From sequence record NC_049823.1: a stretch of 50,971 bases of DNA; one strand, 5' to 3'. The position numbers were made by a program, and so were the translations under genes. This stretch comes from Escherichia phage herni. Below the pieces are notes generated by a model. That model was not told where the DNA came from. It made no database searches and worked only from the letters and a program-made list of their open reading frames with translations. The number at the start of each line of letters is the position of its first letter. The stretch's first letter is position 1. Below are positions 1-50,971 of the stretch, piece by piece.

Positions 1-208
1 CGCCCATTATCCAACAATAATGAATGTTGCCATCAAGCGGCTCACATCCAGCGTTAAGCCAGTTTACTTTCTGGTGAGGAAACGCCATTGATGAATCAGT
101 AGCGTCACGCCGTAACGACCATTTAACGCCGCCAATCTCAATGATTTGTTTAGGCCTCATTCCGTTGAATTGAGTCACGCCAGCGCCATTTTGATTAATG
201 TTTTGCAT
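1..208 (-). CDS. hypothetical protein, N-terminal part only (continues beyond window start)
   Basis: Open minus-strand frame from ATG at 208 (MQNINQNGAGV...) with AGGTGA Shine-Dalgarno upstream; no stop before position 1. Confidence 0.4.
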   Translation of the reverse strand, partial: MQNINQNGAGVTQFNGMRPKQIIEIGGVKWSLRRDATDSSMAFPHQKVNWLNAGCEPLDGNIHYCWIMG

Positions 209-222
209 ATCGGTTCACCTTG

Positions 223-546
223 TTACATTGATTTCATTTTACGCAATGCGCAGATACAAGCGGCAGCAAGATCGGTTAATTCTTTCTCAATGCCATGATG
301 CGAGCCGTCTGCCTTTTCGGTCATTAGCTCTTTGTATTCCATTTCTACAATCGACATTAAGCCGCCTGGCTTGTCAATGTGCGCGTCCCAGGTTTTAGGA
401 TAGTGCTTAGTTCTTTCAATAACACTTCCCATAACTGAATCATGTTCATGATCTCGATCATAATCTCCATCATAGCCATTCCCTCCAATTACTACTCGCG
501 GCAAATGCACGCGCGGTAAATGATAGCCAGCGACACGAATTTTCAT
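223..546 (-). CDS. hypothetical protein (107 aa, His/Asp-rich)
   Basis: ORF track; AAGGGGA Shine-Dalgarno upstream of ATG at 546. Confidence 0.5.
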   Translation of the reverse strand: MKIRVAGYHLPRVHLPRVVIGGNGYDGDYDRDHEHDSVMGSVIERTKHYPKTWDAHIDKPGGLMSIVEMEYKELMTEKADGSHHGIEKELTDLAAACICALRKMKSM

Positions 547-559
547 GAGTATATCCCCT

Positions 560-586
560 TATAAAAAAGCGCCCCGAAAGGCGCTT
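560..586 (-). terminator. rho-independent terminator (minus strand)
   Basis: Hairpin AGCGCC-ccgaaa-GGCGCT followed by a U-run on the minus strand, just downstream of the gene ending at 599. Confidence 0.5.
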
Positions 587-598
587 GATTTATTAGCA

Positions 599-1297
599 TC
601 AGCAACAGCCAGTAAGCGGAGTCTGAGGAGTAGGCAACTTGAAGTTTACCAGTTGCTCGACCTGGTTGATTTTGCAATTCAGTGCGGCGGTCTGGTTTGC
701 CTGAGATAGAGCAAATCGCGCCTCCTGCAACTGAGCTTTCATATCGCAAATCAAAACAGCCTGAGCATCAGCGAACTGTTGGCGCATCAGATCTCGCGTT
801 GCATTGCCTTGTCGCTCAATATTCAGGTTTGTCTCACAGCAACATCTCTCCGCTGCAATCTGTGCCTGATAGGAACGCTCAAGAGCATTAACATCAGCAG
901 CATTAATCGCAGCAACTGTTTGGTTAGTACCGCTAACAATCGCGGTATTCAGTCCGGCGAAACCTTGCACCGATGCAAGCAGGTTTTGCGTATTCTGGCT
1001 GGTAATGCCGTTAAAGGTTGATGCGGCGGAGCGCTCAACGGCAAGGTTTGTTGAGTTTTGGCCTTGCAGAGTTTGCAGCCCCAGGTTGTTTACTCCTGTC
1101 TGGATGTTATTAATACCATCAAGAACAGCGTTAGCACCGACAGCAACAGCCGCACCATCACCACCATAACCACCACGACCATTAAAGCCGTTACCAAACC
1201 ATGACCCAATCAGGCCGCCAACAGCACCGCCAAGACCAGCCGCGCCAGCTTCGCCACCAAAACCACCACCAGTAGGGAGTAAAGTCATATCTGACAT
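599..1297 (-). CDS. glycine-rich hypothetical protein, possibly tail-fibre associated
   Basis: ORF track; N-terminal 60 aa are Gly-rich (GGGFGGEAGAAGLGGAVGGLIGSWFGNGFNGRGGYGGDG), Cys cluster near C-terminus; AAAGAGGAA Shine-Dalgarno; lies directly downstream of the tail fibre gene. Confidence 0.55.
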   Translation of the reverse strand: MSDMTLLPTGGGFGGEAGAAGLGGAVGGLIGSWFGNGFNGRGGYGGDGAAVAVGANAVLDGINNIQTGVNNLGLQTLQGQNSTNLAVERSAASTFNGITSQNTQNLLASVQGFAGLNTAIVSGTNQTVAAINAADVNALERSYQAQIAAERCCCETNLNIERQGNATRDLMRQQFADAQAVLICDMKAQLQEARFALSQANQTAALNCKINQVEQLVNFKLPTPQTPLTGCC

Positions 1298-1432
1298 AGT
1301 AAATTCCTCTTTGACGTTAAAAAATTAAAAAAAAAGTTTGCAACATTTATGTTACGACAAAGAGTATGCGACCAATTATCATGAATAGATATAAAATATT
1401 TGTAAGCGATATGTAAGCAACTGGCATAAAGA

Positions 1433-1461
1433 CGAAAAAAAAGCGCAGCATGAGCCGCGCC
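1433..1461 (-). terminator. putative rho-independent terminator after tail fibre gene
   Basis: Imperfect GC hairpin (GCGCAGC...GCCGCGC) followed by eight U on the minus strand. Confidence 0.4.
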
Positions 1462-1477
1462 TTTTGATTATTTTTTG

Positions 1478-2995
1478 TTAATTATCAGAAGTTTTATTCT
1501 TGTTGATCAAAGCAGAAACAACATCTTTCAGATCTTCAACCTCCTTTTCAAGATTTGAAACAATCTCTTTAAGTTCGCTAATCTCATTCTCAAGAGCTAA
1601 TACCTTGTTAGAGCTGTAAACGAATGCAGAACACAGATCCATCAACAGAACGTTACTATCGAGAGACAGCACATCGTCGGTGTATGCAACCTCCTTCCGC
1701 TCTACCACAACCTCGTTTCCTTCCTCGTCCACGCCCATAACATCCTCGTAGATGGCATACCCAGGAAGCAGGTGCACATACTCTTGGTCAATACTTACAA
1801 GATCCTGAGCGATAAGGCCGTATCGCTGTACGTCAGAATCCTTATACTTGAACATTGCCGGACGCCATTGTCGAACGCGGTTGTAGCTTTCCTCGCCGTC
1901 CGTGTATTGGATTTCTTTTTTAAGGTCGCGGTCTGATAGCGGCGCTTTCTGGAACTCGTTAACCGACGGGTTGACGCTGTTACCGCTAATAAGCCTTTGG
2001 TCTGGCAAGAAGCGGAATAGTGCCTCTGTAAATCCATCCTTCCATACGTGGACTCGGTAGTCTGATAAGTGGGTATCCCTGCCCCTTACCAAGCCAGATC
2101 GCGTCCAATCCGTGTACCACTTATGAATCGTCTGCCCAACCCAGCTATCAATTCCGAAAGACGCGTTGGACAGAATCAAACCGTTACGCTCAACATCATT
2201 GAAGACTAGCGATTCACCCCCGTCTAGGCGTAGTGATGCGTGCTTAACGTTATTATTATCACCAACCCCAAGATTAGTGCGCGCCGCCGCTGCCGTTGTT
2301 GCCGCAGTGCCGCCTTTCTCGATTGGAACGGTGTTCTCCGTAGCTACGGACCCCAAACCAAGATTAGAGCGTGCCGCAGATTTATCAGTTATCCCAACCA
2401 GGTTGCCGGATTTGGTTAGCAGGTTGTCGGGATTTACGCTTTGCGCCCATTGTTCGGCGTTAATTTCAGATTGCTTGGCGTTGACTTCAGAGGTTTTAGA
2501 TTTTGTTTCCGATAGCTTTGCTGCATCCTCAGATGCTTTAGCTGCATTCTTCGATACAAGTGCTTCCGACGCTGAATTGCTTGCGTTAGTCTCAGAAGTC
2601 TTCGCGGCGTTTTCCGCCACCTGATCAACCATCGCCTTAAACGCTTCCCAATCAAACGTTTTGAAAAATTCAATAGCTTCCTCGATCTGAGTTTCTTTGC
2701 TTTGATAGTAACGCAGCGTTTCCGCAACATCTTGCGCCAGGCCATCAACAGTGATTGAGTCATGCAGCAAAATAATGTAGTTGCTTCGCCCAATTTCAGC
2801 GCCGCCAGTTGTGATGGCGCGGATTTGTGTATCGCTGATAACTTCACTGATCACAGCCGCTTGGAATGGTGCATCAATGAAAAAGATTGTTGCACCAGGA
2901 CGAATGAGCGTTAGTTGCTCTCGCCATTTCGTTTCGTATCCAGTTATATAACCTTGAGCGTCCATTGACGCCTGTCCGGTTCTGTAAATTGCCAT
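1478..2995 (-). CDS. tail fibre protein with C-terminal intramolecular chaperone (peptidase S74-like) domain
   Basis: C-terminal SDRDLKKEIQ...RYGLIAQDL matches the conserved S74 chaperone signature, followed by a coiled-coil tail; start chosen at MAIYRTG (ATG 2995, GGGAGA Shine-Dalgarno) instead of the track start 3094 that reads through the intergenic terminator. Confidence 0.75.
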   Translation of the reverse strand: MAIYRTGQASMDAQGYITGYETKWREQLTLIRPGATIFFIDAPFQAAVISEVISDTQIRAITTGGAEIGRSNYIILLHDSITVDGLAQDVAETLRYYQSKETQIEEAIEFFKTFDWEAFKAMVDQVAENAAKTSETNASNSASEALVSKNAAKASEDAAKLSETKSKTSEVNAKQSEINAEQWAQSVNPDNLLTKSGNLVGITDKSAARSNLGLGSVATENTVPIEKGGTAATTAAAARTNLGVGDNNNVKHASLRLDGGESLVFNDVERNGLILSNASFGIDSWVGQTIHKWYTDWTRSGLVRGRDTHLSDYRVHVWKDGFTEALFRFLPDQRLISGNSVNPSVNEFQKAPLSDRDLKKEIQYTDGEESYNRVRQWRPAMFKYKDSDVQRYGLIAQDLVSIDQEYVHLLPGYAIYEDVMGVDEEGNEVVVERKEVAYTDDVLSLDSNVLLMDLCSAFVYSSNKVLALENEISELKEIVSNLEKEVEDLKDVVSALINKNKTSDN

Positions 2996-3052
2996 GCGTT
3001 TTCTCCCATGTTGCATGTTAATGTCAATGCAGATAATAGCATTTGATAAGGC

Positions 3053-3077
3053 AAAAAAAAACCCCGCAATGCGGGGT
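3053..3077 (-). terminator. rho-independent terminator after primase gene
   Basis: Hairpin CCCCGCAATGCGGGG followed by nine U on the minus strand. Confidence 0.6.
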
Positions 3078-3094
3078 AAAAGTAGCAGTGACAT

Positions 3095-4027
3095 TTAGAG
3101 AAGAGATTCAGGTTTGTAAACCTTCCTCTCTATCCCTTGCCTGTAATTATCATTAATCGGCATCATAATTTCAAGACCTCTTTCCTCAGCAGCAATGATC
3201 GCGTCACGGTCTGTACTCTTACAGACAACTCGCATTCTTCTGTTGCCTTTATACCTGTAAGCTACAATCTCAATGTTAGTTGCATCAAAGCAGGCCCAAA
3301 CCTCTTGACCAGTTGCAAGGTGAATATGTTGCGCATCAATCCAGTCAACGCAAAGATAGATCGTCTTATCTGTGCTTCCTGTTCTCACAATTGACCCGCG
3401 CGTGTAGTCCTTTGCGAGAAAAGACTTATTACCTTCTTCATCAATGAAAAGCACATTGCACATTTCATCATCAATTTCATCTGAATGTACCAGGTAACAT
3501 GGGAGCGCGTGAATGTATCGACCATCTTTAACGCCGCATTCATAATGACCATCTTCAGGCGGGTATATTCCTTCATATGTGCTTAACGGCGTGCGATCAA
3601 ATTTTAGTGTTTTTGACATAACGCGCTCGCAGCATTCATGGCTTGCCTGTTTCCCAAATGAATAACCAGAATCACGAGATACTCGCTTATTTGCCTTGAT
3701 TCTATAGTCCTGCGGAACTTTTCCAAGAAAGCGGCCCAAAATATTGATCACTTCGCTGTAAGGTTCTCCGGTTAGTTTCATGATCCAACCAATTCCAGTA
3801 TCATTACCGCACACGTTGCAGATCGCACCGCCATCGCCTTTTTTATCGCAAAGTTTATCCGTCCACCTGAAGCGATCCTTTCCGCCGCAGTGGGGGCAAG
3901 ATTGATGCTTGCCGTTAAAAACTTCATTTGGAAGACCGCAAATACTTTGTAGCGCCTCACGCCATAATCCCTGCATATATGGGAGAACATCTTCCTTTTG
4001 ATAAACCATAAAGTTTTCGTTATTCAT
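3095..4027 (-). CDS. putative DNA primase (zinc-ribbon plus Toprim-like)
   Basis: CPHCGG...CNVCG zinc-ribbon near N-terminus, acidic DxD-like motifs downstream; start at MNNENF (ATG 4027, GAGGTG Shine-Dalgarno); sits beside the helicase locus. Confidence 0.5.
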   Translation of the reverse strand: MNNENFMVYQKEDVLPYMQGLWREALQSICGLPNEVFNGKHQSCPHCGGKDRFRWTDKLCDKKGDGGAICNVCGNDTGIGWIMKLTGEPYSEVINILGRFLGKVPQDYRIKANKRVSRDSGYSFGKQASHECCERVMSKTLKFDRTPLSTYEGIYPPEDGHYECGVKDGRYIHALPCYLVHSDEIDDEMCNVLFIDEEGNKSFLAKDYTRGSIVRTGSTDKTIYLCVDWIDAQHIHLATGQEVWACFDATNIEIVAYRYKGNRRMRVVCKSTDRDAIIAAEERGLEIMMPINDNYRQGIERKVYKPESLL

Positions 4028-4083
4028 ATGCACCTCAAACAAAAAAAGCCTGACAGATGATAACATCATTCCAGGCATTGTTT

Positions 4084-4557
4084 TTAGCAATTAGTGCTTT
4101 CAGGTTTATACAGGAATCCGCCAGGTTCATAATCTGACATTCTTACCACTCGCAACATTTCACGCTTATCACATCTCTTTGTGAGCGGTTTGCCATTGGA
4201 ATCAAATCGCAGGTCTGGACGACAGAATGATGCGCGATAGCCTTGACATCCATATTTTTTGTAATCGTTATGCACCTTTTGAGCGCCAGCGGCTGAAATC
4301 ATACCACGAACGCGCCACTGATTTACAGTTTGCTGGCTAACGTTAAGACGTTTTGCCATTGCTGACACGCTTCCGTAATACTCAATAAGGATGTCAAGTC
4401 GCGCTTTTAGTCCGGCGCGCACTTCATCTTTTAAAACATAGTATCCCGTAGGGCGCTTGCGCTTCTTCTTGTCCTTGCCTCTTCGAGTTCCGTTATTGCC
4501 ATTAATTGTTCGCTTGTCAATCTTTCCTGTTGATACTGCGATTCGTTGCTCTTTCAT
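4084..4557 (-). CDS. helix-turn-helix DNA-binding protein
   Basis: ORF track; predicted HTH segment AKRLNVSQQTVNQWRVRGMIS; very basic N-terminus; GGAGA Shine-Dalgarno. Confidence 0.55.
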   Translation of the reverse strand: MKEQRIAVSTGKIDKRTINGNNGTRRGKDKKKRKRPTGYYVLKDEVRAGLKARLDILIEYYGSVSAMAKRLNVSQQTVNQWRVRGMISAAGAQKVHNDYKKYGCQGYRASFCRPDLRFDSNGKPLTKRCDKREMLRVVRMSDYEPGGFLYKPESTNC

Positions 4558-4570
4558 TATTCATTCTCCA

Positions 4571-4616
4571 ATAGCATTTTTTGTTAAACGATGATTTAAT
4601 GATTGTGTATTATACA
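4571..4616 (+). promoter_or_regulatory. conserved intergenic motif copy (ATAGCATTTTTTGTTAAA) plus ATTATA hexamer 22 nt downstream
   Basis: Matches the repeated motif; co-oriented with the helicase gene. Confidence 0.4.
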
Positions 4617-4646
4617 CACCAAATGGCATTACTCAAAGGTTTTAGA

Positions 4647-6686
4647 ATGATTCCAAACATTGAAAAGCAAATATCAGCACTTGGTGAAGCGGTAATTAAA
4701 TCCATTCAGGAGCGATTCACTGTTGGAGAGATTGTGCCTTACCCTTACCAGTGCGTTGCATACGCTGAGATCGCAAAGCGTATGAAAAATTATGAGCATC
4801 CATTCTTTGTTAAAGCGTCCGTATCGGCTGGCAAAACATTGATGTTTGCAATGGTTGCTCACCAGTGCCGGAAAATGGGCTTGAAAATGATGGTCCTTGC
4901 TCGCCAGGCTGAGATTGTGGATCAGGATTCTGAAGAGATAACAAATATTGGTGTGCCGAACTCCATCTATTGTGCAGGACTGAAGACAAAAAGCGCATAC
5001 TTTCCGATCGTTGTTGGTTCTGAGGGAACTGTAGTTAATGGACTGTTTAAAGCGCTTGGCGACTATGTTCCGCACGTTATCGGGATTGACGAGTGTCACC
5101 AGGTGGATTGGGAAGACCTTGCCGACGCAATAGAGAAAGACGAATCATTTTTACAAATGACGACGAAGAAAGGCGAAAAAGTACCAAATCCAGATTATGA
5201 CATAACGAGCGATAACGAATGCGAAGAGTTCCTGATTGGTGAGGATGGCTTACCAATGGAGGGAACAGGCCGCACGCAATACACTGTTATTATCATGGAA
5301 ATGATGCGACGTTGCAGGAAAGCATATGGTCATGAACTGCGCATCTTTGGTATGACTGGTTCGGAGTTTCGCGGAGTAGTCCCGATCCTAGTAGAAGACA
5401 AAAAACAGAAAGGATTCTGGCGTGAACAGGTTACTAATATTGACACCAACTACCTGATCAAATTCGGTTCTGTTGTGCCAACAAATTTTGGCGACGTTGG
5501 CGATCTAGGGTATGACCTTTCAGAGTTTGAGGCATCCAGCGAGGATGGCGTCGCAGACTTTGACGCTAAAACGCTTCGCAGGATGGAACAAAAAATTCAT
5601 GAAGAAGCGACCATGACAAAGCGCATCATGGCGAAAGTTCACGAGATCTGTAAAAACCGTAACGGCGTACTTGTGACATGTGCAGGAGAAAGGCATTGCA
5701 AAGAGGCAGCGGCGGCATTGCCACCTGGAACGACTTACAGGATCATTACTGGTAAGACTGGCGACAACCAGCGCAAGGAGTGGTTGAGGGAAGCATACGA
5801 AGGGAAGGTAAAATACATCTTCCAGGTTCAGGCGCTAACTACTGGCGTTAACGTGCCGTTTTGGGATACGTCTGTTATTCTGCGTAAGATTGGATCGCTA
5901 ACTTTGCTGATTCAGCTTTTAGGACGCGGAATGCGACTTCTTAAGAAATGGCATAAGGAACAAGGCTTCAAGAAAGATGATCACCTGGTTATGGATTTTT
6001 CAGGAACGATGGACGAGTTAGGTGAGCTTTATTTTGATCCGATACTGGAACAGGCGCAACATCAGAAGCGATTCAGGAACGGTAAAGATCCGAAGCCTTG
6101 TCCTGTTTGCGGAACTCTTAATAGCTATTATGCTCGTCGTTGTATGCACGTAGACGAAAACGGCAACAGATGCGAGTGGTTCTTTAAATTCAGGACATGT
6201 GATGATCAGATTGACACGCGCACTAAAAAGATTATTCAGCGCGGTTGTGGAACGAAAAATGATATTGCGGCCAGGGTATGCAGACATTGCGACATGTCAT
6301 TGATTGACCCTAACGAGAAGTTAAGCGGAAAGCACTACACAAAAAACGACTGGTTTCAGGTGCAATCTTTCTCGGTTGACATGACGAAAAACCAGAAAGG
6401 GATAATATTTAATTATGAGCTTTCCGATGGCATAGACACTTTCAGGGCGAGAGAGATATTTTTCCCTGAATCTGAGAGCCAAATTTGCCGCGCAAAATGG
6501 CGAAGCGTTGCTCTTAAGCACATACCAGATCGCCGTGTTGCTGGCATGGTGGCGAGCTATCGTAATGCACGTAAAATCATGCAATATGTGAATCACATCA
6601 TGCCACCATCGCGTGTAACTCACCGCAAGACTAGCAAGGGTGAAGATAATTTGTACAAGAAGGACTTTAATTATGGCAATGACTGA
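4647..6686 (+). CDS. superfamily 2 DNA helicase with C-terminal zinc-ribbon region
   Basis: Walker A SVSAGKT, DExH box IDECHQ, C-terminal CxxC pairs; start ambiguous (ATG 4623 with no Shine-Dalgarno, or ATG 4647 with AAAGG; track start TTG 4581 lies inside the upstream motif). Confidence 0.7.
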   Translation: MIPNIEKQISALGEAVIKSIQERFTVGEIVPYPYQCVAYAEIAKRMKNYEHPFFVKASVSAGKTLMFAMVAHQCRKMGLKMMVLARQAEIVDQDSEEITNIGVPNSIYCAGLKTKSAYFPIVVGSEGTVVNGLFKALGDYVPHVIGIDECHQVDWEDLADAIEKDESFLQMTTKKGEKVPNPDYDITSDNECEEFLIGEDGLPMEGTGRTQYTVIIMEMMRRCRKAYGHELRIFGMTGSEFRGVVPILVEDKKQKGFWREQVTNIDTNYLIKFGSVVPTNFGDVGDLGYDLSEFEASSEDGVADFDAKTLRRMEQKIHEEATMTKRIMAKVHEICKNRNGVLVTCAGERHCKEAAAALPPGTTYRIITGKTGDNQRKEWLREAYEGKVKYIFQVQALTTGVNVPFWDTSVILRKIGSLTLLIQLLGRGMRLLKKWHKEQGFKKDDHLVMDFSGTMDELGELYFDPILEQAQHQKRFRNGKDPKPCPVCGTLNSYYARRCMHVDENGNRCEWFFKFRTCDDQIDTRTKKIIQRGCGTKNDIAARVCRHCDMSLIDPNEKLSGKHYTKNDWFQVQSFSVDMTKNQKGIIFNYELSDGIDTFRAREIFFPESESQICRAKWRSVALKHIPDRRVAGMVASYRNARKIMQYVNHIMPPSRVTHRKTSKGEDNLYKKDFNYGND

Positions 6687-7092
6687 TAAAGGCGATTATC
6701 TGGAGTTTTACGAAAGAGATCCGACGGATACGCTAAAAGAGGAATCACACCAGATCGGGGCGTTTCAATGGTTGACTTATGCTTACCCTGAATTGCTGGC
6801 ATGGCATACGAAAAACGAGGGCGACAAGGGGATCGCCACCGCAATGATGGATCAGCAAGCCGGACTCGTTAAGGGCGTAAGTGATTTTATCATCCTGATT
6901 GGATTAAAAGGCCGTTATCCGTTTGCAGCAATTGAGATGAAGCGCGTCAATAAGTCTGGAAAGGGTAAGGCTTCACCAGTCAGTAAGGAGCAAAAAGCCT
7001 TCTTACGACGTGTGCGCGAGCTTGGCGGATTCGCTGCCGTAACATACGGATATAAGCAATTCATGATCGCTGTAGAATACATGATGAAATAG
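6673..7092 (+). CDS. VRR-NUC domain nuclease
   Basis: PD-(D/E)XK-like core GVSDFIIL...IEMK; start at MAMTDKG (AAGGA Shine-Dalgarno) overlaps the helicase stop. Confidence 0.55.
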   Translation: MAMTDKGDYLEFYERDPTDTLKEESHQIGAFQWLTYAYPELLAWHTKNEGDKGIATAMMDQQAGLVKGVSDFIILIGLKGRYPFAAIEMKRVNKSGKGKASPVSKEQKAFLRRVRELGGFAAVTYGYKQFMIAVEYMMK

Positions 7093-7132
7093 CACTTTTT
7101 GTTAAAACAGGCGCGAAGGATTGCGCCATAAT
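7087..7132 (+). promoter_or_regulatory. conserved intergenic motif AAATAGCACTTTTTGTTAAAAC, hairpin GGCGC-n8-GCGCC, CATAAT
   Basis: Motif contains the TAG stop of the upstream gene; ATAAT-like hexamer lies about 35 nt upstream of the Dam gene start. Confidence 0.45.
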
Positions 7133-7166
7133 AACACCAGTTCAACAAGCAACAGGTAATTAAGAA

Positions 7167-7868
7167 ATGATCAAAGAAACCGAAGTGACATTTGAACAAA
7201 TCGAACGAGAAACATTCATTGGCAATGCTCTTGCTACCGGAGGCTATTACCAGGCTGTTAAACCAAATCAATATTATAAAGTCACTGGCAACCGCTATAA
7301 CGGCAGCAATACGCCGGACGTTGTGCGAGATTTGTGGTCTACGCCGTCTGAGCTTGTCGCATGGATGGAAATCGAATACGGTGATTATGACATCGACGCT
7401 GCGGCAAGCAAAGAAAATGCTGTATGTGAAAAATTCTACAGCAAGGAAACAAATTGCTTAAAGCGTTGGTGGGGTAGTAATAAGCATATCTGGCTGAATC
7501 CACCGTACAGCAATATAACGCCTTTCGTTAAGAAAGCGATTGAGCAAATGGAGCACAATAACCAGATCGACATTCTGTTACCTTGCGACACATCGACAGG
7601 ATGGTTTTATGAGGCACAACAGAAAGCAGCGGAAATAATCTGGATCACTGGCGAAGTTTACCAGGAGGAAGGAATAGAATATTCCAGAACTGGACGGCTT
7701 GCTTTCACTTCAGCGCTTACAGGTAAACCAGTGCAGGGAAACAACAAAGGAAGCGTTATTTTCATCATGCGCGAACTTAAAGAAGGTGAGCAGCAGAAAA
7801 CTCGATACGTTAAGATCAGCGACATTTGCCCGTCAGTGGCAGAGCGTCGAGCAAGAAAGCGGAGTTAA
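7167..7868 (+). CDS. dam: phage Dam-type DNA N6-adenine methyltransferase
   Basis: WLNPPYS catalytic motif (NPPY) and overall phage Dam-family layout; AGGTAA Shine-Dalgarno. Confidence 0.75.
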   Translation: MIKETEVTFEQIERETFIGNALATGGYYQAVKPNQYYKVTGNRYNGSNTPDVVRDLWSTPSELVAWMEIEYGDYDIDAAASKENAVCEKFYSKETNCLKRWWGSNKHIWLNPPYSNITPFVKKAIEQMEHNNQIDILLPCDTSTGWFYEAQQKAAEIIWITGEVYQEEGIEYSRTGRLAFTSALTGKPVQGNNKGSVIFIMRELKEGEQQKTRYVKISDICPSVAERRARKRS

Positions 7869-7872
7869 TATC

Positions 7873-8112
7873 ATGCAGAAAGAAAGAAGCGTTTATTTAA
7901 ATGAAACTGGAGAGTGGTTGTTATTTCGCGCTATGGTTTGCGAGGCGCTTGATAAAAACGAGTTCATAAAACCGCTATTAGGTTGTGATCCGTGGGAGTT
8001 TACAAGCGCGCTTGATATGAGCTTTGAGGAAACAAGAAAACTACCGCTTGAAAAATGGCATGAGCAGATCGGTAAAGACTTGCAAGAGTTTTACGAATCC
8101 GCGACAAAATAG
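7873..8112 (+). CDS. hypothetical protein (79 aa)
   Basis: ATG 7873 with GGAG Shine-Dalgarno; track ORF 7699 overlaps the Dam gene; stop embedded in the next motif copy. Confidence 0.5.
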   Translation: MQKERSVYLNETGEWLLFRAMVCEALDKNEFIKPLLGCDPWEFTSALDMSFEETRKLPLEKWHEQIGKDLQEFYESATK

Positions 8113-8155
8113 CACTTTTTGTTAAAAAGCCCGGCCCTGTGTCGGGCATAATTAT
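8107..8155 (+). promoter_or_regulatory. conserved intergenic motif, hairpin GCCCG-n9-CGGGC, ATAATT
   Basis: Motif copy; co-oriented with the gene at 8185. Confidence 0.45.
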
Positions 8156-8184
8156 TTCATCAAAACGAACAAGAGGAAAACAAA

Positions 8185-8364
8185 ATGGTTGTTTACGATC
8201 CACGCGCTTTTAAAATTGCTCAAGAAGTTTCACGCGAATCTGTTGCTGGCGGTTCGGTTAACGGCTATCAGTTTGATTGGTCGGCAGCAATGACCTTGCT
8301 TAAGGTTGCATATGGTCACGCGCCAATTGAAACAGCGGAGGCATATTATAAGCATGAAGGTTGA
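8185..8364 (+). CDS. hypothetical protein (59 aa)
   Basis: ATG with GAGGAAA Shine-Dalgarno; below the ORF-track size cut-off, found by reading. Confidence 0.4.
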   Translation: MVVYDPRAFKIAQEVSRESVAGGSVNGYQFDWSAAMTLLKVAYGHAPIETAEAYYKHEG

Positions 8365-8596
8365 ACAAGGTAGGCAGGCTGTATGGGATCACGCAAAGGA
8401 ATGTGGGATCTCTGAAGACATAGCCAGGATAGCAAAATATTTTGATATTGCTGACATAAGCATTATAAGCGGCGACAAAATGACTTTTCTCAATGAACGC
8501 CCGCGCAAGATGCATCGCGTCCCAGCAATACCAACAAAGATTGATTTCAAAGAGGCTATGGCGAAAATTCGCGAGCCGCGCAAATACTACAAATGA
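8354..8596 (+). CDS. hypothetical protein (80 aa)
   Basis: ATG 8354 (MKVEQGRQ...) preferred over the track start 8306, which would overlap the previous gene by about 60 nt. Confidence 0.45.
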   Translation: MKVEQGRQAVWDHAKECGISEDIARIAKYFDIADISIISGDKMTFLNERPRKMHRVPAIPTKIDFKEAMAKIREPRKYYK

Positions 8597-8607
8597 GGAT
8601 TATTATC

Positions 8608-8682
8608 ATGTGGCGTTTGTTACTTTTGCCCTTACCTGTTATGATGGCGATCTCTATTGTATATGTTGTCATAATGAGATAA
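8608..8682 (+). CDS. possible 24-aa hydrophobic micro-protein
   Basis: MWRLLLLPLPVMMAISIVYVVIMR; GAGGA Shine-Dalgarno 8 nt upstream. Confidence 0.25.
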   Translation: MWRLLLLPLPVMMAISIVYVVIMR

Positions 8683-8694
8683 GGAGAATTTTTG

Positions 8695-9810
8695 ATGAAG
8701 CAAATCAAAATCACAGATGAACAATTTATCAATGAGCGCAAGCAGGGAAAGACATATAAGCAGATAGCTAATGAGTATGGTATGAACGTTCGCAGCATTG
8801 AGCGACGCGCAGCGCGACTTGCAAAGCAAGGTAAAGTTACAACCATCGGATCACCTGGCTTTGGCGTTACTGGAGAATCAAAGCTAATTGATAAAGATGG
8901 CAATGTGGTTATGACATGGATTAAGACAAGCAAGGACCGCGAGCAGTTAGAAGCATTAATGCAGGCCGCTATGGATGCATTTAGCGAAGAAGTTCCGCGA
9001 CTTGATCCGCAACCAGAATCACAAAAGGATTATAGCGAGACGTTATCACTGTATCCGATCTTTGACATGCACTTGGGCGCAATGGCGCATAAGCATGAAT
9101 GCGGAGAGAATTGGGATACAGCAACAGCAGAGCGCGTAATGAATAATTTCATTGATTATTCTATCCAGTGCGCGCCGGATAGCGAAAAAGCTGTTTTGCT
9201 GATTGGTGGCGATATGCTTCACAGTGACGGACTTGAAGCGGTTACACCTGCAAGCGGTCACGTATTGGATCAAGATAGTCGATACGCAAAACTTGTTTAT
9301 GTTGCCATCCGGTCAGTGCGTCGAGCAATCACAAAGCTGTTATCAAAACATAAAAACGTAGAGATTCAGATAATTGAAGGCAACCACGACCAAAGCGGCA
9401 TGATCTGGTTGCGCGCAGCAATGGCGGCAGCATATGAGAATGAGCCGCGAGTGCATGTTGATGTGTCTCCGCGAGTGGTTCATCACACACAATATGGCAA
9501 AACATTCCTGGCATACCATCATGGGCACACTATCCGCAAGCCTGAAACATTGCTCATGATGTGTGCGGCAGACTGGCGCGAAGACTTCGGAAATTCAAAA
9601 ATGATGTATGCTCACGTAGGGCACTGGCATCATCAGACAGTAACTGAAACAAGCCTGGGCATTGTTGAAGTGCATAGCACTATGGCGGCAAAAGATGCAT
9701 ATGCGGCGCGCGGTGGATGGCGTTCTCGACGCCGTGCGGCTGTTATTGTTTACGATGAAGAATACGGAGAGGTAGGGCGATTTATGCATTATCCAGAAAT
9801 GGCTTATTGA
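8695..9810 (+). CDS. HTH domain fused to calcineurin-like metallophosphoesterase
   Basis: N-terminal HTH (KTYKQIANEYGMNVRSIERRAARL); phosphoesterase motifs FDMHLG, GGDMLHSDG, EGNHDQ, GHWHHQ; AAGGAGA Shine-Dalgarno. Confidence 0.7.
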   Translation: MKQIKITDEQFINERKQGKTYKQIANEYGMNVRSIERRAARLAKQGKVTTIGSPGFGVTGESKLIDKDGNVVMTWIKTSKDREQLEALMQAAMDAFSEEVPRLDPQPESQKDYSETLSLYPIFDMHLGAMAHKHECGENWDTATAERVMNNFIDYSIQCAPDSEKAVLLIGGDMLHSDGLEAVTPASGHVLDQDSRYAKLVYVAIRSVRRAITKLLSKHKNVEIQIIEGNHDQSGMIWLRAAMAAAYENEPRVHVDVSPRVVHHTQYGKTFLAYHHGHTIRKPETLLMMCAADWREDFGNSKMMYAHVGHWHHQTVTETSLGIVEVHSTMAAKDAYAARGGWRSRRRAAVIVYDEEYGEVGRFMHYPEMAY

Positions 9811-9853
9811 ACTTTTAATCATTAAAATATAAATATAAATCATAAATTTAATT

Positions 9854-9884
9854 GGGCGTGGCATTTTGCTTCGCCCTTTTTTTA
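9854..9884 (+). terminator. rho-independent terminator
   Basis: Hairpin GGGCG-n13-CGCCC followed by TTTTTTTATT. Confidence 0.6.
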
Positions 9885-9956
9885 TTCCTTTTTGTGCGTT
9901 CAATGGTTAGGATACAATCAATTAATTGTTGACTTTTATCTACAGGAGATCTAATC

Positions 9957-10172
9957 ATGAAAGATTTTTTAAACGCTGCAACTTCCGGCACTGGCGGAGC
10001 GTCAATCACTGGCGCGGTAACTGGTCAAACAACTATTGCAATAGCCAGCTTCGTTTTGATGGCTGCATTTGGTATGTGGGGCGCTTATCTTCGCTGGCGT
10101 GATAGTAAGGCGCTACGTGACGCGCTTGAATGCGGTGATATTAAGAAAGCTATTGAGATCAGAGGTAAATAA
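9957..10172 (+). CDS. holin (likely pinholin partner of the SAR endolysin)
   Basis: 71 aa, hydrophobic segment [21 protein letters not shown], charged C-terminus; immediately upstream of and overlapping the endolysin start. Confidence 0.6.
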
Positions 10173-10660
10173 TGAGTATAAAACAAAGAGTGACCGCTGC
10201 GGCTTTTGGCGTTGCTCTTGCCCTTACTTCTCCGCTACTGGAGGAAATAGAAGGAGTAAAACATAAGCCGTACAAAGATATTGCTGGGGTATGGACGGTT
10301 TGCGCCGGAATAACTGGCCCTGACGTAATACAAGGCAAAACGTACACACAAAGAGAGTGCGATGCACTACTGGCGAAGCATATCAAGATCGCAAAGGATG
10401 AAGTTGATAAGCGTGTAAAGGTTGACATTCCTGATACAATGCGCGCAGCAATGTATTCATTCACATACAATGCTGGAACTGGAGCTTTTAGAAATTCAAC
10501 CATGCTTAAGCTGATTAATAACGGTCGTTATATGGAAGCGTGCGATCAGTTATGGAGATGGACAAAATACACCAATCCAAAAACAGGAAAGAAAGAAACG
10601 TCTAAAGGACTGCGCAACCGCCGCGCGGTGGAATTTAAATATTGCATTAAGGATCTGTAA
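10172..10660 (+). CDS. SAR endolysin (T4-type lysozyme fold with signal-anchor-release N-terminus)
   Basis: Weakly hydrophobic Gly/Ala-rich N-terminal segment [17 protein letters not shown] followed by E-x8-D-x5-T catalytic spacing ([19 protein letters not shown]). Confidence 0.8.
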
Positions 10661-10662
10661 TT

Positions 10663-11061
10663 ATGCGAAAGTTATCAATAATCGCTATCGCTGTTATTTT
10701 GTCTGGATGTTCAAGCGTTACGCCACTGACCGGATTAATAGGTAGCAAGCCGGAAATCACAGCACAGGCAGGATCGGAGAACGTAAAGCAGGCCGTTGGC
10801 GTTACCGCAAAGCAGGACACCAGCACAAAACAGGAAACTACAATAAAGGAATCTGCGGTTGATAAGGTGGACACTTCCAGCAAGAAGGATTTCACTACGT
10901 CAACCATTCATGCAAACACCATCAAGGCTGATAAAATCCAGGTTGTGCAGGGTGAGCAAAGGAAGTGGTACGATCCTATAATCTATTGCGCTGCAATTTT
11001 CAGTGGTCTTTTGTCAATGCTTTACTTTTCCTACCGCAAAGGCAACGAAAAGGAGGCTTAA
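10663..11061 (+). CDS. unimolecular spanin (outer-membrane lipoprotein with C-terminal transmembrane helix)
   Basis: Lipobox LSGC at N-terminus, Thr/Lys-rich linker, C-terminal helix IIYCAAIFSGLLSMLYF; architecture of the T1 gp11 class. Confidence 0.65.
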   Translation: MRKLSIIAIAVILSGCSSVTPLTGLIGSKPEITAQAGSENVKQAVGVTAKQDTSTKQETTIKESAVDKVDTSSKKDFTTSTIHANTIKADKIQVVQGEQRKWYDPIIYCAAIFSGLLSMLYFSYRKGNEKEA

Positions 11062-11077
11062 CGCCTCCTTTGTTTTA
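11052..11077. terminator. bidirectional rho-independent terminator between convergent lysis and leftward genes
   Basis: Hairpin GGAGGC-ttaac-GCCTCC flanked by T-runs on both strands. Confidence 0.55.
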
Positions 11078-11311
11078 TAGTGAATCCATCAAATCTTGAA
11101 AGCTGTTTCCGCTATAATCATTCTCTACAAGAATGTAAGCACCTTTCTTCTTTATATCCCATAACATTTCATTGTATTCGTAACGATTTATTTCAAACGT
11201 GCTGCCATCTTCTCTTGTCGCAGTTCCTTTGTCATTGAAAACATCAAAAGTTACATTGATGATTTTTGTCTCTTTCTTTGTTACTTTGATAGCCATTTTT
11301 AAAATCCTCAT
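11075..11311 (-). CDS. hypothetical protein (78 aa)
   Basis: ORF track; GAGGA Shine-Dalgarno upstream of ATG 11311. Confidence 0.5.
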   Translation of the reverse strand: MRILKMAIKVTKKETKIINVTFDVFNDKGTATREDGSTFEINRYEYNEMLWDIKKKGAYILVENDYSGNSFQDLMDSL

Positions 11312-11355
11312 ATTCGTTCCGATGAAACAAATATACCCGATACGAGATCGGGAGT

Positions 11356-11375
11356 TTTAACAAAAAGTGCTATTC
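11356..11375 (-). promoter_or_regulatory. conserved intergenic motif (minus orientation), hairpin, TATATT
   Basis: Reverse complement of AAATAGCACTTTTTGTTAAAA; contains the stop of the upstream minus gene. Confidence 0.4.
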
Positions 11376-11564
11376 GATACGCTTTACAGTAACCAACAAA
11401 ACGCCGTCCTCATCACACAAATTATGCTCTGATATGTTAAACGCTCGCATGTCAGAATGAATTAGCGTTAACATTGCGTGCATGAAGTCTTCATGTGAGA
11501 TTGAACTTACGGCGCAGAACTTCAATATTTTGTCTATTAGCATTTGACGTAAACAGTTCTTCAT
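11370..11564 (-). CDS. hypothetical protein; start uncertain
   Basis: ORF track; overlaps the upstream gene by about 70 nt unless it starts at an internal Met (MHAMLTL, 11474). Confidence 0.3.
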   Translation of the reverse strand: MKNCLRQMLIDKILKFCAVSSISHEDFMHAMLTLIHSDMRAFNISEHNLCDEDGVLLVTVKRIE

Positions 11565-11883
11565 CGCTCATTTCTCCGATCCGTAAAACATCCCTAACCC
11601 ATTCGTTTTGCATACCTTCCAGGCTGTAAAGTTCAAACGAGAAAGGGCGATTTGCGGATCCTTTCTTACACCAGAACTTTCCACCAACTCCATCAAGATA
11701 ACCAGCTGTCATCATTCTTGCGCAAAACTCTTTTGAAACGGCAGTAGCAAACATTCTCGGCGTAAATCCTGCGGCCCTTGCGAGCCGCTCACATTCTCTA
11801 TGCTGAAAGATAAATTTTGCTATATGTTGACGCGTAAACCATTCGAATGACTCACACCAGCGATACAGATCCAGAAGAAACAT
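11491..11883 (-). CDS. hypothetical protein (130 aa)
   Basis: ORF track; start overlaps the stop of the upstream ATPase gene (TAATTATG). Confidence 0.45.
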   Translation of the reverse strand: MFLLDLYRWCESFEWFTRQHIAKFIFQHRECERLARAAGFTPRMFATAVSKEFCARMMTAGYLDGVGGKFWCKKGSANRPFSFELYSLEGMQNEWVRDVLRIGEMSDEELFTSNANRQNIEVLRRKFNLT

Positions 11884-11885
11884 AA

Positions 11886-13470
11886 TTACCCCAGCAATGT
11901 TGGATTTACAAAAACAACGCCATTAATCACACAAATATAATTTCTTTCTTCAAGCATCGGCAGCAGTTGCGTTTCCATACGCTTCATTACGCCAGCCTGG
12001 CCAACAAACGGCTTAACTTTTCGTGCAGCCTCATATATGGCGCGAACATTCAAGATCCCATTGTTAGCCTTACCGTGTCGAGTGATAATCTCGATTAGTT
12101 TACCCATTTCAGCATCATCACCAGCATAGCCAGAAGCGTTGGCGGAGCTAATGTATGTTTTGCTCAACTCGCTAAACATCAGCAGTGCTTCTTGAACGGT
12201 TTCAACTTCAATCTCTTTCGACTTCTGAGGGTATCCACCAGGATTAAACCAGTCGCGGATAGTGTGCAAAACCGAAGCAATCCTGATCACCTGCTTATCC
12301 ATTTTGCCAAGAGCACCGCGCAGCATTGTATGCGAATACTTTCCGCCATCAGCAAGGTGCGGCTCCATCTCCTGACGAGCCATGTTAAGAACTCGCATTG
12401 CGGATTTGCTGATCTTAAGCTGGATGTTTGATTCACTCATGATGTTATGGATCAGCTTAAAATATTGACTTTTCAGTTCTCCATCAACAGGCTCATAAGT
12501 AGAATCACCGTTATCATCAACAAACTTTCGACGACCTAAAAATGATTCCTCACGCACAAGCAAATAACGCTCACTCACACCGATACCGCGCGATCCTGCA
12601 TCCATGATGGCATTGATTGTTTCATCCTGGGCAATCACCGCCATACAGCCAAGAGCTTTAAAACTCATATTGTTGTCAGCGTTTGCACGAGCTATAGAAA
12701 CATGACCATGATCCCATGCTTTCAGCACAAGTTCGCTGTTGGTTTTACGTTCGCTATTAGCATATGTCAGACCTAAAAGGCTGTTAATACTCGTTGCCTC
12801 GTCTGAAATCACAGCAAAGTTACCCTGGCGATTGTTGATTCTTGCAAGTCCTTCCGGCGTGGTGTCGGACACAGGGAAAACAATGTCACACATCTTTTCC
12901 AATTTTTCTTCCAGATCTTCTTTCTCCTGGTACAGAGATTCCATATCAGCGCCGGAGCGCTCGCTTTTCATCTCTTTTGCAAGACCTGCCAACTTTGCCT
13001 GAATCTTTTTTCTTTCCTTCTTTCGCTGATCGTTAATTCTTTCCACTTCTGCAACCATTGGAGCAAGTGCCAGGCTGTTAACGGCAGATTTACCAGTTGA
13101 AGGAGGCTGACTTGTGACAACATAAAGAGCGGTCGGCTGATCCGTTCCGTGATACTCAACCGTGAAGCGTCCAAGCATTGCAGCAGACACGCAGCCGATA
13201 AAATGCATATATGCCGATGATTCAGGGAACTGAACTGAGCGAGCAATGTTGCGCGCCAACTTACCAACAACATCAACATCATTGCCAAGAGAAATTACAG
13301 GGTAGCGATCATTTCCGTTATTAACATCATTAACCTCACCCCAAAAGCTGGACGATTGACGGTATCCGTTTGCCTGAATGGACACGCGCACCGGAGACAA
13401 TCCTTGTGCATCAGCTAATTCGATAATTTGTTTTGGTGTTAGTTTGTTGGTTTCAAACGAAAAATTCATT
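11886..13470 (-). CDS. P-loop ATPase, DnaB/DUF3987-like (possible helicase or primase-associated)
   Basis: Walker A QPPSTGKSAV resembling the DnaB H1 motif, Walker B-like AVISDEA; start at MNFSFETNKL (ATG 13470, AAGGAG Shine-Dalgarno). Confidence 0.55.
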
Positions 13471-13524
13471 GATGATAACTCCTTTTTTTGATGCGGCAAT
13501 AATACCGCACCAATGCTACCCGCA

Positions 13525-13544
13525 TTTAACAAAAAATGCTATTT
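13525..13544 (-). promoter_or_regulatory. conserved intergenic motif (minus orientation)
   Basis: TTTAACAAAAAATGCTATTT; contains the TAG stop of the gene ending at 13539. Confidence 0.4.
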
Positions 13545-13760
13545 GATCCGCTCTATGCTAACTAAGATTTTTTCTGGTTCCCTTGCGCTATGGCAATGCG
13601 CGGTTACGGAATCAGCAAAATCAAAATAAAGTGATTTGTGGTAAGAAAGACCAATCAGCCATCCAACCATCGTTTTCTTTATTGGCCTGACTATATCGCC
13701 AGGCTTGAAGGTTTTTGTTGCTGAATGAGTCACCTTATAGCGATATTCAGCCTTGATCAC
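13539..13760 (-). CDS. hypothetical protein (73 aa)
   Basis: ORF track; start overlaps the upstream stop. Confidence 0.45.
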   Translation of the reverse strand: MIKAEYRYKVTHSATKTFKPGDIVRPIKKTMVGWLIGLSYHKSLYFDFADSVTAHCHSAREPEKILVSIERIK

Positions 13761-14143
13761 TTATACATAGCCTCAAATAAATGACAGCCACCAGCGGAAA
13801 ATCCTACTTCTTCGCGGTATAGCGTCCAGCGGTCGCCAGCTTCATCAAAAACATAACCAGCAACAGCACCAAGCGCGCGACCTTGCTCAATCTGGTAGCG
13901 CTTTCCTTCTTTGAAATGCTTTTTGCACGGGATCTTGTGATCTACAAATGTGCATTTAATTGTTTTTGTCTTGATATGACGATAGTCAGACTCAACAGCG
14001 TTTTGCCACTTGCTACCCTTTGTAATGCTCTTTACCTGGAATTGTTCCAACTCGATCACATCATCGCTACCAGCAATTTTTTCGTATACAGCTTTATAAC
14101 GACCGTTCATCAAAACGTTGGTTTTATTGCAGATAACTTTCAT
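13757..14143 (-). CDS. hypothetical protein (128 aa)
   Basis: ORF track; AAGGAGA Shine-Dalgarno upstream of ATG 14143. Confidence 0.5.
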   Translation of the reverse strand: MKVICNKTNVLMNGRYKAVYEKIAGSDDVIELEQFQVKSITKGSKWQNAVESDYRHIKTKTIKCTFVDHKIPCKKHFKEGKRYQIEQGRALGAVAGYVFDEAGDRWTLYREEVGFSAGGCHLFEAMYK

Positions 14144-14199
14144 CGTTTATTTCTCCTTTCGTTTCGGTGAAGTGATTATGCCAGGCTTTTACACCTGGC

Positions 14200-14220
14200 T
14201 TTTAACAAAAAGTGCTATTT
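14200..14220 (-). promoter_or_regulatory. conserved intergenic motif (minus orientation) with hairpin GCCAGG-n7-CCTGGC and ATAAT
   Basis: TTTTAACAAAAAGTGCTATTT; contains the stop of the methyltransferase gene. Confidence 0.45.
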
Positions 14221-14925
14221 TGCGTTTGCTTCAAAGACGGCGCGAGCAAAACCGCGCGGTGTGAGGGAGCGGATCATCTTTGTGCGAGACGATTTTCCGC
14301 CAGTTTTGGCCCAACCAGGATTATCCTTGTCGCCATCTTTAGGAATGATTGTTGCGCGCGGAGGAATAACAAATCCGTTTCCAGTCCAAAGGCATGTTTT
14401 CTTAAAGTACCGATCCCGTGCCGGAATAATATCAGGAAAGTCGGGATGTTTATCATCTTCCGGCAGATAGCCAGCATAATCGCACGGATGGAACGTATAA
14501 TCAGGCTTGCGCCATAGCGTTGACAGCTTGCCTACAGGATTCTCTATCATGTACGGAACACCGAAATAATCAGCAATTTGCGCCGCTATTTTGCAAGTGT
14601 CGGCGGCTTCATCCTGGAACGATGGATTCTCAATGCGTTTTTTAGCCCAATGGCGAGATCCGCTATTTGCAAGGTCAGTGCATGGAGGGAACGCCATAAT
14701 AAAATCAGGCTTACCCCAATTTTCAAGTTTTGCGGTATATTTGAATAGATCATCAATCCACGCGTTAACGTAAAAGATATTGTCATGGATTATGCGCACT
14801 GAGTGGTAATCACCGTGATCAGCATCATCGTAATTAAAGCAAATGCATTTATATCCAGCATCAGCCCAATCTTTAACGGCTTTACCAGATCCATCAAACA
14901 AAGAGAAAATTAAACCCTTATACAT
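14215..14925 (-). CDS. putative DNA cytosine-5 methyltransferase
   Basis: Motif I-like FSLFDGSG, motif IV-like FPPCTDLANSG (PC dipeptide), motif VI-like IENPVG; GAGGTGA Shine-Dalgarno. Confidence 0.55.
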   Translation of the reverse strand: MYKGLIFSLFDGSGKAVKDWADAGYKCICFNYDDADHGDYHSVRIIHDNIFYVNAWIDDLFKYTAKLENWGKPDFIMAFPPCTDLANSGSRHWAKKRIENPSFQDEAADTCKIAAQIADYFGVPYMIENPVGKLSTLWRKPDYTFHPCDYAGYLPEDDKHPDFPDIIPARDRYFKKTCLWTGNGFVIPPRATIIPKDGDKDNPGWAKTGGKSSRTKMIRSLTPRGFARAVFEANAK

Positions 14926-14934
14926 TTCATCACC

Positions 14935-15159
14935 TCAAAACGGAAAGCATCGCGGACAGTTAGGATCAAAATTGCAGCCGCAATCATTAACAATCATCGT
15001 TGGATCTGCAAATGCAGCACCGCATTCATGTTCCATATCCATTTCACCCAACGCATCATCAAGTGTCCTGATCTTATATGCAACTTCAAGAGCAGCCTCT
15101 TTATTCAGCCCAGCATCTTCCGCTTTTTGCAGTCGCTCAAAAAATCCGTCCTGGCTCAT
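14935..15159 (-). CDS. small Cys-rich hypothetical protein (possible zinc binding)
   Basis: ORF track; C-terminal CGCNFDPNCPRC cluster. Confidence 0.45.
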   Translation of the reverse strand: MSQDGFFERLQKAEDAGLNKEAALEVAYKIRTLDDALGEMDMEHECGAAFADPTMIVNDCGCNFDPNCPRCFPF

Positions 15160-15269
15160 TTCATAAGCTCCTTGATAACAATCAGAATAGTAGCAATAAC
15201 AGCAGTGACAACTAAAAGACCAGCAAGGCTCATCATCACACCAAATAAAATATCAAGAAATTTCGTCAT
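15156..15269 (-). CDS. possible 37-aa single-pass membrane protein
   Basis: MTKFLDILFGVMMSLAGLLVVTAVIATILIVIKELMK; AGGTGA Shine-Dalgarno; stop overlaps the next start (ATGA). Confidence 0.35.
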   Translation of the reverse strand: MTKFLDILFGVMMSLAGLLVVTAVIATILIVIKELMK

Positions 15270-15315
15270 TATTATCACCTTTATTTAAAGGGAGGCGAAA
15301 CCTCCCGTTTATTAA

Positions 15316-15543
15316 TTAGATAGCCTTCCAACTTTCAATGAACATGCTGTTCTCTTCAAGAAGTTTAATCAATTCTTCGCGCGTATATTTGCGGATTTTA
15401 CTACCTGGATGCGAGCCAACAACAAACACACCTTTACCGCTCGTGATTGTTAACTGGTTGATTCCGCAAGATTTATCCATCTTAATGGCGACGCGGTGAT
15501 GTGCATCAACAGTGTGCATGATGTTAGTGATTTTGGCTTTCAT
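15316..15543 (-). CDS. hypothetical protein (75 aa)
   Basis: ORF track; GAGGAT Shine-Dalgarno. Confidence 0.5.
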   Translation of the reverse strand: MKAKITNIMHTVDAHHRVAIKMDKSCGINQLTITSGKGVFVVGSHPGSKIRKYTREELIKLLEENSMFIESWKAI

Positions 15544-15717
15544 TATGCAATCCTCATTATATTTGGTGTGGTAACTATATCAGGTTTGAGAAATATTGTT
15601 TAGCAATTTGTGCTATCAGTTGAAATAGCTATGGCGATTTGCTCGCTTTCCGTCTCCGCCATAATGATCATTAGAAACGGGAATCATCCAGGAATTATGA
15701 AATATTATTAGTCTCAT

Positions 15718-15999
15718 CTAATTAATGCCAACAACGTTAAAACTTACAGCTTTTGTTGCGCTAAACACATACGCTTCAACAGCCTCACCAAATACACGAA
15801 TTTTTCCCTGGCCGTACTGCGCATTCATATTGCGCCAAACCGTCCTGTTAGAACAGAACGCGCTACCAGTCTTGATAAGATTATCCATCTCTTTCCTTAG
15901 ATCATGATAATCAAGCCAGAATCTATAAGCGCGTTGTTTAATGAGTTGTGCCTTGATTGTTTCAGTTGAGTTTTTAAAATCGCTGTTTGTGTAGGACAT
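15718..15999 (-). CDS. hypothetical protein (93 aa)
   Basis: ORF track; GGAGG Shine-Dalgarno; start overlaps the upstream stop. Confidence 0.5.
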   Translation of the reverse strand: MSYTNSDFKNSTETIKAQLIKQRAYRFWLDYHDLRKEMDNLIKTGSAFCSNRTVWRNMNAQYGQGKIRVFGEAVEAYVFSATKAVSFNVVGIN

Positions 16000-16193
16000 T
16001 ACACAACCTCCATAAAAGTATTGAATCCACGCAGTTTGAAAGCATTGCCATGTTTAACAACGTTCCATGTCAGGCCGGAGTGATACGCAACCATATCCTC
16101 AAGATCAATGGTGATGATAGCGCCTTTCTTAAAGATTCCTTTCTCGTGAGTGGTGTCACGCTGTACAACTTTAACATCAACTTGATTTTCCAT
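15999..16193 (-). CDS. hypothetical protein (64 aa)
   Basis: Start at MENQVDVK (ATG 16193, GAGGAT Shine-Dalgarno); the track start 16244 reads through the promoter-like motif. Confidence 0.45.
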   Translation of the reverse strand: MENQVDVKVVQRDTTHEKGIFKKGAIITIDLEDMVAYHSGLTWNVVKHGNAFKLRGFNTFMEVV

Positions 16194-16248
16194 CTTTAAA
16201 TCCTCGTTCGTTGTCGATGGATGTAATATACCATTCAGGCGCATAACG

Positions 16249-16269
16249 TTTTTAACAAAAAGTGCTATT
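16249..16269 (-). promoter_or_regulatory. conserved intergenic motif (minus orientation)
   Basis: TTTTTAACAAAAAGTGCTATT; contains the stop of the gene ending at 16265. Confidence 0.4.
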
Positions 16270-16555
16270 CAACAACAGATCCAGTTAAAGAGATAAGTGC
16301 CCTTGTGATCTTGTGTCTGCGATACTGACGCGCAACAACCGGAAGATTTTCACCGCTTTGATGACCGAAGCAGATCGGCAACTCACCTTCAAGCGATCGG
16401 AATCCGCCAAATTCAAGATCACGCACAGGCTTTGAGCGCCACGCTTCAATAAATCCGCGTTCGTCACGCGTGATATAGCGGTATATGTTCGGGAGGGGCA
16501 ATTGTATCCCCTCAAAATCCACTGTATCGGTATAGCTGTAAAACTTAGAACTCAT
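16265..16555 (-). CDS. hypothetical protein (96 aa)
   Basis: Start at MSSKFYS (16555), overlapping the stop of a small upstream ORF. Confidence 0.45.
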   Translation of the reverse strand: MSSKFYSYTDTVDFEGIQLPLPNIYRYITRDERGFIEAWRSKPVRDLEFGGFRSLEGELPICFGHQSGENLPVVARQYRRHKITRALISLTGSVVE

Positions 16556-16697
16556 AGTCAACAACTCCAAATTCGTTAACAATTTGCGCCTTATAGAATC
16601 CGCCATTTTTCGCCAGGTTATAACATGCCGCTACAGTTTCAAATTCGCGCACTTCCGGCTGGCTGTTTTCGTGTTCCCAGGTAATCAGAGTAACCAT
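16545..16697 (-). CDS. hypothetical protein (50 aa)
   Basis: MVTLITWEHENSQPEV...; GAGGAT Shine-Dalgarno; not in track (below 60 aa). Confidence 0.35.
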   Translation of the reverse strand: MVTLITWEHENSQPEVREFETVAACYNLAKNGGFYKAQIVNEFGVVDYEF

Positions 16698-16755
16698 TTT
16701 CAAATCCTCGCATTCGTTATCGATGTGTGTAATGTACAGGAATACGAGGATTGAG

Positions 16756-16776
16756 TTTTAACAAAAAGTGCTATTT
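16756..16776 (-). promoter_or_regulatory. conserved intergenic motif (minus orientation)
   Basis: TTTTAACAAAAAGTGCTATTT; contains the stop of the gene ending at 16775. Confidence 0.4.
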
Positions 16777-17041
16777 AGTCCAGGAATTCGATTTCGCGCT
16801 CGCCAGTTAACGGATCTTTAATCCAGAATCCTAGCGCCTCACCGTAAATACCGCCATAGAATCCAAGCGCCGACAGATCTTCACCTTTAACGAATGCCAG
16901 GTTTCCGCTACGGCTTACGTGAGACACGTTAACGATAACCGGAAAGGTGCGATCCTTAAACGCAGGCCGCAGGGCGTAACACCCGTTATTGAGCAAACGT
17001 GCTTTGCGCTTAACTGGAATAGGTGCATTGATTCGCGCCAT
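16775..17041 (-). CDS. hypothetical protein (88 aa)
   Basis: ORF track; AAGGAGA Shine-Dalgarno. Confidence 0.5.
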   Translation of the reverse strand: MARINAPIPVKRKARLLNNGCYALRPAFKDRTFPVIVNVSHVSRSGNLAFVKGEDLSALGFYGGIYGEALGFWIKDPLTGEREIEFLD

Positions 17042-17054
17042 CTTTATTTCTCCT

Positions 17055-17300
17055 TCATTGTTGATCGTGTTTAACTGCCATCAGAATATCACAGGACTCG
17101 TTAATAAATTTTGCCATGCGCTTATCATCACCATCAGGGATTAGCGCGTTAAACTCGCGTTTGCTACTGAACACAGTCACTTTATGGAATGATGCGAACG
17201 GCATCGACGGGAACTCGACTGTTTGCGTCAAGATCCGCAAACCCATCTTTTTGGCCCTTACCTGGGCCTCGGCAAGTTCAAAATCCACTTCACTAATCAT
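17055..17300 (-). CDS. hypothetical protein (81 aa)
   Basis: Start at MISEVDF (17300), overlapping the upstream stop. Confidence 0.45.
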   Translation of the reverse strand: MISEVDFELAEAQVRAKKMGLRILTQTVEFPSMPFASFHKVTVFSSKREFNALIPDGDDKRMAKFINESCDILMAVKHDQQ

Positions 17301-17569
17301 TTCTTGATCTCCTCGGCAATAAACTTCAGGACTTTGCGCAAAAAAACTTCGTTGTTGATGGTTGCTGGCAATTCCTCTTTCACTTCTTGCGGCAGATAGA
17401 TATTGTCGTGCCAGGTTAAGCAATCGTAATTGATACGATAAGAGCAAAGCCACTCGCAATCGTTATCCGCTTCCCAAATGCAGAGTTGCAGAACATCGCC
17501 AAAATCCTCAACAGTCAGATCCAGACCGTGACGCTTTGCAAAGTTGAAAGTGGTTTTGCTGATGTTCAT
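17297..17569 (-). CDS. hypothetical protein (90 aa), first gene of the leftward early block
   Basis: ORF track; AGGAGA Shine-Dalgarno. Confidence 0.5.
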   Translation of the reverse strand: MNISKTTFNFAKRHGLDLTVEDFGDVLQLCIWEADNDCEWLCSYRINYDCLTWHDNIYLPQEVKEELPATINNEVFLRKVLKFIAEEIKK

Positions 17570-17631
17570 TGCTATCTCCTGATGGGTATCTCGTTTCGAT
17601 GTGTCTAATGTACCCGATCAGGGCAATTCAG

Positions 17632-17652
17632 TTTTAACAAAAAGTGCTATTT
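17632..17652 (-). promoter_or_regulatory. conserved intergenic motif (minus orientation) heading the leftward block
   Basis: TTTTAACAAAAAGTGCTATTT about 60 nt upstream of the gene starting at 17569. Confidence 0.45.
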
Positions 17653-17791
17653 GCTTACTGGTTATTATTCCACCTATTCCATTAATCAGGAATAACAGGA
17701 ATAAATCATTCGCGATCACCTGGATTGTGAGACTTTGAGTTTGATCAATTTTAATCAAGTGATTAACTTTTTGTGTGGAGGGGATAGAGAA

Positions 17792-17869
17792 ATGTGGCCC
17801 TCTTGCGTCCTTTCCTGCAATCCTGGCGCGCACAACTGTTATTTCTGTTCCTCGTGTTATCTCAAATAA
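17792..17869 (+). CDS. possible 25-aa Cys-rich micro-ORF
   Basis: MWPSCVLSCNPGAHNCYFCSSCYLK with GGAGG Shine-Dalgarno 10 nt upstream; function unknown. Confidence 0.2.
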   Translation: MWPSCVLSCNPGAHNCYFCSSCYLK

Positions 17870-17891
17870 GCCTCCGCACTTTGAGATAACA
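17855..17891. repeat. perfect 12-bp inverted repeat TGTTATCTCAAA / TTTGAGATAACA with 13-nt loop
   Basis: Read directly from sequence; overlaps the stop codon of the micro-ORF. Confidence 0.6.
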
Positions 17892-17934
17892 GGATTGGCG
17901 TTCACCAACAAAAAGAACAAAATAAAATTTATAT

Positions 17935-18115
17935 ATATACCCATAAAATCAATAAGTTAGTTATATATGTATTTATATTTGTTATTTACTGTTGTGCTTG
18001 TTCTGTGGGTATATGGTGGTGTGGTATTGTTTGTGGTGATATATATGTGTGATTGTATATTTTTTAATCAATTGTGATGTGTGGTGATTTTTGTATGTAT
18101 ATATATGGGTATGAA
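17935..18115. repeat. AT-rich then TG-rich low-complexity element (copy A), homologous to 47450-47650
   Basis: AAATCAATAAGTTAG..TATATAT.TATTTATATTTGTT core followed by (TG)n-like tracts. Confidence 0.5.
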
Positions 18116-18239
18116 GTAATCCTCCGTCAACCAAGTCAACAAGGTCATTTTTAACATAAAAACCAATGACTTAACTGAAGCATTTTGTTATCTTTAAACG
18201 CGCCACGTGCCAAAAATTGTTGTTAAAACACAAAATATA

Positions 18240-18268
18240 TTGACATGCAGGAAAGGCAAGGCAATAAT
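18240..18268 (+). promoter_or_regulatory. sigma70-like promoter (TTGACA, 17 nt, AATAAT)
   Basis: Near-consensus -35 and spacer length about 37 nt upstream of the gene at 18305. Confidence 0.5.
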
Positions 18269-18304
18269 TCATCCAGTTTAAACGCAACAAAAGGAGTAGA
18301 TGCT

Positions 18305-18790
18305 ATGAGCGAAGAAAATATTAGCACCATGTCGCGTAGTGAGTTTTGCGATATGCTTCGCGACTTGGGCGCGGCAATTGGTAGTGGTGAGCGTAATAAT
18401 GTATTCATGCCAGCACTTTTTTTGTGCGCTAATGTGGAGAACGGCGAAGCAATTACGGCATCGTACATGCGCCAAGTTGTCAACCGTGTGCCAGAAGTAA
18501 AGCAAAAAGGCGTGATCAGCATTAAGCGAAAGGTGACTGATGAGGGTGATGGCTTTGTGTTTACGCTCACCGAAGCCAAAAGCAAGCCTCGCGTTCTGAC
18601 TGGTGAAGAAATCGACGAGATCGCAGAAAAGCGCGCAGAGAAGGCGGTAAGCAAAATTCTTAATCACCTGGTAAACGTAATGCCAAATATCACAGACATG
18701 GAAGGCGACAAACTTGCTGGAGCGTGTGAGGCTATCGGGCGCTACCAGGATATGATTCGTAAACTCGCTGGAGGAAAAGAGGATGAATAA
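18305..18790 (+). CDS. hypothetical protein (161 aa), first gene of the rightward small-gene block
   Basis: Start at MSEENIS with AAGGAG Shine-Dalgarno; the track start 18245 lies in the promoter. Confidence 0.55.
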   Translation: MSEENISTMSRSEFCDMLRDLGAAIGSGERNNVFMPALFLCANVENGEAITASYMRQVVNRVPEVKQKGVISIKRKVTDEGDGFVFTLTEAKSKPRVLTGEEIDEIAEKRAEKAVSKILNHLVNVMPNITDMEGDKLAGACEAIGRYQDMIRKLAGGKEDE

Positions 18791-19043
18791 GGCATTAATT
18801 GGAGTTTTGATTGCAATTGCTACCCTGACCGGATGCGAAAAGGCATCTGAATCAACAGTTGTCGTAGGAGTGGAGTCAGATTTTAAAGTCGATCGCCTGT
18901 TTACTGTTGATGGATGCACTGCGTACCGATTCTATGACAACGGTCGAGCAATCTATTACACCAATTGTAAGGGAGCAACGGATAGCACATACCGCAGCGG
19001 CAAAAACGTAATGCACCAACAAGTCACAACAGATATGAAATAG
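18783..19043 (+). CDS. lipoprotein (86 aa)
   Basis: Signal peptide plus lipobox LTGC; stop embedded in the next motif copy. Confidence 0.6.
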   Translation: MNKALIGVLIAIATLTGCEKASESTVVVGVESDFKVDRLFTVDGCTAYRFYDNGRAIYYTNCKGATDSTYRSGKNVMHQQVTTDMK

Positions 19044-19085
19044 CACTTTTTGTTAAAATGCCAGGTGCGAATCCTGGCATAATAG
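19038..19085 (+). promoter_or_regulatory. conserved intergenic motif, hairpin GCCAGG-n7-CCTGGC, CATAAT
   Basis: Motif copy co-oriented with the gene at 19116. Confidence 0.45.
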
Positions 19086-19115
19086 CCTCATTGAAACGAG
19101 ATTGAGGAAAACAAA

Positions 19116-19301
19116 ATGGCACGTCGCATCACCAAAGACCTTAAAGTTCTTAACAAAGAAAACGTAGTTAAAATCCTGGTTGTCTGGGGATACAACGAAG
19201 AAACAGCAAAGCAGAAGGTAGAGGCAGGTTATGACCTGACTGTAAAAGCAATGCCAAACGACGACGCCAAAGGCATTGCAAACTATGTGGCTTTCTTTTA
19301 A
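19116..19301 (+). CDS. hypothetical protein (61 aa)
   Basis: ORF track; GAGGAAA Shine-Dalgarno. Confidence 0.5.
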   Translation: MARRITKDLKVLNKENVVKILVVWGYNEETAKQKVEAGYDLTVKAMPNDDAKGIANYVAFF

Positions 19302-19316
19302 TTAGCAGGTGAATAA

Positions 19317-19502
19317 ATGAAAACGAAATTAGTTCATAAATCAGAAATCAAGATCGGCGATACTGTGATTCACAACGGAGAGCTTAGAACTGTTGGCAAA
19401 GAGTCAATAAGCCACGATGAATTTATGGGAATCTTGTTGTTCGGTGACTCTTATCGGCTTGGTTATAAAATGGTTGAGCTTGTGGAAGAGGTAAAATTCT
19501 AA
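19317..19502 (+). CDS. hypothetical protein (61 aa)
   Basis: ORF track; AGGTGA Shine-Dalgarno. Confidence 0.5.
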   Translation: MKTKLVHKSEIKIGDTVIHNGELRTVGKESISHDEFMGILLFGDSYRLGYKMVELVEEVKF

Positions 19503-19548
19503 ATAGCATTTTTTGTTAAAACTCAAAAACGATAACCAGGCATAATAA
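19501..19548 (+). promoter_or_regulatory. conserved intergenic motif AAATAGCATTTTTTGTTAAAAC with ATAATA downstream
   Basis: Motif copy co-oriented with the gene at 19601. Confidence 0.45.
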
Positions 19549-19600
19549 ATCACATAGGGCGGCACGGCGTCGCCCACAAAACCAATCAGGAGAAAGCACC

Positions 19601-20548
19601 ATGTTAAAACTTGCTGACATTAAATTCCCGATCACCTTCGAATCTCGCGGCGTTGGTCATTTCATGTTTACCGACGAGAATACATGCACTAAGTTTAACG
19701 AATACGGAAATCCAGACGCTTCAACAATGGAGATTGAACACTTCATTGATGCGCATAACAAGCATTACAATTCGCTAAAAGACTACGGCTATGCAATGCC
19801 AGGATACACCTGTTTTCACTACAAGCAATATAAAGGCCAGGTGTTACCAATGCGCGCACAGGACATTGCGAGCGCTGCGACTTATGCGCGGGCAATTCAC
19901 GCGCCAGAGAATGCAGAGCCACTAGTAAAAATGCACGCCTGCGACTACAAAAAATTGTGGTGCTTAAGTGTGGATAACATCAAGTATCCGATCGTATTCC
20001 GCACGGTTGGTAACTCAACGATTCGCTATACGTCACCAGACAACGGCGTTTATAGCGATGGTACGAAATCAGAGTTGAAAGTTGATTTCTTTGTCAATGG
20101 TCACAACAAATTCAATCCACACAATGAAGAAGATAAGGTGTACTACGTGGAAGACATTACAAAACACTTGTTTGGGGAAACACCATTCGGCGGCGGAAAA
20201 ACGTCAATTCAAAAAATCATTGGCGATGAGATCCACAAGGCAGCCGTTGAAATGAAAGCGCCTGGAGGCTGTAAGATTGATAAAAGCGACCTTATCACCA
20301 TTCGTTCAAAGATTGGCGGAGTTGAATACGAGGGAAAAATTGAAAAAATGCCGCTCGGCGCTTCAATCATCGGCATCAAAGACGACAACGGCGATTGGCA
20401 TGATGTTTCTTTCCCGATCAAGCGTATCGAAGTGCTAGACGACTTGATTTGCCTCCTGGCGCATCATGGCAGCTATAAGAACAATCCGTTCTCCGCAGAG
20501 CTAAACATTAAGCGCGGAACGATGGTTAAGTGGAAGGTGAAAGTGTAA
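19601..20548 (+). CDS. hypothetical protein (315 aa)
   Basis: ORF track; AGGAGA Shine-Dalgarno; no family recognised. Confidence 0.6.
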   Translation: MLKLADIKFPITFESRGVGHFMFTDENTCTKFNEYGNPDASTMEIEHFIDAHNKHYNSLKDYGYAMPGYTCFHYKQYKGQVLPMRAQDIASAATYARAIHAPENAEPLVKMHACDYKKLWCLSVDNIKYPIVFRTVGNSTIRYTSPDNGVYSDGTKSELKVDFFVNGHNKFNPHNEEDKVYYVEDITKHLFGETPFGGGKTSIQKIIGDEIHKAAVEMKAPGGCKIDKSDLITIRSKIGGVEYEGKIEKMPLGASIIGIKDDNGDWHDVSFPIKRIEVLDDLICLLAHHGSYKNNPFSAELNIKRGTMVKWKVKV

Positions 20549-20592
20549 ATAGCACGAATTGTTAAAACTCAAATGTGGGGCCAAGTATAATG
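20547..20592 (+). promoter_or_regulatory. conserved intergenic motif variant AAATAGCACGAATTGTTAAAAC with TATAAT
   Basis: Motif copy; TATAAT 21 nt after TTGTTA. Confidence 0.45.
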
Positions 20593-20621
20593 GCCTCACT
20601 TTCAACGAAGGAGATAAAACT

Positions 20622-20852
20622 ATGTACATTAACAAGAAGATGAAATGCATTTCCGTTAACTATGGTTGCTCTGGCATGTTCAAGCCTGGCGAAATCTATA
20701 TGGCGCAAAAGTTGAAATCATCAACCGGATCTTTTTGCGTGAGCAATAGTAAGGGGAATCGCATGTTCCTGAACGGTGGCGAGGGAACTAAGGTTATGGC
20801 ACACGCTATGGTAATTGCTGAATTTGAAGAGGTGAAAGATGGAAACAAATAA
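20622..20852 (+). CDS. hypothetical protein (76 aa)
   Basis: Start at MYINKK with AAGGAGA Shine-Dalgarno; the track start 20559 reads through the motif. Confidence 0.5.
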   Translation: MYINKKMKCISVNYGCSGMFKPGEIYMAQKLKSSTGSFCVSNSKGNRMFLNGGEGTKVMAHAMVIAEFEEVKDGNK

Positions 20853-21060
20853 GCGCGTTAAGCACAAGTTTATTGATAATCATCGCGATGCACTTGAGGT
20901 ATATAAGTTCGGCGATCGCGTGTTTATTGATGGCACGTTTGAAGGTGGGCGCAGGCCGGATTTTAGGTCGATACTAACCATTGACCAGGTGCGCAAGCTG
21001 GCGGATAAGTTAAATGATCTGGCAGATGAAATCGAATACAAGCAAATTCATTTTAATTGA
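20839..21060 (+). CDS. hypothetical protein (73 aa)
   Basis: ORF track; GAGGTGA Shine-Dalgarno. Confidence 0.5.
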   Translation: METNKRVKHKFIDNHRDALEVYKFGDRVFIDGTFEGGRRPDFRSILTIDQVRKLADKLNDLADEIEYKQIHFN

Positions 21061-21071
21061 TAGGTTTGATA

Positions 21072-21785
21072 ATGAAAAAATACGAATTTGAACTTTGGGG
21101 CAGCAAATACCATTTTTCCACGAGCAAGCCGATTGTTATCGTTGACCTGGACGGAACGTTATCAGACGGAACGCATCGCTTGCACCTGCTTCCGACAGAA
21201 GATTTGCACCTTACAGAAAGCTGGTCTGAGTTCAATAAGGCGGCTGTTGGCGATTCGCCGATTAAGAGCACGGTTGCAGTGGTTAACGGTTTGTGGATGT
21301 CTGGATTTGCCATCGTTATCCTGACCGGACGCAGCGATGAAGTGATGGAGGACACCTGCAAATGGCTTAACGAAAACGGCATCAAGTACGATGCGTTAAT
21401 CATGCGCCGCAAGGAAGACAACCGCAAAGACACAATCATCAAAGAAGAAGTCTTGCGCGCTATCGGACTGGAAAACATTGTGTGCGCTTTTGATGATTCG
21501 CCGAACGTGGTTAAGCACTTCCGCAGCCTGGGAATCACAACCTATCAGGTCACGGAATACGACAAGCCACATAGTCACATCCAATCGCACGGCGTTGAAG
21601 CAATCAAGATCACGAAGCGCGCCCGATTCGTTGGCAGCAAAGACAGCCTTGTGAATTCCAGCTTTACTAGAGGAATAACCTATGACGTTGTTTCTTATCA
21701 TGACAAGAGCTTTATAGTTCATGATGATTCTGGATGCGCCTGGTCATTCGATCATAGTGACGGCGATTTTGTTAATGCTGAATAG
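21072..21785 (+). CDS. HAD-superfamily phosphatase (Pnk-phosphatase or nucleotidase-like)
   Basis: HAD motif I VIVDLDGTLSD near N-terminus; start at MKKYEF (ATG 21072), the track start 21057 is TTG. Confidence 0.55.
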   Translation: MKKYEFELWGSKYHFSTSKPIVIVDLDGTLSDGTHRLHLLPTEDLHLTESWSEFNKAAVGDSPIKSTVAVVNGLWMSGFAIVILTGRSDEVMEDTCKWLNENGIKYDALIMRRKEDNRKDTIIKEEVLRAIGLENIVCAFDDSPNVVKHFRSLGITTYQVTEYDKPHSHIQSHGVEAIKITKRARFVGSKDSLVNSSFTRGITYDVVSYHDKSFIVHDDSGCAWSFDHSDGDFVNAE

Positions 21786-21826
21786 CACTTTTTGCAAAAA
21801 CAGATTATCGGGCTTGCGGTATAGTA
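21781..21826 (+). promoter_or_regulatory. conserved intergenic motif variant AATAGCACTTTTTGCAAAAAC, hairpin CGGGCTT-n10-AAGCCC
   Basis: Motif copy containing the upstream stop. Confidence 0.4.
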
Positions 21827-21856
21827 AGCCCATCGACAACAAACGAGGATTAAATC

Positions 21857-22120
21857 ATGGCTAACAAGATCGAGTTTTTTAAAGCGGTAGACAAGATTGA
21901 TGGCGCGTCAAGTTTCTTTGCTATCCAGTCAATTGACGGTGAGGATATTGGGCACAACGTTATCCTTAGCGATGGAGGATTAGAACTTAGTGACTTGGTA
22001 GGTCGAGTTGTGTCATACGGTAAATGTTTACACCCAGATTCGAAACTAGAGCCGCGACGCAGCGACATGCAAAATCCAGTTCTGCTTTACACTCTGGTAA
22101 TTGAAGGAGTCAACAAATGA
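21857..22120 (+). CDS. hypothetical protein (87 aa)
   Basis: ORF track; GAGGAT Shine-Dalgarno. Confidence 0.5.
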   Translation: MANKIEFFKAVDKIDGASSFFAIQSIDGEDIGHNVILSDGGLELSDLVGRVVSYGKCLHPDSKLEPRRSDMQNPVLLYTLVIEGVNK

Positions 22121-22302
22121 TTTGGTTACTTGTATTTTTAGTGGTTTTCTTTTATATTTCAGGCTTATTCATCTTCCGCGCGCTGGTGAAAACATGCGAT
22201 TGCACGGATAAAGATCAGCCTCTTGTTCTGATGTTCTGGTTTGTGTGGTTTTGGGTGGCGCTTTATCAGATTGTGAGCGAAAAAAGCGGCTTTAAGTGGT
22301 GA
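22117..22302 (+). CDS. small membrane protein (61 aa)
   Basis: Two hydrophobic helices (LLVFLVVFFYISGLFIF and LVLMFWFVWFWVALYQI). Confidence 0.5.
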   Translation: MIWLLVFLVVFFYISGLFIFRALVKTCDCTDKDQPLVLMFWFVWFWVALYQIVSEKSGFKW

Positions 22303-22357
22303 TTCTTACTATAGCGCATTCACGCAGTGCGCTATGTTGAGATAACAACATGAGATC

Positions 22358-22495
22358 ATGAAGATGCGAAACTTCGAAAAAATCGTATCCAAAAAGAAGC
22401 GATACAGCTACCACGAGCACCAAGAGATGAATCAACGCTATCGCAAGAAGCGCCAGCGCCCAGGTAAACATTCAAGCCGATATGGAGAAAACTAA
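22358..22495 (+). CDS. possible 45-aa highly basic protein
   Basis: MKMRNFEKIVSKKKRYSYHEHQEMNQRYRKKRQRPGKHSSRYGEN; weak Shine-Dalgarno. Confidence 0.2.
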   Translation: MKMRNFEKIVSKKKRYSYHEHQEMNQRYRKKRQRPGKHSSRYGEN

Positions 22496-22496
22496 T

Positions 22497-23087
22497 ATGA
22501 AGCGAGACATTATCATCCTTAACGGACCGCCAGGAGTTGGCAAGGATACGCTTGCGGCATACTTAACGGGACATCGTTACGCAGCCGTTAAAGCGTCGTT
22601 TAAACAGCCTATGTTTGATATTGCATTCTCCATGCTTGGCGTTTACCGATATGACGAGTTCATTGATCTGTATAACGACCGCGAGCAGAAAGAAAAGCCT
22701 CAAGCAATCTTGCAAGGCAAGTCGCCTCGCCAGTTCATGATCTGGATTAGCGAAGAAATTATGAAGCCAGCTTTTGGCGAGCAATATTTCGGAAATCGCA
22801 TGGTTGAGCAAGTACACGAGATGTACAGGGATTTAGCTGTTGTAATTAGTGATGGTGGATTCCCTGAAGAAATCAAGCCGCTCGTTAAGGCAGGCCATGA
22901 AGTTCACATTTGCCGACTGCATCGCGAGGGATTCACGTTTGATGGAGATTCGCGAAACTATATTGACCTGAGCGGATACCATCACCGCGTCAAGCATTAC
23001 GACTTCACAATGATTGATGGCGATCCGGAAAAGACTGTTAACGAGATCATTAAATCGGTCCAGTGGAAACACATTAAAATCGAATAG
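22497..23087 (+). CDS. P-loop kinase, deoxynucleoside monophosphate kinase-like
   Basis: Walker A ILNGPPGVGKDT (GKDT as in phage dNMP kinases); start at MKRDII with GGAGA Shine-Dalgarno. Confidence 0.55.
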   Translation: MKRDIIILNGPPGVGKDTLAAYLTGHRYAAVKASFKQPMFDIAFSMLGVYRYDEFIDLYNDREQKEKPQAILQGKSPRQFMIWISEEIMKPAFGEQYFGNRMVEQVHEMYRDLAVVISDGGFPEEIKPLVKAGHEVHICRLHREGFTFDGDSRNYIDLSGYHHRVKHYDFTMIDGDPEKTVNEIIKSVQWKHIKIE

Positions 23088-23130
23088 CACGAATTGCTAA
23101 ACTCGTGGCGCAATGCCTCGCTATAATGCA
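23086..23130 (+). promoter_or_regulatory. conserved intergenic motif variant AATAGCACGAATTGCTAAAC with TATAAT
   Basis: Motif copy containing the TAG stop of the kinase gene. Confidence 0.45.
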
Positions 23131-23158
23131 AACACCAATCAACGAGAGGGCTTGAAAC

Positions 23159-23560
23159 ATGTTAGAACTTAAAGACATTCGCGTTGGAACAAAATTTCGC
23201 GTAACCTGGGCAGATGAATATTGCGGAGTTAGTAAGGGCCAGGTTGTTACGGTGGATAGTATTTATCGCGGGTGCAGCAAAGACTTTCGCCGACCACGCA
23301 TCAAGAATGGCTATATCATAACTCGCCGTCTTGGATTTGATCATTATTGCGTAGTGGCTACTCAAGGAGTTTTGATTGAGCTTGAGCGAATAAGCGATCA
23401 TCGCGGCTGTCATGTTAAGACAATGAAAATACCATTTCAGCGAGCGCGATACGATGCGCGACGTATGCGCAGACTTGCGCGAAATGCGATCAAGTTCAAA
23501 AAGCCTGATAATGTTCTTTACGGCATGTACAAGGGGATTGCGCGAAATGCTGGGAAATAA
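23159..23560 (+). CDS. hypothetical protein (133 aa, basic C-terminus)
   Basis: ORF track; GAGAGG Shine-Dalgarno. Confidence 0.5.
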   Translation: MLELKDIRVGTKFRVTWADEYCGVSKGQVVTVDSIYRGCSKDFRRPRIKNGYIITRRLGFDHYCVVATQGVLIELERISDHRGCHVKTMKIPFQRARYDARRMRRLARNAIKFKKPDNVLYGMYKGIARNAGK

Positions 23561-23678
23561 CAACAATGCAACCAATCCAAAGCCGCCATTTGATTTTCAT
23601 GAAATCATGATTGTGTTATTCTTGATTCTCTTAGTTATTTATTCAGTGAGGGCCGCACTATGGTTTTTAACGCACTAA
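23550..23678 (+). CDS. possible 42-aa membrane peptide
   Basis: MLGNNNNATNPKPPFDFHEIMIVLFLILLVIYSVRAALWFLTH. Confidence 0.3.
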   Translation: MGNNNNATNPKPPFDFHEIMIVLFLILLVIYSVRAALWFLTH

Positions 23679-23923
23679 AACGAATCTTTAAACCTGAATG
23701 CCGGATCGTTTCTTGCACAGAATGCAAGATTTATTACCTGCAACGCCGCCGCGTTATCAGTGGAGATTGGGAATATCTGACGGATGACGCTTTCGGCTTT
23801 TGGGCTATGGAGTTCAATAGCTACAGCGAAGCGCGCGAATACGCTAAAAAGTTGCACAAGTTACGACCTTACAAACTGCGTTTGCTGGTTGTCAAAAAGT
23901 GCGACGTATGGGATCACGTATGA
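23660..23923 (+). CDS. hypothetical protein (87 aa)
   Basis: ORF track. Confidence 0.45.
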   Translation: MVFNALKRIFKPECRIVSCTECKIYYLQRRRVISGDWEYLTDDAFGFWAMEFNSYSEAREYAKKLHKLRPYKLRLLVVKKCDVWDHV

Positions 23924-24099
23924 AAAGAGTGATTATCACCTTTATTGCACTTATCGCTGGTTGCTACCTGGCTTATGGATATAGCGGCATTGTTGAGTCA
24001 ATCGGCGGATTGATTATCTTCATGGCTGGCGGATATGCTGGCTATGGTGACGGATTCAAAGACGGTAAGCGATACATGCTGACCGGGAAAAAGAAGTAA
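23920..24099 (+). CDS. small membrane protein (59 aa)
   Basis: Start at MKRVIITF overlapping the upstream stop; two Gly-rich hydrophobic helices. Confidence 0.4.
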   Translation: MKRVIITFIALIAGCYLAYGYSGIVESIGGLIIFMAGGYAGYGDGFKDGKRYMLTGKKK

Positions 24100-24142
24100 T
24101 GTTAACCGCGCCGCTTAGGTGGCGCCAAAAGGAGGAAAGCAA

Positions 24143-24430
24143 ATGTCTAAAAGCAATCGTAAAATGTTGATTAACGCATTCGAAAAGGCAGCGCTTGAGC
24201 GTGGTTGGAATGACTCATTTCATACAGCAAACTGTATCAGACGTTACGGATTCAAGAATTGCCGCTCATGGGCGCGTGAAATGGCTTCATGGTATGATTT
24301 TGATGCTCATTACCTTGATATGGATTGCGCCCTTGTAGAAATGATTGAGCAGGCAGCGCTAGAGGATCGACCATTAACGCAATCTGATTTTGACGATTTT
24401 GTGCGCGATGAAATTTATTATATGAGCTAA
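24143..24430 (+). CDS. hypothetical protein (95 aa)
   Basis: Start at MSKSNRK with AAGGAGGA Shine-Dalgarno. Confidence 0.5.
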   Translation: MSKSNRKMLINAFEKAALERGWNDSFHTANCIRRYGFKNCRSWAREMASWYDFDAHYLDMDCALVEMIEQAALEDRPLTQSDFDDFVRDEIYYMS

Positions 24431-24475
24431 TAGCACTTTTTGTTAAAACTTCCGCGAGGGCATTTGTTAAAGTGT
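24429..24475 (+). promoter_or_regulatory. conserved intergenic motif AATAGCACTTTTTGTTAAAAC with hairpin
   Basis: Motif copy containing the TAA stop of the upstream gene. Confidence 0.45.
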
Positions 24476-24505
24476 CCTCATTGAAGCGAAACAGAGGAAA
24501 TCAAA

Positions 24506-24718
24506 ATGAAAATTCGAATCACCAGGGTTGACATTGACCGCAACGACGGAAGCATTACCATTGAGCAATGCGGGTTTAAAGTTGGTGACATTGTAGATGT
24601 TGACGGATTCTTTCGCGATGGTTCTTACTGCGTGTTGGCAATCCGCAACACGGAAGAAATTCGAATCGGTGATAACATCGGCGTAAACCATGACGAATGC
24701 GAGGTAGTAGAAGAATGA
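24506..24718 (+). CDS. hypothetical protein (70 aa)
   Basis: ORF track; AGAGGAAA Shine-Dalgarno. Confidence 0.5.
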   Translation: MKIRITRVDIDRNDGSITIEQCGFKVGDIVDVDGFFRDGSYCVLAIRNTEEIRIGDNIGVNHDECEVVEE

Positions 24719-25023
24719 TCACGATTAACCTTTCAGAAGAACAAGCAAAGAAACTCCTGCACGCTGTAGGTTCTCGTGCACTTTGCGGATCAACTGATGA
24801 AATGATTATTGATCATGAGGTTGCAAGAGAGCTTTTTACTCAGCTTGATCAAAAATTCTCACCACGTCCGACTGACGCGGCAGAAACTGCAAAATGGCTT
24901 GCTGAGAATGGATACACGGCTTTAAAAGTTCACAACTGGAAACGAAAGCGCAAAAAGACTATTGATCGTGTATCTGGTGTTGTTTCTCGCTGCATTATGG
25001 TTGATGTGGAGAAATTAAAATGA
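24715..25023 (+). CDS. hypothetical protein (102 aa)
   Basis: Start at MITINLSEE overlapping the upstream stop. Confidence 0.45.
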   Translation: MITINLSEEQAKKLLHAVGSRALCGSTDEMIIDHEVARELFTQLDQKFSPRPTDAAETAKWLAENGYTALKVHNWKRKRKKTIDRVSGVVSRCIMVDVEKLK

Positions 25024-25331
25024 TTTACATTCACACTTACGGGATCTGGAAGTTTGCCAACAAGCAGATCCGAAATATTTACGACACGCTCGACGATGCT
25101 AAAGCACAGCAACGCGTTTTGGGTGGTGTAATTCAGGCTTTTGAGCCTGTGGAAGATATTGAGCACCGCGAGCATTTAAAAGATGTTGTCATTGATGAGA
25201 TCTCTTGCTTGATTGATGATATGACAAATCACGGGCCTGGTTCTCCGTGGGAAGAAGCCGGATCGACGGAGTGGGATTGCGCTAAAGTTGCAACGCTTAA
25301 CAAATTTCGTGAGTTGCTCGACGATTTTTAA
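25020..25331 (+). CDS. hypothetical protein (103 aa)
   Basis: ORF track. Confidence 0.5.
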   Translation: MIYIHTYGIWKFANKQIRNIYDTLDDAKAQQRVLGGVIQAFEPVEDIEHREHLKDVVIDEISCLIDDMTNHGPGSPWEEAGSTEWDCAKVATLNKFRELLDDF

Positions 25332-25401
25332 TTAAAATTGAATGCCTCATACAGCGAACAGGACGCATTTTGACGAGGCATTTTTAAGGTAAGGTGATTC
25401 A

Positions 25402-25530
25402 ATGGATAACTACATAAAACCTTCGCAATGGTGCGCGCAGAAGCAAGAGGAAGCATTAGAGCGCGGCGATACTGAAACAGCAATGCATTATTTCGAAATG
25501 TACAACTTGTGGAAGGGTAGAGGTCTGTAA
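25402..25530 (+). CDS. possible 42-aa protein
   Basis: MDNYIKPSQWCAQKQEEALERGDTETAMHYFEMYNLWKGRGL; AAGGTGA Shine-Dalgarno; stop overlaps the next start. Confidence 0.3.
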   Translation: MDNYIKPSQWCAQKQEEALERGDTETAMHYFEMYNLWKGRGL

Positions 25531-25760
25531 TGTTTGGAATGAACGAGGCACAATTCAACGCTGCAAAACGCCAGGCTAAGAAGTGCGGCGAGGCAATGAA
25601 GGCGGATGTTGAAAAGCGCGGGAAGTATGTTGATGAAGTTATGAAGGGAATTATTGCCGAACATTATCAGCCAGTTGCGCCAATGCTGACAATCACCCAA
25701 TTCATCTGGTTGTGTGGTTATCTTCGCGGGAGATGGGGAAGCGCATTTGACCGCGAATGA
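25530..25760 (+). CDS. hypothetical protein (76 aa)
   Basis: ORF track. Confidence 0.5.
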   Translation: MFGMNEAQFNAAKRQAKKCGEAMKADVEKRGKYVDEVMKGIIAEHYQPVAPMLTITQFIWLCGYLRGRWGSAFDRE

Positions 25761-25850
25761 TTGACAACGATTTCCTGATTGGATAGCATATCAATCGTTT
25801 ACATAAGAGCGGCTAAGGCCGAACGGGTGGCGCGGTTGCCACGCAACAAC

Positions 25851-25892
25851 GGCGATATGCAGGTTTTTACCGTAAGACGTATCGCCTTTTTT
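25851..25892 (+). terminator. putative terminator (long-loop hairpin plus T-run)
   Basis: GGCGATA-n22-TATCGCC followed by TTTTTTAT. Confidence 0.35.
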
Positions 25893-25904
25893 ATAGGTGA
25901 ATAT

Positions 25905-26138
25905 ATGGAAAAGTACAAATTAACTTTCATGTTTGATGGCATGGTGATGAATCCAATAAATGGTTACGCTTGCAATAGCTTTTCTGTTACCGTGAATGAT
26001 GATGAAATTGATGATGATGGTAAATTTATTCGAATAGGTGATTACATTTATCCTATTCACAATATCAATTGCATCAAGCGCGAGATTGTTAATGATGAAG
26101 TACAAAGTAAAGCTGACAATCAGACGAATGGGGCGTAA
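25905..26138 (+). CDS. hypothetical protein (77 aa)
   Basis: Start at MEKYKLTF with AGGTGA Shine-Dalgarno; the track start 25779 reads through the terminator. Confidence 0.45.
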   Translation: MEKYKLTFMFDGMVMNPINGYACNSFSVTVNDDEIDDDGKFIRIGDYIYPIHNINCIKREIVNDEVQSKADNQTNGA

Positions 26139-26280
26139 TTGCTCTTCATGCAAACAAATTTTTGAATGTGAGGTTGAAGCGCGCGGAGAGCTTGAGGCAG
26201 CAGCAAGAGCAAAAGAGTTGTCCGGCGCTAATCAAGACACTCACCAGTTTTCAATAGATCTTGTAAGAAAAATATCATGA
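26095..26280 (+). CDS. hypothetical protein; start uncertain
   Basis: Track ORF 26038-26280; the first ATG overlaps the previous gene. Confidence 0.3.
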   Translation: MKYKVKLTIRRMGRNCSSCKQIFECEVEARGELEAAARAKELSGANQDTHQFSIDLVRKIS

Positions 26281-26516
26281 GTTCTGTAATTATTGGTTTG
26301 GTTTCTTTAATCATTGGTGTTCTAATCGGCTTTGTTGCTGTATCTTTCGTGGTGGCTGTTGGCGTTCGCTATAAGTCAAAAAAGGGTGAATTTGCTTTAG
26401 CGTTTTGGGATGAAGAGCAGAAAGTTTGGCAGGTTCGCGGTCACTATTTATCAATCGGTGGCATGATTCACAGCACTATGAAAACAAATCCAGAGAAAGT
26501 AAAATACAAGTATTGA
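26277..26516 (+). CDS. membrane protein with N-terminal transmembrane helix (79 aa)
   Basis: VIIGLVSLIIGVLIGFVAVSFVVAVGV. Confidence 0.5.
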   Translation: MSSVIIGLVSLIIGVLIGFVAVSFVVAVGVRYKSKKGEFALAFWDEEQKVWQVRGHYLSIGGMIHSTMKTNPEKVKYKY

Positions 26517-26522
26517 CCAACT

Positions 26523-26547
26523 ACCCGTCAAATGGCGGGTTTTTTAT
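26523..26547 (+). terminator. putative rho-independent terminator
   Basis: ACCCG-n8-CGGGT followed by TTTTTTATT. Confidence 0.45.
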
Positions 26548-26596
26548 TGCCTGCAATTTGTCTATAATGATGCTTTGTTATAAAGGAGGGCGCATT

Positions 26597-27118
26597 ATGG
26601 CTAAAAACGTTGAGCCAGCCGTAAAGGCTTGCAATTTTAAAAAACTATATAATAAGCAATATGGCGATATAGCAAAAATGACAAAGGCGCACAAGTACAC
26701 GCCGGAACAGGTATTTGATCTTGCTGTTCGTTACTTTACGTGGGCCGAGGAAAATCATATACAGGCTGCGGAAACGGCATCCTTTCAGGGTGACGTATAC
26801 GAAAGCAAGATTCACAAGCCGCGAGTGTTCACCTTAAACGGATTCCGATTATTCGCTGGCCTTTCTGCTTCCGTACTTGAAAAATGGCGACGTGAGCCAG
26901 GATTCAGCGAGGTTATGGACTTTATCGACGGCGTTGTTTACGAGCAAAAATTCCAGCTTGCTGCAAACAATATTGTTAACGCCGGATTCATTGGTAAAGA
27001 GATCGGCATTGAAAAGCCAGCCACCGTTACCATTGAGAATAACACAAGCGCCAGCGTTGACGCTGTAACGGCGGAGGAAGTCAAAGAGGCGGTAATTGAC
27101 ATTCTGGAGAAGATATAA
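26597..27118 (+). CDS. terS: terminase small subunit (putative)
   Basis: 173 aa, immediately upstream of and translationally coupled to the large terminase; AAAGGAGGG Shine-Dalgarno; assignment is mainly positional. Confidence 0.55.
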   Translation: MAKNVEPAVKACNFKKLYNKQYGDIAKMTKAHKYTPEQVFDLAVRYFTWAEENHIQAAETASFQGDVYESKIHKPRVFTLNGFRLFAGLSASVLEKWRREPGFSEVMDFIDGVVYEQKFQLAANNIVNAGFIGKEIGIEKPATVTIENNTSASVDAVTAEEVKEAVIDILEKI

Positions 27119-28686
27119 TGCTGATTTGGGAAGACTTAACAGCGGCGCAAAAACGCGCCGTTAAGGAAATGAGCGAATATTCATTCGAAAAGATGATCCG
27201 CATTTGGTTTCAGTTATTGCAAGGTCAGAAATTCTTAGGAAACTGGCATTTCAGTTACCTATGTAGCGAAGTTGAAAAAATCATCAAAGGCGAGTCACAG
27301 AATGTAATTTTCAACATAACGCCAGGCAGTGGTAAAACAGAGATATTCTCGATCCACATGTCACCTTATGCGTCATTGAAAAGTAAGAAGGTGCGAAATC
27401 TTAATCTTTCGTTTAGTGATGGCCTTGTCCAGCAGAATAGCAACCGCATCAAAGAGATTATTGGTTCTCCAGAATGGCAGGAGCTATGGCCTGGAAAGCT
27501 GGCAAAGGCGAGCGCAAAGGATTTGATTGTAACCGATGGCGGCAAGGTTAAATTGCAAGTTAACTCGCGTTCTATCGGTGGTCAGGTTACTGGTCTGCGT
27601 GGCGGCTACATGGATGATGGATTTACTGGTATGCTGGTTCTTGACGATCCAGACAAGCCGGATGATATGCTTTCTAAGGTGAAGCGCGAAGCCGGACACA
27701 TGCGCCTAAAGAACACGGTGCGATCACGTCGAATGAAGGACACCACGCCAATCGTAATGGTCCAGCAACGGCTACACGTCAATGATTCAACATGGTTCAT
27801 GACAAACGGCGGCATGGGCGGCATCCAGTTTAAGGTGGTCAGTATTCCGGCGCTCGTTACTAAGGGATATCGCGAAACGCTTCCTGATTGGTTAAAGCCT
27901 GAGTTTGATCGCGATGTTTTGTCCAGTAAGCCAGTAATGATTGATGGTGTTGCTCATTATTCATTCTGGCCTGCTAAGGAAAGCGCGGAGGAATTACTTG
28001 CACTTCGAAATGCTGATCCGTACACGTTTGCTAGTCAGTATCAGCAACAGCCTGTTGCGCTTGGCGGCAACGTGTTTAAAACAGAGTGGTTTCAGTATTA
28101 CGGTAGCAGCGAGAAATGCACGCTACCAAAACCGGATCGCTTTGAATATACATTTATCACGGTTGATACCGCGCAGAAAACAGGGGAGCTTAACGACTAC
28201 TCCGTGATCTGTTATTGGGGGATGTATAAAGATCGCGTTTACTTCATTGATGGTGTTCGCGGAAAATGGGAAGCGCCAGACCTTGAGACTAATTTTGTTG
28301 CGTTCGTTAATCAGTGCTGGAAGCGCAATAAAGAATGCGGAACGTTGAGAAGGATTCATGTTGAAGATAAATCGTCTGGCACTGGCTTGATTCAGAGCGC
28401 AGCGAAAAAAATCATGATCAAGATCAATCCCGTTCAGCGCGATAAAGACAAGGTTACTCGTGCAATGGACGCAGCGCCAGTAATGCGCGCCGGACGTGTA
28501 GCACTTCCAGAATCCCACCCTATGCTGGCTGAGATACTGGCTGAAGTTGCGGCGTTTACATTCGATGATTCGCATCCTCATGATGATATTGTTGATAACA
28601 TCATTGATGCTGTTAACATTGAAATGAACATGGCAGATGATCCGGTAGGAAGAATGAAAAAATTGGCAGGTTTGCGGAACAAATAG
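27118..28686 (+). CDS. terL: terminase large subunit
   Basis: 522 aa; acidic VLDDPDKPDD ATPase-type motif; size and position before the portal gene. Confidence 0.8.
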   Translation: MLIWEDLTAAQKRAVKEMSEYSFEKMIRIWFQLLQGQKFLGNWHFSYLCSEVEKIIKGESQNVIFNITPGSGKTEIFSIHMSPYASLKSKKVRNLNLSFSDGLVQQNSNRIKEIIGSPEWQELWPGKLAKASAKDLIVTDGGKVKLQVNSRSIGGQVTGLRGGYMDDGFTGMLVLDDPDKPDDMLSKVKREAGHMRLKNTVRSRRMKDTTPIVMVQQRLHVNDSTWFMTNGGMGGIQFKVVSIPALVTKGYRETLPDWLKPEFDRDVLSSKPVMIDGVAHYSFWPAKESAEELLALRNADPYTFASQYQQQPVALGGNVFKTEWFQYYGSSEKCTLPKPDRFEYTFITVDTAQKTGELNDYSVICYWGMYKDRVYFIDGVRGKWEAPDLETNFVAFVNQCWKRNKECGTLRRIHVEDKSSGTGLIQSAAKKIMIKINPVQRDKDKVTRAMDAAPVMRAGRVALPESHPMLAEILAEVAAFTFDDSHPHDDIVDNIIDAVNIEMNMADDPVGRMKKLAGLRNK

Positions 28687-28700
28687 CACGAATCGACAAA
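28681..28700 (+). promoter_or_regulatory. conserved intergenic motif variant AAATAGCACGAATCGACAAA (no hairpin, terminator follows)
   Basis: Motif copy containing the TAG stop of terL. Confidence 0.35.
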
Positions 28701-28715
28701 CCAATATATAATCAA

Positions 28716-28741
28716 AGGCTGGTAAATCCAGCCTTTTTTAT
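28716..28741 (+). terminator. rho-independent terminator
   Basis: AGGCTGG-taaat-CCAGCCT followed by TTTTTTATT. Confidence 0.6.
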
Positions 28742-28754
28742 TGGAGGAAAGATA

Positions 28755-30035
28755 ATGAGTAAATCACGAATCGTTAAGGCTGACGGCTATAACGAGATCT
28801 TTAAAGGCGAGAATTGCAAATCGCGAGTAGAGCAACCATTCTACATGCAATCAATGCCATACAAGACACTTGCTGACTTTTACGAAAAAGATGGCCTGGC
28901 AAAAAGGATTATTGACGTAGTACCAGAGGAAATGGTTTCCCCTGGCTTTACTGTTGACGGCGTGGCAGACGAGGCGGCATTCCGTTCTTTGTGGGATGAG
29001 AAGCGATTGAATGCAAAAATCATTGATGCGCTTTGCTGGTCGCGTTTGTTTGGCGGATCTGCAATCATTGCTCTTGTTCAGGATGGGCGAGCGCTCAAAT
29101 CACCTGTAAAGCCTGGAGCTATTCTGGAAGATGTGCGCGTTTATGATCGTTATCAGATTCGCGTTGAAGCGCGCGAAACTAATCCCCGCAAGGTTCGCTA
29201 TGGTGAGCCAGTGCTTTACACTGTAACGCCAGGCGGAGACTTGCCGGAATACCAGGTACACTACACGCGAGTTTGCATTATCGATGGTGAGCGGATACCT
29301 AACGCAAAACGACGCAGCAATGATGGATGGGGTGAGTCAGTTCTTAACAAGCGACTTATTGAGGCTATTGTTGATTATAACTATTGTGAAACATTAGCGA
29401 CGCAATTATTGCGAAGAAAACAACAGGCAGTATGGAAAGTTAAAGGTCTTGCGGACTTGTGTGATGATGAGGAAGGTGTTAGCGCGGCACGCCTGAGACT
29501 TGCGCAGGTTGACGACGAGGGCGGCGTAGGCAAGTCCATTGGTATTGATGCTGAGGATGAGGAATATGATGTTCTTAACTCTGACATTAGCGGCGTTGAT
29601 TCTTTTCTGGAAAAGAAAATGGATCGCATAGTTTCCCTTTCAGGTATTCATGAAATCATCCTGAAAAATAAAAACGTTGGCGGCGTTAGCGCAAGCCAAA
29701 ACACGGCGCTTGAAACATTCTATAAGCTGATTGAAAGAAAACGCGTTGAGGATTACAAGCCTATCCTTGAATTTCTATTGCCGTTCATCATTAGTGAACA
29801 GGAGTGGAGCATTGAGTTTTCACCTTTGAGCGTACCTAGCGATAAAGATCAGGCTGAAATTCTGAATAAGAATATCGACTCAATCAGCAAGGCTATTGAT
29901 GGTCAGTTCCTTGATGTTGAAGAGGCGCGCGACACGTTGCGAGCAATCGCCCCAAGCGTTAAACTAAAGGACACTAATAAAATCAAGCTGCCGGAGCCAA
30001 CTGAGCCGGAGCCAGGCACACAGGGGAATGAGTAA
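28755..30035 (+). CDS. portal protein
   Basis: 426 aa directly downstream of the terminase; GGAGGAAA Shine-Dalgarno; acidic C-terminus. Confidence 0.75.
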   Translation: MSKSRIVKADGYNEIFKGENCKSRVEQPFYMQSMPYKTLADFYEKDGLAKRIIDVVPEEMVSPGFTVDGVADEAAFRSLWDEKRLNAKIIDALCWSRLFGGSAIIALVQDGRALKSPVKPGAILEDVRVYDRYQIRVEARETNPRKVRYGEPVLYTVTPGGDLPEYQVHYTRVCIIDGERIPNAKRRSNDGWGESVLNKRLIEAIVDYNYCETLATQLLRRKQQAVWKVKGLADLCDDEEGVSAARLRLAQVDDEGGVGKSIGIDAEDEEYDVLNSDISGVDSFLEKKMDRIVSLSGIHEIILKNKNVGGVSASQNTALETFYKLIERKRVEDYKPILEFLLPFIISEQEWSIEFSPLSVPSDKDQAEILNKNIDSISKAIDGQFLDVEEARDTLRAIAPSVKLKDTNKIKLPEPTEPEPGTQGNE

Positions 30036-30799
30036 TGAAAGTGAAGGGCGTCGTTAAACAATGGCGCTTTCCTGAAGCAAGCGAGCGGCAATTTAGCCGC
30101 TCAATTCAGGAGGCAATTAGAGATCTTGTGGTTCTCATGCGCAAGCGAACAAAAGCGATGAAGTTTGACGCAACAGATAATGAGATCAACAGCGCAGAAG
30201 ATGAAATTAACAGCCTGGCAACTGACCTTATAGCTGGCATTGTTTCCACTCTTCCTGCAATCGCGTTGACCATTTATAAATTCAATGCGAAGCAGTTTAT
30301 CAATGTTGCCAAGTCAACTGGCGGAAAGGATAACACGGCGGTAATTGTTTTGATCGCGATTGGCGCTAACGCTAACGAGGAGTGGTATCAGACGCTTTAC
30401 GGTCAATGGCACGGCCTTACAGAATCATCGCTAAGGAAGCTATTCACAAATATTGTGTCTGACTGGTCAACAAACATTCGCAATGCAAACTTTCGCGGAA
30501 GCAATGATAAACAGGTTAATGATCTTGCAGAAAAGAGATTTGCTGTTTATAGCTCTTGGGGTAAAACTAGATCAGAAAACATTATCGGCGCGTGGAATAG
30601 TCGCCTGATGCGCCAGCGCCTTTATGATGCTAAGGTGACTCATTATTTCTGGCATGGGATGTTAGATGATAGAGAGCGATTGCAGCATGTATTATGGGAA
30701 GGTAAAAGAATAGCGCTTGATGCAATTCATGATTTCCCTGGTGAGCCGTGGGGTTGCCGTTGCTGGGCGATTCCAGATTGGAATAATAAAGGAGAGTAA
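30035..30799 (+). CDS. head morphogenesis (minor head) protein
   Basis: 254 aa, coupled to the portal stop; assignment is positional. Confidence 0.45.
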   Translation: MKVKGVVKQWRFPEASERQFSRSIQEAIRDLVVLMRKRTKAMKFDATDNEINSAEDEINSLATDLIAGIVSTLPAIALTIYKFNAKQFINVAKSTGGKDNTAVIVLIAIGANANEEWYQTLYGQWHGLTESSLRKLFTNIVSDWSTNIRNANFRGSNDKQVNDLAEKRFAVYSSWGKTRSENIIGAWNSRLMRQRLYDAKVTHYFWHGMLDDRERLQHVLWEGKRIALDAIHDFPGEPWGCRCWAIPDWNNKGE

Positions 30800-30802
30800 T
30801 TA

Positions 30803-31915
30803 ATGAAGGCAAAACAAAGATTTGATAGCGTCCAGGTTAAGGCGCATTTTGATGATAATGGATTTTTAGTGGATCGCCCAATTGTGGCGCGAATTGGTTT
30901 GCAGGAGTACCGCACACCGTATGGAATCAGACGAGAGTTCCGACCAGCGTCAGAGGTATTTAAGGCTGATTCGCTTGCTACGTTCGCAGGCAAGCCGATC
31001 ACTATCGGTCACGTCACAGTGACTCCAGATAATGCGGATCAGGTTGTTGTTGGTTCATGCGCTGGCGCTGGTGTTCCAAATGGGATTGGCGTTGAAGTTC
31101 CGTTAAGCATTTACTCAAAGCGAGCAATTGAGAGCGCAAAAAAGAAAGACACAGCGGAAATTTCAGTTGGTTACACATCGGTTGATATTGACAAGCCAGG
31201 CTGGGGTAATAATAAAACCGGTGATTACTTGTTTGAGGAAGACCTAAAGGAAGACTGGAAGCCTGATTCTCCTGATTGGGTTAAATTTGACGCCATTCAG
31301 ACGAATATCCGTGTTAATCACATTGCACTTGTCTTTCGTGGTCGTGCTGGCATTGCCAAATTAAATCTTGATAGTGAACAGGATTTTCCGTATAGTGACG
31401 AGGTTCTAAATGACAAAGGAGATGAGGAAATGACAGTAAAAATCAAACTTGATGGCGCGGTAGAATTTGATGTTCCAAAGGCCGTTGCTGATCATATTGA
31501 GGCGTTAAAGGCAGATGCAAAAGCTGCAACCGAAAAAGCTGATGGCCTTGAGGCCGAGCGCGACGCCCTGAAAACTAAAGTCGATGGCATTCCGGCGCAG
31601 ATTGCAGAAGCTGTTAAGAAGGCAAAGACTGACGCAGAAGAACATGCCAAGCTGGTTGCAGATGCAACAGAAATTGGCATCAAGTGTGACGGCTTGGACG
31701 CTAAAGCGATCAAGGTTGCTTACGTCAAGGAAGTCACTGGCGCTGATATTTCAGAAAAAGCCGATGCATATATTGAAACAGCTTTTGACCTTGCGAAGCA
31801 GTCTGATAAAATGGCGGCGCAGCGTAAATCTGTTAAGGGCGATTCTTTCGAATCTGGCAAGAGTGAAAAAACCGACTCCCTTGATCCGACTGCGCGTTTG
31901 AAAAAACTTAAATAA
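30803..31915 (+). CDS. prohead protease or scaffold protein (coiled-coil C-terminus)
   Basis: 370 aa; C-terminal Ala/Lys/Glu-rich coiled coil (AVADHIEALKADAKAATEKADGLEAERDALKTK) typical of scaffolds; position before the capsid gene. Confidence 0.5.
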   Translation: MKAKQRFDSVQVKAHFDDNGFLVDRPIVARIGLQEYRTPYGIRREFRPASEVFKADSLATFAGKPITIGHVTVTPDNADQVVVGSCAGAGVPNGIGVEVPLSIYSKRAIESAKKKDTAEISVGYTSVDIDKPGWGNNKTGDYLFEEDLKEDWKPDSPDWVKFDAIQTNIRVNHIALVFRGRAGIAKLNLDSEQDFPYSDEVLNDKGDEEMTVKIKLDGAVEFDVPKAVADHIEALKADAKAATEKADGLEAERDALKTKVDGIPAQIAEAVKKAKTDAEEHAKLVADATEIGIKCDGLDAKAIKVAYVKEVTGADISEKADAYIETAFDLAKQSDKMAAQRKSVKGDSFESGKSEKTDSLDPTARLKKLK

Positions 31916-31927
31916 GGAGAAATAAAC

Positions 31928-32440
31928 ATGGCTACAATTGGAGCAAGTTATTTTGCTGTAATGTCTCGTGCGTTACCTGGTCAGGTTTCTGACACTTCAG
32001 CTTATAATATTGATGGCGCTTGTGTTCTTGAGAATGCGGAAGGCAACCAGAACAAAAACATTTTTGTTGGTGTTGCAATCCAGCATGGCGGCGTTGATGC
32101 TATGGGCAATAAGCTAATTAAGCCGATGGCGGCAAGCGGCAAGGCTTACGGTGTTGCAATTCGATCCCACTTCCAGACGACTTCTGCTGACGGTCGAATG
32201 ATTTATGAATCTGGCGGCGGAATCAACGTAATGACTGAAGGGCGTGTTTGGATGTTGGCTAAAGACGCCACCGCGCCAGCGTTCGGCACTACAATCAAAC
32301 TGTCTGAGGATGGTCAGGTTGATACCGCGTCTGGCACTATCGAAACCAACTGGATCGCGACTGGTGATTTCACCGAGTTTCAAGGCTTGAAGCTGGTAGA
32401 GGTTCAGGTGCAAAAAGTTCCGGCAGTTTCAGCAGGTTAA
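31928..32440 (+). CDS. head-associated structural protein (paralogue 1)
   Basis: 170 aa; shares a pattern with the gene at 32486 (G..VW.L......G....DG....G....W..TG); AAGGAGA Shine-Dalgarno. Confidence 0.45.
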   Translation: MATIGASYFAVMSRALPGQVSDTSAYNIDGACVLENAEGNQNKNIFVGVAIQHGGVDAMGNKLIKPMAASGKAYGVAIRSHFQTTSADGRMIYESGGGINVMTEGRVWMLAKDATAPAFGTTIKLSEDGQVDTASGTIETNWIATGDFTEFQGLKLVEVQVQKVPAVSAG

Positions 32441-32447
32441 TAAATAT

Positions 32448-32471
32448 GGCGCTCACTGAGCGCCTTTTTTA
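32448..32471 (+). terminator. rho-independent terminator
   Basis: GGCGCT-cactg-AGCGCC followed by TTTTTTAT. Confidence 0.65.
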
Positions 32472-32485
32472 TATTTGGGGTTATC

Positions 32486-32920
32486 ATGAGTGATTATTCA
32501 GTCATTGTTGGCGCTGAGTCGCCAGGGTGCATGGTCGATTCTTCAATAATGGTGATTAACGGATCTTTCGTGTGCGGAGATGAATTTATTGCGCCAGGTA
32601 AGATTGTTCGACTATCACATATAACAAATGGATACAAAATAGCCAGTATTAATGGGGATCTTGTTATTGGCGTGGCAGTAAGGCCGCTGGACTCGTGCAT
32701 ATATGAGGATGGTGATCCAGTTAGTGTTGTTAGTCGAGGTATTGTGTGGTGCTTAACTTCTGAGAGCGAAGCGCCAGAATATGGAGATAAAGTATTTGTA
32801 ACGCAAGATGGAGATGCGGCATACAGTGAAGGCGACTTACTGAGCGGTTGGATCTTTACTGGCGAACATGTAAAGATTGATCATGATTCATATATTGTCG
32901 GGGTAAGCATTGACTCATAA
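32486..32920 (+). CDS. head-associated structural protein (paralogue 2)
   Basis: 144 aa; similarity to the gene at 31928. Confidence 0.45.
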   Translation: MSDYSVIVGAESPGCMVDSSIMVINGSFVCGDEFIAPGKIVRLSHITNGYKIASINGDLVIGVAVRPLDSCIYEDGDPVSVVSRGIVWCLTSESEAPEYGDKVFVTQDGDAAYSEGDLLSGWIFTGEHVKIDHDSYIVGVSIDS

Positions 32921-32939
32921 CACAAAATTATGTTGCACG

Positions 32940-32957
32940 TTTAACAAAAAATGCTAT
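32940..32957 (-). promoter_or_regulatory. conserved intergenic motif in inverted orientation relative to the downstream capsid gene
   Basis: TTTAACAAAAAATGCTAT on the plus strand. Confidence 0.35.
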
Positions 32958-33003
32958 CATTGGTCCGTTACATACTAACGACCTTTATATATGGAGGAAG
33001 AAA

Positions 33004-33978
33004 ATGGAAAAAGAAAAATTTGATCAGCTAGATGCGGATATTGTTTCTAGCTATCTGGCTACTCGCGGCGTTAAAGGTGATGCGTCCGATATGGGTATCT
33101 GGACGGCGCAAGAGCTTCACAAGATCCGCTCAACTGCTTACGAGAAAGAGTATCCGGCAGGTTCTGCGCTTCGTGTGTTCCCTGTAACTAATGAGCTTTC
33201 TGATACTGATAAAACTTTTGAATACCAGATGTTTGATAAGGTTGGTTACGCAAAAATTATTGCTGATTACACCGATGACCTGCCGACCGTTGACGCGCTG
33301 ATGTCCAGCGAATTTGGTAAAGTGTTCCGCTTGGGTAACGCGTTCTTGATCTCCATTGACGAAATCAAGGCTGGTCAGCGCACTGGCAAGAGCCTTTCCA
33401 CTCGCAAGGCAAACGCAGCGCAAAACGCTCATGATCAGGAAGTTAACCGCCTGGTGTTTAAGGGTTCAAAGCCGCATAAGATTCTTTCAGTGTTTGAACA
33501 CCCTAATCTGACAAAGATCGTGTCAACTGGCTGGTTAAGTGCTGATGAAAACACTAAGTTCCCGCAGGCAGCATCTGATGAACTGGAAAAGGCTATTGAA
33601 ACCATTCAGACCATCACCAATGGTCAGCACCGCGCAACCAATATCCTGATTCCGCCGTCTATGCGCAAGGTTCTTTCCGTTCGAATGGAAAACACCACTG
33701 AAAGTTATCTGGAATACTTCCAGAAACAAAACAGCGGAATCACCATCGACTCAATCGCAGAGCTTGAGGATATTGATGGCACTGGAACGAAAGGTTGTCT
33801 GGTATATGAGAAAGACCCAATGAATATGTCTATCGAAATTCCAGAAGCATTTAACATGCTTCCGGCGCAACCAAAAGATCTGCATTTCAAAGTTCCGTGC
33901 ACTTCAAAATGTACTGGCCTGACGATTTACCGTCCGTTTACGCTAGTGCTTATTACTGGCTTGAAAAAATCAAGTTAA
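33004..33978 (+). CDS. major capsid protein
   Basis: 324 aa; strong GGAGGAAG Shine-Dalgarno; flanked by strong terminators; position in the head module. Confidence 0.65.
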   Translation: MEKEKFDQLDADIVSSYLATRGVKGDASDMGIWTAQELHKIRSTAYEKEYPAGSALRVFPVTNELSDTDKTFEYQMFDKVGYAKIIADYTDDLPTVDALMSSEFGKVFRLGNAFLISIDEIKAGQRTGKSLSTRKANAAQNAHDQEVNRLVFKGSKPHKILSVFEHPNLTKIVSTGWLSADENTKFPQAASDELEKAIETIQTITNGQHRATNILIPPSMRKVLSVRMENTTESYLEYFQKQNSGITIDSIAELEDIDGTGTKGCLVYEKDPMNMSIEIPEAFNMLPAQPKDLHFKVPCTSKCTGLTIYRPFTLVLITGLKKSS

Positions 33979-33990
33979 TCGTATAACATT

Positions 33991-34020
33991 GGGGAATCCT
34001 TAACTGGATTCCCTTTTTTA
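33991..34020 (+). terminator. rho-independent terminator
   Basis: GGGGAATCC-ttaact-GGATTCCC followed by TTTTTTATT. Confidence 0.65.
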
Positions 34021-34034
34021 TTGGAGGTTATGAA

Positions 34035-34307
34035 ATGGCTAAAGAAAAAACTGTAACGCTAAAGGTTTCCGGCGTGTGTCTTATCATTGTTGATGGTGAG
34101 CATTATCATCCAGGCAAAGAGTTTGACGTAGAAGAATCAAAATTGAAAACAAGCGCGTTTGAATATCTAATTGCAAAAGGCGATCTGGAGGTTAAAGATA
34201 ACTCCGCATTGAACGAAGAAATCAAACAGAGCGCAGCAAGCAAACGTAAAAAAGACCCGCGAGAGGGCAAGAGCAAAGCCGAACTTGAAGACGGCGGCAT
34301 CTATTAA
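34035..34307 (+). CDS. hypothetical structural protein (90 aa)
   Basis: ORF track; GGAGG Shine-Dalgarno. Confidence 0.5.
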
Positions 34308-34313
34308 TAAAGA

Positions 34314-34336
34314 GGGCGCTTATAGCGCCCTTTGTC
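34314..34336 (+). terminator. putative terminator
   Basis: GGGCGCT-tat-AGCGCCC followed by TTTGT. Confidence 0.4.
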
Positions 34337-34354
34337 ATATCTGGAGGAAACACA

Positions 34355-34771
34355 ATGGTTGATGAATTTTTCACTGACGCAGAAATCACGCAGCAAATCG
34401 TGAAATTAGCGCCACCGATGAAGCAGATTGATCCAGATTTAATGGTGGCATGGATTGAGCTTGCAAAGGAATTTGTTTGCAAGAAGCGGTTTAAAGAATC
34501 ATATCCAAAAGCGGTTGCTCTTTATACGTTGCACCTTATGACGCTTGACGGAGCTATGAAGCAAGAAGGGGAAAGCGTAGAGAGTTACTCAAGGCGCGTG
34601 GCGTCATTTTCCCTGACTGGTGAATTTAGCCAGACTTTTGATCGAGTGTCAGGCGACTCTGACGGAAAAGAGATTAGACAAACTCCCTGGGGGAAAATGT
34701 ACGAAACGCTAAATCGTAAGAAAGGCGGTGGATTTGGCCTTGTGACTGGATTTCGGAGGAGTTGCAAATGA
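34355..34771 (+). CDS. head-tail connector or adaptor protein (putative)
   Basis: 138 aa; positional. Confidence 0.4.
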
Positions 34772-35139
34772 ACTATAACGAGATCGCAAGAATGGCAACC
34801 GAAGGAATTAACTTCTTTAGTGATGGCAAAGGTGAGTTTAAGTGCATAACGCAGCGTGGAAGCGTTGAAATCATCGGAGGCGAAGAAGTAGAAAAGCCAG
34901 AGATTAGTGTAATGATTAAGGGTTTAATTCGATCCCCAAAAGTTCGAGAGGTTGACGGCGAGACAATACGAGTAACCGATAAGTTGGGAGTTTTTAACAA
35001 TAAAGTTGAAATTAAGAACGGGTATCATATTGATGTTGATGGTGAATTATATGTTGTAGTTGAAGCAAGACCAATCAGACAAACCAATGTCACTGTTGCT
35101 TATCGGCCTATTTTGAGAAGGATTTCTGTACATGGCTAA
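34768..35139 (+). CDS. head-tail joining protein (putative)
   Basis: Start at MNYNEIAR with GGAGGAG Shine-Dalgarno; positional. Confidence 0.4.
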
Positions 35140-35575
35140 AAACTACACGATAAGGGAATTTCACGGCAACATTGATGCGTGGATAAACGCCGTTGATAGT
35201 GGACTAAAAGATTGCGTGGAGTTATTCGCCGAAAAAGTACACACAGATTTGGTTAAGCGTTCTCCGGTAGATACTGGTCGTTACCGTGGAAACTGGCAGG
35301 TAACAGCAAATAAGCCGCCATTGTATGCGCTTAACCAGTACGATAAGCACGGCGACAAAACGATCGCTGAAGGTAAGCGAGCTATATACGCAATATTGAG
35401 AGGTGGCGGAGCGGTAAGGGCTATTTATTTTTCAAATATGCTTATTTACGCTAACGCGCTTGAATACGGTCATTCAAAACAAGCGCCAGCGGGTGTGCTT
35501 GGTATTGTTGCCGTTAAGTTGCGTTCATATATGGCTGAAGCAATAAAAGAGTCGAGGGCAAAAAATGCACTATGA
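35132..35575 (+). CDS. HK97 gp10-like tail or neck component
   Basis: SPVDTGRYRGNW motif typical of the HK97 gp10 family. Confidence 0.55.
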   Translation: MAKNYTIREFHGNIDAWINAVDSGLKDCVELFAEKVHTDLVKRSPVDTGRYRGNWQVTANKPPLYALNQYDKHGDKTIAEGKRAIYAILRGGGAVRAIYFSNMLIYANALEYGHSKQAPAGVLGIVAVKLRSYMAEAIKESRAKNAL

Positions 35576-35963
35576 ATTAATGCTATCGGCGCGTAAGGCG
35601 CTGGCGACTGAATACGAGAGCAGATTCACGATCGCTTATGAAAACGTAGAGTTTACGCCACCTGGTGACGGTTCGCCGTGGTTGAAGTTTGACTATGCCG
35701 AAGTTGACACAGAATACTTGTCATTGGATCGAAAATGCGTTTCATATATCGGAATGATTCAGGTTGGCATTGTGTTTCCACCAGGTTACGGAACTGACAG
35801 GCCGCGCGTTCTAGCTAAAGAGATTGCGCAATTCTTTTACGATGGTAAAATGCTGGAGCATGGTTATATATATGAGGGTGCAAGAGTTCACAAGCCGCTC
35901 AAGAGTGAAAGCGGTTGGCTTCTCCCTATAAGGTTTTATGTTCGAATTGAAACAAAGGAGTAA
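35565..35963 (+). CDS. tail terminator or completion protein (putative)
   Basis: 132 aa; positional. Confidence 0.4.
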   Translation: MHYELMLSARKALATEYESRFTIAYENVEFTPPGDGSPWLKFDYAEVDTEYLSLDRKCVSYIGMIQVGIVFPPGYGTDRPRVLAKEIAQFFYDGKMLEHGYIYEGARVHKPLKSESGWLLPIRFYVRIETKE

Positions 35964-35968
35964 AAATT

Positions 35969-36631
35969 ATGCATTTACCAAATGGATCGCAAATTTTCGT
36001 TGAGAGCAATCGCGGAAGCGCTATTGAGGCAACGGCAGTATCAAACGCTAAAGATCCTGTATTCACCGTTGCATCTGGCGGAACTGCGTACAAGAAAGGT
36101 GATTATGTTATCATCACTGCGTCTTCTTGGGGTAAGCTGATTGATCGTGTTATGCGTGTAAAGACTAACGGTGAAGAAACAAGCGTAACTCTTGAGGGTG
36201 TTGATACTACCGATCAGAACGTGTTCCCGACTGGCGGCACTGCATCTTTTGCTAAGATTGATGCATGGACAGAGATCCCTTGCGTTCAGGATTTGTCGCA
36301 GGACGGCGGCGAACAGCAATACTATACTTATCAGTGTTTGGCAGACGATCAGGAACAGCAGTTACCTACATATAAGAGCGCTGTTTCTCTTACTTACACT
36401 TTTGCGCACGAATACGATAACGCGATCTATCCGCTATTGCGTGCAGCAGACGAATCCGGCGAAGTGACAGCGCTTCGCATGTATGTACCGAAAGCGAAAG
36501 AGATGCGTTGCTGGGCTGGTGTCCTTTCGTTTAACGAAATCCCACAGACCACAGTTAACGAAATGGAAACTGTTTCCCTGTCTGTATCCCTGAAAGGTCG
36601 ATTCACCTTCCTACCTTCTCAAGTAGCATAA
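35969..36631 (+). CDS. major tail protein
   Basis: 220 aa immediately upstream of the chaperone and tape measure genes; strong terminator downstream. Confidence 0.6.
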   Translation: MHLPNGSQIFVESNRGSAIEATAVSNAKDPVFTVASGGTAYKKGDYVIITASSWGKLIDRVMRVKTNGEETSVTLEGVDTTDQNVFPTGGTASFAKIDAWTEIPCVQDLSQDGGEQQYYTYQCLADDQEQQLPTYKSAVSLTYTFAHEYDNAIYPLLRAADESGEVTALRMYVPKAKEMRCWAGVLSFNEIPQTTVNEMETVSLSVSLKGRFTFLPSQVA

Positions 36632-36636
36632 TAACA

Positions 36637-36660
36637 AGGGGCGTTGCGCCCCTTTTTTTG
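36637..36660 (+). terminator. rho-independent terminator
   Basis: GGGGCG-tt-GCGCCCC followed by TTTTTTTGTT. Confidence 0.65.
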
Positions 36661-36698
36661 TTACTGTACAATCATGCTACACGATTCATAATCAATTC

Positions 36699-36717
36699 TT
36701 TTAACAAAAAGTGCTAT
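36699..36717 (-). promoter_or_regulatory. conserved intergenic motif in inverted orientation, directly upstream of the tail chaperone gene
   Basis: TTTTAACAAAAAGTGCTAT on the plus strand, ending 13 nt before the ATG. Confidence 0.35.
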
Positions 36718-36730
36718 CAAGGAGAAAGAA

Positions 36731-37048
36731 ATGTCAAAAATGAAATTGACGATTGGGCCGCTTCCTGACTTTAAATTACCAGTGAAATTTGCAATGCCTA
36801 ACGGAGAAGATCAAACAATTATCTTCACAGTTCGCCACCGCAAAACAAGTGAGATTCACGATCGCTACACTTCCGACACTCCGATGAGCGATGTTGAAAT
36901 GATCACCTTCCTTGCTTCCGGTTGGAATCTTGATGATGAATTTAACGAAGAAAATATTAAACAGCTTCTTGATTACTACCCAGCAACAGCAATCGGATTA
37001 ACTAGCGCATACATGAAAGCGCTTGCGGGGCAGCGAGTAAAAAACTAA
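36731..37048 (+). CDS. tail assembly chaperone (lambda G-like, zero-frame product)
   Basis: 105 aa between the major tail and tape measure genes; ends at a slippery heptamer. Confidence 0.65.
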   Translation: MSKMKLTIGPLPDFKLPVKFAMPNGEDQTIIFTVRHRKTSEIHDRYTSDTPMSDVEMITFLASGWNLDDEFNEENIKQLLDYYPATAIGLTSAYMKALAGQRVKN

Positions 37049-37082
37049 AAAGGGCGGTTTACCTGTTTTATCAGAAACCGCC
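37039..37082 (+). other. -1 programmed ribosomal frameshift site: heptamer A AAA AAC, 7-nt spacer, 8-bp stem hairpin
   Basis: Heptamer at 37039-37045 in the zero frame immediately before the TAA stop; hairpin GGCGGTTT-n14-AAACCGCC at 37053-37082. Confidence 0.6.
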
Positions 37083-37359
37083 GACAGATGCAGAGCTTGA
37101 GGCTGTTGGCCTTACAAGGGCAGACTATGAAGGAGAAGATCCGCCAGAGGTTATATTTGATGAAAGCATGATGCAATCATGGGATATATTTTGCGCAATG
37201 CAAACACAATGGAGATGTTCAGGCGGTGGCGCTTACGGATTTGATTATAATGTCTTGCCTATGCTTTTTGAGATTTACAAGGTTGAGGATCGCGAGATGG
37301 CGCTAAACGACTTGCGAATCATGGAGCAAAAAGCACTTGAAATGATGCATTCAAAATAA
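37042..37359 (+). CDS. -1 frame extension of the tail assembly chaperone (lambda GT-like fusion C-terminus)
   Basis: The -1 frame is open from 37006 to 37359 with no independent Shine-Dalgarno start; position matches the G/GT arrangement. Confidence 0.55.
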   Translation, partial: KLKRAVYLFYQKPPTDAELEAVGLTRADYEGEDPPEVIFDESMMQSWDIFCAMQTQWRCSGGGAYGFDYNVLPMLFEIYKVEDREMALNDLRIMEQKALEMMHSK

Positions 37360-37381
37360 GCGCCTGCGGGCGCTTTTTTAT
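37359..37381 (+). terminator. rho-independent terminator
   Basis: AGCGCC-tgcg-GGCGCT followed by TTTTTTATT. Confidence 0.6.
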
Positions 37382-37398
37382 TACCTGGAGGATTAATA

Positions 37399-40071
37399 AT
37401 GTCAGAACAATACGCAGGATTGACGCTTGGGGTTGATGTATCTCAACTCAACAATGCTGTAAAATCTTTGCAGCAATTCAAAAAGGCAAACGACGACGCA
37501 AAGGGGAGCGTTGAGAGCTTTGTTGATTCAGAGGTTGTTGCAAGGCAAAGAGCCAAACAATTGGCTGAGGAATTGGCGAAACAGAAACAGGAATTTAAAG
37601 CAATTCAGTCGGCAATAGATCCGACAGCAAGCAAAATGGATAAGTTGCGCCAGGCAGCAACACAGCTTGATGCGCTTTGGAAAAAAGGAATTGTGCCGGA
37701 TGATACATTCTTTGAGTTAGGATCAATTCTTGAGACGCAGCAAAACAAACTGATCGCAACTAAAAAGGCGCTAACTGAAGAAGGTCGCGCGGCGCTTGAG
37801 GAAGCAAAAAACAAGGCAAGGGCAGAGGCTGAGGCAAGAAAGTTCATTGCGGCATTGCAGGCGCAAGCTGACGCAGCGGAAAAAACAAAATCAGAGCTTG
37901 TCGAAATGAGAGCCGCACAACTTGGAGTCAGTGCAGAAGCTGCGCCATTTATTGCAAAAATGAAGGAGCAGGAAAAACAAGCCTCAAAACTTGGCGTTTC
38001 TATGGGGCAGTACAAGCAAGCAATGGCGCAATTGCCAATGCAGATCACTGACGTTGTTACTTCTCTTGCTTCAGGTATGCCAGTATGGATGATCGCAATC
38101 CAGCAAGGGGGGCAAATCAAGGACTCATTCGGCGGTGTTGCTAATACGTTTAAAGCGCTAATGACATTTGTCACGCCTTTAAGTGTAGGAATGACGGCGC
38201 TGACTGGTGCTCTTGGTTATGCTGCATATAATGCATACAAAGCAAATGCACAATTGAAGGAGATCACAAAAACCGTTCAGGAGGCAACAGGTCTTTCAGG
38301 TGAGTTTGCAGAGCGGATCGCAACTGGAATCCAGGCGCTATCTGACAAGACAGGTGAGAGCGCCGATAATCTGGCAAAGGCATACATAAGCACTAAGGAC
38401 GGAGCAAACGAGGCCATACAAAAACTCGTCGATGTTGGGTTTACCTATGACGAAGCAAAGGCAAAAGTAAACGAATACAAAAACGCATCAAGTTTTGTAA
38501 GTCTTAACAATGAAATTGCTGATCACAAAAACAAAGTTCTTGAGCTTGGCGATTCATGGTATGCGGTCTTAAAAGCAAAACGTGATTATGCTTCACCGTC
38601 AGGCGGGCTGTTGGGGAAAGAGCTTGGTTATGTGAATCCAATGCTGCAATTTGCGAAGAACACCTATGAGGATATAGGAAAGATCGTAAAAGATGCGAAT
38701 AAGGATATGGCGGAACGAGCAGCACGCATCGACAGAGAAAACCTTTCCTTAAACAGAGTTCGAGCGGCGCAAGAGGCTTTAAACAAAGCCATAGAGGATC
38801 AGAAGAACGTAGCAAGGACAGCAGACGAAGAGTTGAAAAAACGAGCGGCTGAGAACGTGGAGTTCAGGCGAAAAGAGCTTGAAGAGGCGAAGAAGGCGCA
38901 GCAGCAAAAGGAGAAAGTTGGTGGAGTTGTAAAAGCACCAACAGAGCAGCTTGATAAGGAACTATATGTTCTCAAGGCGCAACTTGAAACGCTGAAAGAG
39001 CACAGAACTGTAAATGATGTTATTTCACGCCAGAGGCAATCTTTGTGGAGCATTGAAAAGCAGATCCAGATCCTGGAGGAAGCGCAAAGCAAACGTAAGC
39101 TGACAAAAGCGGAACAGGCGTTACTAAACGAGCAAAAAGCAGTTATTGCTATGGCAAAAGAAAAGGCCGAGATAGGCGATCAGATTGTTTTGCAACAGAG
39201 AAAGAATAAGCAATACCAGGACGGGCTTAAATTCATTCAGCAAACATCAGATGCTATTGACGCTATGAACTTGCGACAGTCTGGAGCTACAGATCTGCAA
39301 ATCCAGCGAGAGCTTGAGTTGAAGAAGTTGCGAACTGATTATGTTGCTGGTGGCGGTAGTATCGACGATGAAATTTATCAGCAGATGGAAGCAAAGCTGA
39401 AAGAGTATTACGCCACTGAGGATCAGCTTCGAAATAACTGGATTGCAGGAGCAAAAAACGCTTGGGAGGTTTACGGACAAGATGCAATGGATATGTACGG
39501 CAACGTGCAAGATATTGCAAGCGAGGCGCTCAATGGTCTAACCAATCAAATGGCTACATTCCTTGCAACCGGTAAGGCAAACTTTAAGAGCTTCGCAACG
39601 TCAATCATCCAAATGATTATTCAGATGATCACAAAGATGGTTATCTTTAATGCCATATCTGGTGCGATTGGAGGTGACACTTGGACGATTGGAAGCCTTC
39701 TTAAAAATGTTGGATTTGCAACAGGTGGATACACTGGCGACGGCGGGAAGTATGAGCCAGCAGGTGTTGTCCATAAAGGCGAGTTTGTCATGACGAAGGA
39801 GGCCACGAAACGGATCGGAGTTGGAAATCTTTACAAAATGATGCGCGGTTATGCAAATGGCGGCGTTGTTGGCGGCACTTCATACACTGGCGGCGGAGTT
39901 TCATCTGGAGCAACAAATCTTAATATTGGCGGGATCAGCGTTGATATTAACAACGGAAGCGATCCGAAAGGGTTGGAGACTGGCGTAAAAATGATTTTCA
40001 CTGATATGATTAAGCGTTCCTGTACGCAGGGTGGGGAAGTTTACGAATTTGTTATGTCTAAGCGGGGGTGA
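37399..40071 (+). CDS. tail tape measure protein
   Basis: 890 aa, long Ala/Lys/Glu/Gln-rich coiled-coil, hydrophobic segments, Gly-rich C-terminus; position after the chaperone. Confidence 0.85.
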
Positions 40072-40127
40072 TAGTGAAACTTGAGCAATTCAAATGGTGC
40101 ACGCAAACGCAAGGAGGCGGCGGCACT

Positions 40128-40424
40128 ATGACCACATCGAATAACGACAGGGAAATCTCATTTGGCAATGGTTACACGCAGGTTGCTTCAGGAGGGTTTA
40201 ACACGGTACGCAGGGAGTTTCCCATTGTCTATGTTGGCAAGGATTACAGAGACGTTGTTGACTTCCTGAATGGACACAGGCTGAAGCCGTTTTTATGGTT
40301 TATGCCTGACGGTCAACCTGGTCTATTCAGGGTAAAATCTGGTAGCGTTGGATTAACTCCAATATCAGCAACCGTTCAGGAAGTGAAAGCAACATTTACT
40401 GAACAATTTACATCAATGCAATAA
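40128..40424 (+). CDS. minor tail protein (lambda M-like)
   Basis: Start at MTTSNN with AAGGAGG Shine-Dalgarno (the track start GTG 40068 overlaps the tape measure stop); size and position. Confidence 0.5.
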   Translation: MTTSNNDREISFGNGYTQVASGGFNTVRREFPIVYVGKDYRDVVDFLNGHRLKPFLWFMPDGQPGLFRVKSGSVGLTPISATVQEVKATFTEQFTSMQ

Positions 40425-40428
40425 TTCA

Positions 40429-40452
40429 AGCCGCCTTTGTGCGGCTTTTTTA
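40429..40452 (+). terminator. rho-independent terminator
   Basis: GCCGC-ctttgt-GCGGC followed by TTTTTTATT. Confidence 0.6.
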
Positions 40453-40485
40453 TTGATGATACAATGTACGAAAGGAGGTGCAATT

Positions 40486-41247
40486 ATGGCTAATGAAACA
40501 ACAGGTCGCGCGGATCTTGAAAATTGTCTGCAAAGCCTTTACCCTGGCGAGATTATCACGCTAATTGAAATTGACGGAACAAAGTTTGGCGCAAACATTT
40601 ACCGCATACACAATGAGAACATCTCATACACTGCGGAAGAATTATTGCAGGCGCGAGAAACTGGAGTTCTTCCGCCGAAAGAGATTACATTCCGTGGTGA
40701 GGTTTACGGCGCGCGCCCGTTCGGAATATCAGGTATCAACTTCACAAGCAACGGAAAGGCTGATAAGCCACAATTGATACTGTCAAACCTTGACAGCCAG
40801 GTGAGCGCGATGATTCGCAACTTTAACGGCATGATGCAAGCTAAGGTTACAATCTGGATCACGCCAGCAGAATTAATGGGTAAAGATGGCAGCATTAAAG
40901 ATGGCGCTTCAAGAAAGCTGGTTTATTACATTGAGCGCCCAAGCCATTACAATAGAATGATGGCAAAGTTTGATCTGACATCGCCTTATGATATGGATGG
41001 AATAATGATTCCTCCGCGAATAACTCAAAGCGTTTGTTATTGGGCGCAGCGTGGATGGTATCGAAGCGGAAAGGGTTGCGGATACAATGGATCGCGAATG
41101 TTTGACAAAGACAACAATCCTGTAACCGATCCATCTCAAGACTTTTGCGCCGGAACTGTAACAGCGTGCAAACTTCGTTTTGGTGCAGATCAGCAGCTTG
41201 ATTTTGGCGGTGCGCCAGTAGCAAGCCTGTTAAGGAGAAATCAGTGA
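40486..41247 (+). CDS. minor tail protein (lambda L-like)
   Basis: 253 aa; start at MANETT with AAGGAGG Shine-Dalgarno; position. Confidence 0.55.
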   Translation: MANETTGRADLENCLQSLYPGEIITLIEIDGTKFGANIYRIHNENISYTAEELLQARETGVLPPKEITFRGEVYGARPFGISGINFTSNGKADKPQLILSNLDSQVSAMIRNFNGMMQAKVTIWITPAELMGKDGSIKDGASRKLVYYIERPSHYNRMMAKFDLTSPYDMDGIMIPPRITQSVCYWAQRGWYRSGKGCGYNGSRMFDKDNNPVTDPSQDFCAGTVTACKLRFGADQQLDFGGAPVASLLRRNQ

Positions 41248-41978
41248 TGATTAGTGCAAAAATAAAACTTGAAATAATGCAGCACGTAAAAGATGAATAC
41301 CCGCGCGAGGCGTGCGGTGTTATCACTCAAAAATCACGCGTGCAAAAATACCGCCGCATAACCAACGTACATGATGATCCTGAAAATCATTTTGAGATGG
41401 ACGCAATTGAATACGTTGAAGCGTGCGAAAGTGGCGAGCTTATTGCTGTTGTGCATAGCCACACTGGAGACGGGGCAAGTACAATTCCAAGCGCCCATGA
41501 TACATGCATGTGTGATGAAATGGGTGTTTCATGGGTTATTGTGTCATGGCCCGAAGGTGATATGAGAATCATTGAGCCTGAATCTCGTCCTCTGATTGGT
41601 CGCCCGTGGTCGCTTGGGGCGTATGATTGCTGGGGGCTTATTATGGCATGGCATAAGCAACATGGCGTTATCCTGAATGACTTCAGGAAACCATATGAAT
41701 GGTGGAAGCCTGAGCACGGTGAAAATCTTTATCAAGAAAATTATCTGAAAGAGGGCTTTATTGAAACAGGAGAGCCGCCAAAACCTGGTGATATGGTTAT
41801 CTTTCAGCTTTCCGCGCCAGTGTGGAATCATGCAGGTATTTATCTTGGCAACAACCAATTGCTCCATCATGCCTTTGGCAAGTTGTCAAGGGTTGATTTG
41901 TATTCTGGATGGTATCAGGAACATGCAAAAATGGTTTGTAGACATAAGGATCTAAAATATGACTTTGAAGGTAATTAA
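41247..41978 (+). CDS. tail assembly protein (lambda K-like, MPN/JAB plus NlpC/P60 domains)
   Basis: JAMM-like motif HSHTGDGASTIPSAHD and Cys-containing DCWGL; AAGGAGAAA Shine-Dalgarno. Confidence 0.7.
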   Translation: MISAKIKLEIMQHVKDEYPREACGVITQKSRVQKYRRITNVHDDPENHFEMDAIEYVEACESGELIAVVHSHTGDGASTIPSAHDTCMCDEMGVSWVIVSWPEGDMRIIEPESRPLIGRPWSLGAYDCWGLIMAWHKQHGVILNDFRKPYEWWKPEHGENLYQENYLKEGFIETGEPPKPGDMVIFQLSAPVWNHAGIYLGNNQLLHHAFGKLSRVDLYSGWYQEHAKMVCRHKDLKYDFEGN

Positions 41979-42555
41979 ATTATCTGGATCTTTAGGCCGA
42001 AGATTTGGAGTATTTCATAAGCTGGCTGTTGATTCATACCCAGAAGCAATACGCGCACTATCTTCGCAGGTGGAAGGATTCAAGGACTACATGCAAAGCG
42101 AAGTAGGATCGCGTATGCGTTACGCTGTATTTGTTGACGGTAAGAATGTAGGACAGCACGATGAAAAAGCGTGGCAATGCGCAAAGGAAGTGAGGATTAT
42201 TCCAATCCCAACAGGTTCAAAGTCTGGTGGGTTGTTTCAGGTTGTTCTTGGGGCGGTTATTATGGCGACTGCATTTTTCACTGGCGGCGCTTCACTTGCG
42301 TTTATGGGTGCTTTTGCATCGTCTGCTTTCATGATGGGTGGTGCTATGGTGCTTGGCGGCGTAATGCAAATGATTTCACCACAGCAAGGCGGGTCGCGGT
42401 TATCATCCCAATCAGCAGAGAATAAGCCGTCTTACGCTTTTGGCGGTGCAGTTAACACAACGGCGGCAGGATACCCAATACCATTGCCATACGGTCAAAG
42501 GACCGTCGGCGGAGCTATCTGGTCGGCTGGTAGTTATGCAGAAGATAAGGCTTAA
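41959..42555 (+). CDS. tail assembly protein (lambda I-like)
   Basis: 198 aa with Gly/Ala-rich hydrophobic C-terminal half; position between the K-like and J-like genes. Confidence 0.55.
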   Translation: MTLKVIKLSGSLGRRFGVFHKLAVDSYPEAIRALSSQVEGFKDYMQSEVGSRMRYAVFVDGKNVGQHDEKAWQCAKEVRIIPIPTGSKSGGLFQVVLGAVIMATAFFTGGASLAFMGAFASSAFMMGGAMVLGGVMQMISPQQGGSRLSSQSAENKPSYAFGGAVNTTAAGYPIPLPYGQRTVGGAIWSAGSYAEDKA

Positions 42556-42563
42556 TATAAAAG

Positions 42564-42590
42564 AGTCGCGCGTTGCGCGGCTTTTTTTTT
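42564..42590 (+). terminator. rho-independent terminator
   Basis: GC-rich hairpin followed by nine T. Confidence 0.6.
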
Positions 42591-42635
42591 GCCCGTATAA
42601 TTCAACAAATCAAATAGCACAAAAGGTGAAAAAGC

Positions 42636-45600
42636 ATGGCTGAAAATATGATAACGGGCAGTAAGGGTGGATCATCAAAACCTTATGTTCCGAAAGAGAT
42701 GGAAGATAACCTGATCTCAATCAACAAAATCAAAATACTTCTTGCCGTTTCCGATGGTGAGTGCGATCCAAGTTTTACACTTCGCGATCTGTATCTTGAT
42801 GATGTTCCGGTAATTGCAGACGACGGAACTGTTAACTACCAGGGTGTGAAAGCTGAATTTCGACCTGGAACGCAGACGCAAGATTACATCCAGGGATTTA
42901 CTGACACATCAAGCGAAGTGACGCTGGCGCGTGACATTACTACATCAAATCCTTATGTAATTTCTGTAACCAACAAAACATTATCGGCTATCAGAATCAA
43001 AATGCTAATGCCAACAGGCATTAAGCAAGAGGATAACGGCGATCTTGTCGGCGTTAAGGTTACTTATGCTGTTGATATGGCTGTTGACGGAGACTCTTAC
43101 AAAGAAGTATTGCTAGACACCATCGAAGGTAAAACGCGTTCCGGTTACGACAGAAGCCGAAGGATTGACCTTCCGGCATTTAATGATCGCGTATTGCTTA
43201 GGGTTAGAAGGGTTACGGCAGACAGCGCATCCTCTCGCGTTACTGATCTGATTAAGCTACAAAGTTACGCTGAGGTTATTGATGCAAAATTCCGTTATCC
43301 TCTGACTGGTCTTGTATACGTTGAACTTGACAGTGAGTTGTTCCCTAACCAGATCCCTAACATTTCAATCAAGAAGAAATGGAAGTTAATTAATGTTCCG
43401 AGCAATTACGATCCAGTAATGCGAGAGTATCACGGTTCATGGGATGGTACTTTCAAGAAAGCGTGGTCGAACAATCCGGCGTGGGTTCTTTATGACATTA
43501 TCACAAACCAGCGATACGGATTAGATCAGCGAGAACTTGGCGTGCAGGTTGACAAATGGAGTCTTTACGAAGCGGCGCAATACTGCGATCAGAAAGTGCC
43601 GGATGGAAAAGGCGGTACAGAGCCGCGTTATCTATGCGACGTTGTGATTCAAAGCCAGATTGAGGCTTATCAGCTTATTCGTGATATTTGCTCAATCTTC
43701 CGAGGCATGAGCTTTTGGAATGGCGAGAGCTTGTCAATCGTCATTGATAAGCCGCGCGATCCGTCGTACATCTTCACCAATGACAACGTTGTTGATGGTG
43801 ATTTTCAGTACACAACAGCAAGCGAAAAGAGCATGTACACGCAGTGCAACGTGACGTTCGACGACGAACAAAACATGTACCAACAGGACGTAGAGGGCGT
43901 ATTCGACACCGAGGCAGCATTGCGATTTGGATACAATCCTACAAGCATAACAGCGATTGGATGTACACGCAGGAGTGAGGCTAATCGGCGCGGTCGATGG
44001 ATACTAAAAACTAACTTGCGCAGCACTACGGTAAACTTTGCTACTGGACTGGAAGGCATGATCCCATCAATAGGTGATGTGATTGCTATTGCTGACAACT
44101 TTCACAGCAGCAACCTTAAGTTAAACCTATCAGGGCGCGTGATGGAAGTTTCAGGCTTGCAGGTGTTCGCTCCGTTTAAGATTGACGCGCGACCAGGTGA
44201 TTTCATTATCATCAACAAGCCAGACGGGAAGCCAGTTAAGCGCACAATCTCAAAAGTAAGCGGTGACGGAAAAACCATTGAGCTAAATATTGGGTTTGGA
44301 TTTGAGGTTAAACCTGACACGGTTTTTGCAATCGACCGCACTGATATTGCATTGCAGCAATACGTTGTAACGAGTATCGGCAAAGGTGATGATGATGATG
44401 AATTTACATACTCCATCACGGCTGTTGAATATGACCCGAACAAATACGACGAGATTGATTATGGAGTAAACATTGACGACAGGCCAACTTCAATTGTCCA
44501 GCCTGACACAATGGCAGCGCCTGAAAATGTGCAAATATCCTCCTACTCGCGAATTGTCCAGGGTGCAAGCGTTGAAACAATGGTTGTGTCGTGGGATAAA
44601 GTACCTTACGCATCGCTGTATGAAATGCAGTGGCGAAAAGGTGATGGCAACTGGCTGAATACACCACAGACTGCAAACAAAGAAATTGAGGTTGAAGGTA
44701 TTTATTCAGGAAACTACCAGGTAAGGGTTAGATCTGTTTCTGCTTCAGGTTCGACGTCGCCGTGGTCCAGAATTGTAACAGCTTCACTGACTGGTAAGGT
44801 AGGAGAGCCAGGCGCGCCAGTTAACTTAACTGCATCCGACAATGAGGTGTTTGGCATTCGTGTTAAGTGGGGGATGCCAGAAGGCAGCGGAGACACGGCA
44901 TACATTGAGCTTCATCAGTCGCCGGATGGAACGGCTGAAAACTCAAGCCTGTTAACTCTGATCCCATATCCACAATATGAATACTGGCACGGTACGCTTC
45001 CGGCTGGTCATGTTGTATGGTATAGAATCCGCAGTGTTGACAGAATCGGCAACGTTTCCGGATGGACTGATTTTGTTAGAGGCATGGCTTCAGATGATGT
45101 GGAGGCTGTTTTAGGCAATATTCTTGATAAGATTTTTGATACCGAAGCAGGGAAGGATCTGAAAGAGAATGCCATTGATAGCGCAAACAAAATCAAGGAT
45201 CAGGCGCAAAGCATCATTCAAAACGCATTGGCGAATGATGCAGACGTTAGGATTATGAGGAAGGAAAACGGAAAACGCAAAGCCGAATTCAGGCAATCAA
45301 TACAGTTGATCGCAGATGAAACTGAGGCGCGCGTTACCGCAATGACGCAACTCAAGGCTGAATTTGACGAGGAAATAACTAGCGAAGTAACGAGGCTTGA
45401 TCAGGCAATTGCAACAGAATCGGAAACGCGAGCAACAGCCATTGAGGAATTGAAATCACAGATTGGAGATGATATTCAGGGGCAGTTAACGAGAGTTGAG
45501 GAGGCGATTGCAAGCGAAACAGAGGCGCGCGTTTCTGCTGACACAGCATTAACAGCGAAGTTTGGAGATGTTGAATCAGCGCTGACGGAAAAACTTGATT

Positions 45601-46061
45601 CATGGGCTGGCGTTAATGGAGTTGGCGCACAGTACGCAATGAAACTTGGATTGACATACAACGGTCAGAAGTACAGTGCTGGTATGGTGATGCAGCTTTC
45701 GCAGGGTTCATCCGGCCTTATTTCGCAGATTTTGTTTGATGCGAACAGGTTCGCTATCATGACAAGTTCGACCGGAGGGTCGTATACATTGCCTTTTGTG
45801 GTTGAAAATAACCAAGTTTTCATTAACAGCCTGTTAGTGAAAAACGGATCAATCACAAACGCCATGATCGGTAACTTCATCCAATCAAACAATTACGTTT
45901 GGAATCAAACAGGATGGAGGCTGGATAAAAACGGAACGTTTGAAAATTATGGTTCTACTCCTGGAGAGGGGGCCATGAAAATGACAAACGAAACGATCAG
46001 CGTTAGGGATGCAAACGGCGTTTTGCGTGTTCAGATTGGTAGGCTTACTGGTACGTGGTAA
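42636..46061 (+). CDS. host specificity / central tail fibre protein (lambda J-like)
   Basis: 1141 aa; position after the K/I-like genes; fibronectin-III-like segment; C-terminal heptad-like ETEAR repeats. Confidence 0.85.
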   Translation: MAENMITGSKGGSSKPYVPKEMEDNLISINKIKILLAVSDGECDPSFTLRDLYLDDVPVIADDGTVNYQGVKAEFRPGTQTQDYIQGFTDTSSEVTLARDITTSNPYVISVTNKTLSAIRIKMLMPTGIKQEDNGDLVGVKVTYAVDMAVDGDSYKEVLLDTIEGKTRSGYDRSRRIDLPAFNDRVLLRVRRVTADSASSRVTDLIKLQSYAEVIDAKFRYPLTGLVYVELDSELFPNQIPNISIKKKWKLINVPSNYDPVMREYHGSWDGTFKKAWSNNPAWVLYDIITNQRYGLDQRELGVQVDKWSLYEAAQYCDQKVPDGKGGTEPRYLCDVVIQSQIEAYQLIRDICSIFRGMSFWNGESLSIVIDKPRDPSYIFTNDNVVDGDFQYTTASEKSMYTQCNVTFDDEQNMYQQDVEGVFDTEAALRFGYNPTSITAIGCTRRSEANRRGRWILKTNLRSTTVNFATGLEGMIPSIGDVIAIADNFHSSNLKLNLSGRVMEVSGLQVFAPFKIDARPGDFIIINKPDGKPVKRTISKVSGDGKTIELNIGFGFEVKPDTVFAIDRTDIALQQYVVTSIGKGDDDDEFTYSITAVEYDPNKYDEIDYGVNIDDRPTSIVQPDTMAAPENVQISSYSRIVQGASVETMVVSWDKVPYASLYEMQWRKGDGNWLNTPQTANKEIEVEGIYSGNYQVRVRSVSASGSTSPWSRIVTASLTGKVGEPGAPVNLTASDNEVFGIRVKWGMPEGSGDTAYIELHQSPDGTAENSSLLTLIPYPQYEYWHGTLPAGHVVWYRIRSVDRIGNVSGWTDFVRGMASDDVEAVLGNILDKIFDTEAGKDLKENAIDSANKIKDQAQSIIQNALANDADVRIMRKENGKRKAEFRQSIQLIADETEARVTAMTQLKAEFDEEITSEVTRLDQAIATESETRATAIEELKSQIGDDIQGQLTRVEEAIASETEARVSADTALTAKFGDVESALTEKLDSWAGVNGVGAQYAMKLGLTYNGQKYSAGMVMQLSQGSSGLISQILFDANRFAIMTSSTGGSYTLPFVVENNQVFINSLLVKNGSITNAMIGNFIQSNNYVWNQTGWRLDKNGTFENYGSTPGEGAMKMTNETISVRDANGVLRVQIGRLTGTW

Positions 46062-46066
46062 AATCA

Positions 46067-46092
46067 AAGCGGGGCATTTGCCCCGCATTTAT
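46067..46092 (+). terminator. rho-independent terminator
   Basis: GCGGGGC-attt-GCCCCGC followed by ATTTAT. Confidence 0.5.
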
Positions 46093-46104
46093 GGAGGTTT
46101 AATA

Positions 46105-46410
46105 ATGGCTGAATATGGTGTTTCAACGTGGGATGCTAACGGGAAGTATAACAACTACGGAATCAAGCCAGTTTCCGTTGTTGGTGTCATTAGCCTTGCG
46201 GCTGGTCAGACAAGCGGATCGTGGAGCTTTAGCATTCCAAGTGGTTTTAAGGTTGGGTATGTTGTTTCGCTTGATGAGGGTGCTAGAGGGGTTGGAAGGG
46301 AAATAGTAGCATCTGGAAACACAATAAGAATCAGTCCTACATCTTCAGTTGGTGCAAATAGATATTCTTCTTCAAAGTGTGAGTTAGTTGTTTTTCTTGA
46401 GAGGGCTTAA
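46105..46410 (+). CDS. hypothetical protein (101 aa), MAEYG paralogue 1
   Basis: Start at MAEYGVSTWDANGKY with GGAGG Shine-Dalgarno. Confidence 0.5.
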   Translation: MAEYGVSTWDANGKYNNYGIKPVSVVGVISLAAGQTSGSWSFSIPSGFKVGYVVSLDEGARGVGREIVASGNTIRISPTSSVGANRYSSSKCELVVFLERA

Positions 46411-46411
46411 A

Positions 46412-47053
46412 ATGGCTGAATATGGAGCAATGTTATCTTTATCAAATGGGAATCCATTTATCACACCAAAATCAACGCCATTTTGCTTATATGGCAAGTA
46501 CACTTATTCATCTTCTGGCACTTCTGCCTATCATAGCGCAAGCGCAAATATACCATTGAATCAATCTTATCCATGTATGGCATTTATAAAAACAACAAAC
46601 ACACAGCAGCCAACTGCATTAATAGCTTACAGGAATGGTGGCAACATTTATGTAAACGGAGGCAATCCATACGGGCAATCATTTACAATGACTGTTTATA
46701 TATTTGCCATATTCCCTCAAACTCTACCCAAATATGGTATGGCTATATGGGATGCAAGCGGCAAGTTGGTTTTAACTAATGAAAGCAGGGTGCTAACAGA
46801 TCTTGTTACAATTGGTACTCCTGGTTCTTCAGGTGGAACGAATATAGATCAAACGTTATCTGGTTCTTATGCCGTTTGCCCTTCAAGGCTTGGTGCGGTT
46901 GTAGGCATGGGTGCTTCTGACATATATACATCATGCAGGTATGATGGTTCAAGCACAAGGATAGGTGCAGCAAGGACAACGCCAGGAACAGGATCTATAA
47001 CAAATAACGGAAATTCAATAATTGCAATAAGGACTGATATTTACGACCAATGA
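46412..47053 (+). CDS. hypothetical Ser/Thr/Gly-rich protein (213 aa), MAEYG paralogue 2
   Basis: Start at MAEYGAMLSL; internal YGMAIWDASGKL resembles the N-terminus of the previous gene. Confidence 0.5.
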   Translation: MAEYGAMLSLSNGNPFITPKSTPFCLYGKYTYSSSGTSAYHSASANIPLNQSYPCMAFIKTTNTQQPTALIAYRNGGNIYVNGGNPYGQSFTMTVYIFAIFPQTLPKYGMAIWDASGKLVLTNESRVLTDLVTIGTPGSSGGTNIDQTLSGSYAVCPSRLGAVVGMGASDIYTSCRYDGSSTRIGAARTTPGTGSITNNGNSIIAIRTDIYDQ

Positions 47054-47082
47054 AAAAGGGGCTTTCGCCCCTTTATTTTTAT
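47053..47082. terminator. bidirectional rho-independent terminator between convergent genes
   Basis: GGGGC-tttc-GCCCC flanked by an A-run upstream and a T-run downstream. Confidence 0.6.
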
Positions 47083-47310
47083 TTACATACTGCAATCAGC
47101 GTTTTTAAAGTTATCAATACTTACCCACTGAAAATTAAACGGATAGCCAGCCTTAACAAGAGTGCGGTCGCCAACTCGTTTTACTCCAAAAATAGCAACT
47201 GAATACTGCATACCGCTATTTTCATAAATAGCCGTGCATTCACGCTTAGGCATATTTGCGCAACCAGTCAGGGTTGCGGCTGCAATCAAAACGGCGATTA
47301 ATTTTTTCAT
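47083..47310 (-). CDS. small outer-membrane lipoprotein, possibly Cor-like superinfection exclusion protein
   Basis: 75 aa; signal peptide with lipobox LTGC; size and position next to tail genes as for Cor-type proteins; functional assignment is inference. Confidence 0.45.
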   Translation of the reverse strand: MKKLIAVLIAAATLTGCANMPKRECTAIYENSGMQYSVAIFGVKRVGDRTLVKAGYPFNFQWVSIDNFKNADCSM

Positions 47311-47366
47311 CTTGGTATCTCCTTAGTTGTTGTTGGTTGCAACTATACACGATCTTGCGGCGGTCG

Positions 47367-47385
47367 TTTAGCAAAAAGTGCTATT
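47367..47385 (-). promoter_or_regulatory. conserved intergenic motif (minus orientation) upstream of the lipoprotein gene
   Basis: TTTAGCAAAAAGTGCTATT. Confidence 0.4.
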
Positions 47386-47449
47386 CTGTTCTTTTTGTTT
47401 TCCTGCGTTCTCAAATCTGCGGAGGCGTAAATTTAGCGCAAAAAGTGAG

Positions 47450-47650
47450 CAACAATAGAGCGTAATAAATACAGATAAATATATATACATATATATAAAT
47501 CAATAAGTTAGCAGTATATATATTTATATTTGTTTTTTCTTGTTATCTATGTTTTGTGTGATTTTGTGTGTCTGGTAATTTTTATGTGGTTGTGTATGTG
47601 TCAGTGCTTGTGTGTGTCTATATATCCATATCCGGCGCAAATGGAGGAAC
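47450..47650. repeat. AT-rich then TG-rich low-complexity element (copy B), homologous to 17935-18115
   Basis: AAATCAATAAGTTAGCAGTATATATATTTATATTTGTT followed by TG-rich tracts. Confidence 0.5.
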
Positions 47651-47763
47651 AAGAGAACAAAAAGACAACAAAGATATTTATCAATCACTTACATGTAAAT
47701 TTTGTTATCCGATTCGTCTGGAACGTTGTTAGAACAGAAAAAACAAAATAACTGTTGACTAAA

Positions 47764-47791
47764 CGCATTAAATAGCTAAAATGCAGGCATA
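47764..47791 (+). promoter_or_regulatory. sigma70-like promoter (TTGACT, 16 nt, TAAAAT)
   Basis: Near-consensus hexamers about 20 nt upstream of the gene at 47812. Confidence 0.5.
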
Positions 47792-47811
47792 CCAACAAAC
47801 GAGGGCAAATC

Positions 47812-48873
47812 ATGAATAAGTTTATGGCGTACACCAGCGAAGAAATGAGCAACGAGCTTTATCACGATCCAGAAGCGTGGACGGCTGATTATGTTAGCGG
47901 TTCAAGCCTGGCAGAGATTTACAGCACATGCCCGGCAGCGTGGAAGTTCAAGCCGCGTGACGACAAGAGCAAGGCGCTAGTTTTTGGTACGCAGTCGCAT
48001 ACCAACTTTGAAAGCAAGGAGCTTTTCGAAAAAACTTATCGCCGTGCGCCAGCGCCAGAAGACTTTAAGGATCTGATAACCAGCCAAACGGCGCTTGCTG
48101 CAAAGCTGAAATCATTTGGCCTGAAAGGTACAACCGGAAAGACTTACCCCGAACTTATAAAAATGATGGTTGACTGCGGAGAAGACCTTAACGTCATGTG
48201 GTTAATCGACATGATCGCAGAAAGTCAGGCCAGGGCCGATGGGGTTCAGTTAATCGAGGCTAAAGATTACGATTCGTGCGTGGCAATGCGCCAGGTTCTG
48301 GAATCAATACCGGAACATAACGCATGTATGAATAGCAAGACGGCACAGCGTGAATTATCGTTGTTCGGTGAAATTAACGGCGTAAAAGTCAAAGTGCGAT
48401 GCGATCACGTTGACGTAACAAAGAACGTCACCGCAACGCTGATTGATGGTTACGATGAAAAAGGCCAGCCGATTTGCCGCGATATTATTTATCCAGAGGC
48501 CATTGTGATCACAGACTACAAAACTACAATGAGCGCGAATCCGGCTGAGTTTATGCGCCTGGCTTACAATCACGGCTATTATTTGAAAATGGCGTTGCAA
48601 TGTGATTTATTCAGAAAAGCGTATCCAGAAGAAAAGCGACCTATAGTTGTGCGACTGTTAGCGCAAGAGAAGAAAGAGCCTTATTTGCCGTTGGCTTTCC
48701 GAATGAATAGCGAGCAGTTGAAGATCGGGCGCATTCAGTACATGAGCGTGATTAACCAGTTTGCCATGTGCCAGCAACATGACGTTTGGCCTTCGTATTC
48801 AAACGGTGAGCCTGAGGTTTGCCTTGATACTCCTGATTGGGTGCGCCGCCAGTTTAAGCAATATCTTATTTAA
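47812..48873 (+). CDS. PD-(D/E)XK recombination exonuclease
   Basis: RCDHVD and IVITDYKTT nuclease motifs; sits upstream of the Erf and SSB genes. Confidence 0.6.
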   Translation: MNKFMAYTSEEMSNELYHDPEAWTADYVSGSSLAEIYSTCPAAWKFKPRDDKSKALVFGTQSHTNFESKELFEKTYRRAPAPEDFKDLITSQTALAAKLKSFGLKGTTGKTYPELIKMMVDCGEDLNVMWLIDMIAESQARADGVQLIEAKDYDSCVAMRQVLESIPEHNACMNSKTAQRELSLFGEINGVKVKVRCDHVDVTKNVTATLIDGYDEKGQPICRDIIYPEAIVITDYKTTMSANPAEFMRLAYNHGYYLKMALQCDLFRKAYPEEKRPIVVRLLAQEKKEPYLPLAFRMNSEQLKIGRIQYMSVINQFAMCQQHDVWPSYSNGEPEVCLDTPDWVRRQFKQYLI

Positions 48874-48954
48874 ACAGCACAAATAGCTAAACAAATGAAA
48901 AATGCGGTGTTATAATTCACCGCACAAGTTAACAACAAGCGTGAGGAAATAAAC

Positions 48955-49233
48955 ATGGAAAACAAGCAAGTGTCAGAGGTGGCAGTTCATATCAACAATT
49001 TTGCAACTGGCATGGCTATGTTGCTTCGTGACTTTGTGGCGCCACTTGATCCAACTGCAGGCGAAGAAGAAATGGAGTACATCAGAAAAGTAATTGATGC
49101 GGTCGATAACGTCGTACTTATTGCAACAATGAGCGAAGACAACGATGAAGCAATCAAGGCGGTAAAAGAAAGTTCTGATCGCATGATGGAAAATCTGATT
49201 AAATTACACACCAAAGAAGAAACAAAGCACTAA
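48955..49233 (+). CDS. hypothetical protein (92 aa, acidic)
   Basis: ORF track; GAGGAAA Shine-Dalgarno. Confidence 0.5.
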   Translation: MENKQVSEVAVHINNFATGMAMLLRDFVAPLDPTAGEEEMEYIRKVIDAVDNVVLIATMSEDNDEAIKAVKESSDRMMENLIKLHTKEETKH

Positions 49234-49278
49234 CAGCAATAAGGCGGCGAAAGCCGCCATTAATTACGGGAATTAATC

Positions 49279-49935
49279 ATGAAACTATCAGAGCAATTCG
49301 ACAAGGTTTTGCCAGCACTGCATAAGGCGCGCAGTTTGTTTGTAAAGGTGAAGAAGGATAAGCAAAACACGCACCTTAAAAACCGTTACGCAACACTTGA
49401 TGCCGTACTTGATGCAATCACTCCAGCACTCAACGATAACGAGCTAATGTTGATGCAGGATATGATTGAAAGCGAACAACCTAACCGAATCAAGGTTGAA
49501 ACTACAGTCATGCATGTTTCCGGTCAGTGGGTTAAATTCTATGCTGAATTACCAATAGTTAAAAACGATCCTCAAGGCGTCGGATCTGCATTCACATATG
49601 CTCGTCGTTATGCAGCCGCAGCCGCATTTGGATTAAGCCAGGCAGACGATGACGCACAGATTGCCGTTAAATCTGCAAACGACTGGAAGCGTGACATTGA
49701 GAAATGTGAAAGCGTAAACGAATTACAAGAAGTGCTCAAATCAGCATGGAAGGCAAGCGATCCGGCAAGCAAGCAGGTAATTAAAGAGCATTACGAAAAA
49801 CGCAAAGCAGAGCTTGAGATAGGCAAAGCACGAGGATTTAATCCAGCACAACCAAAACAAAATCTTGCCTCGCCAGAAGTTGACACAAAAAACGACGAGC
49901 AAGTAAAATCACAAAGTATCACTGATTTTGAATAA
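49279..49935 (+). CDS. erf: Erf-family single-strand annealing protein
   Basis: N-terminal region with NRYATLDAV and FTYARRYA typical of the Erf family. Confidence 0.65.
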
Positions 49936-49942
49936 TTGACAT

Positions 49943-49964
49943 GGGGCGCTTGCGCCCCTTTCTT
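49943..49964 (+). terminator. rho-independent terminator
   Basis: GGGGCGC-tt-GCGCCCC followed by TTTCTT. Confidence 0.55.
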
Positions 49965-49979
49965 ACAGGAGTATAAAAC

Positions 49980-50429
49980 ATGCATATTATTACTGGTGAG
50001 ATCCGAAAAGAGCCGCGAGTAAAGCAAATGCCTAACGGCAGCACACTTTATGTGGTTGAGCTTTCAGAGCGATACAAAGATAAAGATGGAAACTGGCAAT
50101 ATACAAACTACAGTTTCTTTTTTAATGCTAAAACAGAAGGTCTTAAGGGTTGGTATGATGAGGCGTTCCAGGTTGGCAAGGTTATTTCTTTATCTTGCGA
50201 CACGCTGCGCATTGAGACGCGTGAATATAACGGAAAGATGTATTCAAGTTTAATGCCAGGAGGATTTGCAAATCTTATCTTCAGCCAGCGCGGTGAAAGC
50301 CAGCAACAATATCAGCAGCGAACGCAAGGAGGATGGGGCCAACAACAACAGAATCAACCGCAACAACCTCAACAGCCAAGACAAAGCAATCAACCTCCTA
50401 TGGACTTTGACGACGACATCCCTTTCTGA
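49980..50429 (+). CDS. ssb: single-stranded DNA-binding protein
   Basis: OB-fold-like N-terminal region, Gln/Gly-rich linker, acidic C-terminal tail DFDDDIPF. Confidence 0.8.
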   Translation: MHIITGEIRKEPRVKQMPNGSTLYVVELSERYKDKDGNWQYTNYSFFFNAKTEGLKGWYDEAFQVGKVISLSCDTLRIETREYNGKMYSSLMPGGFANLIFSQRGESQQQYQQRTQGGWGQQQQNQPQQPQQPRQSNQPPMDFDDDIPF

Positions 50430-50435
50430 TCAACA

Positions 50436-50458
50436 AAGGGGCATTACGCCCCTTTATC
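50436..50458. terminator. bidirectional terminator between convergent genes
   Basis: GGGGC-atta-GCCCC flanked by A and T runs. Confidence 0.5.
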
Positions 50459-50701
50459 ACTTTCAGCCATCCCAAGCACGGCAATTACTTTAACAGCAAT
50501 TCTCTTTGCTAGTTCAGTTTGATGCGCATTTAATTTTCCGGTAGTCATTATTGACAGCATTCCGCTCATACTACCTAGCCCGTTAAAATCTGACATTGCT
50601 GATTTCATTATTGATATTGGCAAATGACCTTCGTCAGCTATTGTGTGCGCTCTCTCTGACAGGTCTTTAACTACCTGATCAATTCCTTCACTTTTCGTCA
50701 T
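50444..50701 (-). CDS. hypothetical protein (85 aa)
   Basis: ORF track. Confidence 0.45.
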   Translation of the reverse strand: MTKSEGIDQVVKDLSERAHTIADEGHLPISIMKSAMSDFNGLGSMSGMLSIMTTGKLNAHQTELAKRIAVKVIAVLGMAESDKGA

Positions 50702-50957
50702 TTGCTTTTCCTTCAGGAGTTGATTGTTGTTCTGGCATTACAGGCCATGGGCTAATTGATTCCCTTTCTGCGACTGGCTTTTCAGGTTCAATTCCTAAAA
50801 ACTTTCCTACAAACTCACCAACAAAATTTGAGCTATCGCTTACATAAACATGCATCCTGTCCAGATCTGCAACAGTAACGCTATTTGGTGCGATCATGAT
50901 CCTCTGTTGGTGAAAACCGATATACATCACATTAGCCGGACGCTCAAGAGTCCCCAT
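50688..50957 (-). CDS. hypothetical protein (89 aa)
   Basis: ORF track; start close to the window end. Confidence 0.45.
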   Translation of the reverse strand: MGTLERPANVMYIGFHQQRIMIAPNSVTVADLDRMHVYVSDSSNFVGEFVGKFLGIEPEKPVAERESISPWPVMPEQQSTPEGKANDEK

Positions 50958-50971
50958 ATTTGGCGCAATTA

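What the first reader, a model, noticed from the sequence alone, without database searches (positions are those of the whole stretch)
17792..17891. Cys-rich 25-codon micro-ORF ending in a perfect 12-bp inverted repeat
In the divergent junction a GGAGG Shine-Dalgarno precedes ATG 17792 encoding MWPSCVLSCNPGAHNCYFCSSCYLK (6 Cys in 25 aa). Its stop codon lies inside the loop of a perfect inverted repeat TGTTATCTCAAA-n13-TTTGAGATAACA (17855-17891). This could be a leader peptide or attenuator, an operator site, or a small RNA.
Basis: seen in the sequence. Interest (0 to 1): 0.45.

Follow-up and report, generated by a model that had tools for sequence, protein, structure and literature searches.

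The report
Spurious micro-ORF; real repeat-flanked palindrome
The 25-codon "gene" is almost certainly not a gene, but the palindrome at its end is a real non-coding DNA signal: two inverted copies of a short repeat that T1-like phages cluster in the two control regions where their genes diverge.

Summary
The window is a T1-like phage (Hanrivervirus, Drexlerviridae). The finding lies in the 735-bp gap between divergent genes (17569 minus, 18305 plus).

The sequence is as described, except that the peptide has 5 Cys, not 6.

The micro-ORF is not a gene:
- Only 6 of 24 relatives keep the ATG.
- The stop and the frame vary.
- There is no third-codon-position excess.
- The overlapping 108-aa minus-strand ORF, annotated in some records, is also broken in most relatives.

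The "SD" GGAGG is one arm of a conserved G-rich hairpin, and the ATG lies in its variable loop. This hairpin is part of a ~180-bp conserved core. T1's coordinate 1 and the record ends of two relatives map into that core, so it probably holds the packaging end.

The 12-bp palindrome is real (fold z about -6; 0.15 expected per genome). It consists of two inverted TGTTATCT sites around a conserved GCCTCCGCA box. It belongs to arrays of TGTT repeats spaced 9-10 bp apart that flank an AT-rich stretch. A paralogous module lies at 47.3-47.8 kb, and T1 has an equivalent motif confined to its two divergent regions.

Best reading: a protein-binding dyad in a duplicated origin or early-promoter control module. 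This is inferred, not shown. Interest is low to moderate.

The parts
17632..17650 (-). First leftward copy of the T1-family 21-nt intergenic repeat (ATAGCACTTTTTGTTAAAA). It marks the left edge of the control region.
   Evidence: 24 matches in the window against 2.8 expected, oriented with transcription. The consensus was published for phage TLS (PMC11447400).
17665..17704 (.). Palindromic array TTATTCC-N2-CTATTCC-N8-GGAATAA-N2-GGAATAA. It is unique in the genome and belongs to the ~180-bp conserved core.
   Evidence: a single locus against 0 expected; near-invariant in 23 relatives; also present in T1, Warwickvirus BEBK14, Webervirus phi_2077 and BHUENT2.
17775..17818 (+). Conserved G-rich hairpin or box (GUGGAGGGGAUAGAG / CUCUUGCGUCCUUUCCUGC). 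It contains the supposed SD. The supposed ATG lies in its variable 10-nt loop. The record ends of relatives fall inside it.
   Evidence: 15 pairs, 100% paired in 16 sequences, 5 one-sided wobble changes and 0 double changes. RNA plus strand -16.3 kcal/mol (z -1.9), minus strand -9.3 (z -0.2); the haarsle record breaks at 17777/17778 and the G29-2 record starts at 17786.
17792..17869 (+). The 25-codon micro-ORF. Judged non-coding.
   Evidence: ATG present in 6 of 24 relatives; no third-position excess; no PHROG family.
17837..17863 (+). Three direct TGTT-type repeats with a 9-bp period (TGTTATTTC TGTTCCTCG TGTTATCTC). The third is the left arm of the palindrome.
   Evidence: the pattern TGTT-N5-6-TGTT-N5-6-TGTT has 3 hits in the window against 0.09 expected, all in the two divergent regions.
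17855..17891 (.). The perfect 12-bp inverted repeat, TGTTATCTCAAA-N13-TTTGAGATAACA. It is a dyad of two TGTTATCT sites.
   Evidence: it is 11-12 of 12 in the window-like lineage, and replaced by different dyads (9+5 bp, 7+6 bp, 9 bp with a bulge) in other lineages. It is absent from the aaroes lineage.
17870..17878 (+). The GCCTCCGCA box in the loop. It is more conserved than the arms.
   Evidence: invariant or near-invariant in 19 of 24 relatives, including lineages with different arms; exactly two copies in the genome, the other at 47418-47426 on the opposite strand.
17886..17919 (-). Inverted-orientation repeats (ATAACA 17886-91, CAACA 17906-10, GAACA 17915-19). Together with the direct repeats they form a larger dyad.
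   Evidence: nested outer stems in the fold. Equivalent inverted ATAACA copies occur in the pSf-1 and E6 lineages.
17925..18110 (.). AT-rich stretch (about 74% A+T against 56% for the genome) with TATATA runs. It includes an IHF-consensus match within AAATCAATAAGTTAG (17946-17960), a second TGTT repeat array (17980-18002) and a GT-rich tract.
   Evidence: 17931-18050 matches 47479-47601 at 75% over 124 nt, E 8e-16.
18240..18268 (+). Sigma-70-like promoter TTGACA-17-AATAAT in front of the first rightward gene (ATG 18305).
   Evidence: 11 of 12 consensus matches.
47311..47811 (.). Paralogous control module between cor (47083-47310, minus) and the exonuclease VIII gene (47812, plus). It contains:
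- the 21-nt repeat, minus strand (47366-47384);
- TGTT repeats (47387-47409 and 47531-47553);
- a weak hairpin (47404-47440) with a GCGGAGGC loop;
- the same AAATCAATAAGTTAG (47497-47511);
- inverted GAACA repeats (47645-47672);
- a sigma-70-like promoter.

It lacks the GGAATA array and the G-box core.

Best explanation
The stretch 17792-17891 is non-coding DNA that spans two cis-acting elements.

**(1) 17775-17818: a conserved G-rich hairpin or box.**
- It belongs to a ~180-bp core (about 17655-17835) that is unique in the genome.
- This core is the most conserved sequence in the neighbourhood.
- It probably carries the packaging (pac) end.
- The "SD" is one arm of the hairpin, and the "ATG" is a lineage-specific variant in its loop.

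**(2) 17837-17925: a dyad-symmetric set of TGTT-type repeats.**
- Its innermost pair is the perfect palindrome: two inverted TGTTATCT sites 31 bp apart, centre to centre, bracketing a conserved GCCTCCGCA box.
- I infer that this dyad acts on double-stranded DNA as a binding site for a sequence-specific protein that has not been identified.
- It forms part of an array of such sites on both sides of an AT-rich, IHF-site-bearing stretch.
- The phage carries this module twice, once at each of its two divergent transcription junctions.
- The architecture is that of an iteron-plus-unwinding-element origin, or of an operator-controlled early-promoter region.
- I lean towards an origin-type nucleoprotein module, at roughly 0.3 of the 0.5 given here.

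**What is shown:** non-coding status, repeat structure, enrichment, conservation and duplication.

**What is inferred:** protein binding, the identity of the protein, and origin versus promoter control.
For: **Non-coding status**
- the start codon is present in 6 of 24 relatives.
- there is no codon-position signal, and the minus-strand ORF is broken by stops or frameshifts in most relatives.
- no protein family matches.

**Conservation**
- 17630-17830 is as conserved as first and second codon positions of the neighbouring genes. The palindrome lies at the start of a variable segment.

**Repeats**
- three-unit TGTT arrays at 9-10-bp spacing occur only in the two divergent regions (3 hits against 0.09 expected).
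- 8 of 55 TGTTAT copies fall in 2.4% of the genome (P 3e-5).
- 4 of 7 TGTTATCT copies fall there.

**Dyad recurrence**
- other lineages have different palindromes built on the same TGTTAT/ATAACA ends.
- One double compensatory change (T-A to C-G) occurs in phage grams.

**Loop box**
- GCCTCCGCA occurs exactly twice in the genome, once in each module.

**Duplication**
- E 8e-16 for the AT-rich part.
- the 47-kb copy is conserved in haarsle and 2019SD1.

**Family level**
- in T1 all six genomic copies of TGTWACA lie in its two divergent intergenic regions.
- one of these T1 regions holds a perfect 9-bp palindrome, TTTTGTAAC-N10-GTTACAAAA, next to TCGCCTCC.
- genus-specific short repeats plus TATATA-rich DNA occur at the same place in Warwickvirus, Webervirus and BHUENT2.

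**Composition**
- 74% A+T against 56% for the genome.
- identical IHF-consensus matches in both modules.

**Core and packaging end**
- T1's coordinate 1, annotated as the start of its 2.8-kb repeat region, maps between the GGAATA array and the G-box.
- the G29-2 record starts at 17786, in a study that linearised genomes where most reads ended abruptly. The haarsle record breaks at 17777/17778.
Against: - No binding protein has been identified.
- Neither the small terminase (93-98.6% identity) nor the helicase C-terminus (93-99%) co-varies with the palindrome lineage. No cognate specificity change is therefore visible.
- The helicase is DUF3987 and shows no sequence match to a solved origin-binding domain.
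- The perfect palindrome is not universal. It is 11 of 12 in six close relatives because of an uncompensated G-to-T or G-to-C change. It is absent from the aaroes lineage and BHUENT2. It is weak in the 47-kb paralogue (z about 0).
- The palindrome sits exactly at a mosaic breakpoint, so part of its form could be a by-product of recombination.
- Evidence for the packaging end rests on database record boundaries and an old map, not on read data examined here.
- The Hanrivervirus motif (TGTTATCT) is enriched in the two regions but not confined to them, unlike T1's motif.
Confidence: 0.5

Rival explanations
1. The palindrome has no function of its own. It would be a mutational by-product, arising by template switching or recombination between inverted short repeats at a mosaic junction in AT-rich repetitive DNA. 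Only the neighbouring conserved sequences would matter.
For: -: homology to the pSf-1-type and E6-type lineages breaks at 17860 and 17842, inside the repeat array.
- diversity rises sharply from 17850.
- six relatives carry an uncompensated mismatch in the stem.
- the aaroes lineage and BHUENT2 have no palindrome.
- the 47-kb paralogue's hairpin is no better than shuffled sequence.
- relative to its flanks, the loop box is inverted in the paralogue, as happens with hairpin-loop flips.
Against: - Four of five Hanrivervirus lineages and T1 have independently different palindromes at the equivalent place, all built on the same end motif.
- The loop box is more conserved than the arms, and is retained in both modules.
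- The motif is strongly enriched in the control regions.
Confidence: 0.2
2. The palindrome and the TGTT repeats form the right-hand recognition arm of the packaging (pac) site. Terminase would bind repeats on both sides of a central cleavage region near 17778-17786, as at the P1 pac site.
For: -: T1's coordinate 1 maps to this region.
- the SU57 paper states that pac lies in this untranslated region in T1-like phages.
- the G29-2 and haarsle record ends are 8 bp apart in the G-box.
- the BEK1-23 record ends about 17881.
- Repeats lie on both sides (GGAATA array on the left, TGTT array on the right), and an IHF-consensus match lies at 17753-17765.
Against: - The TGTT, palindrome and AT-rich module is duplicated at 47 kb, where nothing suggests packaging starts, and that copy lacks the core.
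- The palindrome region varies between lineages while the small terminase is 93-98.6% identical, with no co-variation.
- Most database records start by convention at the small terminase gene (terS), so record ends are weak evidence.
Confidence: 0.13
3. The element works as RNA. A short plus-strand transcript or 5' leader would start near 17776, fold into the G-box hairpin and the palindrome hairpin, and display GCCUCCGCA (complementary to Shine-Dalgarno sequences) in a 13-nt loop. It would act as a small regulatory RNA or a stability element.
For: -: the G-box hairpin is stable only on the plus strand because of G-U pairs. The same holds in Warwickvirus (-28.7 against -15.9 kcal/mol) and T1 (-20.8 against -14.3).
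- all 5 variable stem columns keep pairing.
- the palindrome hairpin is -18 kcal/mol.
- A weak promoter-like TTGATC-17-TAACTT at 17741-17769 (read) would start transcription near 17776.
Against: - No Rfam family matches.
- No pair shows changes on both sides in the G-box helix, and the covariation term is only -0.37.
- By my estimate, five pair-preserving transitions have a chance probability of about 0.1.
- The promoter-like site fails the consensus scan, and no terminator follows.
- The loop box is on the opposite strand in the paralogue.
- The arms tolerate C-U mismatches in six relatives.
Confidence: 0.12
4. The micro-ORF is translated as a Cys-rich leader peptide. Its termination inside the hairpin would control downstream expression by attenuation or translational coupling.
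For: In this genome, GGAGG lies 10 nt upstream of an ATG, and the stop codon is in the hairpin loop.
Against: -: the ATG is absent from 18 of 24 relatives, Cys positions are not conserved, and frameshifts and stop loss occur.
- there is no codon-position signal.
- the SD is sequestered in a conserved hairpin.
- no T-run follows the stem, and the next gene is 435 nt away with its own promoter.
Confidence: 0.02

Closest known systems
Iteron-type phage origins that occur at two loci: SPP1 oriL/oriR and P4 ori/crr. These details are recalled from memory and were not checked in the paper library.
   Same: - Short direct and inverted repeats at regular spacing next to an AT-rich stretch.
- The same motif at two distant loci of one genome.
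- The motif differs between related genera.
- The location is non-coding DNA between divergent transcription units.
   Different: - No initiator protein has been identified, and no origin activity is known for any T1-like phage. Two papers report that none was found.
- The repeats are 6-8 bp with a 9-10-bp period, shorter than typical 17-22-bp iterons.
- The helicase shows no sequence match to the P4 alpha origin-binding domain.
Lambdoid OL/OR-type operator clusters
   Same: - Two control regions share multiple copies of one binding motif.
- Partial dyad symmetry.
- Position next to sigma-70-type promoters at points of divergent transcription.
   Different: - T1-like phages are strictly lytic, and no repressor is known for them.
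- The sites are spread over about 300 bp and flank an AT-rich block, rather than overlapping the -10 and -35 elements.
P1 pac site (hexamer repeats on both sides of a cleavage region, with IHF or HU dependence). Recalled from memory.
   Same: Repeated short motifs on both sides of a region where genome ends map, with an IHF-consensus match nearby.
   Different: - The right-hand repeats are duplicated elsewhere in the genome.
- No Dam-site hexamers are involved.
- Cleavage positions have not been measured here.
The 21-nt intergenic direct repeat of TLS and other T1-like phages (aaATAGCACnnnTTGnTAAAA; PMC11447400)
   Same: It is a family-wide, orientation-specific intergenic repeat of unknown function. 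One copy (17632-17650) borders this region and one borders the 47-kb module.
   Different: The palindrome and the TGTT repeats have a different sequence. They are confined to the two divergent junctions, whereas the 21-nt repeat precedes many genes.

Membership tests
Leader peptide / transcription attenuator | A translated short ORF whose start codon and frame are conserved among relatives | tested here: not met
   ATG in 6 of 24 relatives, with frameshifts in 7 and stop loss in 3; no third-position excess.
Leader peptide / transcription attenuator | A terminator hairpin followed by a U-run, with an alternative antiterminator, directly upstream of the regulated gene | tested here: not met
   no T-run follows the stem on either strand, and the scan does not call it. 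The next gene is 435 nt downstream and has its own promoter.
Intrinsic (rho-independent) terminator | A G+C-rich stem followed by a T-run | tested here: not met
   One search lists only 17709-17731. The palindrome stem has 3 G-C pairs out of 12 and no T tail.
Any Rfam RNA family | A covariance-model match | tested here: not met
   no match at E up to 1 in 17400-18500 on either strand.
Structured RNA (unclassified) | Compensatory base-pair changes across relatives | tested here: inconclusive
   the G-box helix is 100% paired but shows only one-sided wobble changes. The palindrome helix is 78% paired. Of its three columns with changes on both sides, only grams' change is certain; the others may reflect the aaroes-lineage alignment.
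Operator- or iteron-type protein-binding repeat array | A short motif repeated at regular spacing and enriched in control regions | tested here: met
   arrays occur only in the two divergent regions; TGTTAT enrichment has P 3e-5; T1's TGTWACA is 6 of 6 in its two regions.
Operator- or iteron-type protein-binding repeat array | A cognate sequence-specific DNA-binding protein | not testable with these tools
   No candidate co-varies with the repeat lineage. Footprinting or ChIP is needed.
Iteron-type replication origin | An adjacent AT-rich unwinding region | tested here: met
   17905-18110 is 74% A+T against 56% for the genome; the same holds in all lineages.
Iteron-type replication origin | Replication initiates there | not testable with these tools
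   This needs marker-frequency or 2-D gel analysis. The literature reports no identified origin in T1-like phages.
Phage pac site | The fixed end of the first headful maps to the site | tested here: inconclusive
   T1's coordinate 1 and the record ends of G29-2, haarsle and BEK1-23 fall at 17727-17881. No read data were examined.
Phage pac site | Recognition by the small terminase, expected to co-vary with it | tested here: inconclusive
   the small terminase gene is 93-98.6% identical in all palindrome lineages. This fits the conserved core being pac, but not the variable palindrome.
T1-like 21-nt intergenic repeat | A match to ATAGCACnnnTTGnTAAAA | tested here: not met
   the nearest copy is 17632-17650. 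Nothing matches within 17792-17891.

The most novel reading that the evidence does not exclude
The two AT-rich, repeat-flanked modules (17.83-18.3 kb and 47.3-47.8 kb) would be the so far unidentified replication origins of T1-like phages. This would be a two-locus iteron system with genus-specific motifs: TGTTATCT in Hanrivervirus and GTGTWACA in T1. The unique ~180-bp core inserted into one module would be the family's pac site, with cleavage inside a conserved G-rich hairpin. The palindrome in the finding would then be the initiator's dyad site next to the packaging end. Replication initiation and packaging initiation would therefore lie within 100 bp of each other.
Probability: 0.2. Interest if true: 0.45.

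Novelty: new member of a known kind. Interest (0 to 1): 0.27.

Why it matters
For annotation, no ORF in 17570-18304 should be called. This covers the micro-ORF, the 108-aa minus-strand "hypothetical protein" deposited for slyngel, PGN590, JakobBernoulli and others, and pSf-1 gp32.

For T1-like phage biology, the origin of replication and the exact pac site remain undefined, and recent papers list the function of the intergenic repeats as an open question. This analysis identifies a specific, testable set of cis elements:
- a unique conserved core carrying the likely packaging end;
- a duplicated module of short repeats around AT-rich DNA.

These elements are small enough to mutate or clone. 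That matters for engineering or rebooting Drexlerviridae genomes and for interpreting T1-type generalised transduction. The palindrome itself is one site among several, not a stand-alone device.

Tried and rejected
- **Rfam scan of the region:** nothing found.
- **PHROG and Pfam scans of the three candidate ORFs:** nothing found. The flanking proteins have unknown function.
- **IMG/VR search with the right-hand gene:** only 2 loci, one of them PGN590 itself.
- **IMG/VR scan with the 15-mer AAATCAATAAGTTAG:** mostly random AT-rich hits. Only the haarsle and 2019SD1 contigs were useful.
- **Co-variation of palindrome lineage with the small terminase or with the helicase C-terminus:** none found, so this could not separate pac from origin.
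- **Link to the P4 alpha origin-binding domain:** no sequence match in the PDB, and the helicase is DUF3987. The P4 iteron sequence I recalled could not be found in the paper library and is not used as evidence.
- **Long-range pairing of 17773-17781 with the loop box 17871-17879:** possible on paper (9 bp, kept in most lineages). It competes with the better-supported local G-box hairpin and is absent from the pSf-1 lineage, so it is not adopted.
- **Literature on nucleotide-level pac or origin in T1-like phages:** only low-resolution mapping or statements that none was found. One transcriptome search was unproductive.
- **First inverted-repeat simulation:** timed out and was rerun.
- **11-nt complementarity 17809-17819 / 18246-18256:** the T at 17816 is a G in most relatives and the promoter-region partner differs in BEK7 and pSf-1, so it was treated as chance.

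Full report
**Identity and setting**

The window matches Hanrivervirus phages (Drexlerviridae, Tempevirinae; T1-like) at 92-97% identity. PGN590 and slyngel are the closest. Its length, 50,971 bp, equals that listed for phage herni in Olsen et al. 2020, so it is probably that whole genome.

The finding lies in a 735-bp non-coding gap:
- On the left is a gene on the minus strand, 17297-17569.
- On the right is a gene starting at ATG 18305, preceded by a sigma-70-like promoter TTGACA-17-AATAAT at 18240-18268.

The known T1-family 21-nt repeat ATAGCACnnnTTGnTAAAA (TLS paper) occurs 24 times. Minus-strand copies lie to the left of 17650 and plus-strand copies to the right of 19040. The region is therefore a point where transcription diverges.

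**Observation**

The palindrome is unlikely to be chance:
- Perfect 12-bp inverted repeats with short loops are expected 0.15 times per simulated genome. Only two loci exist in the window.
- The hairpin folds far better than shuffled sequence on both strands, as DNA or RNA (z -5.3 to -6.4).

A 25-codon ORF is unremarkable by itself.

**The micro-ORF is not a gene**

I aligned 23 relatives.
- Only 6 of the 24 sequences, the window included, have ATG at the homologous position. The rest have ACG, ACA, ACT or TCG.
- The stop is TCA in three relatives.
- Seven carry a 1-nt insertion that shifts the frame.
- The cysteines are not conserved.
- Diversity by codon position is flat (0.19/0.21/0.16). 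The flanking genes show a two- to three-fold third-position excess.

The 108-aa minus-strand ORF (17618-17944) is deposited as a hypothetical protein in several records, with lengths of 327, 240, 216 or 189 nt, and is absent from others. It is interrupted by stops or frameshifts in most relatives and also shows no codon signal. None of the three candidate ORFs matches a PHROG family.

**What the "SD" and "ATG" really are**

Positions 17630-17830 are the most conserved stretch in the neighbourhood. They are as conserved as first and second codon positions of the flanking genes. They include three elements:
- the 21-nt repeat;
- a palindromic array, TTATTCC-N2-CTATTCC-N8-GGAATAA-N2-GGAATAA (17665-17704), which is unique in the genome;
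- a G-rich hairpin at 17775-17818.

In the hairpin, GGAGGGGAUAGAG pairs with CUCUUGCGUCCUUUCC. All 15 pairs are kept in 16 sequences. Five columns vary only through wobble-preserving changes, and the 10-nt loop holding the "ATG" is the variable part.

The hairpin is stable only on the plus strand, at -16.3 against -9.3 kcal/mol. The same asymmetry appears in Warwickvirus and T1. No pair has changed on both sides, so the structure is suggestive, not proven.

The GGAATA array and a G-rich box also occur at the equivalent place in T1, Warwickvirus, Webervirus and BHUENT2.

**Genome ends**

- T1's record annotates 1-2800 as a repeat region. Its coordinate 1 falls between its GGAATA array and its G-box.
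- The G29-2 record ends at the equivalent of 17785 and starts at 17786. That study linearised genomes where most reads ended abruptly, and otherwise arranged them by reference to relatives.
- The haarsle record breaks at 17777/17778.
- The BEK1-23 record ends near 17881.
- A paper on SU57 states that pac lies in this untranslated region in T1-like phages.

Most other records start at the small terminase gene (terS) by convention. This evidence is therefore indirect. It does point to the conserved core as the packaging end.

**The palindrome in context**

The left arm is the third of three direct TGTT-type repeats with a 9-bp period (17837-17863). The right arm is the first of three inverted copies (ATAACA, CAACA, GAACA). 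Together they form a larger dyad.

Variation across lineages:
- **Window-like lineage:** the stem is 11-12 of 12. Six relatives carry an uncompensated mismatch, and one (grams) has a compensatory T-A to C-G change.
- **pSf-1 lineage:** four tandem TGTTAT units and a 9+5-bp palindrome of different inner sequence.
- **E6:** a 7+6-bp palindrome.
- **BEK7:** a 9-bp palindrome with a bulge.
- **aaroes lineage and BHUENT2:** TGTT-type repeats are kept but there is no palindrome.

The loop box GCCTCCGCA is more conserved than the arms. Homology between lineages breaks inside the repeat array.

**A second copy of the module**

The pattern TGTT-N5-6-TGTT-N5-6-TGTT occurs three times in the genome against 0.09 expected. 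Two hits lie in this region and one at 47531.

The region 47311-47811 is another divergent gap, between cor and the exonuclease VIII gene. It has the same layout:
- the 21-nt repeat on the minus strand;
- TGTT repeats;
- a weak hairpin whose 13-nt loop is close to the reverse complement of the 17-kb loop;
- the identical 15-mer AAATCAATAAGTTAG, which contains an IHF-consensus match;
- TATATA-rich DNA;
- a second TGTT array;
- a GT-rich tract;
- inverted GAACA repeats;
- TTTTGTTATC;
- a sigma-70-like promoter.

The similarity 17931-18050 to 47479-47601 (75% over 124 nt, E 8e-16) is the only significant internal match besides the 21-nt repeats. GCCTCCGCA occurs exactly twice in the genome, once in each module and on opposite strands. 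The 47-kb module lacks the GGAATA array and the G-box. The 17-kb region therefore equals the shared module plus a unique ~180-bp core.

TGTTAT is enriched in the two regions (8 of 55 copies in 2.4% of the genome, P 3e-5), and 4 of 7 TGTTATCT copies lie there.

In T1 the analogous motif TGTWACA occurs six times in 48.8 kb. All six lie in its two divergent intergenic regions. T1's cor/exonuclease gap holds a perfect 9-bp palindrome of that motif next to TCGCCTCC.

**Interpretation**

The palindrome is best read as a dyad of binding sites on double-stranded DNA, within a duplicated, AT-rich control module. The layout has these features:
- regularly spaced short repeats in both orientations;
- a 74% A+T block;
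- IHF-consensus matches;
- divergent transcription;
- genus-specific motifs;
- two loci per genome.

This is the layout of iteron-type origins, or of operator-controlled early promoters. I cannot separate these two readings. Neither the small terminase nor the helicase C-terminus co-varies with the palindrome lineage. The helicase is DUF3987, with no match to a solved origin-binding domain.

The remaining readings, with the confidence I give each:
- a by-product palindrome at a recombination junction (0.2);
- a pac accessory arm (0.13);
- an RNA hairpin (0.12);
- a leader peptide (0.02).

**Novelty and score**

The micro-ORF is not a real feature. The palindrome and its module are an undescribed example of a familiar kind of cis element. 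The TLS and SU57 papers report no iterons or origin, but I could not read the original T1 genome paper.

Interest is low to moderate. The finding corrects annotations and gives concrete targets for locating pac and ori in T1-like phages. Nothing about the finding itself is mechanistically surprising.

Noticed in passing
window 47311-47811: A second divergent intergenic region, between cor and the exonuclease VIII gene, is paralogous to 17830-18300. It shares the TGTT repeat arrays, the identical 15-mer AAATCAATAAGTTAG, TATATA-rich DNA, a GT-rich tract and a sigma-70-like promoter. Its GCGGAGGC box is on the opposite strand.
   Followed up: partly
window 17665-17704: A palindromic array, TTATTCC-N2-CTATTCC-N8-GGAATAA-N2-GGAATAA, is unique in the genome. 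It is conserved next to the first leftward 21-nt repeat in T1, Warwickvirus, Webervirus and BHUENT2, which makes it a family-wide cis element of unknown function.
   Followed up: partly
whole window, e.g. 7089, 8109, 11355, 14200, 16250, 16756, 17632, 19040, 24430, 36699: The published T1/TLS 21-nt repeat ATAGCACnnnTTGnTAAAA occurs 24 times (at up to 3 mismatches; 2.8 expected), always oriented with the local genes. Its function remains an open question in the literature.
   Followed up: partly
window 17618-17944 (minus strand): A 108-aa ORF annotated as a hypothetical protein in slyngel, PGN590, JakobBernoulli and, truncated, in other records is disrupted in most relatives and shows no codon signal. 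It is probably a propagated mis-annotation. pSf-1 gp32, on the plus strand, falls in the same category.
   Followed up: yes
window 47475-47530: The only other perfect inverted repeat of at least 12 bp with a short loop in the genome is ATAAATATATATAC...GTATATATATTTAT. It is made entirely of AT-rich DNA and surrounds the IHF-consensus 15-mer of the 47-kb module.
   Followed up: no
window 18117-18148 and 47640-47672: At the right edge of each GT-rich tract there is a second CCTCC/GGAGG box followed by three 9-bp-spaced repeats. At 17 kb these are AATCCTCCGTC plus GTCAACCAA GTCAACAAG GTCA. At 47 kb they are ATGGAGGAAC plus GAACA repeats. As with the hairpin-loop box, the box is on opposite strands in the two modules.
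   Followed up: no
L152 (T1) 468-501 and 29931-30100: In T1 the 7-mer TGTWACA occurs six times in 48.8 kb, about the number expected by chance. All six copies lie in the two divergent intergenic regions, so the motif is excluded from the remaining 97.5% of the genome.
   Followed up: partly
window 17842-17860: Homology to the pSf-1-type and E6-type Hanriverviruses stops abruptly inside the TGTT repeat array. This suggests that the short repeats serve as recombination junctions between mosaic modules.
   Followed up: partly
window 18019-18110: Two 32-nt GT-rich direct repeats lie 60 nt apart (75% identity) and end in TATATAT runs. This segment is the most variable part of the intergenic region among relatives.
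   Followed up: no

What the first reader, a model, noticed from the sequence alone, without database searches (positions are those of the whole stretch)
17935..18115. AT-rich core plus TG-rich tract at the first divergent junction (copy A)
The roughly 730-bp non-coding junction between the leftward and rightward early blocks contains a core AAATCAATAAGTTAGTTATATATGTATTTATATTTGTT followed by about 120 bp dominated by TG/GT and TGTG tracts, and is then followed by a near-consensus sigma70 promoter at 18240-18268. The same core and TG-rich tract recur at 47450-47650. Candidate roles include a replication origin, a curved-DNA promoter enhancer, or a host-factor binding platform.
Basis: seen in the sequence. 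Interest (0 to 1): 0.6.

Follow-up and report, generated by a model that had tools for sequence, protein, structure and literature searches.

The report
Duplicated origin-like AT/TG element in T1-family phage
A T1-family coliphage carries two copies of a roughly 400-bp non-coding module (the most easily melted DNA in the genome, an IHF-type site, short repeats on both sides and a cytosine-free TG stretch) that looks most like the still-unidentified replication origin(s) of this phage family, although a role as a control region for the early promoters is not excluded.

Summary
Copy A (17920-18115) and copy B (47463-47625) share a truly homologous ~60-nt AT core; the TG tracts resemble each other only in composition. 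The window is a Hanrivervirus (Drexlerviridae). Both copies sit inside larger modules (A 17837-18268, B 47385-47782). Each module has short TGTTy/GAACA repeats about 9-10 nt apart, direct on the left and just after the core, inverted on the right up to the -35 of a near-consensus sigma70 promoter. The core holds a perfect IHF consensus. The two cores are the two least stable 100-bp duplex windows in this genome, in TLS and in T1. The C/A-rich strands are the least foldable single strands in the genome. The layout is kept family-wide, but the repeat unit changes by clade (GTGAACA/GGAACA in Tempevirinae, GTTACA in the T1 clade). GTGAACA is also the annotated ori/crr repeat of phage P4, whose primase domain is homologous to this phage's primase. 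No ORF, Rfam family, DnaA box, strong curvature or long Z-DNA run explains the element. Best reading (0.42): a duplicated iteron/DUE/IHF replication-origin-type element. Main rival (0.30): an upstream control region of the immediate-early promoters. Function is inferred, not shown.

The parts
17837..17863 (+). Copy A, left repeat module M1: three TGTTy units 9 nt apart (TGTTATTTCTGTTCCTCGTGTTATC)
   Evidence: A regex for three YGTTH units hits only the two junctions plus one coding site. The units align with 21 other modules from relatives.
17856..17890 (.). Copy A, 11-bp inverted repeat GTTATCTCAAA / TTTGAGATAAC around AAGCCTCCGCAC. The loop is the reverse complement of the GCGGAGGC box of copy B.
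   Evidence: Read directly from the sequence. Function unknown.
17900..17925 (-). Copy A, inverted repeat units next to the core: GTTCACC (reverse complement GGTGAAC, 7 of 8 of the P4 type-1 repeat) and ACAAAAAGAACAAAAT (M2)
17920..17985 (.). Copy A, AT core with (TA)n runs; the second least stable 100-bp duplex window of the genome
   Evidence: Nearest-neighbour free energy z = 4.4. (TA)n runs at 17930 and 17962.
17947..17959 (+). Copy A, perfect IHF consensus AATCAATAAGTTA (WATCAANNNNTTR)
   Evidence: 11 hits in the window against 3.1 +/- 1.6 in shuffles, and 4 of the 11 lie in the two junctions.
17978..18007 (+). Copy A, post-core repeat module M3 (TTTGTTATTTACTGTTGTGCTTGTTC), a direct copy of M1
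17983..18115 (+). Copy A, TG-rich, C-poor tract (3% C) ending in a (TA)n run at 18098-18106. Its C/A-rich complement is the least foldable single strand in the genome.
   Evidence: The tract is not positionally conserved. In phage morffagbaw it is replaced by a shorter, less TG-rich spacer.
18118..18146 (-). Copy A, right GC box and inverted repeat units (AATCCTCCGTCAACCAAGTCAACAAGG), equivalent to M4 of copy B
18161..18173 (+). Copy A, IHF-like site AACCAATGACTTA (one mismatch), at the position of the perfect site in copy B
18183..18239 (.). Copy A, TTTTGTTATC unit and the A-rich block AAAAATTGTTGTTAAAACACAAAATATA that abuts the -35
18240..18268 (+). Immediate-early sigma70 promoter P_A (TTGACA-17-AATAAT). 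It drives a DUF7174 gene that starts at 18305.
   Evidence: Equivalent to P01 of TLS.
47385..47415 (+). Copy B, left repeat module M1 (CTGTTCTTTTTGTTTTCCTGCGTTCTC)
47421..47456 (.). Copy B, GGAGGCGTAAAT box and inverted units CAAAAAGTGAGCAACAAT (M2)
47463..47535 (.). Copy B, AT core; the least stable 100-bp duplex window of the genome. It holds the longest alternating purine-pyrimidine run (19 nt).
47498..47510 (+). Copy B, perfect IHF consensus AATCAATAAGTTA
47527..47556 (+). Copy B, post-core repeat module M3 (TATTTGTTTTTTCTTGTTATCTATGTTTTG)
47534..47625 (+). Copy B, TG-rich, C-poor tract ending in TATATAT
   Evidence: (TGT:ACA = 14:0).
47632..47673 (-). Copy B, right box CCGGCGCAAAT and inverted repeat module M4 (GGAGGAACAAGAGAACAAAAAGACAACAAAG)
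47679..47691 (+). Copy B, second perfect IHF consensus TATCAATCACTTA, about 75 bp upstream of the -35
   Evidence: the position is fixed in relatives. In the T1 clade the consensus bases are invariant while the N positions vary.
47700..47752 (.). Copy B, TTTTGTTATC unit and inverted module M5 (GGAACGTTGTTAGAACAGAAAAAACAAAATAAC) that abuts the -35
47755..47782 (+). Immediate-early sigma70 promoter P_B (TTGACT-16-TAAAAT), which drives recE-erf-ssb
   Evidence: Equivalent to P51 of TLS.

Best explanation
The two elements are paralogous copies of a replication-origin-type nucleoprotein assembly site of T1-family phages. Steps 1-6 are inferred; none is shown here.

Proposed mechanism:
1. A phage-encoded DNA-binding protein, whose specificity differs between clades, binds the short repeats. 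These are TGTTy/GAACA here, GTGAACA in Tlsvirus and GTTACA in the T1 clade. They lie in opposite orientation on the two sides of the element.
2. Host IHF binds the perfect consensus in the AT core and bends it.
3. Negative supercoiling, helped by the outward-firing strong early promoter, melts the (TA)n-rich core. This core is the least stable duplex in the genome.
4. The bubble spreads into the adjacent TG tract.
5. The two strands of that tract (T/G only, and C/A only) cannot fold on themselves. They would offer a structure-free platform for loading the phage DUF3987 helicase, the P4-alpha-type primase and SSB.
6. The promoter-proximal half (right box, inverted repeats, second IHF site, repeats abutting the -35) probably couples occupancy by the same protein to early transcription.

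What is shown: the anatomy, its statistical distinctness, its conservation and the clade-specific repeat change.

What is inferred: protein binding, unwinding and initiation.
For: (a) Duplex stability. The two AT cores are the two least stable 100-bp windows in the window (z 5.3 and 4.4), in TLS (5.0, 4.6) and in T1 (5.9, 5.3).

(b) Repeat modules.
- Modules of three TGTTy units 9-10 nt apart lie left of the core and just after it; inverted copies lie on the right.
- In 26 Tempevirinae copies the conserved columns are these modules, the core, the GGCGyAAAT boxes and the promoter. The interior of the TG tract is not conserved.

(c) Polarity map. The same map (TGT block, ACA block, AT core, TGT block, ACA block, TGT, ACA, -35) holds in Tempevirinae and the T1 clade. 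The unit itself changes from GTGAACA/GGAACA to GTTACA/ATTACA.

(d) GTGAACA enrichment. It occurs 1.42 times per kb in 45 junction-B loci against 0.06 per kb in flanking genes. It sits at fixed positions, -168 (+) and -397 (-). In TLS 4 of 8 genome-wide copies lie in the two junctions.

(e) IHF consensus. It is found in the core of both copies. Over 45 loci there are 38 hits against 5.2 expected, at fixed positions.

(f) P4 parallel.
- The annotated ori and crr of P4 carry GGTGAACA 'type 1' repeats in both orientations around an AT-rich stretch.
- The window primase is homologous to the primase part of P4 alpha (E 9e-13).

(g) Two-site precedent. SPP1 G38P binds two separate sites, oriL and oriR; oriL consists of repeats next to an AT-rich DUE.

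(h) Single-strand foldability. The C/A-rich strands of both copies are the least foldable 130-nt single strands in the genome (MFE -0.4 to -1.0 against -26 +/- 6.4 kcal/mol).

(i) Third early promoter. It lies upstream of the HTH regulator and primase genes and has neither repeats nor an AT core. The modules are therefore not a generic attribute of early promoters.

(j) Candidate DNA-binding proteins exist. One is a winged-helix protein at 11494-11883 next to the helicase (pLDDT 88). The other is an HTH protein at 4087-4557 next to the primase.

(k) Literature. The origin of T1-like phages is reported as not found.
Against: - No experiment or data set links these sites to initiation.
- GC skew follows gene orientation and says nothing either way.
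- No repeat-binding protein was identified. The HTH recognition helix and the winged-helix protein do not covary cleanly with repeat class.
- No homologue of the P4 alpha origin-binding domain was found.
- In this window the exact GTGAACA heptamer is absent from the junctions; only degenerate forms occur. A 7-mer shared with P4 could be coincidence.
- The promoter-proximal half keeps a fixed geometry relative to the -35 (121-123 bp in both A and B) and its repeats abut the -35. That is what a transcriptional control region would show.
Confidence: 0.42

Rival explanations
1. The element is an upstream control region of the two immediate-early sigma70 promoters. An early phage protein binds the repeats at about -40, -100, -250 and -370. 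IHF bends the DNA so that distal and proximal sites cooperate (looping). This boosts or later shuts off P_A and P_B. The AT core and TG tract serve only as a flexible hinge or spacer.
For: - The repeats abut the -35 (M5).
- The right half has constant geometry in A and B (121-123 bp from the right box to the -35). Its polarity map is kept between clades.
- A second IHF consensus lies about 75 bp upstream of the -35. In the T1 clade its consensus positions are invariant while its N positions vary.
- Each copy is always followed by a conserved near-consensus promoter.
Against: - Near-consensus promoters need no activator.
- The third early promoter (P57) lacks the modules.
- The distance from the core to the -35 differs by 36 bp between A and B (293 against 257). 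The distal half is therefore not phase-locked to the promoter.
- This reading gives no reason for the genome-wide extreme in duplex instability or for the structure-free strands.
Confidence: 0.3
2. The element is a binding and topology site for host nucleoid proteins (IHF, H-NS, Fis, gyrase). It organises or insulates the injected genome and has no dedicated phage partner.
For: - Perfect IHF consensus sites.
- AT-rich DNA rich in TpA steps and flexible TG/CA steps.
Against: The repeat unit changes between clades that infect the same hosts while the layout is kept. That points to a phage-encoded, co-evolving binder rather than to host proteins alone.
Confidence: 0.08
3. The element acts as RNA. 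The C/A-rich, G-poor, unstructured leftward transcript of the tract would be a Rho-loading (rut) site or an unstructured leader.
For: The minus-strand sequence has about 3% G and about 25% C, and essentially no predicted structure.
Against: - No conserved leftward promoter lies to the right of the tract.
- The leftward genes have their own 21-nt-box promoters downstream of the tract.
- There is no Rfam match and no structure beyond shuffles.
- The tract is not conserved in the T1 clade.
Confidence: 0.04
4. The element belongs to the packaging initiation (pac) region.
For: - The T1 and TLS records both start about 200 bp to the left of copy A.
- In TLS the pac cut was mapped there by restriction analysis.
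Against: - The assigned pac lies in a GATT-rich block (about 17710-17792 here) that is absent from junction B.
- A second equivalent pac at B would give a second pac fragment, and the TLS paper reports only one.
Confidence: 0.04
5. The element is neutral low-complexity intergenic DNA left by an old duplication.
For: The interior of the TG tract is not positionally conserved and can be replaced.
Against: - Two copies at the same two junctions are kept across genera whose RecE proteins are only about 63% identical.
- The modules, polarity and IHF consensus positions are conserved.
Confidence: 0.04

Closest known systems
Phage P4 ori and crr (bound by the alpha protein)
   Same: - Two separate cis sites.
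- Arrays of the octamer GGTGAACA/TGTTCACC, 8-11 bp apart, in both orientations around AT-rich DNA.
- The same GTGAACA heptamer occupies the equivalent repeats of Tlsvirus and related genera.
- The phage primase is a homologue of the Zn-ribbon/Toprim part of P4 alpha.
   Different: - The T1-family primase lacks alpha's SF3 helicase and its C-terminal Pox_D5 winged-helix origin-binding domain, and no such domain was found elsewhere.
- In this window the repeats are degenerate (GGAACA, GAGAACA).
- The T1 clade uses GTTACA.
- P4 has no C-free TG tract.
- From memory, not checked here: P4 crr is required in cis and alpha loops ori to crr.
Bacillus phage SPP1 oriL / oriR
   Same: - A pac-type siphovirus with two distant sites bound by one replisome organiser.
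- In oriL, repeats lie next to an AT-rich DUE.
   Different: - SPP1 oriL lies inside the initiator gene.
- The SPP1 initiator (G38P) has no detected homologue here.
- The repeats are 'AB boxes' rather than penta- to heptamers.
- No IHF site is described for SPP1.
Iteron plasmid origins with IHF in the AT-rich region (pSC101, R6K gamma) and E. coli oriC
   Same: From established knowledge of these origins: an AT-rich unwinding region that holds an IHF site, directly repeated initiator sites, and inverted copies overlapping a promoter.
   Different: - No DnaA boxes lie in or near the elements.
- The adjacent promoters drive recE-erf-ssb and a DUF7174 gene, not a known initiator gene.
- The repeats are much shorter than 18-22-bp plasmid iterons.
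Phage T4 oriF/oriG and the T7 primary origin (promoter plus AT-rich DUE)
   Same: A strong promoter is associated with an AT-rich unwinding element, and one phage genome has several origins (from memory).
   Different: In those origins the promoter fires into the DUE and the transcript primes synthesis. Here the conserved promoters fire away from the core, and no conserved inward promoter was found.
Phage Mu early operator region (repressor sites, IHF site, divergent promoters)
   Same: Multiple short binding sites, an IHF site and divergent promoters in one control region (from memory). This is the model for the rival reading.
   Different: - T1-family phages are strictly lytic.
- Mu has no extreme AT core or strand-asymmetric tract.
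- The module is duplicated here.

Membership tests
Iteron-type theta replication origin | AT-rich duplex unwinding element of exceptionally low stability | tested here: met
   The two cores are the two least stable 100-bp windows in the window, in TLS and in T1.
Iteron-type theta replication origin | Arrays of short repeats next to the DUE, spaced about one helical turn apart | tested here: met
   Three-unit modules with 9-10-nt spacing in both orientations. They are conserved columns and change sequence by clade.
Iteron-type theta replication origin | The repeats are bound by an initiator encoded by the replicon | not testable with these tools
   Only candidates were found: a winged-helix protein at 11494-11883 and an HTH protein at 4087-4557. 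Covariation with repeat class is inconclusive.
Iteron-type theta replication origin | Replication starts there, or the site confers replication in cis | not testable with these tools
   No replication data are available. GC skew is uninformative.
DnaA-dependent origin | Cluster of DnaA boxes (TTWTNCACA) | tested here: not met
   Four hits in the window (6.8 expected), none in either junction.
P4-type ori/crr | Clusters of the type-1 repeat GGTGAACA | tested here: inconclusive
   Exact GTGAACA is enriched 24-fold at fixed positions in relatives, and 4 of 8 copies in TLS lie in the junctions. In this window there are 0 exact copies in the junctions, only GGTGAAC (17900-17906, reverse complement) and GGAACA/GAGAACA.
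P4-type ori/crr | Alpha-type protein with a C-terminal Pox_D5 winged-helix origin-binding domain | tested here: not met
   The primase has only the Zn ribbon and Toprim region. No Pox_D5 hit appeared in the 19 window proteins scanned or by tblastn/hhalign.
P4-type ori/crr | Two cis sites carrying the same repeats | tested here: met
   Copies A and B lie 29,551 bp apart in the same orientation. Whether both are required is untested.
IHF binding site | Match to WATCAANNNNTTR, preferably with an AT-rich flank | tested here: met
   Perfect matches at 17947, 47498 and 47679. They are enriched and positionally conserved. Binding itself was not tested.
pac site (headful packaging start) | Coincides with the mapped first cut and is unique in the genome | tested here: not met
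   The mapped or assigned pac of TLS and T1 lies about 200 bp to the left, in a GATT-rich block absent from copy B. The element itself occurs twice.
Intrinsically curved upstream DNA | High predicted curvature (phased A-tracts) | tested here: not met
   In the wedge model the core and TG tract fall at the 31st-98th percentile (straight) and the flanks at the 4th-10th percentile. The parameters were recalled from memory, so the result is approximate.
Z-DNA-forming (TG)n tract | Long uninterrupted alternating purine-pyrimidine run rich in TG/CA or CG | tested here: not met
   The longest runs are 19 and 16 nt and mostly (TA)n; the (TG)n runs are at most about 9-11 nt.
Structured non-coding RNA | Rfam match, or structure more stable than shuffles | tested here: not met
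   No Rfam hit at gathering score. Folding z-scores run from -0.7 to +0.8 on both strands.
Small hydrophobic protein gene | ORF conserved in relatives with a start signal | tested here: not met
   The 36-aa ORF starting at about 17967 has no Shine-Dalgarno sequence. It is lost in BEK7, morffagbaw, TLS and Stevie.
Rho utilisation (rut) site | C-rich, G-poor, unstructured RNA of 80 nt or more, downstream of a promoter | tested here: inconclusive
   The composition and lack of structure are met on the minus strand. No conserved leftward promoter lies upstream of it.

The most novel reading that the evidence does not exclude
T1-family phages initiate replication with a 'split P4-alpha' system. A stand-alone alpha-type primase, a DUF3987 helicase and a separate small winged-helix or HTH origin binder act on two cis sites (A and B, analogous to ori and crr). 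The sites are built from GTGAACA-family repeats and IHF. A cytosine-free TG tract has evolved in Tempevirinae as a structure-free single-strand landing pad for helicase and primase.
Probability: 0.22. Interest if true: 0.72.

Novelty: new variant of a known kind. Interest (0 to 1): 0.56.

Why it matters
T1 is one of the seven classical T phages, and Drexlerviridae are common therapeutic candidates and laboratory contaminants. Their origin of replication has nevertheless never been located. The 2024 TLS re-annotation states that no iterons or origin could be found.

The analysis gives two precise, conserved, testable candidate sites of about 400 bp each. It also gives a defined repeat code that differs between clades, predicted IHF dependence and candidate binding proteins.

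If confirmed, it would explain how a polymerase-less phage recruits the host replisome. It would link T1-family replication to the P4 alpha lineage. It would also provide cis elements for phage-dependent plasmid amplification and for genome engineering.

If the rival reading is right instead, the same map defines the control region of the immediate-early promoters, which is equally undescribed.

Tried and rejected
- **Rfam scan of the whole window:** no family.
- **RNA folding of the tract, both strands:** no better than shuffles.
- **Small ORFs in the tract:** not conserved.
- **ORF 17618-17944, annotated in some relatives:** interrupted or frame-shifted in L049, morffagbaw and BEK7, so probably spurious.
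- **Intrinsic curvature:** not high in the element.
- **Z-DNA:** alternating runs too short and mostly TA.
- **DnaA boxes:** none in the junctions.
- **Chi sites:** one per strand, elsewhere in the genome.
- **GATC clustering:** none in the element.
- **GC-skew profile:** follows gene orientation only.
- **Similar DNA in 5,426 E. coli genomes and in plasmids:** no match, so no satellite or plasmid carries the element.
- **Third AT-rich regions (9754-9940, 1297-1478):** no repeat modules.
- **Identifying the repeat binder:**
  - The recognition helix of the HTH regulator varies, but not in step with repeat class.
  - The DUF3987 helicase and the primase Zn ribbon are conserved across clades.
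  - The winged-helix protein gives only generic fold matches.
  - No P4 alpha origin-binding domain was found.
- **nhmmer with a 22-sequence module profile:** recovered the junction sites only at weak E-values. The motif is too short and too compositionally biased for that test to carry weight.
- **TGT spacing:** autocorrelation peaks at 9-10 nt but is mixed with a 2-nt signal from TGTG runs, so there is no clean helical periodicity across the whole tract.
- **Two literature searches:** wasted.
Full report
**Identity of the window.** The window is essentially a complete genome of a T1-like siphovirus.
- The junction sequences match Escherichia phages PGN590, JakobBernoulli, egaa and G29-2 at 92-99.8% identity.
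- These phages belong to Drexlerviridae, Tempevirinae, Hanrivervirus.
- Junction A (17570-18304) separates a leftward block of small early genes from a rightward block that leads into the terminase and structural genes.
- Junction B (47311-47811) lies between a small leftward cor-like lipoprotein gene, at the end of the tail genes, and the rightward recE-erf-ssb genes.

**Check of the observation.**
- The two copies have the same orientation and lie 29,551 bp apart.
- The tracts are extreme in composition. In copy A, 17983-18115 is 3% C against a genome mean of 20%. The two elements hold the most GT-rich 100-nt windows of the whole genome.
- The A/B similarity is far above chance: local alignment score 97, against 26.8 +/- 4.2 for dinucleotide shuffles and 39.7 +/- 7.4 for shuffles that keep regional composition.
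- That signal comes from the ~60-nt AT core. The TG tracts on their own align no better than shuffles (z 0.95).
- So the core is homologous sequence, while the TG tract is a shared compositional property.

**The element is larger and modular.** I fetched 45 relatives of junction B through the recE gene. I also fetched junction A from TLS, T1, Stevie, PHB07, BEK7 and morffagbaw. A common layout emerged. From left to right it is:
1. a module of three TGTTy units 9-10 nt apart (M1);
2. a GC-rich box (GGCGTAAAT or CCGCA);
3. inverted units (ACAAAAAGAACAAAAT, M2);
4. the AT core with (TA)n runs;
5. a second direct three-unit module immediately after the core (M3), which forms the start of the 'TG tract';
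6. the variable T/G-rich spacer, ending in TATATAT;
7. a second GC box;
8. inverted units (GGAGGAACAAGAGAACAAAAAGACAAC, M4);
9. an AATCAnnnACTTA motif;
10. a TTTTGTTATC unit;
11. inverted units abutting the -35 (GAACAGAAAAAACAA, M5);
12. a near-consensus sigma70 promoter.

Supporting measurements:
- A regular expression for three YGTTH units finds four junction sites and one coding site in the whole window.
- In an alignment of 26 distinct Tempevirinae B copies, the conserved columns are these modules, the core, the boxes and the promoter. The interior of the TG tract is poorly conserved.
- The 110 nt after the core carry 6-18 TGT against 0-2 ACA in nearly all of the 46 loci; three loci show only 3-5 TGT against 2 ACA.
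- The alternation of TGT-rich and ACA-rich blocks relative to the -35 is the same in Tempevirinae and in the T1 clade.

**The repeat unit changes by clade.** At equivalent positions the unit differs:

| Group | Sequence at the M4 position |
|---|---|
| Tempevirinae (TLS type) | GTGAACAatGGAACA |
| This genus | GGAACAagaGAACA |
| T1 clade | GGTTACAagtATTACG |
| Smaller lineages | GATTACA, GTAAACA or TATACA |

- Exact GTGAACA occurs 1.42 times per kb in the junction-B loci against 0.06 per kb in the adjacent genes. It sits at fixed positions, -168 in one orientation and -397 in the other.
- A conserved layout with a lineage-specific unit is what co-evolution with a phage-encoded DNA-binding protein would produce. 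This is an inference.

**Physical properties.**
- With nearest-neighbour free energies, the two cores are the two least stable 100-bp duplex windows of the genome (z 5.3 and 4.4). The same holds at the equivalent junctions of TLS and T1. The two-copy AT core is therefore a family-wide feature.
- TATATA/ATATAT hexamers are enriched 23-42-fold in the junctions of all three phages.
- The C/A-rich strands of both tracts are the least foldable 130-nt single strands in the genome (MFE -0.4 to -1.0 kcal/mol against -26 +/- 6.4; RNA parameters used as a proxy). A strand made of T and G only, or of C and A only, cannot pair with itself.
- The element is not intrinsically curved in an approximate wedge model.
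- Its alternating purine-pyrimidine runs are the longest in the genome, but they are short and mostly (TA)n.

**Host-factor site.** The conserved heart of the core, AATCAATAAGTTA, is a perfect match to the IHF consensus WATCAANNNNTTR in both copies.
- The window has 11 matches against 3.1 +/- 1.6 in shuffles, and four of them lie in the two junctions.
- Across 45 junction-B loci there are 38 matches against 5.2 expected. They fall at two fixed places: in the core, and about 75 bp upstream of the -35.
- In the T1 clade the proximal site keeps every consensus base while the four N positions vary freely. This pattern indicates selection on the consensus bases.

**What it is not.**
- There is no Rfam family, and no RNA structure beyond shuffles on either strand.
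- The open frames in the T/G-rich strand are expected from the composition and are lost in slightly more distant relatives.
- The annotated ORF 17618-17944 is interrupted or shifted in close relatives.
- There are no DnaA boxes.
- No similar DNA exists in E. coli genomes or in plasmids.
- The pac site is a separate matter. The T1 and TLS records both start in junction A, and the TLS cut was mapped there by restriction analysis. The assigned position, however, falls in a GATT-rich block about 200 bp left of the core (about 17710-17792 here), and junction B lacks that block.

**Literature.**
- The 2024 TLS paper describes the 21-nt direct repeats and three sigma70 promoters: P01 at junction A, P51 at junction B and P57 upstream of the regulator-primase genes.
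- The same paper states that no iterons were found anywhere and that the origin remains unidentified.
- The SU57 paper also failed to find an origin.
- I found no description of the duplicated element.

**The P4 lead.**
- In the P4 record the annotated ori and crr carry 'ori type 1 repeats', GGTGAACA/TGTTCACC. They lie 8-11 bp apart in both orientations around AT-rich DNA. 13 of the 15 genomic GTGAACA copies lie in these two regions.
- The same heptamer fills the repeat positions in TLS-like phages.
- The window's primase has a Zn_Ribbon_Prim domain plus a Toprim region and aligns with the N-terminal primase part of P4 alpha (E 9e-13).
- It lacks alpha's SF3 helicase and its Pox_D5 origin-binding domain.
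- I looked for a separate origin-binding protein.
  - The 130-aa protein encoded next to the DUF3987 helicase folds with confidence (pLDDT 88) into a winged helix. Its structural matches are generic.
  - Nothing links it specifically to P4 alpha.
  - The HTH protein encoded with the primase is a second candidate. Neither protein covaries cleanly with repeat class.
- The P4 resemblance is therefore a functional analogy with one homologous component. Membership in the P4 ori/crr family is not established.

**Weighing the two main readings.**

For an origin-type element:
- the genome-wide extreme in duplex instability at both copies in three genera;
- repeats of opposite orientation on both sides of the core;
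- IHF inside the AT-rich region;
- strands that stay single once opened;
- two cis sites, as in P4 and SPP1;
- the absence of the modules from the third early promoter.

For an early-promoter control region:
- the repeats reach the -35;
- the right half has the same length in A and B (121-123 bp);
- an IHF site sits at a fixed upstream position.

The distance from the core to the -35 differs by 36 bp between A and B. This suggests two sub-modules: a distal one (core plus TG tract) and a promoter-coupled proximal one. The two readings may both be partly true, as in plasmid origins where the initiator also regulates an adjacent promoter.

I give the origin-type reading 0.42 and the promoter-control reading 0.30. 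The remainder goes to nucleoid-protein, RNA, pac and neutral explanations.

**Verdict.** The finding is real and conserved across the family. As far as I could establish, it has not been described. It is best filed as a new variant of a known kind: an iteron, DUE and IHF origin-type element, duplicated, with an unusual cytosine-free flank. Its function is inferred only. It turns an old open question, where T1-type phages start replication, into a directly testable one.

Noticed in passing
window, 20 sites, e.g. 4571(+), 7089(+), 8109(+), 17650(-), 19040(+), 47384(-): There are 20 copies of the 21-nt box AATAGCACTTTTTGTTAAAAC, oriented with the downstream genes. In 18 of them a -10-like hexamer (CATAAT, TATAAT, TACATT) starts exactly 38-39 nt after the A of ATAGCA, which puts the box centre near -41. 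A conserved CATCGAAACGA-like leader motif follows. The box is known from the TLS paper, where its function is called unknown. The geometry looks like a class II activator-dependent promoter.
   Followed up: partly
window 4560-4640: The compact divergent region between the HTH regulator/primase operon and the helicase gene holds one 21-nt box (4571-4591). The box would lie near -41 of the helicase promoter and also within the first ~25 nt transcribed from the leftward sigma70 promoter (TTGAGT-17-TATAAT on the minus strand). This suggests the regulator activates one promoter and represses its own.
   Followed up: partly
window 32940-32959 and 36700-36719 (minus-strand orientation): Two 21-nt boxes point leftward inside the rightward late gene block, and they lack the -10-like hexamer at the usual distance. 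Their role is unexplained.
   Followed up: no
window 17664-17708: A palindromic cluster TTATTCCA..TATTCCA / GGAATAA..GGAATAA is conserved in T1 (L003 about 48770-48810). In TLS and Stevie it is replaced by two copies of AGACCGATTGGTCT. It could be another protein-binding site of junction A only.
   Followed up: no
window 17710-17792: A GATT/TGAT-rich block is almost invariant among Hanriverviruses. It corresponds to position 1 of the T1 and TLS records, which is the assigned pac region. It is absent from junction B.
   Followed up: partly
window 17618-17944 (-): A 108-aa ORF annotated as a hypothetical protein in JakobBernoulli and others. It contains the 21-nt box and the motifs above, has no Shine-Dalgarno sequence, and is broken by stops or frame shifts in L049, morffagbaw and BEK7. 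It is probably not a gene.
   Followed up: yes
window 18783-19043 (+) and 47083-47310 (-): Two small lipoprotein genes, one next to each junction, share 48 nt of signal-peptide DNA at 79% identity (inverted repeat I3). The second is the cor-like superinfection-exclusion gene. The duplication that made copies A and B may have included a lipoprotein gene.
   Followed up: no
window 11494-11883 (-): A conserved 130-aa protein just downstream of the DUF3987 helicase is predicted with high confidence (pLDDT 88) to have an N-terminal winged-helix fold. Homologues are found only in Drexlerviridae and are often labelled 'YdbL'.
   Followed up: yes
window 18305-18790 and equivalents in L002, L003, L051, L053, L054: The first gene behind promoter P_A is a DUF7174 protein in this phage, TLS, Stevie, PHB07 and BEK7, and weakly in T1 (where it also hits AcrF2 weakly). 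It is therefore a conserved first immediate-early gene of unknown function. Phage morffagbaw has a different gene there.
   Followed up: partly
L055 (morffagbaw) 790-880: Copy A of morffagbaw is identical to the window up to about 18020. From there the rest of the TG tract is replaced by a shorter, less TG-rich spacer, which marks a recombination breakpoint inside the tract.
   Followed up: partly
search results: About 20 GenBank records named 'Campylobacter phage' (MG0656xx, host C. jejuni, unannotated) are 90-93% identical to these E. coli Drexlerviridae junctions. They are probably coliphage contaminants or mislabelled.
   Followed up: no
window 9810-9940: The third most AT-rich, least stable region lies between the exonuclease gene and the holin gene. 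It contains a terminator-like hairpin and an IHF consensus (9916) but no TGTTy modules.
   Followed up: partly

What the first reader, a model, noticed from the sequence alone, without database searches (positions are those of the whole stretch)
18783..19043. Second small lipoprotein as first-wave early gene
An 86-aa lipoprotein (lipobox LTGC) is the second gene behind the strong early promoter at 18240. Early phage lipoproteins often block receptors or modify the envelope.
Basis: inference. Interest (0 to 1): 0.35.

Follow-up and report, generated by a model that had tools for sequence, protein, structure and literature searches.

The report
Early phage lipoprotein of unknown function
A T1-like coliphage encodes, behind a strong host-type promoter, a small lipoprotein that is probably anchored in the outer membrane; it belongs to a large uncharacterised phage family (DUF4884) and is not the phage's receptor-blocking lipoprotein, which lies elsewhere in the genome.

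Summary
Bases 18783-19043 (+) encode an 86-aa protein with a textbook lipoprotein signal peptide (MNKALIGVLIAIATLTGC). It is the second gene, with an 8-nt overlap, behind the best sigma-70-like promoter in the window (18240-18268).

The window is a complete Hanrivervirus genome (Drexlerviridae, T1-like). The gene is under purifying selection (pN/pS 0.1-0.2). It belongs to DUF4884 (PF16225), a large family of ~80-95-aa lipoproteins found mostly in phages and prophages of Proteobacteria and Bacteroidota. These genes usually sit among early or nin-type accessory genes and have no conserved neighbour.

The suggested receptor-blocking role is not supported for the phage's own receptor:
- The phage has a genuine Cor exclusion lipoprotein beside its tail-tip/receptor-binding genes (47083-47310, minus strand).
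- Near-identical DUF4884 genes occur in phages with different receptor modules, and Rtp carries the family alongside the LptD blocker Rtp45.
- Two sister phages with the same Cor lack the gene.
- The mature domain shows no homology to Llp, Cor or Rtp45, and its confident six-strand beta model matches no solved fold.

The function remains unknown. My best inference (about 0.35) is a dispensable envelope factor that acts after adsorption and independently of the receptor. Interest is modest.

The parts
18240..18268 (+). Sigma-70-like promoter: -35 TTGACA (18240-18245), 17-nt spacer, -10 AATAAT (18263-18268).
   Evidence: It matches 11 of 12 positions. It is one of three sites in the window that reach that score and the only one with a 17-nt spacer. 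A promoter is conserved at this position in Hanrivervirus, Warwickvirus and Rtp. Its activity and timing are inferred, not measured.
18305..18790 (+). First gene of the unit: 161-aa DUF7174 protein of unknown function, with no signal peptide. AAGGAG at 18291-18296.
   Evidence: Pfam PF23796 at E 3.5e-46 and phrog_4841 at E 8e-28. The same DUF7174-DUF4884 gene pair occurs in Rtp (with the tiny annotated rtp2 ORF between them) and in tonnikala.
18770..18774 (+). GGAGG ribosome-binding site, 8 nt upstream of the lipoprotein ATG and inside the end of the upstream gene.
   Evidence: Read directly from the sequence. The 8-nt overlap between the start codon and the upstream stop codon suggests translational coupling; this is an inference.
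18783..18836 (+). Lipoprotein signal peptide (residues 1-17) plus the lipidated Cys18. Lipobox L-T-G-C at 18825-18836.
   Evidence: It fits the PS51257-type pattern. The lipobox is conserved in over 90% of close homologues and a lipobox-type Cys is present in 137 of 145 distant representatives.
18837..19043 (+). Mature DUF4884 domain (residues 19-86) and stop codon. Residue +2 is Glu, not Asp. The conserved core is RLFTVDGCTAYRFYDNGRAIYYTNCKG, with near-invariant Cys45 (18915-18917) and Cys62 (18966-18968).
   Evidence: Alignments A1-A3. The AlphaFold2 model has pLDDT 88 and pTM 0.70 and shows six beta strands. Profile search found 1417 representative clusters at E<=1e-3. pN/pS is 0.09-0.20.
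19058..19083 (+). Hairpin AUGCCAGG-7 nt-CCUGGCAU (19058-19080), overlapping an extended -10-like motif TGGCATAAT (19075-19083). It marks the 3' boundary of the two-gene unit.
   Evidence: Folding energy is -16.2 kcal/mol, z -2.3. There is no T-run, so the terminator scan did not report it; the G29-2 record annotates it as a terminator. CTGG.ATAAT is invariant across three genera, including Rtp, where the hairpin itself is not conserved. This fits a downstream promoter better than a terminator.

Best explanation
**What it is (confidence about 0.85-0.9).** The gene encodes a DUF4884-family lipoprotein precursor.

*Inferred from the sequence.* Host RNA polymerase transcribes it, together with the upstream DUF7174 gene, from the strong promoter at 18240, soon after infection. 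The precursor is exported by Sec, lipidated at Cys18 and cleaved by signal peptidase II. [quoted passage not shown] There a roughly 15-residue tether holds a compact domain of about 50 residues in the periplasm.

*Shown by modelling and alignment.* That domain is predicted to be a six-strand beta structure. It carries a near-invariant Cys45/Cys62 pair that probably forms a disulfide.

**What it does (inferred, confidence about 0.35).** It is a dispensable, stand-alone accessory factor that changes the envelope of the infected cell independently of the phage's own receptor. Most likely it interferes with a step after adsorption that many competing phages share, such as tail-tip or peptidoglycan penetration or DNA transit through the periplasm. 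In that case it would complement the receptor-specific Cor lipoprotein encoded beside the receptor-binding genes.
For: **Identity as a lipoprotein**
- Signal peptide and lipobox are present.
- A lipobox-type Cys is conserved in 137 of 145 distant representatives, and residue +2 is mostly not Asp.
- The Cys pair is invariant among close homologues and at least 90% conserved across the wider family.
- All hosts and organisms identified are diderms, namely Proteobacteria and Bacteroidota.

**Early expression**
- The promoter is the best in the window and is conserved at this position.
- In temperate relatives the gene sits among the early genes, just after the replication or recombination genes: after O/P in Pantoea, before NinB in Cupriavidus, after RusA in Sphingobacterium, and after primase/DnaB in a Bacteroidota-type gut phage contig.

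**Accessory, stand-alone gene**
- grams and JLBYU09 lack it.
- A natural 59-aa deletion variant exists.
- Across 30 lineages (clusters at 70% identity or more), no neighbour family within 3 kb is shared by more than 3 lineages.
- It was not found in plasmids or E. coli genomes.

**Independent of the receptor**
- The phage has its own Cor cassette.
- The gene is uncoupled from the RBP locus in KarlJaspers and FritzSarasin.
- It coexists with Rtp45 in Rtp.

**Conserved target implied**
- The core LFTVDGC(T/K)VYRFxDxG..YFTNCxG is nearly invariant from Bacteroidota to Proteobacteria. In the modelled strands, consecutive residues are conserved, so both sheet faces are likely constrained.
Against: - There are no functional data for any family member.
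- There is no sequence or fold similarity to any characterised exclusion protein or any solved structure.
- The strong core conservation could reflect folding constraints of a tiny disulfide-bonded domain rather than a conserved ligand.
- At least one Bacteroidota copy lies among housekeeping genes with no phage genes nearby, which allows a cellular role.
- In temperate phages a nin-type position means it is not expressed from the prophage, unlike classical lysogen-expressed exclusion genes.
- Early timing is inferred, not measured.
Confidence: 0.35

Rival explanations
1. It is a receptor-blocking exclusion lipoprotein that works like Llp, Cor or Rtp45. It would bind the periplasmic face of an outer-membrane protein, either the phage's own receptor or one used by competitors, and prevent phage binding from outside.
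For: It has the same general build as the known blockers: a roughly 60-70-residue mature, beta-rich lipoprotein with a disulfide, probably outer-membrane anchored and made early. Its signal peptide is 13/16 identical to that of the phage's Cor. Two Bacteroidales copies lie 1-2.5 kb from TonB-dependent receptor genes.
Against: - The cognate blocker, Cor, is already present beside the RBP genes.
- The gene's sequence does not track the receptor module, and it coexists with Rtp45 in Rtp.
- It is absent from sister phages that have the same Cor.
- Its mature domain has no homology to Llp, Cor or Rtp45.
- Its core is near-invariant across phyla whose outer-membrane receptors differ.
- Three further Bacteroidota-type contexts have no TonB-dependent receptor gene nearby.
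Confidence: 0.15
2. It is a host-takeover or counter-defence factor. It would act on a conserved host envelope machine (peptidoglycan synthases or hydrolases, Tol-Pal, BAM, Lpt or TonB) to help the infecting phage itself. Possible effects are stabilising the envelope until lysis, stopping division, or disabling an envelope-located defence.
For: - It occupies an early position next to other small takeover-type genes.
- Its conserved core fits a target shared by all diderms.
- It is spread across unrelated phage types: siphoviruses, myoviruses and very large (jumbo) phages.
Against: - It is dispensable in close relatives grown on the same laboratory host.
- No partner, domain or motif points to any particular machine.
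- No toxicity or phenotype data exist.
Confidence: 0.2
3. It is a lysis accessory: a spanin-like component, or a periplasmic regulator or inhibitor of the endolysin.
For: There are weak hits to spanin models (PF17531 at E 0.29, phrog_1267 at E 0.16). It is a probable outer-membrane lipoprotein, as o-spanins are.
Against: - Those hits cover only the signal peptide.
- The phage has its own lysis cassette, with an endolysin (10172..10660) and a spanin lipoprotein (10663..11061, phrog_1804 at E 4e-48) 8 kb away.
- The gene has no C-terminal transmembrane segment and no adjacent i-spanin, and in no lineage does it sit in a lysis cassette.
- It is driven by an early-type promoter.
Confidence: 0.05
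4. It is not a functional lipoprotein. The lipobox would be fortuitous, or the ORF a decaying remnant.
For: Pattern matches to the lipobox rule also occur in spurious ORFs of this window. A truncated variant exists in nature. The score against the Pfam DUF4884 model is below the gathering cut-off (25.1 versus 30 bits).
Against: - pN/pS is 0.09-0.20.
- The gene has a good ribosome-binding site.
- There are 1417 representative clusters with the same architecture, and a lipobox-type Cys is present in 137 of the 145 top representatives examined.
- The structure prediction is confident.
Confidence: 0.02

Closest known systems
DUF4884 (Pfam PF16225) / PHROG 6360: uncharacterised small lipoproteins, including Rtp gene rtp3 and BASEL bas02_0065
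   Same: - It is homologous over its full length.
- The architecture is the same: signal peptide, lipobox, short linker, LFTVDGCxxYRF...YFTNCxG core with a Cys pair.
- In Drexlerviridae it holds the same genomic slot, after DUF7174.
   Different: Nothing essential differs. This copy lacks the second CGKNC Cys pair that many proteobacterial prophage members carry. It also scores just below Pfam's gathering threshold. The family has no assigned function.
Cor (T1, phi80, N15; phrog_1119), a FhuA-directed superinfection-exclusion lipoprotein
   Same: Both are small phage lipoproteins, probably outer-membrane anchored. Their signal peptides are nearly identical within this phage (13/16).
   Different: - The mature domains are unrelated.
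- Cor lies beside the RBP genes and co-varies with them; this gene does neither.
- This phage encodes both.
Llp of phage T5 (PDB 8A60, 7QJF), which binds the periplasmic face of FhuA
   Same: Both are early-expressed lipoproteins with mature parts of about 60-70 residues that are beta-rich and carry a Cys pair (a disulfide in Llp, probable here), and both belong to lytic siphoviruses.
   Different: - Only the signal peptide aligns in the profile comparison.
- Foldseek against the PDB gives no match better than E about 1.
- llp is linked to the RBP gene oad; this rests on my own knowledge, not a tool result.
Rtp45 of phage Rtp (PDB 9RPS), which binds LptDE-LptM from the periplasm and blocks RBP binding (PMC12685063)
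   Same: It is another small disulfide-containing exclusion lipoprotein of Drexlerviridae.
   Different: There is no homology beyond the signal peptide. Rtp encodes both rtp45, next to its RBP gene rtp44, and the DUF4884 gene rtp3, at the opposite end of the genome.
T4 Spackle (Sp) and Imm, and the lipoprotein Ltp of Streptococcus phage TP-J34: receptor-independent exclusion factors that act after adsorption. This comparison rests on my own knowledge.
   Same: This is a functional analogy only: early or constitutive envelope proteins that block a post-adsorption step and are not linked to receptor specificity. It is the model I favour.
   Different: No sequence relationship was detected in the family libraries searched, and no fold relationship in the PDB. 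Sp is a soluble helical periplasmic protein, Imm is an inner-membrane protein, and Ltp comes from a Gram-positive host.

Membership tests
Bacterial lipoprotein precursor (Lgt/LspA substrate; PROSITE PS51257-type signal) | A positively charged n-region, an uncharged hydrophobic h-region, a lipobox [LVI][ASTVI][GAS]C, and the Cys at position 15-35. | tested here: met
   K3; V8-A13 uncharged; L15-T16-G17-C18.
Bacterial lipoprotein precursor (Lgt/LspA substrate; PROSITE PS51257-type signal) | The lipobox Cys is conserved among homologues. | tested here: met
   Over 90% in alignment A1 and invariant in A2; 137 of 145 distant representatives.
Bacterial lipoprotein precursor (Lgt/LspA substrate; PROSITE PS51257-type signal) | Actual diacylglyceryl modification, signal peptidase II cleavage, and outer-membrane localisation. 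| not testable with these tools
   This needs globomycin sensitivity, palmitate labelling and membrane fractionation. Outer-membrane sorting is inferred only from Glu (not Asp) at +2.
DUF4884 (PF16225) | A score at or above Pfam's gathering threshold (30 bits). | tested here: not met
   25.1 bits, E 1.5e-5, matching only residues 32-60. The short 49-position model covers only part of the core.
DUF4884 (PF16225) | Continuous homology to proteins that carry the domain. | tested here: met
   - All 38 close hits, and the 120 hits listed for each of the two profile searches, carry a precomputed PF16225 domain.
- A 97%-identical protein (P0001) carries it.
- GenBank annotates the orthologues in phiE31-2 and Henu8 as DUF4884.
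Cor superinfection-exclusion family (phrog_1119) | Sequence homology of the mature domain. | tested here: not met
   No phrog_1119 hit. BLASTP and hhalign align only the signal peptide.
Cor superinfection-exclusion family (phrog_1119) | Location next to the J / RBP genes, and co-variation with them. | tested here: not met
   The gene lies about 24 kb upstream of the start of J (42636) and about 27 kb from the RBP/Cor locus. It is uncoupled from the RBP locus in KarlJaspers and FritzSarasin.
Llp (T5) and Rtp45 (Rtp) receptor-blocking lipoproteins | Sequence or fold homology. | tested here: not met
   hhalign matches only the signal peptide. No PDB fold match has E<1, in a library whose cut-off date is later than the 9RPS publication.
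Llp (T5) and Rtp45 (Rtp) receptor-blocking lipoproteins | Binding to the periplasmic face of an outer-membrane receptor, with loss of phage adsorption. | not testable with these tools
   This needs adsorption and efficiency-of-plating assays, co-purification, or multimer modelling.
Spanins (o-spanin or u-spanin) | A gene in the lysis cassette, embedded in or adjacent to an i-spanin, or carrying a C-terminal transmembrane segment (u-spanin). | tested here: not met
   The lysis cassette is at 10172-11061 and has its own spanin. This gene has no C-terminal hydrophobic segment, and the spanin-model hits are limited to the signal peptide.

The most novel reading that the evidence does not exclude
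DUF4884 could be a widespread family of phage-encoded periplasmic lipoproteins whose conserved beta-domain binds one envelope component, or one phage-delivery component, common to diderm bacteria. If so, it would provide receptor-independent superinfection exclusion or another envelope takeover function across Proteobacteria and Bacteroidota. That would be a generic second layer alongside receptor-specific blockers such as Cor, Llp and Rtp45.
Probability: 0.25. Interest if true: 0.6.

Novelty: new member of a known kind. Interest (0 to 1): 0.3.

Why it matters
Small phage lipoproteins are the best understood means by which lytic phages of Gram-negative hosts protect an infected cell and their progeny; Llp, Cor and Rtp45 are the examples. 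All three are tied to a specific receptor.

This gene shows that T1-like phages often carry a second, unrelated lipoprotein that is not tied to the receptor. Its family is large: 1417 clusters at 50% identity. It occurs in unrelated phages of two phyla, yet it has never been studied.

If its target is a conserved envelope step, it would be a broadly acting exclusion or takeover factor. It would also be a handy probe of that step, and it could affect how phages interfere with each other in cocktails. If instead it has only a subtle fitness role, it is one more dispensable accessory gene.

Tried and rejected
- **Family libraries.** Pfam, NCBIfam, PHROGs and PADLOC gave only DUF4884 or unknown-function families. 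The weak spanin and lipoprotein hits are signal-peptide artefacts.
- **Structure.** The second, from 112 sequences and without the signal peptide, was good (pLDDT 88). Foldseek against the PDB gave nothing better than E about 1 for either model, and the PliC/OspA-type rows are not significant. BFVD returned only family members. A PDB sequence-profile search was empty.
- **Paralogy with Cor.** Rejected: only the signal peptides match.
- **DUF7174 as a functional partner.** The pairing holds only within Drexlerviridae. Serratia phage MTx has a gene of the same size upstream, but it is not DUF7174. The neighbour analysis over 30 lineages found no conserved partner.
- **Link to TonB-dependent receptors.** Two Bacteroidales loci suggested one. 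Three further Bacteroidota-type contexts did not reproduce it, so I treat it as chance.
- **GTDB genome scans.** The scan with the wide alignment failed for lack of a conserved stretch. The scan with Drexlerviridae-specific patterns found nothing. A third alignment worked.
- **Other collections.** There were no matches in E. coli genomes (DNA search) or in plasmids (protein search).
- **Literature.** Searches found no functional study of DUF4884 or rtp3 and no Drexlerviridae transcriptome. One search was malformed.
- **The downstream 'terminator'.** The site annotated in G29-2 has no T-run, and it overlaps a conserved extended -10 motif. I therefore do not count it as a terminator.
Full report
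**What the window is.** The 50,971-bp window is essentially a complete genome of a T1-like siphovirus of the genus Hanrivervirus (Drexlerviridae, Tempevirinae). Bases 18100-19400 are 96% identical to phage PGN590 and 93-95% identical to JakobBernoulli and vB_EcoS_G29-2 (taxonomy).

**The observation.** The ORF at 18783..19043 (+) encodes the 86-aa protein MNKALIGVLIAIATLTGCEKASESTVVVGVESDFKVDRLFTVDGCTAYRFYDNGRAIYYTNCKGATDSTYRSGKNVMHQQVTTDMK.
- It has a GGAGG 8 nt upstream, and its ATG overlaps the stop codon of the preceding gene (18305..18790) by 8 nt.
- The N-terminus is a canonical lipoprotein signal: Lys3, a 12-residue hydrophobic stretch, and the lipobox L-T-G-C with Cys18.
- My six-frame scan with the PROSITE-type rule gave 7 start-codon matches in 6 ORFs. 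Three of these are genuine lipoprotein genes; the others are doubtful or spurious. The pattern alone is therefore weak evidence.
- Conservation settles the point. The lipobox and the following Glu-Lys are kept in over 90% of 31 close homologues. Cys18 is invariant in a 102-sequence family alignment. A lipobox-type Cys precedes the core in 137 of 145 distant representatives.
- Against phiE31-2 and G29-2, pN/pS is 0.20 and 0.09.

**The promoter.**
- TTGACA-17 nt-AATAAT at 18240-18268 matches 11 of 12 consensus positions.
- Only three sites on either strand of the window reach that score, and this is the only one with a 17-nt spacer.
- It lies in the divergent intergenic region that separates a leftward gene block from the long rightward arm. 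That arm runs through about 8 kb of small genes and then into the terminase, head and tail genes.
- Hanriverviruses conserve the promoter. Warwickvirus tonnikala has TTGACA-16-TATAAT at the same position, and Rtp has TTGATA-16-TAATAT.
- 'Second gene behind a strong promoter' is therefore correct. 'Early' is a reasonable inference for a phage that has no RNA polymerase of its own, but I found no transcript data.
- 'First-wave' has no basis; two-step DNA entry is a T5 feature.

**Family.**
- Pfam gives DUF4884 (PF16225) just below threshold, at 25.1 bits against a cut-off of 30. PHROGs gives phrog_6360, function unknown, at E 1e-11.
- A single-sequence search found 38 clusters of 59-95 aa (nearly all 84-95 aa). 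Most with long contigs are on phage-sized contigs of about 50 kb, and all carry a precomputed PF16225 domain.
- A profile of these sequences, searched against 1.84 billion representatives, found 1417 clusters at E<=1e-3 and 383 at E<=1e-10.
- Members share one architecture: signal peptide, lipobox, a 10-20-residue linker, then a core [FY]xVxxLF(T/E)xDGC(T/K)(V/A)YRFxDxGxxxY(F/Y)TNCxG. Many also have a second Cys pair (CGKNC) near the C-terminus.
- Residue +2 is mostly Glu, Ala or Thr. It is Asp in only 10 of 137, so outer-membrane sorting is the default expectation.

**Where the family lives.**
- In Drexlerviridae it always follows DUF7174 at the head of the rightward arm (in Rtp with the tiny annotated rtp2 ORF between them). 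This holds for Hanrivervirus, Warwickvirus and Rtpvirus, where it is gene rtp3.
- It also occurs among small genes of Pseudomonas phage Dolphis, Serratia myovirus MTx, very large (jumbo) Xanthomonas phages, and a large (361-kb) phage-like contig.
- Bacterial-genome copies in Pantoea, Cupriavidus, Pseudomonas, Allorhizobium and Sphingobacterium are in prophages. They typically sit just after the replication or recombination genes, in a nin-like position: after O/P, before NinB, or after RusA. A Bacteroidota-type gut phage contig shows the same placement, after primase/DnaB.
- One Bacteroidota copy is chromosomal, with no phage genes nearby.
- Among 69 loci grouped into 30 lineages, no neighbouring gene family within 3 kb is shared by more than three lineages. 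The gene is thus a stand-alone cassette.
- It is never in a lysis cassette and never next to tail-fibre or RBP genes.
- No homologue was found in PLSDB plasmids, and the E. coli genome search at DNA level found nothing.

**Is it the receptor blocker?** No.
- The window has its own Cor cassette immediately downstream of the J-like gene. It comprises phrog_557 and phrog_425 proteins at 46009-47053, and Cor at 47083..47310 (-). Cor matches phrog_1119 at E 3e-28 and is 100% identical to the RefSeq 'Cor superinfection exclusion protein' of G29-2 and egaa. A recent paper associates this arrangement with FhuA-targeting Drexlerviridae (PMC13164509).
- The BASEL study matched allelic variants of this locus downstream of gpJ to each terminal receptor. 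It also cites earlier suggestions that the cognate exclusion genes lie there (PMC8594841).
- KarlJaspers and FritzSarasin have DUF4884 proteins 98.8% and 90.7% identical to this one. Their post-J locus is different: three minus-strand genes, no homologue of the window's 221-aa protein, and an exclusion-position lipoprotein only about 35% identical.
- Rtp encodes both rtp3 (DUF4884) and Rtp45. Cryo-EM has shown that Rtp45 binds LptDE-LptM and blocks RBP binding (PMC12685063).
- Conversely, grams and JLBYU09 keep a 96%-identical Cor but lack the DUF4884 gene and the two small genes after it.
- Sequence comparisons with Cor, Llp and Rtp45 align only the signal peptides. My recalled Llp sequence was verified as identical to PDB 8A60 chain B.

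**Structure.**
- With a 112-sequence alignment and the signal peptide removed, AlphaFold2 gives a confident model: pLDDT 88.2, pTM 0.70. It has six beta strands in sequence.
- The most conserved residues lie on strands 2-4 and their turns. Strands 5-6 vary apart from a Gly-Lys turn.
- Foldseek finds no solved structure better than E about 1, and the viral predicted-structure library returns only family members.
- The near-invariant Cys45/Cys62 pair fits an oxidising, periplasmic location. The disulfide itself is an inference.

**Mechanism.**
- *Shown:* a conserved, selected lipoprotein gene behind a strong, conserved host-type promoter. It belongs to a phage-borne, stand-alone, dispensable family and is independent of the receptor module.
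- *Inferred:* early expression, outer-membrane anchoring, and the disulfide.
- *Favoured model (about 0.35):* a receptor-independent envelope factor, most plausibly blocking a post-adsorption step common to many phages. This is analogous in logic, though not in sequence, to T4 Sp/Imm or to the Ltp lipoprotein. The arguments for it are the early slot, the patchy distribution typical of competition genes, and a core conserved across phyla whose surface receptors differ.
- *Rivals:* a blocker of some other receptor (0.15), a host-takeover or counter-defence factor acting on a conserved envelope machine (0.2), a lysis accessory (0.05), and a non-functional ORF (0.02).
- About 0.2 is left for functions I have not thought of.

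**Verdict.** The gene is ordinary in kind, being one more small phage lipoprotein. Public records already annotate it as a hypothetical or DUF4884 protein. The specific suggestion that it blocks the phage's receptor is contradicted. What is mildly interesting is the size and breadth of this unstudied family and its independence from receptor specificity. A simple plasmid-expression screen against a phage panel would test the main question.

Noticed in passing
window 47083-47310 (-), with 46009-47053 (+): This is the phage's true Cor superinfection-exclusion lipoprotein (75 aa, phrog_1119 at E 3e-28). It sits with the two upstream 'outer membrane / membrane-associated' genes (phrog_557, phrog_425) directly after the J-like gene. 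That is the cassette reported for FhuA-targeting T1-like phages, so FhuA is the likely terminal receptor.
   Followed up: partly
window 18783-18836 versus 47260-47310 (-): The signal peptides of the DUF4884 protein and of Cor are 13/16 identical (KALIGVLIAIATLTGC versus KKLIAVLIAAATLTGC), while the mature parts are unrelated. This could reflect a shared constraint or exchange of signal-peptide segments.
   Followed up: no
window 17945-18240: This divergent intergenic region is AT-rich (27-31% GC). It contains an almost C-free G/T-rich stretch (GC skew +0.70 at 17975-18124) and two short tandem repeats (17952-17988, 18126-18147). The GenBank records of G29-2 and Rtp start their numbering just to the left of it. 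It may be a regulatory, origin or packaging-related region.
   Followed up: no
window 19058-19083: The hairpin annotated as a terminator in G29-2 has no T-run and overlaps TGGCATAAT, an extended -10-like motif. Its core, CTGG.ATAAT, is invariant in Hanrivervirus, Warwickvirus and Rtp, and Rtp does not conserve the hairpin. It is probably the promoter of the next small-gene unit (19116 onward).
   Followed up: partly
window 18783-19502; loci L029 and L030: The Hanriverviruses grams and JLBYU09 lack a cassette of three small genes: DUF4884, DUF7421 (19116-19301) and phrog_3623 (19317-19502). In those phages DUF7174 is followed directly by the homologue of 19601-20548. JLBYU41 shares similarity only up to about 19058, so the hairpin region looks like a recombination boundary.
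   Followed up: partly
protein P0028 (homologue on about 51-kb phage contigs): This is a natural 59-aa variant in which residues 19-45 are deleted between the two ..TGC / ..DGC codon repeats. The deletion fuses the lipobox directly to TAYRF and removes one Cys of the conserved pair. It shows that the gene can decay.
   Followed up: no
window 10172-11061 (+): The lysis cassette holds an endolysin (phrog_7) followed by a 132-aa lipoprotein (MRKLSIIAIAVILSGC...) that matches phrog_1804 'Rz-like spanin'.
   Followed up: partly
window 23920-24099 (+): A 59-aa ORF (MKRVIITFIALIAGCYLAYGYSG...) also fits the lipobox pattern. It continues with a second hydrophobic stretch and has no PHROG or significant Pfam hit. 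It is more likely a small membrane protein than a lipoprotein.
   Followed up: no
loci L024 (2451-4922) and L025 (229-2262): In two Bacteroidales metagenome-assembled genomes the DUF4884 gene lies 1-2.5 kb from TonB-dependent receptor genes (Plug domain). Three other Bacteroidota-type contexts did not show this: two are phage or prophage and one is among housekeeping genes. The proximity is probably chance, given how abundant these receptors are in that phylum.
   Followed up: yes
phage collection hits H43-H45 and H109-H119: Several records labelled 'Campylobacter phage' (for example A14a, E6, C4) carry near-identical Hanrivervirus genes: 83% for DUF4884 and 95% for Cor. They look like coliphage genomes deposited under a Campylobacter host label.
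   Followed up: no

Follow-up and report, generated by a model that had tools for sequence, protein, structure and literature searches.

The head gene locus of Escherichia phage herni

We analysed a stretch of 50,971 nucleotides from Escherichia phage herni (NC_049823.1), hereafter the window, which represents a T1-like siphophage (Drexlerviridae, Tempevirinae, genus Hanrivervirus). The region of about 5 kb around the two genes studied here is 96-98% identical to that of other Hanrivervirus phages, which are phages of Escherichia, Shigella and Salmonella (e.g. PGN590, grams, slyngel, pSf-1 and KarlJaspers). Two open reading frames, ORF1 and ORF2, lie in tandem on the plus strand, as an earlier note on this DNA had described (Table 1). 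They are part of a head module in which the genes follow each other in the order portal, Mu-F-like head morphogenesis protein, DUF2213 protease/scaffold, ORF1, ORF2, major capsid protein, DUF7444 and DUF4054, the last of which encodes the head-tail adaptor. The position of the cement genes between the protease/scaffold and the capsid gene is the same in those related loci that cover the complete module (about 60 of 64). The herni capsid protein matches the PDB chains 9kmg_A and 9kzj_A at E~1e-157.

Table 1. Genes and predicted signals in the head module of the window
Feature	Position	Strand	Remarks
Mu-F-like head morphogenesis protein	30035-30799		
DUF2213 prohead protease/scaffold	30803-31915		
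Shine-Dalgarno AAGGAG of ORF1, strong	31914-31919	+	predicted anti-SD pairing -9.3 kcal/mol
ORF1 (cem1), major capsid cement protein, 170 aa	31928-32440	+	counterpart of T1 gp49 / FCWL1 gp28
Predicted intrinsic terminator GGCGCTC-ACT-GAGCGCC + T6	32448-32470	+	hairpin and T run; conserved position
Shine-Dalgarno GGGG of ORF2, weak	32477-32480	+	predicted anti-SD pairing -5.4 kcal/mol
ORF2 (cem2), minor cement paralogue, 144 aa	32486-32920	+	T1 gp48 / FCWL1 gp29 type, without Big_2
Promoter-like motif TTGCAC-N16-(TGc)TATCAT upstream of capsid gene	32933-32960	+	conserved in related loci
Major capsid protein gene (HK97 fold); product is bound by the cement proteins	33004-33978	+	PF09950 8e-54, phrog_264
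Predicted terminator after capsid gene	33991-34020	+	9-bp stem and T run; -15.5 kcal/mol, z = -2.65

ORF1 and ORF2 are paralogous cement proteins

The two proteins had been proposed to be paralogues on account of a common residue pattern. BLASTP indeed aligned ORF1 with ORF2 over the C-terminal 61 residues (31% identity, E=5e-12), and the pattern VW.L...G...DG...G...W..TG lies inside this alignment. The G(V/I)(A/V)(I/V) motif reads GVAI in ORF1 and GVAV in ORF2. Furthermore, both proteins belong to the same two Pfam families, for each of which the gathering cut-off is 27. ORF1 scored 90.2 bits with PF22758 (Phage_cement; 1.7e-25) and 64.2 bits with PF23982 (XM1_gp53), while ORF2 scored 52.8 bits (6e-14) and 86.6 bits (2e-24) with these families, respectively. 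Phrog_1989 is also common to both, with ORF1 matching at 1.3e-53.

ORF1 aligned end to end with the 158-aa cement chain of PDB entries 9kmg, 9kmh and 9kzj (E=3.5e-45). ORF2 matched the same chain at E=2e-10, and in addition a 255-aa chain named 'decoration protein gp29 / BIG2 domain-containing protein', within the first 145 residues of the latter (E from 5e-9 to 1e-8). By tblastn and the phage records, the 158-aa chain was identified as T1 gp49 / FCWL1 gp28 and the 255-aa chain as T1 gp48 / FCWL1 gp29. An AlphaFold2 model of ORF2 (pLDDT 84, pTM 0.81) was compared to known structures with Foldseek and gave TM scores of 0.76-0.79 to the T1 and FCWL1 chains, with 0.79 for 9kmh_ak and 9kzj_H. Weaker matches were cement proteins of Pam3 (8hdt_G), XM1 (7kmx_a), Borrelia phage BB1, HFTV1 and TW1. 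The beta-tulip cement fold is thus predicted for both proteins, for ORF2 by its model and for ORF1 by alignment to a solved chain. Pfam membership, the matches to the solved T1/FCWL1 cement chains and the predicted structure of ORF2 all agree with the decoration or cementing role that had been suggested from the sequence. The Sf11 decoration protein was considered as a counterpart and discarded, as it is TW1-like and comes from an unrelated siphophage.

ORF2 ends at residue 144, and a Pfam search found no Big_2 match in it at E<=0.1. Its N-terminus is of the gp48 type, being four residues shorter than that of gp49, and the protein P0023, which is 52% identical to ORF2, has a gp48-like C-terminal extension. 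Based on these features and on its placement in the cem2 clade (see below), ORF2 is a gp48-type paralogue without the Ig domain.

The cement pair is widespread and probably old

Sixty-one related IMG/VR loci were annotated by family HMM. The arrangement protease-cem1-cem2-capsid was found in 39 complete IMG/VR loci, in the window and in three GenBank relatives. One cement gene only was present in 17 complete loci, two of which were checked and turned out to be a Klebsiella Webervirus and a relative of a Pantoea phage. In a neighbour-joining tree of the cement domains, cem1, cem2 and the single-copy proteins form separate clades, which points to one old tandem duplication as the origin of the pair. 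ORF1 falls into the cem1 clade and ORF2 into the cem2 clade, which is monophyletic and has the longer branches.

Compared to T1, the capsid protein is 76% identical, cem1 54% and cem2 36%. Within the genus, dN/dS was 0.16 for cem1 and 0.23 for cem2, as compared to 0.07 and 0.035 for the capsid protein and the protease, respectively, which indicates that both cement genes are under purifying selection.

The cem2 proteins come in two size forms, a short one of 143-173 aa without an extra domain and a long one of 254-273 aa with a Big_2-like C-terminus. About half of the surveyed cem2 genes have no Big_2, and since short and long forms are interleaved in the tree, the Ig domain seems to have been gained or lost repeatedly. 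Database relatives of the gp48 type with 337-338 aa carry either Big_2 only (P0053) or Big_2 together with PF25354 (P0080 and P0085). Judging by their domain content, the minor cement paralogue faces outward with a variable module of zero, one or two domains.

A predicted terminator is conserved in position between the two cement genes

The terminator that had been claimed to follow ORF1 was found in the spacer between the two genes. Its stem is formed by positions 32448-32454 and 32458-32464 around the loop ACT, followed by TTTTTT at 32465-32470. The stem has 7 bp, six of which are G-C pairs, and begins 8 nt past the ORF1 TAA. The predicted fold energy is -16.5 kcal/mol (z = -2.2 vs shuffles). 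A terminator is annotated at the same place in the records of the close relative G29-2 and of curated T1. We infer that termination occurs at this hairpin in vivo, on a stem that is short at 7 bp. An Rfam search over positions 31500-34500 gave no RNA family at E<=1.

A terminator-like G+C-rich hairpin with a T run was present in all 26 distinct cem1-cem2 spacers, which together contain 12 distinct inner 6-bp stems; among shuffled spacers only 2.1% yielded a terminator-like site. The spacers have too little sequence in common for MAFFT to bring the hairpins into register, and the alignment was replaced by presence-versus-shuffle and loop-anchored counts. In the loop-anchored register 125 of 126 cells pair, with 3-5 pair types per position, a count that is circular, as the hairpins had been pre-selected for pairing, and that serves as a description. 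Of the 13 distinct spacers from single-copy lineages, 12 likewise have the terminator past the cement gene. These comparisons indicate that the position of the predicted terminator is kept through complete turnover of its sequence.

Ribosome-binding sites, promoters and other hairpins

The AAGGAG of cem1 is retained in nearly all related loci, and the capsid gene has the same predicted anti-SD pairing as ORF1 (-9.3 kcal/mol). The Shine-Dalgarno sequence of cem2 is weaker than that of cem1 in 19 of the 26 distinct lineage triples and not weaker in the other 7.

A promoter-like motif (TTGACx or TTGCAC, 16 nt, TGcTATCAT or TATTAT) was found upstream of the capsid gene in every Drexlerviridae locus examined, whether it has one cement gene or two. 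The T1 record has an annotated promoter at the equivalent place, and the capsid gene probably has its own, putative, promoter. The cem2 gene is thereby located between the terminator and the next promoter-like motif.

Past ORF2, a hairpin at 32962-32983 was considered as a second terminator. It is bulged and weak (-6.6 kcal/mol), no better than shuffles, and we do not claim it as such; its counterpart in T1, a strong hairpin with a T run, bears a terminator annotation. A hairpin that begins about 2-6 nt past the -10 element could be a stem-loop at the 5′ end of the mRNA and not a terminator. The terminator after the capsid gene was found in nearly all surveyed loci. Another hairpin (34311-34331, -16.6 kcal/mol) with a poor T run follows the small DUF7444 gene. 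Together, the hairpins after the capsid and DUF7444 genes suggest that nearly all highly expressed genes of the head module are followed by a hairpin, in agreement with the annotation of T1 and G29-2.

A promoter candidate for ORF1 (TTGACC-N16-TG-n-TAAAAT, 31785-31812) lies 115 nt upstream of ORF1, within the 3′-terminal part of the protease gene, and matches the sigma-70 consensus at 10 of 12 positions. We did not retain it, because it overlaps the conserved coding motif FDLAK..SDKMA (FDxAK..SD(K/I)M) and its conservation is inseparable from protein constraint. T1 keeps a promoter-like signal (TTGATG ... TATTAT) at this place, although the protein differs.

In the single-copy loci of the Webervirus and Pantoea type (L047-L062), the spacer that separates the cement gene from the stop codon of the protease contains a conserved hairpin, e.g. 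GCGGCC-TTCG-GGCCGC, which is G+C-rich and lacks a T run. Such a protease-cement spacer is absent from the two-paralogue lineages. The hairpin could be a processing or stabilising element.

The cement proteins in the heads of T1 and FCWL1

In the cryo-EM structure of T1, the T=7 head contains 415 copies of the capsid protein, on which 80 gp49 homotrimers and 60 gp48:gp49 1:2 heterotrimers are found, i.e. 360 gp49 and 60 gp48 at a ratio of 6:1 (PMC11945409). Both proteins have the beta-tulip fold. The N-terminus of gp49 extends to the inner capsid surface, while gp48 is located outside only and has a protruding Ig-like C-terminus (PMC11945409). Figure 2A of that paper depicts a hexon and a penton with six trimers around, two of them heterotrimeric (PMC11945409). 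As 12 vertices with five sites each give 60, we take the heterotrimers to be vertex-adjacent, which is our own reading and not that of the paper.

The FCWL1 head structure is reportedly that of Cai et al. 2025 (Structure 33:663). In the PDB, FCWL1 gp29 has five chains, all of them in 9KMH, the portal-vertex composite. The 37 chains of the FCWL1 capsid protein can be accounted for as 7 + 30, and the 43 chains of the 158-aa cement protein as 7 (9kmg) + 30 (9kmh) + 6 (9kzj). The T1 entry 9KZJ has one gp48 chain per icosahedral asymmetric unit. Read from the chain counts alone, this suggests that the FCWL1 depositors modelled gp29 around the portal vertex only, and because of these counts the minor paralogue may be present at about 5 rather than about 60 copies per virion. 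At either copy number, by analogy, the second paralogue would be a minor, vertex-associated subunit. The near-identical phages T1 and FCWL1 have apparently been modelled differently with respect to the Ig-bearing paralogue. The KanT1 paper makes no mention of these cement proteins.

Herni shares with T1 and FCWL1 the family Drexlerviridae, the order protease-cement 1-terminator-cement 2-capsid gene, the Pfam families and the beta-tulip fold. The identity between ORF1 and T1 gp49 is about 52-54%, and ORF2 belongs to the gp48 clade. However, gp48 has 255 aa and a Big_2/Ig-like C-terminus, whereas ORF2 has 144 aa and none, and their cement domains are only about 32-36% identical. In T1 the gene of the abundant cement protein, gp49, lies upstream of the terminator, which is the same direction of unequal expression as the earlier note had predicted for the two herni genes.

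A model for the unequal dosage of ORF1 and ORF2

Taken together, we think it likely that ORF1 and ORF2 are an old tandem pair of cement genes, in which ORF1 encodes an abundant subunit and ORF2 a scarce gp48-type subunit that is limited by the terminator and the weak Shine-Dalgarno sequence. By analogy to T1 gp49, ORF1 would occupy the threefold and quasi-threefold sites of a T=7 head as a trimer and clamp adjacent capsomers. ORF2, the faster-evolving paralogue without the outward Ig-like (Big_2) domain, would take the place of one ORF1 in those trimers that adjoin a fivefold vertex, resulting in 1:2 heterotrimers as in T1. The terminator would stop most transcripts past ORF1, and ORF2 would be translated only from read-through RNA via its weaker ribosome-binding site. 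The location of the gene between the terminator and the next promoter-like motif and its weaker Shine-Dalgarno sequence would be in line with a low output of ORF2, and a level that is a fraction of that of ORF1 would fit the 6:1 ratio of T1. The proposed copy number of ORF2, the formation of heterotrimers and the vertex position are carried over from T1, to which cem2 is only about 36% identical.

Alternatively, differences in translation initiation or in the stability of the mRNA might account for most of the unequal dosage, and the hairpin would then be chiefly a 3′ stabiliser of the ORF1 message at which few transcripts end. The difference in Shine-Dalgarno pairing (-5.4 for ORF2 vs -9.3 kcal/mol for ORF1) and the stem of only 7 bp would fit this possibility. 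Moreover, past ORF2 there is no strong terminator here, so that read-through RNA would run into the capsid gene. On the other hand, hairpin and T run are kept in every one of the 26 distinct spacers. A T run is required for termination and not for 3′ protection, and the terminator is still there in the 7 of 26 lineage triples where the cem2 Shine-Dalgarno sequence is as strong as that of cem1 or stronger. We give a dominant role of translation or stability very little credence. It is just as improbable, in our view, that ORF2 is a decaying or functionless duplicate, with ORF1 as the sole virion protein and a terminator that merely ends the ORF1 transcription unit. ORF2 does evolve faster than its neighbours, as its lower identity to T1 illustrates, it has the lowest GC3 among the four genes and a weak Shine-Dalgarno sequence, and the Ig domain of T1 is lost. 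Yet it is intact in every surveyed two-paralogue locus, it has 14 invariant columns over 39 diverse family members and a confident predicted fold, and its T1 homologue is a resolved virion component (PMC11945409). As its dN/dS within the genus is 0.23, ORF2 does not appear to be decaying.

The chain counts of FCWL1 bear on where the ORF2 product would be located. It could be a portal-proximal adaptor that occupies only five trimer positions round the portal vertex, at about five copies per virion, and not a general peripentonal subunit. This would be in line with the five gp29 chains in a single entry, 9kmh, and with the tally of 43 chains for the 158-aa protein, and the terminator together with the weak Shine-Dalgarno sequence could yield a very low level. 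However, the chain counts are indirect, and T1 gp48 was assigned in an icosahedrally averaged map, with one copy per asymmetric unit and 60 heterotrimers (PMC11945409). Because an occupancy of 5 in 60 would be invisible in such a map, we consider a location at the portal vertex only unlikely for the ORF2 product. With slightly less than even confidence, we further propose that the conserved role of cem2 is geometric. It would break the symmetry of those trimers that are in contact with a fivefold vertex, be it penton or portal, at a dosage of 1:6 or lower that would be hard-wired by the location of the gene between a terminator and the next promoter, and would represent a phage counterpart of the herpesvirus 1:2 triplex. 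About half of the gp48-type proteins are Ig-less and nevertheless appear to be under purifying selection, and the job of the minor paralogue would then not be adhesion, which has been suggested for T1.

Comparison to other capsid systems

Single-copy proteins of PF22758/PF23982, such as gp24 of the Pseudomonas phage E217, gp6 of the cyanophage Pam3 and gp53 of the Vibrio phage XM1, have the same family and fold as ORF1 and ORF2. In Webervirus and Pantoea phages the single cement gene is followed by a terminator and then by a promoter-like motif before the capsid gene, as is the case here. The phages with one gene presumably form only homotrimers, whereas herni has a duplicated and differentiated pair.

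Accessory proteins outside an HK97-fold capsid are also known from T4 (Soc and Hoc) and lambda (gpD), like the cement proteins. T4 Soc and Hoc are mutually unrelated and not tandem paralogues. T1 gp48 can be compared to a gpD-like clamp joined to a Hoc-like Ig domain, the latter being absent from herni ORF2.

The cement protein fold has been called analogous to that of the herpesvirus triplex proteins (PMC11945409). The triplex (Tri1 + 2 x Tri2) is likewise a 1:2 heterotrimer of related capsid clamps at local threefold positions. To our knowledge, it has no detectable sequence relation to the cement proteins and is a heterotrimer at every site, and our analogy draws on this established knowledge.

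Significance and annotation of the gene pair

The protein family, the fold and the capsid architecture with two paralogues were already known (published in 2025), and the terminator is annotated in the G29-2 and T1 records. The gain is therefore incremental and consists of an Ig-less, strongly diverged minor paralogue, of a duplication that appears old and widespread, and of the conserved position of the predicted terminator. The duplicated cement pair with its internal terminator is no peculiarity of T1, being conserved in many T1-like phages and apparently old. That the Ig domain is optional argues for a core role of the minor paralogue that is structural rather than adhesive, and an Ig-less cem2 offers a clean test of its contribution to capsid stability. 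T1-like phages are noted for their environmental persistence (PMC13164509), which makes capsid stability relevant.

In most Hanrivervirus records ORF2 is called hypothetical or is misnamed, and a function can now be assigned to it. The labels 'scaffolding protein', 'zonula occludens toxin' and 'major capsid protein' given to ORF2 in records of relatives are ruled out by Pfam and structure. Misleading names of ORF1 and ORF2 homologues occur in PP988008 (L065), MN850567, OK272487, MK778457 and others. An Ig-less ORF2 homologue is labelled 'BIG2 domain-containing protein', and 'major capsid protein' is applied to three different genes. Further labels in relatives are 'putative zonula occludens toxin', 'putative scaffolding protein' and 'major head subunit precursor'.

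The T1-like head module was also matched by 19 unannotated records of 'Campylobacter phage' (host C. jejuni), including MG065640, MG065657, MG065663 and MG065673. In one of these phages, A119, the ORF2 protein is 90.2% identical to that of herni. These matches are probably due to contaminating coliphage or to a wrongly assigned host.
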